Shown here piece after piece: positions 1 to 20,000 of a DNA stretch of 20,000 nt. Origin of the DNA: an uncultured virus (IMG/VR IMGVR_UViG_3300029911_000018) (lineage: Duplodnaviria; Heunggongvirae; Uroviricota; Caudoviricetes). A model generated the notes under the pieces. It was given only the letters and a program-made list of their open reading frames with translations. It had not been told where the DNA came from and made no database searches. The stretch's first letter is position 1. Every line of letters starts with the position of its first letter. The translations under genes were made by a program, and so were the position numbers. The stretch lies in IMG/VR virus record IMGVR_UViG_3300029911_000018; one strand, 5' to 3'.

Positions 1-2
1 CA

Positions 3-791
3 ACTCTTACTCGACCAGAGATAGAGGATTTAAGCCCATTGGAGTTCCGCAATCTGATTATGTTAGTTCAGAAAATGTCTGATTACGACATTTCTCTTTT
101 CCCCTATATATCAGCGTTCACCAGTACATTTGTCTCCGAGAACCTGTGGCATGGTCAAGGAACACGTCTTACATCGTTTGAGAATCGAGTTATTGACCTC
201 CCTGATGGGAACACTATGAAGATTCTAGTGCCTTCGGATCACGCTCGACTGTGGGCTTCTTTGTGTGTCTACCGGGAGCAAGCAAAGGTGCGATTGGATG
301 CAAGCTGGAACGCCGTCTTGCAGGTTCGTCCTATGGCAGGAAAGAGTGTAGACCCCTTGGCGGCAGAGTTGAAAAAGACATCCCGGCAGCTTGCCGCGAA
401 TAGTATGGAACCATGGGAGAGCCTTGTCAAATCCCACGAGGCTACTGACCTCGATGATGGCTGGGCTCACGCGGAAAACTTGGAGACCCGTGAAGGTATG
501 CTCAAGGAACTCCATGGTATGTTGGCGAACGACCGTCATGAGCAGCTTATGGCGAAGTTCGAGAAGCAGCAAATTGACGCAGCCGAGGAGCGTAGGAAGG
601 CGATTGAAGCCATGTCTCGTCGTCGCGGTGGTCCGGGTATCAATGAAGAGACCATCCGGGTGGAGACAGATGCTGATGTACGTCAAAGGGAGAAAGACCT
701 TAAAAAAGGTAGAATGGCTCCGGCTCCAATTGACCGCAGTAAGACGGAGACCACACCCAATCCGGTGGAGAGAATAAAGCGGTATCAGTGA
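3..791 (+). CDS. Hypothetical phage protein upstream of the tail chaperone, probably 5'-truncated by the window
   Basis: The frame is open from position 3 (TLTRPEIEDLSPLEFRN...), so the TTG at 39 is probably not the true start. The C-terminus is charged and helical. Its position before the chaperone/TMP suggests a tail assembly role (inference). Confidence 0.75.
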   Translation, partial: TLTRPEIEDLSPLEFRNLIMLVQKMSDYDISLFPYISAFTSTFVSENLWHGQGTRLTSFENRVIDLPDGNTMKILVPSDHARLWASLCVYREQAKVRLDASWNAVLQVRPMAGKSVDPLAAELKKTSRQLAANSMEPWESLVKSHEATDLDDGWAHAENLETREGMLKELHGMLANDRHEQLMAKFEKQQIDAAEERRKAIEAMSRRRGGPGINEETIRVETDADVRQREKDLKKGRMAPAPIDRSKTETTPNPVERIKRYQ

Positions 792-837
792 TTTTTATTT
801 TAAGGACTTGAGGAACCTCAAGGTAGAGGAGTGATTT

Positions 838-1038
838 ATGAAAATCAACACCACACGTTCGGTATCAAATGGCTTCGAGTTAGACCGGGACGACTCGATT
901 CCCGGCCTACTCAAAGAACTTGATGCCTTCATTCATAATCCCGACGAGCATGAGCGGGTTATGGCCGCATTTGACCAACAACACTGCAAAAAGTACAGCG
1001 AGACTACAACCGCGACGGCCAAGGTCGAGGCCATTTGA
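838..1038 (+). CDS. 66-aa hypothetical protein, partial paralog of the upstream CDS
   Basis: SD GAGGAG at 826-831 before the ATG. GLLKEL...DEHERVMAAFDQQ aligns with GMLKEL...DRHEQLMAKFEKQ of the upstream protein. Confidence 0.7.
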   Translation: MKINTTRSVSNGFELDRDDSIPGLLKELDAFIHNPDEHERVMAAFDQQHCKKYSETTTATAKVEAI

Positions 1039-1570
1039 GGTAATCATGACCATAACGTTCAATCATATAACCCCTCACGTCTCTATCCATCGTGTCATAT
1101 TGATGGGTACAAACTTCAAGATTTGCTTGGTTGAATTGCTCTTGAATGCTTAATCGTTTTGGCTTGGGTTCCTTCGGTGGGTCAAATAAACGATGGCGGA
1201 TATACCGTTGCAGGATGCCGACGATGAGGAAGGCGAAGAGCAGGGAGACATCCCCTTCCTTAGACATGTTCTTTATGATGAAATCGCCTTCGGCTGCGGC
1301 AATCACAATGGATATAATCCCACCGAAAACGGTGTACAAGGGAGCATAAAAGAAGGTGAAAATCGCGAGGACCGTAAAAGTCGGAACGAGGATTGAGGCC
1401 AGTGACAAGGGCTCCCCATTGCACAACTGGATTATTGGGTAGATAAGACCGAGGGTGACAACGAGGACAAGAAAAAGGACACCCTTAACACCATCAATAA
1501 CAAATTGAACAGGGGTCAACACCGTGTTCATGGTTTCGTAGTACGCATTTTGTGGGTTTTGGTTTTCCAT
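1004..1570 (-). CDS. Integral membrane protein (3-4 TM segments), moron-like, antisense to the tail operon
   Basis: Hydrophobic stretches GVLFLVLVVTLGLIYPII, ILVPTFTVLAIFTFFY, VFGGIISIVIAA and LLFAFLIVGIL. GGAGG SD 5 nt before the ATG at 1570, which is preferred to the ORF-track start at 1582. Confidence 0.8.
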   Translation of the reverse strand: MENQNPQNAYYETMNTVLTPVQFVIDGVKGVLFLVLVVTLGLIYPIIQLCNGEPLSLASILVPTFTVLAIFTFFYAPLYTVFGGIISIVIAAAEGDFIIKNMSKEGDVSLLFAFLIVGILQRYIRHRLFDPPKEPKPKRLSIQEQFNQANLEVCTHQYDTMDRDVRGYMIERYGHDYLKWPRPWPSRL

Positions 1571-1586
1571 GGACTCCTCCACTCAC

Positions 1587-1595
1587 AGTATACCA
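1587..1595 (-). promoter_or_regulatory. Putative extended -10 sigma70-type promoter for the membrane-protein gene
   Basis: The minus strand reads TG-G-TATACT just upstream of the GGAGG SD. No convincing -35 element. Confidence 0.45.
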
Positions 1596-1651
1596 ACAAC
1601 ACATAAGTTTTAGCTAGTTTTTAGGAACTATTTCATCTAATAGGAGCTTTT

Positions 1652-2284
1652 ATGGAAGACAACGTTTATGTATTACCCTCTGAGAAGATTGAGACCGCTG
1701 TTCCAACAGCCACTCCAACAGCCACTATACCAGTTAACAAACCCACTTCTATCGAAGATATTATCGCCGGTCTAAGGGGGTTTGGGGTTGAGGAAAATGA
1801 AGAGATTTTGACTTTTACCAGTCGGACAGGTAGAAACGTTAGGCTTCGCATCACTAATATGCCTACCGATGAAGAACTTAACGCTCTCGTATCCGCTGAA
1901 GAATTTAAGGGATACGCATGGGTTCAACGCATTCGAGTGGAAATACTCTCTCGTTCCATATCTTGGATTGATGGGGTAGATATTCGAAGCCTTCGGGAGC
2001 AAAAGGCGGCTATTACCGACGTAGATGGTGTTAAGCGTGATGTTCAAATAGTTCTCCGCAATGTCATCTTAGGTTGGGGGCAAGAACTGGTGCAGACTCT
2101 TTGGAAGATTGCCATGGTTCACTCTGACAAGATCGAAAAACGGTATCAGGCGGAATTCCCGGACTCTACCATTATGACTGAAGTTGAACGTCGATTTATG
2201 GAGACAGTGATGCGGGAGATTGAAGATACCAGCAAGGAAATAATTGAAGATTCAGTAAAACAAATGTTTGAAAAGGAAGAGTAA
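1652..2284 (+). CDS. Putative tail assembly chaperone
   Basis: 210 aa, acidic, AGGAG SD, lies immediately upstream of the tape measure gene. The assignment rests on synteny. Confidence 0.6.
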   Translation: MEDNVYVLPSEKIETAVPTATPTATIPVNKPTSIEDIIAGLRGFGVEENEEILTFTSRTGRNVRLRITNMPTDEELNALVSAEEFKGYAWVQRIRVEILSRSISWIDGVDIRSLREQKAAITDVDGVKRDVQIVLRNVILGWGQELVQTLWKIAMVHSDKIEKRYQAEFPDSTIMTEVERRFMETVMREIEDTSKEIIEDSVKQMFEKEE

Positions 2285-2287
2285 CTA

Positions 2288-5200
2288 ATGCCCGAAGACC
2301 TACCTGCTGACGATACAACAAGCACAGGAAGTGCTGCCCCCGGCGAAGCTGCGAATATTGGACAAGCCACAGCTTCTGTGGATGTTTCTGTTGCTGCCCT
2401 TCGGATGGCACAATCAGTGGATAAACTGGTTAATAGACTGGAGGAATTCTTTGAGTTTCAAAAAAAGGCATTTGAAGCAACAGCAACTAGTGCCGAAGAT
2501 TTGGTGAACCATACAGGGAGTGTGAGGGATAACCTCAAGTCTATCATTGCAGCTTCGAAGAAGCTAAGTCAGAATATAAGCTTTGGACAGGCTACAAAAG
2601 AGGTTCAAAAGATGCGAAGCGAAGTTGAGCATCTTTTGAAGACCACTAAAGAAAATACGACAGAACACCGTAATCTTAGGCGTGTTCAAACTGATTTGAT
2701 AGAAGGGGAAAGGCTACTTGAGAAGCATAAAGGGGAGTCAAATAAGTCATTAAAATCCGATGTGGAACTCGCTAAGCAACTTAAAACCATTATGCACTCG
2801 GTAGAAGATAGCACCGTTAAAATAACCAGCGCCTATAACACTGTAAAAACAGGAAAACTCAACCAAGCATTCATGAATATACATGATGTCATGGGTCGCG
2901 GTGGCGCTCGTGTTCATAATTTAAGGCGGACGGCACAACGAGCGCATGATGTGAAATTAGATCGAGAGGATAAGACTGCGGAGAAGAAAGCGCAGTGGGA
3001 GGATAACAAGAAAAACCTCATTAAAAAAATAAAGGAGAGACCTGACGCAGATGTCTTCTTCGATTGGGAGGGTAATTTTGATATGAAGAGGGCATTTAAC
3101 CATCCAGAGACTAAAAAACTGATGATGGACACTATGCTTAGCGGCGGCAGTGAGGGGAAAGGACCAAGTAATTGGATTGATCGTAAAATTGCAGCACATG
3201 CAATGGGAGGTTTTGGGTTTACAAACCAAATGGCCGGTAAGTTAATGGAAGAGACCGGAGGTTCGGGTGCAGTGGGGGGTGTACTTGGGGGTGTACTTGG
3301 GGGTGCTGAAAGTTTGGGCGCTGGAGCTTTGACCAAACTAGCTGGTCCTATTGGTCTTGGCATTGCTGGTACGCTTGCTGTTAAGGACACCTTTGATGCG
3401 GTAGCTAAGCAGAGCCAAGAGATGGAGAAAAGTCTCGGTAAAGGGGGTATATTCACAGGTGAGCATGGTGGTCTTGAGGGGATGATGAATGCCAAAGACA
3501 ACCTCAGGGCTTTTGGGTTAAACAGGTTTGGTGTCACTACAGAACGCAATATAGCCGTTGCTCAAGCTATGCAAGAGTCAGGAGTTAACATTTCCGGGCT
3601 TGCTAACAAAGGCACAGGTATGAGAGATAGCGGGGTGGGGGACATCGCAGAAATTGCTATGAAACAGGCTCGTGAACTGGGTTTGAGTGATGTTGAAGGA
3701 ACGAAGCAGACTCTTAAAATGATGCAGAACTATAAGCTTACTTTGGATGGTACACAAACTTTTTTCAGGACTGTTGGAAAGGACATCACTGCTGCGGGGC
3801 TTTCAACAGGGAAATATCTGGAGTTACTTGATGATGTTACCGGGCAGTTCGATAGTATGGGTAAGTCTATTGAAACTGTAACAACTCTTTTACGTGCTAT
3901 GGGCAACAGCGGGACTGAGGACGCCGATCAGTTGAAAGAGAACCTCACTTCGCTTATGGGTAAACCTCAGACTGATGAGCAGAGTCTATTTGGAATGTTC
4001 TCAATGTCGAACCCGGCTTTTCAGAGGTATGCTAAGAGTCAGCAAGACAACGCTGCCACACAAATTAAAAAGTATAAAGACACCATCGACCAAGCGTTGA
4101 CTCACATGAATGCCCCACAAGGTGCTTCTGAAGAGATTTGGAAGGGGTTGGATTTAACAAAGACCAAAGATTTAGACACCGCTAAGTCTAGGTTTGATGA
4201 AATTAAAGAGAAAGTAGGGGGGGTATCTAATCCATTCACAACTGCTGTAGGCCCCAATCTTCTAAATGCAAAAAATGCAATGGCGACTGCTGAGGCGTCG
4301 AAGATGGGAAGGTTAAACGCCGCCACTATAGGGGGGGTCACAGATGATAATGCTCTTTCAAGAATGAACTCAACAATGAATGATTTGAACAATGTACTTG
4401 ACACCGCAGGGACATCCACTGAAGAGCTTGTTACAAATTCTACAAAAGCATTAAACACAAATCCACTTCTACAAAAACAAGTGTCAGAGCCTTTAGGTTT
4501 AGACCCGCATAAGATGTTGCGGATAAGTGCGGCTGTGGGAGACATATCTGACTCTATCGTTAATGAGTTTTATAATGGGCTTTCGGCTTCCTCCACAGCG
4601 GGAATGGGTAAGGAGGCTATTGATGCCGAGTATGGAAAACAACTTACAGCCCTTGGTATACAATACAAGCCCGGTGAAGCCCAAAAGACGTATCAATCTA
4701 TGGACAAAAATGTTTTGAAAGAGAAAAACCATGTGGCCTTGATGCAACGAGGGGCACTTACTGGAGCCGTCAGTGATTCAGTAATCACTAAAAGTCTTGA
4801 CGATCATCATAAAGATTCAATAGAGACTGTGTTGAAGAACAACGCAGATTTGGCTATGGGGACAAGGACAACCAACGGGTACCTAGAGGGTATAGAAGAT
4901 GCTTTAATCAATAAAGCAGGATGGCTACAAAAAATGTTCGACATCATGGATAGTCACTGGGGGTTAAAAGCGGATGTTAAAGGGACCGCTGCTGCAAAAG
5001 AGGCTGCGACCAGCAACCAAGCGATGTCGGATTCTGAGTTGTTAAATCAAATTGTCAATTCAATTAAGCCGGATGGATCAGGCACTAATTGGGATTGGGT
5101 TGATCCCGCAGCTAAGGGGGCGGCTAAAGGTAAATCGGCTTCATTTATTCAGCAACGTCTACAAGAACTTGAGCCTCTTGCAGCAGCCGGAAATTTAGGG

Positions 5201-5644
5201 GATCGAAAAAAAGAATACGACGAGTTCTTCGCCGCAAGAGCGGAAATGATGAACGACTTCAAATTACAGATGACTGGTCGGGGGGCTTTTGCCGGACTTT
5301 CGGCGGAACAAAGGGCTCAAGGAAACGCAGGGATCGGTTATGACAAAACCACAGGTAAGGTTATCTCTTTGGTAGGCCCTCCTGATGTGAAGCAAGCAGG
5401 AGACACTCCAGCAGCGACTAAAGTGAAATCACAAACCCCAACAGTTGGTAATGTCAACAGTGGCAACTCTACTACGACGACAAACAATACGCTTGTTGGT
5501 GGACAACAAGTTCAAGCGGCAACTCCCGGTGCAGGAAAAGCCAAAGAACAGAAAACTCAAACACCAGCACCGGCAGGGGCTCCTGTTCAGACTCCGCCAC
5601 CTCATCTTTCTGGTAATTCAGGGGTCTCCGTTGGAGGTTGGTAA
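2288..5644 (+). CDS. Tail tape measure protein
   Basis: 1118 aa, Ala/Gly/Lys-rich and helical. Coiled-coil-like N-terminus and a Gly-rich hydrophobic segment (GGVLGGVLGG...GPIGLGIAGTLAV). Lies between the chaperone and baseplate genes. Confidence 0.8.
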   Translation: MPEDLPADDTTSTGSAAPGEAANIGQATASVDVSVAALRMAQSVDKLVNRLEEFFEFQKKAFEATATSAEDLVNHTGSVRDNLKSIIAASKKLSQNISFGQATKEVQKMRSEVEHLLKTTKENTTEHRNLRRVQTDLIEGERLLEKHKGESNKSLKSDVELAKQLKTIMHSVEDSTVKITSAYNTVKTGKLNQAFMNIHDVMGRGGARVHNLRRTAQRAHDVKLDREDKTAEKKAQWEDNKKNLIKKIKERPDADVFFDWEGNFDMKRAFNHPETKKLMMDTMLSGGSEGKGPSNWIDRKIAAHAMGGFGFTNQMAGKLMEETGGSGAVGGVLGGVLGGAESLGAGALTKLAGPIGLGIAGTLAVKDTFDAVAKQSQEMEKSLGKGGIFTGEHGGLEGMMNAKDNLRAFGLNRFGVTTERNIAVAQAMQESGVNISGLANKGTGMRDSGVGDIAEIAMKQARELGLSDVEGTKQTLKMMQNYKLTLDGTQTFFRTVGKDITAAGLSTGKYLELLDDVTGQFDSMGKSIETVTTLLRAMGNSGTEDADQLKENLTSLMGKPQTDEQSLFGMFSMSNPAFQRYAKSQQDNAATQIKKYKDTIDQALTHMNAPQGASEEIWKGLDLTKTKDLDTAKSRFDEIKEKVGGVSNPFTTAVGPNLLNAKNAMATAEASKMGRLNAATIGGVTDDNALSRMNSTMNDLNNVLDTAGTSTEELVTNSTKALNTNPLLQKQVSEPLGLDPHKMLRISAAVGDISDSIVNEFYNGLSASSTAGMGKEAIDAEYGKQLTALGIQYKPGEAQKTYQSMDKNVLKEKNHVALMQRGALTGAVSDSVITKSLDDHHKDSIETVLKNNADLAMGTRTTNGYLEGIEDALINKAGWLQKMFDIMDSHWGLKADVKGTAAAKEAATSNQAMSDSELLNQIVNSIKPDGSGTNWDWVDPAAKGAAKGKSASFIQQRLQELEPLAAAGNLGDRKKEYDEFFAARAEMMNDFKLQMTGRGAFAGLSAEQRAQGNAGIGYDKTTGKVISLVGPPDVKQAGDTPAATKVKSQTPTVGNVNSGNSTTTTNNTLVGGQQVQAATPGAGKAKEQKTQTPAPAGAPVQTPPPHLSGNSGVSVGGW
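3275..3305 (+). repeat. 12-bp tandem repeat (GGGGGTGTACTT x2.6) encoding GGVL repeats in the TMP
   Basis: Units at 3275-3286 and 3287-3298, with a partial unit at 3299-3305. Confidence 0.9.
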
Positions 5645-5647
5645 TCT

Positions 5648-7006
5648 ATGCCTAACTCATCAACAGTAACCAACTCGCAACAAACCGTGGTCTCCGCTGC
5701 GAATAACTGGAACGCGGCGAACCCCACCCGACCTCAAATCGACCCTAACATTTTGTTGGGGATCATGATGCAAGAGTCTGGAGGGAATCCAAATGCCATC
5801 AACTACAACTCTAATGGGAGTGTTGATTATGGTTTGATGCAGTTGAATACTGGCTCATTTCCTAACGCGGCGTCTTTAAGCCCCGGTGATAATGTCACCA
5901 CAGGGACAGCTTATTTTGGGCAGTTGATGAATACCTTCAATGGAAATACCTATCAAGCCATCGCTGCATATAACTCAGGGGCGGGTAGCGTCATGAAGAA
6001 CGGCATCACCAACCCTAAATATGTAGATGGAGTTCTTCAAAAGGCTGGAGGGGATTACAGCGGAGGCACTATTTATGATGGAACAAACTCCGGTGGCAAC
6101 CCTTCGTGGGCCACACAACCAGTTACTGGTATGGCCGCTCAACCATTGAACAACAATACGCAGAATGTTGACCTAAATGCCTTGGTGCCACAGATCGTAA
6201 TCCAAGAAGGGCTGGACAACACACCGTGGTACGACGACTATGGTCTGATAACGGGAAATCCAAGGCTTCGCGCTGAAGTACAACCCGTAAGTTTTCAAGT
6301 CATACTGCATGACAACAAAAGCTTTCTACTCTCATCCAAAGGGGAAACAGGAAACCCAATTCAGATTCAGTTGAACGCTTCCATGAAGAGTGTTAACTGG
6401 TCAATGAAACATATTTACCATCACCAACGCACTCGTACGGCTCACCATATTACGATGTGGGGTATGCAAGCTGACCTCATTGAGGGGCAATGCACGACTG
6501 GAGTCTTTATGAACCAGTTTGGTTTAACCGACTACTACAGCACCCGCACTATCAATGATGGTTTGAAGAAGTTGATTACCAGTGGTCAAGCGTTCGATGA
6601 TGTCATGAATAATGCAGCCAAAGGAAACCCCTTCTTCACTCAGACGGATGCTTTTCGTGTAGCGGCACAGGATGCCTTCATGGAGTTTTTAGCTCTTTTC
6701 AAAATGAATGGGTCGGTTTGGTTTTGGAATAATGTGTACACAGATGACTTAGGCAACTCACGCGATTGGACAGGAATACAGGCTTGGTCGCCCACGCTTG
6801 GTATGAGTTCCGCCCAAAAAAATGGAAGGAACAATGACGTACTCACTCGCGGCGGTGTGCTCATGTCCTATCGCAACTTTGTGTATCAAGGTTACTTTAA
6901 GACCCTTCAGTGGACGATAGACGCACGCAATCCTTTCAAATGGGACTTCTCATTTACATTTCAGGTGGAGAAAACGGTAGGTCAGCAATTCATTCCTGAC
7001 AGGTAA
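5648..7006 (+). CDS. SLT (GH23) lytic transglycosylase fused to a tube-like baseplate domain
   Basis: Canonical SLT motifs IMMQESGGNPNA, DYGLMQLN and AIAAYNSG. The C-terminal domain (TRTAHHITMWG...YQGYFKTLQWTIDARNPFKWDFSFTFQV) resembles tube-initiator-type baseplate proteins. Confidence 0.85.
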   Translation: MPNSSTVTNSQQTVVSAANNWNAANPTRPQIDPNILLGIMMQESGGNPNAINYNSNGSVDYGLMQLNTGSFPNAASLSPGDNVTTGTAYFGQLMNTFNGNTYQAIAAYNSGAGSVMKNGITNPKYVDGVLQKAGGDYSGGTIYDGTNSGGNPSWATQPVTGMAAQPLNNNTQNVDLNALVPQIVIQEGLDNTPWYDDYGLITGNPRLRAEVQPVSFQVILHDNKSFLLSSKGETGNPIQIQLNASMKSVNWSMKHIYHHQRTRTAHHITMWGMQADLIEGQCTTGVFMNQFGLTDYYSTRTINDGLKKLITSGQAFDDVMNNAAKGNPFFTQTDAFRVAAQDAFMEFLALFKMNGSVWFWNNVYTDDLGNSRDWTGIQAWSPTLGMSSAQKNGRNNDVLTRGGVLMSYRNFVYQGYFKTLQWTIDARNPFKWDFSFTFQVEKTVGQQFIPDR

Positions 7007-7009
7007 ATT

Positions 7010-8296
7010 ATGACAACATCTAACACAACCACGCCTATCGGACCTTTTTCGGAGAATAGCCCCTCTCCGACGATTACCCCCACTACGCCTGCCTCTCAAA
7101 CGCCGGTAAATGCTACATCCACCAATCCGAATAGTCGTGGGGTCAATGACCTTAGTGACATCCGTCCAACGCCAAATCTTTCACCGCTACCAACTCGTGC
7201 GGAAAAGCGGTTAATCCCTACAATGGTGGATGCAACACAGATTCAACAGAATTTTTTCACCTCATCGGGAGGGCAACTTGCACAAGCTCTCGGATTGCAC
7301 CCACAGAATACAGTTCATGACACCGACTTTTACACCTACGCAAAGTCGGAAGCTCGACGGTTACAAAATGGTGTGGATTACATTAAGATTCGTATCCCTC
7401 ATCGTGGTGTTCTTTCTAGTTCTCAGCTACCAGACACTAGTCAAGCAGCGGAGTTTAGGTTCTTAACTAACCCCTCCACGCTGACGGTCAATCGTCAAAC
7501 TGTGGACTCTCAGTCCATGACTCGTGGCGGCTGGCAGTTTGGTGTGTGGGGTGAGGATACTTTCTTGGTTTCGATGCAAGGCACATCGGCGGGTTCATAT
7601 TTCTCTCTCGGTACGACTGACGAGTTCTCTTATTATGCTGTGTCATATCGTAATCTTATGCAGCTTCAAGAGGTTTTTGAGAATAATGGGTATTGGTTTG
7701 AGGGGGAGGAATACAACGAGGGGCCTTTGGCAGCGGACTATCTCCGTCGTCGCATTCGTATGCACCAAGATGTTGAGTTGTGGTGTGGGAATTTTATATG
7801 GTCGGGGATGTTTGATAGCTTTACCATCTCACAAGACGCTACTCAACCTTTCATGTTGACTTTTTCATTGAGTTTTTTCGTTTGGAAAGAAAGGTACCGC
7901 ACTACATCCCCTTATCAAAACAGCATTGCGAACAACATAGAGCGTGGGCATAGCTATAGTGCAATAGAGGGTCAAACCGATACAACCCAAACCAACAATG
8001 CCTTGGCTCAATTCTCTTCTCCATCAACAGCGACTCAGGCACAGCTTTCGAGCGGCCAGTCTGCTGGTGTTGGTCTTACGCTTGGAAGCGATGGACGCTA
8101 CTATCCTCCTTCAAGCATCGTAAACGGGAACATGGTCGGGCCACCAGCCACCAATCAACCCTATGGGGGTTCTCCAGCCATCGCTGCTTCTATCTCTGAA
8201 GACTTATCCCCAAACGTCCCAACTACTGTGACAGACATCATGGGTGTCGGACCAATGAATGATTTGATGTTTCCTCAGAAGAGCCCACTGTTTTAA
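7010..8296 (+). CDS. Tube-like baseplate / tail tube initiator protein (gp48/gp54- or CIS-tube-like)
   Basis: Pattern FRFLTNPSTLTVNR...TRGGWQFGVWGED...WSGMFDSFTISQDATQPFMLTFSLSFFV. Paralogous to the C-terminal domain of the preceding gene. Lies between TMP and hub. Confidence 0.6.
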   Translation: MTTSNTTTPIGPFSENSPSPTITPTTPASQTPVNATSTNPNSRGVNDLSDIRPTPNLSPLPTRAEKRLIPTMVDATQIQQNFFTSSGGQLAQALGLHPQNTVHDTDFYTYAKSEARRLQNGVDYIKIRIPHRGVLSSSQLPDTSQAAEFRFLTNPSTLTVNRQTVDSQSMTRGGWQFGVWGEDTFLVSMQGTSAGSYFSLGTTDEFSYYAVSYRNLMQLQEVFENNGYWFEGEEYNEGPLAADYLRRRIRMHQDVELWCGNFIWSGMFDSFTISQDATQPFMLTFSLSFFVWKERYRTTSPYQNSIANNIERGHSYSAIEGQTDTTQTNNALAQFSSPSTATQAQLSSGQSAGVGLTLGSDGRYYPPSSIVNGNMVGPPATNQPYGGSPAIAASISEDLSPNVPTTVTDIMGVGPMNDLMFPQKSPLF

Positions 8297-8308
8297 TAGG
8301 AAGAATCT

Positions 8309-11215
8309 ATGGCTAATCAACAGACGACAACTTCAAACTCTCCTTCCACTCAAGGGATGATTCGCAACATCAATCAGACCGTTCAAGAGCGGGAAATAAT
8401 TAAGACCTGCCCCGACCTTATTGTGTATTTGGATGGGAAGACATATCTGCTTAATCCATATATTACGAACACCACCGCGAACCAGCCATACACGTTCGTC
8501 AGCTTCAATGATTATGTACAGAATTTTTCTTCTTCTTACGACGTGGATAATCTAGTCCCTTCAGCGAATTTTACCTTGCAGGTACCAAACTTTTCGAAAT
8601 ACCTTTTTCAATCACCGGGGGGTAACAACCTCATCGACACCATGATGGAGGTTCAGGTGTTTGCTAAGGGCTACTTCCTGTCAGGTGATGGTGGGAATAC
8701 CATTTACTACAGGGTATTCAAGGGAGTCACTTCCCATGTGTCACACACTGACAATGGTATGTTCTTGGAAATTTCAATTCAATGCTTGGGGGTTCTGCAC
8801 CTACTGGAACACATGTATGTTGACCTCAATCCTTCTTTGATGTCTAACTCGGAACGTCCAGTCACACCGATGACAAGCAACCAATCTCACATGAACCCAT
8901 ATGAGATGCTTGCCGCAGAATTCCAGCAAGATATTTCATTCGAAGGGTTTGAATTGAACTCTATCCAGCAGGGTATTACGACCGGGGGGAGTGATTGGAA
9001 GGACGCAGTTCAAGCAGGATTCTGCAACAAGTGGCAACCTATTTTGGTTAACATTCGAAAGGAAGTTCACATCACTGGGTACAGCATGGGGTCTGTTTTG
9101 CCAGCGGCTACAACTACAATCACTAACACACCATCCGACGCGCAGGGATCAAACGATCCTCGGATGCAAGCTGCAAGGATACTCCAAAATTCAATTCTGG
9201 CTCAAAATGCGCCTAACCCGGATTACTATGTGGACGTGATTAGAAGGTACCACCCCGACATGTCCATTGGCTCCATTCAACTAGTCAATGGTCGTATTGT
9301 GTCCAGATTGGAAAGGATACGAACCATTGTGCAGTTGATTGGGTTTGAGGGATTTCAAGACCTCGATGGCACCATTATTTTCAAACCACCGCTATACAAC
9401 TTGGACGTGACAAATATTGGTACATCCACCACACCCACCACTAGTGGTAGCAGCACCACACCAACATCAGCTAACCTGACGGATGCGAACAACCCATTCA
9501 TCATTCATTTGAGTGAGATTGAGTCGGAATCAGAGGCTGAGGATCAGCAAGCCATCAAGGCCACTCGTATGACAGTTCAACCATCGGTTCAATCCAGTCA
9601 GAAATTCATATCTGATTCGACAACGGCTGTTTGGCGTCCTACATCCACTCATATCGACATCCCTAAGATGGCTAAGTTTGGCCTTCGCGAGGAGCCAGCA
9701 CGTACCGTTGGTTGGTTGAGTCTAAATGATAAAGTTGCTGCGTACGCTTACGCTGTAAGTGAATTGAATCGTGCTAATCGTGGATGGAGAACTTACAATT
9801 TAACAATCCCTCTCCGCCCGGAATTGAAACTTGGTTTTCCAGTGTACCTGCCTCATAAAGATATGTATGGATACATCAAGACCATCAGCATTTCTTACTC
9901 CTATGGGGGCGCGGCCACGATGACCCTAATGCTGGACACCCTACGTAAGCGCCCAGTGTTTCCTTCAGTGAAGACGAATGTTACCAATCAACAGAACACA
10001 ATATACACCAACCCACCTGTGGTTTATACCACCCAGCCAAACCTTGTTATGGAATGGACAGAAGCACCGAACAGCACCAGCACATCAACAGCGTCCACTG
10101 ATCCTTTCACACCTTCCATGCCCACACTTCCATCGTCTAGTCCTGCGGTGACTGCCGATGGGCTTCCTTCAGCTAATTATGCTGTCAATCTTTTGAATGT
10201 TCCAGTCACTCAGCTACAACCTCAAGCTAAACCCATCTATGCGGAGGATATGGAGGTTGTCTCGGCACGTAGGTCACAGTATGGCACCTCATGGGCGACT
10301 CGGGCGGACACTAGAACCAAGAGCTTTCGTGTACAGAATGATGTCTCTACCGCAGCGGATACTACCCTTGGAAAAAATGGAAATGGTCAGGCAGTCCAAA
10401 CAGGGAACCCCTTCTTCTCTTCGGCCAACTGGCATGATCCACCCCCCTCTAACTCCGCCCCTTCAACAACCGGGTCATCCCCAAACACTACGAGCGGCAG
10501 CACGTCGGGCACTACACCGTCATCGACCAACACCAATACCAGCAATGGTGGGGTGAACATGACATATTTACAGAAAATAATTTCTTGTCAGCCTTATACG
10601 GATGAGGGTGGATACGAACTTATCACCCCCTTTCCATGGGGGCGTTGGAAGAGCCTTAAAGAGGCTTTGTATGAGACGCATTACGGGTTACTGACAACCA
10701 ATGCAACCTCACAGGAAACTCAGCAGATAACTGGAACCAACGTGTTTCTATTTGCTGGTGTCAGCACCCCAAGCACTGACAGTTCATCGAGTTTGCAGAA
10801 CCAATTAACTGCTCTCAACAACATATCGAATCAGGTGTCATCGTCGGTTTCTTTTGAAATCATCACCCCTAAACCGGGTCAGCAGCAACCCAATATTCTG
10901 TCGAATCAACAACCCGATAGTTTCCTTTTCTCAACGGTGGCTCAGAACACTGAGAATGCTACCAACACGTTTCTTATTGGGAACATCCCACCTCAGCCGG
11001 GGAGTTCTCTTGCATTGGCTACAAATATTGCGGATAGTGATTCCACTAACACAGCAGATGGTAGTTCGACACCATCAGGGGTTGGTTCCACACCACAATC
11101 GACAAGAACCATACAGAACAACCCTAATGTAGTCGGCACAACAGCAACCAAGCCTACAACTCAAAATCAGGCGTTTATCAGTAAACTAATCAATTCGAAC
11201 ACAGCAACACAGTAA
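8309..11215 (+). CDS. Baseplate hub protein (T4 gp27/gpD-like) with a long S/T-rich C-terminal extension
   Basis: Hub-type signatures RVFKGVTSHVSH, FQDLDGTIIFKPP and KFGLR...NLTIPLRPELKLGFPVYL...YIKTISISYSYGG..TMTLML. Directly precedes the spike gene. Confidence 0.7.
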   Translation: MANQQTTTSNSPSTQGMIRNINQTVQEREIIKTCPDLIVYLDGKTYLLNPYITNTTANQPYTFVSFNDYVQNFSSSYDVDNLVPSANFTLQVPNFSKYLFQSPGGNNLIDTMMEVQVFAKGYFLSGDGGNTIYYRVFKGVTSHVSHTDNGMFLEISIQCLGVLHLLEHMYVDLNPSLMSNSERPVTPMTSNQSHMNPYEMLAAEFQQDISFEGFELNSIQQGITTGGSDWKDAVQAGFCNKWQPILVNIRKEVHITGYSMGSVLPAATTTITNTPSDAQGSNDPRMQAARILQNSILAQNAPNPDYYVDVIRRYHPDMSIGSIQLVNGRIVSRLERIRTIVQLIGFEGFQDLDGTIIFKPPLYNLDVTNIGTSTTPTTSGSSTTPTSANLTDANNPFIIHLSEIESESEAEDQQAIKATRMTVQPSVQSSQKFISDSTTAVWRPTSTHIDIPKMAKFGLREEPARTVGWLSLNDKVAAYAYAVSELNRANRGWRTYNLTIPLRPELKLGFPVYLPHKDMYGYIKTISISYSYGGAATMTLMLDTLRKRPVFPSVKTNVTNQQNTIYTNPPVVYTTQPNLVMEWTEAPNSTSTSTASTDPFTPSMPTLPSSSPAVTADGLPSANYAVNLLNVPVTQLQPQAKPIYAEDMEVVSARRSQYGTSWATRADTRTKSFRVQNDVSTAADTTLGKNGNGQAVQTGNPFFSSANWHDPPPSNSAPSTTGSSPNTTSGSTSGTTPSSTNTNTSNGGVNMTYLQKIISCQPYTDEGGYELITPFPWGRWKSLKEALYETHYGLLTTNATSQETQQITGTNVFLFAGVSTPSTDSSSSLQNQLTALNNISNQVSSSVSFEIITPKPGQQQPNILSNQQPDSFLFSTVAQNTENATNTFLIGNIPPQPGSSLALATNIADSDSTNTADGSSTPSGVGSTPQSTRTIQNNPNVVGTTATKPTTQNQAFISKLINSNTATQ

Positions 11216-11224
11216 TAGGTATAT

Positions 11225-13531
11225 ATGGCGCAACTGGTTAACAACAACTCCGAGTATTACCGCGACCCGTTACACTCTCCGAGTGCTCCGAACAACGCAG
11301 AAGAGGCATATCAAGCCTTTGCTGCCACTGTTCTGAGCGTGGACTGGGAGCGCGAAGTTGTTAGTCTAGTGGATTTAAGAACCAACTCGGTTCTAGTGGA
11401 CGTAAACATCCTTCCTTGTGTTGCAAACTCGGGAGAGTCCACGGATGTAACCATGCCAGAAGAGGGCTCAACATACCTTTGCCTCCCAGTTCAGTACACC
11501 AAGGGATACATGCGGGTTGCACTCGTCACTCCAATCCTTACAGACACTGTACGCGCTAAGGATGCCATTGGTTATCGACTGCTGGATAAAACCCCGGTGT
11601 ACAACGTCCGTAAGAGGGGAAACTATCGGAAGGCATACCCCGGTCAGCAATCCGTATCTATGTCCTCAGGTTACACCGAAAAGAAGGACGGTGGTTGGGA
11701 CAAGTCTTCACAGGATTTGAGCCGAGACTGGCTCAACATTCATCGTCGTCAATGGACGCAGATGACAGGACGACGAGTGACATACACAGACTCAGGGTTG
11801 ACCTTTCAAGGCTCTGTGAGCCGCCCTGACGCGGCGACAGTAACCCCGGTCACCCTCCCGGATGGTTCCAAGGAATCTGTCGTGTATCTCCAGCCCGGAG
11901 CCCAACCCAGCGACCGTGCGCTGAGTGGGAAGCAGGATGTAATACCCTTCACGGAAAACATGACCCGTGTGCAGGAATACGCTTTGGATTACCCTCTACC
12001 TTCAGAGATACTCCAAACTGATTTACTGGATTTTGTTTTAGGCACGACGGCTGATCCATGGGCACGCACCTCCATTAAAACCACGGGTGGGATTTCTTTT
12101 GATAGTGAATCCTACCTCGTCAGCCAAAGTTACGATCATCCGGTTTCCGGCACCCCCCTTGGGCCAACCCTTAATGAAGGAATCACCCCTCAACGTCGTG
12201 GGTTCATTGTTGAAAGCGCAACAGGCACCTTGGTGGGTTACAACCGCTTCGACAAAAGCACGTATGGTAATGTGCTCAAGCCGGTTCTCACCCCCTACAC
12301 CCAACTTGGACGTTTCGGTGCCGACGTTGAGTCAGGATATCTAACAGTTAATGCATCGACTGACCACGTGGAAGCTCGTCTCGCGGCTGCGGCTTTCGCT
12401 TTGAGATTCCCTTACGAACAGAATACCACCCGGTTCGATGTTACCAAGGAGGGCTTCACCTCCTTTGAAATCGGGGCTACGCTGCCCAAGGAGAACATCC
12501 CACTGGCTGGAGGATATGAGCACCCACATGGGGCTGGCCGGTCGCTGGAAGGGCATCTTGTGGGCTCCCTGAAGCTGATTGTAGGTAAGAATCGAGATGA
12601 AGAAGACGCCATCGACCTTCAAGCTCTCGGTCAGACCATACTTCGCCTTGGAGCCGACGACACCTCGCTACCTAACCGGGGTCGAACTGTGATGACTCAG
12701 ACCCGCAGCAAAGGGGATGCGGTACAGAATAGGACACTTAATTATTGGTCGGCCCCTAAGTGTGGAATTGGAGATGCCGGAGTTTTGACCAACAAGACAG
12801 GCATGGAGAACATTTCATTGCGTATGGGGTTGGACGGGGGACTCGTTGCTCGTGTGGGAGCCCGTGATCCTTCTGTGCTTCGTAAGCATTTGATAAATGG
12901 CTATCAGGACGGTCCGGGCAAGACCGCCTATCCGGCAACTAGTTCAAGCCGCATCGACTCACATTCACCCGGTCGTCCGGTATACGCCTCAGGAGATGCC
13001 ACGTATCGGTTTAATGACCTTACACAGGTAGGCACTCCACAGATGCCAGAGATTGCAGGGTACTATGCGTGGAGTGGTAAACCTGTAACGAAGGCCGATG
13101 CAACTGGGCTTTCTGTGGACTTGCACGCGGTGCGAGATATTCTTTTGCGTGTCGGAGCCAACGCCGATGGTCAATCTCTATTGCTTGACTTTCTCGGAGG
13201 TATAGTAGCGGCTCTTGGAGCAGACACCTACGGTCGTTCCATTACAGCGGCTCTGGCCGGTGGTGCCGAGATAACCATTCAGCCCAACAAGCAGGGTAAG
13301 GCACTCCGTTTGGAAATTAACGGCGACATCGACATCACACATAAGGGGAACTTGCAGTATTTATGCACAGGGGATTTTATCACTGAATGCACCACGTTGC
13401 GTCATATCACAAAGACTGATGAGGTCAGGTCGGCTCAAAAGATTATTCACTCAGCCTTGACGCGGTGTACGATTGAGGCCCCAGACATCGTTCACAATCA
13501 AGGACTCTATCAGTCAGACGAGGATAGCTAA
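11225..13531 (+). CDS. Central baseplate spike protein (gpV/gp5/VgrG C-terminal-like)
   Basis: N-terminal OB-fold-type pattern (ATVLSVDWEREVVSL...MPEEGSTYLC) and C-terminal short beta-strand repeats (LEINGDIDITHKGNLQYLCTGDF...TIEAPDIVHN). Follows the hub. Confidence 0.7.
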   Translation: MAQLVNNNSEYYRDPLHSPSAPNNAEEAYQAFAATVLSVDWEREVVSLVDLRTNSVLVDVNILPCVANSGESTDVTMPEEGSTYLCLPVQYTKGYMRVALVTPILTDTVRAKDAIGYRLLDKTPVYNVRKRGNYRKAYPGQQSVSMSSGYTEKKDGGWDKSSQDLSRDWLNIHRRQWTQMTGRRVTYTDSGLTFQGSVSRPDAATVTPVTLPDGSKESVVYLQPGAQPSDRALSGKQDVIPFTENMTRVQEYALDYPLPSEILQTDLLDFVLGTTADPWARTSIKTTGGISFDSESYLVSQSYDHPVSGTPLGPTLNEGITPQRRGFIVESATGTLVGYNRFDKSTYGNVLKPVLTPYTQLGRFGADVESGYLTVNASTDHVEARLAAAAFALRFPYEQNTTRFDVTKEGFTSFEIGATLPKENIPLAGGYEHPHGAGRSLEGHLVGSLKLIVGKNRDEEDAIDLQALGQTILRLGADDTSLPNRGRTVMTQTRSKGDAVQNRTLNYWSAPKCGIGDAGVLTNKTGMENISLRMGLDGGLVARVGARDPSVLRKHLINGYQDGPGKTAYPATSSSRIDSHSPGRPVYASGDATYRFNDLTQVGTPQMPEIAGYYAWSGKPVTKADATGLSVDLHAVRDILLRVGANADGQSLLLDFLGGIVAALGADTYGRSITAALAGGAEITIQPNKQGKALRLEINGDIDITHKGNLQYLCTGDFITECTTLRHITKTDEVRSAQKIIHSALTRCTIEAPDIVHNQGLYQSDEDS

Positions 13532-13716
13532 TGAATGTCTATTACGCAGTTGAATTCGATAGGGATATGGTATGCTTCATCGCGATGAGTCTTGATTACT
13601 CCGTGGTTATGGTTAAAACAGAGGAGTATATGAGTGGGAGTTGTTACGAATGGAGTTTGAATGAAAATACGAATCCATGTAGGGATTGATTCTGTGCGGG
13701 AGCTAATGAATGTCTA
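13526..13716 (+). repeat. Perfect 16-bp direct repeat AGCTAATGAATGTCTA (13526-13541 and 13701-13716) bounding a 175-bp unit
   Basis: Read directly from the sequence. The left copy contains the spike stop codon and the right copy contains the ATG of the 995-aa gene. Confidence 0.95.
13531..13689 (+). CDS. 52-aa micro-ORF inside the 175-bp insert (MNVYYAVEFDRD...NPCRD)
   Basis: Translated by hand, below the ORF-track cutoff. TAATG overlap with the spike stop codon suggests translational coupling. Confidence 0.5.
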   Translation: MNVYYAVEFDRDMVCFIAMSLDYSVVMVKTEEYMSGSCYEWSLNENTNPCRD

Positions 13717-16697
13717 GTACAGGATTGCCACCGGGTTTGCAAGCTGCTGAACTCTGGCCGATTAAGGCCAAGGGCGCGGTGCAGCGTCTAAACCCTCTTG
13801 GTGATCCGGCTGTCGAGCAGTTCTACCACCAAGCGATGGAGCAGGGACGTTTTGCTGAGAGAAGCATTGCTGACGCTCAGCACTGGCTTGCTCAAAAACA
13901 AAAAGACTTGATGCAAAAGATTCTCATTCACACCCGTGTGAACTCTCTCGCGGTGAATGGGCAATTGTCGAACCCGGCTAGGGCTATTAAATACGTCGCC
14001 GACTCGGGCACAATCATCCGGGACATCAATCAGTTTCAGAATGAAATCACTGGTCTTATAATGGCGGTCACTCAGAACATCGCCATCCTTAAGGGTATTG
14101 AGTCCAGCATGTTGTCTTTGGTAACCCAAAACCTAAACTCACTCGCTAATATTCTTCAGCAGATATGCAATTGGCATCTACCCACATTGGCCTCTCTACC
14201 TAATTTGCTCAAGGACACTATCTGGCATTGGAACGGGGTGATCTTCGCGCCTCTATCTTCTTTTGAAACCCTTCTTAATACGATAGAGAGTTTGGGTAAG
14301 CTCAGCAACCTGACTTCCATTCCCTCACTGCTGTCCAATTTTAATTTCAGCCATTGCATCTTGTTAAGCCCAACACTCCCAAGTACAGGCACGGGCGCGA
14401 CCACCGGACTCACGAATCAACCCCCTCCTGCGAGTGTCACAACTTACAGTGGATTGAACCTTGGCACCACACTGATTGTGCCTCCACTAAGCGGCACAAT
14501 TTCCACGGGGAATGAAACAGTGGCTCAGATGCAAGCACTGACTTCTGTCCCAGTGTATTTATCCCCAGTTGCATCGGCACCCGTGCCACCGGCTACATTT
14601 CCGAACCCATTCAATGTGAACAGTTCCATGCTTGGTTCGGTGCCTGACCCGACAACGATCATCTCTAATTATCAGATGCCGCCGACAACGTATCAGGACA
14701 ATATTGTTTGTGTAGTTCCACAAACTCGATCCGTTTCAACTCCCAACGATTTGCAAAAGGCGTTGGCTGAGTATATCAATTTGGGTACGATTGTTAAATC
14801 CAACTTCGACCCTAACATGACAGCAGAGTGGTTGTTTTATTTGAATCTCAATCGTGTAGGGCGTGCTGGAACATGGTTGTCAAGCTTCCAGTCGGCTTAC
14901 ACAACGTTTGTGATCCCCTCTCTCAACTATTTGGCTAACAATCCTGTGCCTTGGAATTGTGTTCTACCAAGTACAGCGGTTAATGACACACCAACTGCGA
15001 TTCCTTTACTGGCAAACCTCACGACTAATCCGACATTTGTGCAAGGGAATATTCTCTGGATGTTGTCATATATTGAAGCCAGTCTACTGGGTTACACTCG
15101 CAACACAACGTGGGATGCCTACGCCAGTGGGGACTTTGTTTCGGGATTCACGGGTACTGATTTGGATTATCGGTCAACAGCGATTAACACAGCAACGACA
15201 ACGACTGTAATTCTTGGAGAAACAACGGCCACCTACCCGGTACCTTGTACATTTCCTTCCGCCATGGGGGCTGTGTTGCAAGAAGTCATCGCGATTGCAG
15301 CTATCAACATTCAGAACACTCCCAGCTATACCACAAATCGACCTCAGTTCAAGTATGTTTACAACCAGTTTGCCGTTGCTGCTGAGGTTGACCGCTTCTC
15401 ACAGTTTTGGAGAACGTTCAATGCGAACCTACAAGCTCTGTTGCTTCAAGACTCTTATCTGATTCAGTTTGTTGCCACGTATTCAGCTTCTCTGGATTCA
15501 GCGATAGACCCACTGGGTGATCCAACAATCTACAATCAACTCCAGACTGATGCTGCCACACGTAATCGTAGTTGGACGCCGGGAGATGAGTTGCTTACAC
15601 TCCCTGTGGTACCTAACGTGAGTTACACCACTACGAATAATCCAACAAACACTGGGTGGACGGGTGTTTCATTTGACCCAGTCACATATCTCAGCCGTCC
15701 GGATATTCAACAACTCCCAATTCCAGTGCAGGTTGCCATGCTCCGCACTAATTTGAGCTATGCGGCGACATTAGAAATGGCCTCGGCGGTAAGTACAGCG
15801 ATTCAAAATTCGATTCAACAAAGCCAAGCCATTGTCCAGAGTTTTCAAAATGTCGGGTTCTCGGTGGAGGTTGATGCAGCCTCTGATGTGGTGCCGGTGG
15901 GTTCCTCAGGACTTCAGGTGTCCTTCGATCATATCAACTATGATATGAGTGGAAATGTTACGAGCCCTGATACTTTCACAATTCAGACAACAGGTAATTA
16001 CGCTGTTAACGTAACATTGAATTGGGGATCAGGGGTAGCTGGCGTTCGCACCGGCACTGTGTTTTTGAATGGGGCCACTGTGCTTGCTGCTTCCTCCACA
16101 GAGGGTACTCAAGCAGGTCCAACCTCTCTTCAAATATCCCTCACGTCGTATTTCAATCAAGGGGATGTCATGACAGTGGTGGCTACGCATAACCTTGTTA
16201 CATCTCAGACCATCGTTGCCGGAAGCGCCGTTACTGCTACGCTCACAGATACGACAGTTCCAAGCACAAGCACGGGTGTTCCGTCTAACACGGGCACAAG
16301 CTCCACACGAACCTTTATAGCAGATGCCACGCTCGTCCCACTCACTGCCCTTGCAGTAGGCTCAGATGGTAAAGTAACAGCTATTGATCCCACTACGGTT
16401 CAGACGAACGGTGGCGACCCTATCTATCCAATTGTCACTGGCGTCTCGTTGTCGTCAGCGACTACGGGGGAGAGTGTTACTGTGGCGACTTATTACGGCG
16501 GTGTGTATGAGTACGACAGTGCCAGCTTCACAGTCGGCGGGTTGCTTTATGCGGGGGTGGGTGGTGTTCTCACGCAGGACTATGCTACCATCATTTCAAC
16601 TTGTCAATGGGTTGTGGTCGTAGGCCGTGCTATCGCATCGAACCAGTTCATCTACGAACCACACATTCCAAATTTGACTAACCTTGGGACTTTTTAA
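13710..16697 (+). CDS. Large virion structural protein with C-terminal C1q/TNF-like and beta-clip (DUF2190/cement-like) domains; possible fiber or adhesin
   Basis: 995 aa. C1q-like pattern VSFDHINYDMSGNV...FTIQTTGNYAVNVTL...YFNQGDVMTV. The terminal domain has GVSLSSATTGESVTV...FTVGGLLYAGVGGVLT...VGRAI. The N-terminus is helical. Confidence 0.6.
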   Translation: MSSTGLPPGLQAAELWPIKAKGAVQRLNPLGDPAVEQFYHQAMEQGRFAERSIADAQHWLAQKQKDLMQKILIHTRVNSLAVNGQLSNPARAIKYVADSGTIIRDINQFQNEITGLIMAVTQNIAILKGIESSMLSLVTQNLNSLANILQQICNWHLPTLASLPNLLKDTIWHWNGVIFAPLSSFETLLNTIESLGKLSNLTSIPSLLSNFNFSHCILLSPTLPSTGTGATTGLTNQPPPASVTTYSGLNLGTTLIVPPLSGTISTGNETVAQMQALTSVPVYLSPVASAPVPPATFPNPFNVNSSMLGSVPDPTTIISNYQMPPTTYQDNIVCVVPQTRSVSTPNDLQKALAEYINLGTIVKSNFDPNMTAEWLFYLNLNRVGRAGTWLSSFQSAYTTFVIPSLNYLANNPVPWNCVLPSTAVNDTPTAIPLLANLTTNPTFVQGNILWMLSYIEASLLGYTRNTTWDAYASGDFVSGFTGTDLDYRSTAINTATTTTVILGETTATYPVPCTFPSAMGAVLQEVIAIAAINIQNTPSYTTNRPQFKYVYNQFAVAAEVDRFSQFWRTFNANLQALLLQDSYLIQFVATYSASLDSAIDPLGDPTIYNQLQTDAATRNRSWTPGDELLTLPVVPNVSYTTTNNPTNTGWTGVSFDPVTYLSRPDIQQLPIPVQVAMLRTNLSYAATLEMASAVSTAIQNSIQQSQAIVQSFQNVGFSVEVDAASDVVPVGSSGLQVSFDHINYDMSGNVTSPDTFTIQTTGNYAVNVTLNWGSGVAGVRTGTVFLNGATVLAASSTEGTQAGPTSLQISLTSYFNQGDVMTVVATHNLVTSQTIVAGSAVTATLTDTTVPSTSTGVPSNTGTSSTRTFIADATLVPLTALAVGSDGKVTAIDPTTVQTNGGDPIYPIVTGVSLSSATTGESVTVATYYGGVYEYDSASFTVGGLLYAGVGGVLTQDYATIISTCQWVVVVGRAIASNQFIYEPHIPNLTNLGTF

Positions 16698-16723
16698 AGG
16701 TATTAAAGAGATAGTGAGGCACA

Positions 16724-16897
16724 ATGGCTGATGCTATTTTGGTCGGTGAAGTATTGGTTATTCCAACTACCAAGGTGTGTGAGTGTGGACGTAAGTGTAT
16801 AGATTATGCTTCAAACTACTTAGACCCTTATGTAGTTTGTAGCGGGTGCTTAGAGGATATTTGCACTTGTTCTAAACTTCGACGGAGGAAATCATGA
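16724..16897 (+). CDS. 57-aa Cys-rich micro-protein (MADAILVGEV...CECGRKC...CSGCLEDICTCSKLRRRKS)
   Basis: Translated by hand. GAGG SD upstream, ATGA overlap with the next gene, seven Cys. Confidence 0.65.
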   Translation: MADAILVGEVLVIPTTKVCECGRKCIDYASNYLDPYVVCSGCLEDICTCSKLRRRKS

Positions 16898-17100
16898 AAG
16901 TGTTAGTTTTGCAGGATGATTTGTTTACCTATCTTCAGCACGTTATACGTGCTTACGCCGGTAGCGGCATCGACCCAGATGAAGGTTTAGCCGTTTACCA
17001 ACTTAGTCAGGCACTCAAAGTCGTTAAGACGGTGGACGACGCTCTCATTGCGAAGCCAGAGGCCCCGGAAAACGTAGATGGGGAAAAATCGAAGGGCTAG
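16894..17100 (+). CDS. 68-aa hypothetical protein
   Basis: GGAGG SD at 16884-16888 and ATGA coupling to the upstream ORF. Confidence 0.75.
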   Translation: MKVLVLQDDLFTYLQHVIRAYAGSGIDPDEGLAVYQLSQALKVVKTVDDALIAKPEAPENVDGEKSKG

Positions 17101-17797
17101 AGCTTATGCTATATAACGAGCAGTGGGATCAGGAAACTATTGACCGGATGATACCGGACTTGTCTGAACGGCTGCACTTAGTGACGATGGTTGTCCATGC
17201 GAGAGACTACCTACGCTCAAGCAGTGGAGTATATGCCGACCGCATGAACGCTATTGGAATCCTCGGCGACGGATTGAAAAACATGTTAGAGCGTGGGGCC
17301 ACGGGACTCGAATGGTGGACACTCAGACATCGCCTGACCGGCAAAGAACTTCAATCAAACGATTGGTTGGACAAATATAAAACCAGTTGGATCACCGCTC
17401 GTGAGGCCGAGGACAAGCGGAACAACAAGCAGCGTTAATCCAATAGCTGACTAAAGTTCACGGTCGCGCCGTGAACAATTCCAGTTCGACACGCAATAGA
17501 ACCACGCCGGGAGAAAGTATCCCATACGTATTGAGGGTTGGAGAGTAGACTGCGGCTGTATGCATAGTATAGTAGTTGTGTCGCCAGCGGATCATTCTGC
17601 ACAGCAAGCTCCCACATTCCTGCACACTTCAAGTCATGTTGTTGAGCATAATCCAAGGCATTGACGATGCTTGGCACCACGCCGGGGGCAAGAGGAGCCA
17701 CTTTACTCATCCCTCCGCTCTGAGTTACAAGGTCAAAGAAGAACGATATGACACGGGTGTTACTCGCATTGTTGGGGAAAAATCGAAGGGCTAGAGC
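17079..17797 (+). repeat. Perfect 25-bp direct repeat TGGGGAAAAATCGAAGGGCTAGAGC (17079-17103 and 17773-17797)
   Basis: Read directly. One copy forms the 3' end and stop of the 68-aa ORF, and the other lies inside the minus-strand lysin gene. Confidence 0.95.
17106..17438 (+). CDS. 110-aa hypothetical protein
   Basis: Fills the gap between the 68-aa ORF and the lysin. Its stop codon overlaps the lysin stop in the palindrome TTAA (17435-17438). Confidence 0.7.
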   Translation: MLYNEQWDQETIDRMIPDLSERLHLVTMVVHARDYLRSSSGVYADRMNAIGILGDGLKNMLERGATGLEWWTLRHRLTGKELQSNDWLDKYKTSWITAREAEDKRNNKQR

Positions 17798-18202
17798 CTG
17801 AGCTTGATGTAGTATAGTGTTCGTCGCGTAGGCCACCTGAGCATCGATGGACGCTTGTTGCTTTAACATAGCTTGCCAACAAACTTTCGCTGCCGGGTCA
17901 ACGTTGGTGGTACCGTCTTGAATATAATGTTGGATACACCACTGAATAGCTTCTGCTGGCTGCAAAGAGGCAAATTGTTTGATGTTGGATTTGAAGTAGG
18001 TTTGCATCTTCGGCCATGTCATGGTCGCGGCAATATCGGTGAGTAGGACTTGAAGTGTACCTGACCCAGCATTCCATTGCAGAATTCCGGCTGACATTCC
18101 CATGCCATCAGAGTTCCCAGCTAGTGTATCGTATGCGGGAATCCCATCCTCAAACGTTCCTGTGATTTTGACGCACAGTTCGACCAGACTTTTGTTATCC
18201 AT
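17435..18202 (-). CDS. Lysozyme-superfamily (GH46/chitosanase-like) glycoside hydrolase, probable endolysin
   Basis: ITGTFE...Y..LAGNSDGMGMSAGILQWNAGSGTL mirrors the E...DGxGxxxG catalytic pattern of GH46-like enzymes, followed by FFDLVTQSG. SD AGAGGA lies 6 nt before the ATG at 18202. Confidence 0.7.
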   Translation of the reverse strand: MDNKSLVELCVKITGTFEDGIPAYDTLAGNSDGMGMSAGILQWNAGSGTLQVLLTDIAATMTWPKMQTYFKSNIKQFASLQPAEAIQWCIQHYIQDGTTNVDPAAKVCWQAMLKQQASIDAQVAYATNTILHQAQALALRFFPNNASNTRVISFFFDLVTQSGGMSKVAPLAPGVVPSIVNALDYAQQHDLKCAGMWELAVQNDPLATQLLYYAYSRSLLSNPQYVWDTFSRRGSIACRTGIVHGATVNFSQLLD

Positions 18203-18209
18203 AAACAAT

Positions 18210-18233
18210 CCTCTACTTAGCAGTTAGTAGAGG
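18210..18233. promoter_or_regulatory. 8-bp stem hairpin CCTCTACT-N8-AGTAGAGG covering the lysin SD; followed by TCTTTTT on the + strand
   Basis: Perfect inverted repeat at 18210-18217 / 18226-18233. Confidence 0.7.
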
Positions 18234-18420
18234 TCTTTTTGCGGGTCTTTATCCAGACTTGAATTCTTTCACGATGGGGTGGAACATGGGTGCTTCCCCA
18301 GCGGTTTCGGAGGTCTAAACACTCGTCTGTTTTCTCAACATGACACCGGGGACAGTTGGTGGTTTTTACCACCTCATCGTCTGTTGTCATGCTAATTCGC
18401 ACTTCACTGTCAGTTTTCAC
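18217..18420 (-). CDS. Small zinc-finger-like protein (CPRC-x7-C...HxxR)
   Basis: CPRCHVEKTDEC...HRER pattern, typical of small phage Zn-binding proteins. The start is either GTG 18420 or ATG 18390. Confidence 0.65.
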   Translation of the reverse strand: MKTDSEVRISMTTDDEVVKTTNCPRCHVEKTDECLDLRNRWGSTHVPPHRERIQVWIKTRKKTSTNC

Positions 18421-18601
18421 GTTTACGCACCAGCTTGACCGGCTCCTTCAGGAATACCTTGTACCAAGACATGTGGTCCCAGCCACCATTATCATTGCGT
18501 TGCTTTACACTGACGGTAGTGTCACAGTCCCGGACAACCTCGGCTTCATCCTCGCAGAAATAAACAATGTCGCCCGGTTCAAATGTGGGGAGTTGTTCCA
18601 T
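18410..18601 (-). CDS. 63-aa hypothetical protein with an SH3/KOW-like N-terminus (MEQLPTFEPGDIVYF)
   Basis: FxxGDxV motif. The ATG at 18601 overlaps the T-loop of the truncated tRNA-Lys. Confidence 0.65.
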   Translation of the reverse strand: MEQLPTFEPGDIVYFCEDEAEVVRDCDTTVSVKQRNDNGGWDHMSWYKVFLKEPVKLVRKREN

Positions 18602-18660
18602 TCGAACCTGCATCTCAACGCTTAAAAGGCGAGTCCTCTATCCGATTGAGTTACAGTCCC
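18600..18660 (-). pseudogene. Truncated/degenerate tRNA-Lys(UUU)
   Basis: The minus strand reads GGGACTG TA ACTC AATCGGATA GAGG A CTCGC CT TTT AA GCGTT GAGAT GCAGG TTCGAAT. The 3' T-stem, acceptor strand and CCA are missing, and the D and anticodon stems have mismatches. Confidence 0.8.
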
Positions 18661-18661
18661 G

Positions 18662-18738
18662 TGGTCCCCATCGTGGGATTCGAACCCACACTGAGCGGAT
18701 TTTAAGTCCGGTTCCTCTGCCAGTTGGGATACATGGGG
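18662..18738 (-). tRNA. tRNA-Leu(UAA), short variable arm, encoded CCA
   Basis: Minus-strand cloverleaf CCCCATG TA TCCCAACTGGCAGAGGA A CCGGA CT TAA AA TCCGC TCAGT GTGGG TTCGAAT CCCAC GATGGGG A CCA; 77 nt. Confidence 0.9.
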
Positions 18739-18753
18739 ATAGCTTGTAATACC

Positions 18754-18912
18754 TTAATCCCACTCGGGGTCTAGTTCTTGAGACAAGCGATGCAACACAT
18801 AGTATGCTTGTATCTGCCCCTCTGCATACGCATCCGACCATCTATCTGATTGCCATGCTTCTAGTACATGCTTGGCAGCGTTCCAGACCATACGGCTAGC
18901 TAGTTGGTCCAT
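18754..18912 (-). CDS. 52-aa hypothetical protein (MDQLASRMVWNAAKHVLEAWQ...DPEWD)
   Basis: Translated by hand. GGAGG SD 8 nt before the ATG. Fills the gap upstream of the tRNAs. Confidence 0.6.
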   Translation of the reverse strand: MDQLASRMVWNAAKHVLEAWQSDRWSDAYAEGQIQAYYVLHRLSQELDPEWD

Positions 18913-18915
18913 AGT

Positions 18916-18972
18916 CTATGCCTCCATACCTACAATCTTCTCTCTAAGTTTATCAACAACTTCATCCGTCAT
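18916..18972 (-). CDS. 18-aa micro-ORF MTDEVVDKLREKIVGMEA
   Basis: TAAGGAG directly upstream, though with very short spacing. Overlaps the end of the previous gene. Speculative. Confidence 0.3.
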   Translation of the reverse strand: MTDEVVDKLREKIVGMEA

Positions 18973-19234
18973 TCTCCTTAATCGAAGTTCTGGTTATATG
19001 CTTGTGATTCATAAAGCCCCAGTTTCCACTGGGTTTGGCGTGGTCATTGAAGTAGGTACAGCCGTCGCAGAGCGGAGAACCACAAACAAACTGTCCAGCG
19101 TAGTCGCACTCTTTGGTTGCCTGAGCCCCACACACCACGCAGACCTCTGCCTTATGCTTGGCACAGAACCGACCGTCAGTAGCCTCAGCGGCACATCTCC
19201 CACACCACGCAACGTTAAAAATACAGTTCTCCAT
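18962..19234 (-). CDS. Cys-rich multi-zinc-binding small protein
   Basis: C..WCGRC...FCAKH...CVVCG...ECD...CGSPLCDGC. The likely start is ATG 19234, just after the upstream stop codon. Confidence 0.75.
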   Translation of the reverse strand: MENCIFNVAWCGRCAAEATDGRFCAKHKAEVCVVCGAQATKECDYAGQFVCGSPLCDGCTYFNDHAKPSGNWGFMNHKHITRTSIKENDG

Positions 19235-19236
19235 CA

Positions 19237-19998
19237 CTAGCCTTTCTTGAGTCTGGACTTCCACCGCTCCTGTGTTTCGGCACCACCGTACATCAGGGGT
19301 TGAGCTTTCCAGTTCGTAATTCTTTCGGTGACTTCTTCGATGTCGGTGGTGAGGTGGTGAATCGCACTTTCAGTAGTATAAATCAAAGTCTCCCGCCGCC
19401 GTTCATACTCTCGTGAACCCTTCAGATAGACACGTTCTTCACTCTCATACCGTCCAAAGGTTTTGTGGATTTGAACTGTCTCGCGTAGCTCAGACATCTC
19501 ACTACCTTGTAGCTGGGTAAGGTATTGCTTCCGATTTTTAAGGAGTGTCTCCATCACTGATTTGAATGCAATCGCCCCATCAGGGGATAATTCCCACGCT
19601 TTGTAATCGTGCCCCATGCACATTCCAATATGGCCACAGTCGCGAGGTCTAGTATACCCATGAGCAACCAAAGTGCTATCAAAGGTGAGCTTCTGCCGCT
19701 TCATGCAGACGGGGCAGATGCCTGTGTTGGTGACATCTTTTTCGACAGGATTCTCGGATGGCTTGCGTCCTTTTACAATGAATGGTTTGACTGTTTTGAG
19801 TAGTTCGGCCAACACGGCGGCTTCTTCAAGGGCTTGAAGGTAGGGTTTCAACTCAGGGGCTTTCTTAACAGCCTTCAGTTTTTTAACATAGCCGGGGGCA
19901 TAGCTGAGTTGATTAACGGGGAGGTTATGACGGGGGTCGTTGTCACTCCATGTCCTGTAAATCTCACTCCCACCGCAGGGGTAGTATTGGTCTTGCAA
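19237..19998 (-). CDS. Hypothetical phage protein with a GxCPVC...HGY.RP...C Zn-binding motif and coiled-coil C-terminus; 5'-truncated by the window
   Basis: TGICPVCMK...VAHGYTRPRDCGHIGMCMG. The frame is open to the window edge. Confidence 0.75.
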   Translation of the reverse strand: MQDQYYPCGGSEIYRTWSDNDPRHNLPVNQLSYAPGYVKKLKAVKKAPELKPYLQALEEAAVLAELLKTVKPFIVKGRKPSENPVEKDVTNTGICPVCMKRQKLTFDSTLVAHGYTRPRDCGHIGMCMGHDYKAWELSPDGAIAFKSVMETLLKNRKQYLTQLQGSEMSELRETVQIHKTFGRYESEERVYLKGSREYERRRETLIYTTESAIHHLTTDIEEVTERITNWKAQPLMYGGAETQERWKSRLKKG

Positions 19999-20000
19999 GG

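Follow-up and report, generated by a model that had tools for sequence, protein, structure and literature searches.

The junction between a 768-aa gene and a 995-aa gene is an insertion hot spot in an uncultured family of peat jumbo phages. The phage studied here, a member of this family, carries at this junction an insert bounded by a duplicated stop/start junction, and the explanation that we favour, with about even confidence, is a one-off capture of a small ORFan gene by short-homology recombination. The window, meaning the whole stretch of 20,000 nucleotides that was analysed, forms the terminal part of a 75-kb virus record estimated by CheckV to be ~24 % complete, with 32 tRNA calls in the record. 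All 24 runs listed were peat metagenomes or a peat metatranscriptome, and 16 of them contained at least half of the words. The features discussed below are the following.

11225..13531, plus strand: 768-aa gene, conserved across the family, with its TAA inside the left repeat
13520..13524, plus strand: putative SD-like motif GAGGA, 6 nt before the ATG at 13531
13526..13545, plus strand: left repeat, exact over 16 bp to 13541 and 19/20 identical to 13545, with a TAATG stop/start overlap at 13529-13533
13531..13689, plus strand: predicted 52-aa ORFan, putatively coupled to the stop of the upstream 768-aa gene
13542..13700, no strand assigned: unique core of 159 bp, C-poor, for which no second copy, donor or RNA structure was found
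13661..13717, plus strand: predicted 18-aa ORF with GGAG at 13652-13655, joining the 52-aa ORF on a circle only
13698..13702, plus strand: putative SD-like motif GGGAG, 7 nt before the 995-aa start
13701..13720, plus strand: right repeat, exact over 16 bp to 13716 and 19/20 identical to 13720, containing the 995-aa start codon
13710..16697, plus strand: 995-aa gene, following the 768-aa gene in most relatives and lacking a family match

The two neighbours belong to an operon encoding, in order, proteins of 1118 aa, 452 aa (with an SLT domain), 428, 968, 768 and 995 aa, and this gene order points to a role in the tail and baseplate. On the same grounds, the 768-aa gene is likely to encode a baseplate or spike protein. 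An earlier reading of this DNA, made from the sequence only, called it a spike gene, a label that we could not confirm, as the protein matched nothing in Pfam at E≤0.1 and no named PHROG, its family alignment had no match in PDB, and the match to a "baseplate assembly protein" seen in 7 of 17 relatives was weak (best E 0.0044).

The exact 16-mer AGCTAATGAATGTCTA is present at 13526-13541 and again at 13701-13716, which agrees with the coordinates of the sequence-only reading. The spacing is 175 bp, and the expected number of exact 16-mer pairs lying within 500 bp of each other is 0.0018 in the window. Extended, the two copies are identical at 19 of 20 bp, and the three further matches beyond the exact 16-bp core were equalled in 0.4 % of shuffles. 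The sole mismatch is T13542 versus G13717; because of it the left copy reads M-N-V-Y, with a tyrosine, and the right copy reads M-N-V-stop. The 16-mer has two copies within the 75-kb contig, from a genome that is ~24 % complete. The C content of the 159-bp core is 11 % versus 26 % genome-wide, and only ~0.1 % of the genome windows of 159 nt are equally C-poor, so the core is foreign-looking by composition.

Regarding coding capacity, both ORFs described earlier are present: the 52-aa ORF starts in the left repeat, the 18-aa ORF runs across the right repeat, and both use the same frame of the repeat. The neighbours had been described as translationally overlapped. On the left this holds, as the TAA of the 768-aa gene overlaps the ATG of the 52-aa ORF in a true stop/start overlap; on the right it does not, as the 52-aa ORF stops 20 nt upstream of the start codon of the 995-aa gene, and a separate GGGAG precedes this codon. 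The GAGGA at 13520-13524 was likely the ancestral initiation signal for the 995-aa gene, and the GGGAG at 13698-13702 likely keeps this gene translated now. With the repeats fixed and the core shuffled, an ORF of at least 52 aa from the ATG of the repeat was obtained in 2.6 % of 3,000 and in 2.2 % of 12,000 shuffles, a length that gives modest support to a real cargo gene. The codon score of the 52-aa ORF was not above that of composition-matched shuffles (P=0.22), and a gene-like codon signal (2 % of wrong frames score equally) was lost under this control. The single-sequence structure model of the peptide was uninformative (pLDDT 55, pTM 0.27).

The insert was found identical in four other assemblies (L001, L002, L036 and L037). 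We examined four of the 24 runs as contigs of depth 3-7, which drop rare forms. In all three DNA runs examined (X5, X6 and X7) a single contig spans both repeats and the insert. In the RNA run (X24) a contig spans the right repeat and agrees with 13656-13806 throughout, its coverage not being a measure of transcription. None of the four runs contained a skipped joint, a circular joint or a loose end in these low-depth contigs, from which rare circles could escape; the circle junction and the empty site, which the sequence-only reading had proposed to look for, were both missing from them. The insert is apparently fixed in this phage. An assembly artefact, which had been named as a possible source of error, has a negligible probability. 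Some of the records share a habitat and possibly samples, and nothing else speaks for it; against it stand the four other identical assemblies, bridging contigs in three runs that were not flagged as possible sources, and the presence of the 52-aa protein on 17 contigs, the longest of 310 kb. To the limit of short-read assemblies, the artefact is refuted.

The state of the junction in relatives was obtained by an alignment-based scan, which gave 72 loci, four of them ending inside the 768-aa gene; the other 68 represent 43 distinct junctions (L122 and L153 were counted as TAATG overlaps). In 26 of the 43 the two genes directly abut, including 16 with a bare TAATG overlap, which is the commonest junction state. 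Relatives free of the insert exist, as had been anticipated, and the view of an insertion with a duplicated junction is supported. Spacers of 24-87 nt were found in five junctions, and the remaining 12 hold over 100 bp of other DNA. Six of these 12 hold GIY-YIG genes and six hold unrelated inserts, namely the insert of this phage, a 34-aa hydrophobic ORF, an 85-aa acidic ORF, a 187-aa ORF, a stretch with several ORFs and ~0.7 kb lacking a clear ORF. For two of the 12 (L139 and L151) we did not find the homologue of the 995-aa gene inside the locus, and these could be rearrangements. The junction upstream of the 768-aa gene served as a control and had no insert above 100 bp in 41 cases (2 of the 43 gave no value), the largest spacer being 69 nt. 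The difference between 12/43 and 0/41 has a Fisher p=0.0002, calculated on rows that are related and not independent.

In a tree of 21 rows (L053 was too short and was left out, and the miscalled gap values of L042 and L053 were disregarded), the clade of this phage (100/100) comprises three phages, no two of which share the same junction, and a GIY-YIG carrier and an empty-junction phage are sisters (99/97). Because clade mates differ at the junction and a GIY-YIG carrier has an empty sister, inserts arose several times. The 34-aa and 85-aa ORFs, from two other lineages, use the ATG of TAATG as their start codon, with another TAATG lying before the next gene, and at their two ends these inserts have little beyond TAATG in common. 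The 85-aa ORF has a diverged 88-aa cluster member, and a search for this ORF at other sites gave two loci, both of them the same junction.

The exact empty site predicted earlier, TAA TGA ATG, was found in none of the 42 other distinct junctions. The two closest relatives sampled are 90 % and 85 % identical over 330 aligned aa, and the junctions of both are altered. The nearest to a one-copy repeat among relatives is a 12-bp form in L022/L123 that lacks the extra AATG. Both repeat copies of our phage carry this extra AATG relative to the usual TAATG state, and it stays unaccounted for in both, because the junctions of the two closest relatives are altered. No donor was found, nor was an immediate pre-insertion allele among the relatives sampled, and both absences count against capture.

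As six of the 43 junctions carry GIY-YIG genes, the insert might be what is left of a homing-endonuclease gene of this type that once sat at the junction. Five of the six score over the Pfam cut-off and the sixth has E 0.002; one of them is itself a 276-bp remnant, and one GIY-YIG junction shows a duplicated gene end. In the latter (L022/L123) the GIY-YIG gene itself has the final residues of the 768-aa gene at its end, followed by TAATG, forming an 11-bp repeat with one mismatch. At eight other GIY-YIG loci of the family we found no convincing flanking repeats, several of the ORFs there having been wrongly picked. We nevertheless regard a decayed GIY-YIG gene as very improbable. A family profile of 11 N-termini scored the 52-aa ORF at -2.1 bits, equalled by 77 % of shuffles, versus 31.3 for the known remnant, and when the core DNA was aligned to 17 junction regions, with both strands considered, the lowest P among 34 tests was 0.015. 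Moreover, a core old enough to be unrecognisable clashes with a near-perfect repeat.

Searches for the origin of the insert found no donor. For the 159-bp core, G000-G002 contained no second copy and G003 no match, phage records gave a best E of 2 (blastn and tblastn), and plasmid records gave nothing. The 52-aa ORF matched, among viral contigs, its own phage only. A word-index search for it among proteins of 28-91 aa returned one candidate, which was the protein itself, and among proteins of 92-2000 aa none. HMMER over 1.84 billion representatives recovered the protein itself and one repetitive 363-aa protein (E 1e-4), rejected on inspection as a chance match. The top score in the ESM Atlas was 0.84, which is under the useful range. 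In GTDB genomes one 10-residue match lay inside an unrelated long frame and was considered chance. The cluster of the 52-aa protein includes one variant, with a single residue changed.

Several other identities of the core were tried and rejected. A minus-strand open frame of 61 codons had no relative, no family and an Atlas score of 0.79 and was not accepted as a true gene. We found no RNA element, self-splicing intron or ribozyme circle (Rfam best E 1.5, fold z -0.46 and +0.50). A tandem array or a decayed duplicate of either neighbour was rejected, and a patchwork of local templates did not reach significance, the best of nine tests giving P 0.04.

The missing homologues are also what would be expected if the insert were non-coding, a foreign or scrambled fragment patched into a staggered break, with a target duplication of 16-20 bp and two fortuitous ORFs. 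We hold this to be rather unlikely, though a serious possibility. It fits with the lone mismatch of the 20-bp repeat being the very base that turns TAG into TAT and thereby opens the 52-aa frame, with the absence of a homologue in any frame searched and with the non-significant codon score. It also fits with the odd composition, with five SD-like/ATG pairs in the insert versus 1.3 expected (P=0.011) and with short self-repeats slightly more numerous than in shuffles (P about 0.03), and it requires no chance match between donor and target. On the other hand, by length the ORF ranks in the top 2-3 % among the shuffles, the other small inserts found here are gene-like (the 85-aa ORF with its cluster member), and a local template for the core was not found. 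A prior duplication of AATG, seen in no relative, would also be required.

Under the model of the sequence-only reading, the donor was a circle of 175 bp that held the beginning of a real gene, or a 67-aa gene extending over more than one turn; a match within its own coding sequence would have mediated integration and left the gene circularly permuted. The circle does translate into a fused 67-aa ORF, as was claimed; the length of this ORF turned out to be only modestly unusual, since a circle ORF of at least 67 aa was obtained in 6.4 % of shuffles, and in 25 % of those whose first ORF was at least 45 aa, so that by these shuffles the 67-aa permuted ORF appears near chance. Its best point is the upstream extension. 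The fused frame is one ORF with GGAG 5 nt before its start, the ATG at 13661. An in-frame ATG at least 15 codons upstream was obtained in 14 % of shuffles, and an SD-bearing in-frame extension in 2-3 %. Without the extension, the 52-aa ORF on the circle would have merely 3 nt between GGGAG and its ATG. In a donor carrying the 16-mer, both halves of a bare TAATG junction would furthermore find a match, and such a donor could explain the extra AATG in each copy.

We still consider a permuted circular gene improbable. The SD of the 18-aa ORF is not singled out, because the insert has five SD-like/ATG pairs, and the 12 codons unique to this ORF score below shuffles (P=0.65). The 52 shared residues have no homologue, bar the repetitive chance match, among the 1.84 billion representatives, and none in longer proteins. 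In viral contigs the 16-mer occurs at 16 loci, two of which belong to this phage, while the other 14 are unrelated single copies with flanks matching neither end. No circle joint was seen in the four runs. The complete scenario, in which the insert is the fossil of a 175-bp mini-circle bearing a 67-aa gene longer than the circle and integrated via its coding match at an endonuclease-prone junction, appears decidedly improbable. If true, it would reveal a direct route from mini-circles to new, circularly permuted orphan genes.

The same reading offered an excisable cassette as an alternative, i.e. an actively excising element with an att-like core and a site-specific recombinase. The direct repeats are suitably placed for this, both genes would be intact after excision, and the genome sequence of this phage is only ~24 % complete. 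We find this alternative hardly credible, as a tyrosine integrase was absent from all five records searched, including two relatives that are 99-100 % complete, while all 14 control genomes were positive. In addition, no inverted repeats were found within 13500-13740, no joint was seen in the four runs, and the 75-kb contig contains the 16-mer nowhere else.

The one-off capture of a small ORFan gene, which we favour, could have proceeded as follows. The ancestral site would have been a bare TAATG overlap and the donor a small, gene-sized DNA resembling both halves of the junction. It may have been a mini-circle, and a circular donor is a possible route of entry; Campbell crossover and target duplication look alike in the sequence alone. 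Joining could have been carried out by the RecA-like protein of the phage or by break repair, and a RecA family gene above the Pfam cut-off is present on the same contig. Short diverged matches are reported to support homology-driven exchange by Rad52-like enzymes (PMC3945230). The GIY-YIG nucleases that reside at this junction in relatives may supply nearby breaks. The free-standing endonucleases of T4 make their cuts at a distance of hundreds to thousands of bp from where they are inserted (PMC2988022), which leaves cleavage right at the junction unproven. After capture, the old SD and TAATG would start the cargo ORF, and the right repeat copy would provide the 995-aa gene with an SD-like motif at a suitable distance; the insert may have persisted because both translation signals were rebuilt. 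It would be a passive passenger, with looping out via the 16-20 bp match being rare. An ordinary one-off gene capture is likely, rather than a mobile circle.

Understood as a capture, the case would be a fresh and near-perfect example of the gain of a small orphan gene at a stop/start junction in an uncultured peat jumbo-phage family. The new result is its context, a hot spot that holds GIY-YIG genes in six cases and other inserts in six more, next to a junction with none. As a natural series, it could help to find out if gene capture is seeded by homing endonucleases.

Among the systems described in phages, the PeSL cassettes of T4-type phages are ORFan mini-circles between short repeats that include translation-start signals; their excision and integration proceed via a mini-circle by host or phage recombination, with circles that can be as rare as 1 in 100,000 virions, and their repeats contain a promoter and a stem-loop and recur many times (PMC2839356). 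The insert resembles them as an ORFan between short homologous repeats bearing translation-start signals. It differs from the cassettes as they are described there in having a single repeat pair in the 75-kb contig, no plus-strand promoter-like site, no terminator and no circle seen in the low-depth contigs; in the insert region we found one minus-strand promoter-like site (9/12, versus 0.7 expected). The mycobacteriophage mobile elements MPME1 and MPME2 are ~440 bp long, encode a 123-aa ORF, end in terminal inverted repeats and occupy many sites (PMC4351075). They are likewise very small single-ORF insertions in phage genomes, whereas our insert has direct repeats, no inverted repeat and one site.

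Free-standing GIY-YIG endonucleases of T4-like phages are located between conserved or structural genes, mobE is coupled through UAAUGA, and a TAATG(A) overlap is common for such endonucleases (PMC2988022, PMC10448857). The kind of junction is the same and in six relatives it is this very junction, but the insert contains neither a nuclease nor a recognisable remnant of one.

The closest parallels come from two Cluster O mycobacteriophages. Corndog gene 14 is a 126-bp insertion with a 17-bp direct repeat present as a single copy in relatives, and YungJamal gene 60 lies between imperfect 24-bp repeats among tail genes; the authors explain these insertions by recombination with a partner carrying similar sequence (PMC4351075). 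Compared with the published description, the insert is set apart by an exact empty site in 0 of 42 other junctions, a cargo lacking homologues and a family-wide hot spot. The likeness is otherwise close: in all three cases a small gene, in our phage a putative one, stands between the copies of a duplicated stop/start junction in a structural-gene setting, with the native start in the right copy and a slightly altered left copy (PMC4351075). The insert thus shares its anatomy with Corndog gene 14 and YungJamal gene 60 as published and represents a known kind of insertion.

Several separate lineages carry GIY-YIG genes at the junction equivalent to window position 13531, the boundary between the 768-aa and 995-aa genes (loci L109, L123, L132, L148, L150, L151 and L043). 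At four of these loci (L109, L123, L132 and L148) the GIY-YIG gene ends by overlapping the start of the 995-aa homologue in a TAATG. The terminal residues of one junction GIY-YIG gene are the same as those of the 768-aa gene. In two lineages (L039:2820-2880 and L046:2680-2750) unrelated sequence lengthens the 768-aa homologue, by approximately 12 codons in one and 21 in the other. These extra codons are perhaps scars of lost inserts. Two relatives, L136 and L139, have similar gene ends and differing junctions: only 2 nt separate the two genes in one of them, and the other has at least 1.8 kb with several small ORFs 3′ of the stop codon.

Regarding the 175-bp insert of the window itself, the 175 nt at 13542-13716 contain five pairs of SD-like sequence and ATG, a number reached in 0.1 % of genome windows. 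No copy of the insert was present in the compared genome record G001 (L066:1-12146 and L065), which runs about 32 kb past the right end of the window.

Immediately 3′ of the 995-aa gene lies a Cys-rich 57-aa ORF (16724-16897), which is C-poor. A different gene takes its place in another compared record, G003, and the site is a possible second slot. Further downstream, a pair of repeats (17079-17110 and 17773-17804) is exact over 25 bp and 91 % identical over 32 bp. The left copy forms the final codons of a 68-aa ORF, at a point where the sequence of G003 is longer by about 480 bp, and the right copy lies inside a 257-aa minus-strand gene that was not found in G003. The repeat looks like a short templated patch.

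Outside the window, the 75-kb contig G000 that contains it has an exact 45-bp tandem duplication (G000:27908-27997) within a frame adjoining a GIY-YIG-like stretch. The whole contig yielded 32 tRNA calls, window 18662-18738 being among the locations; Leu, Pro, Asp, Ala, Glu and Val are each represented by several genes.
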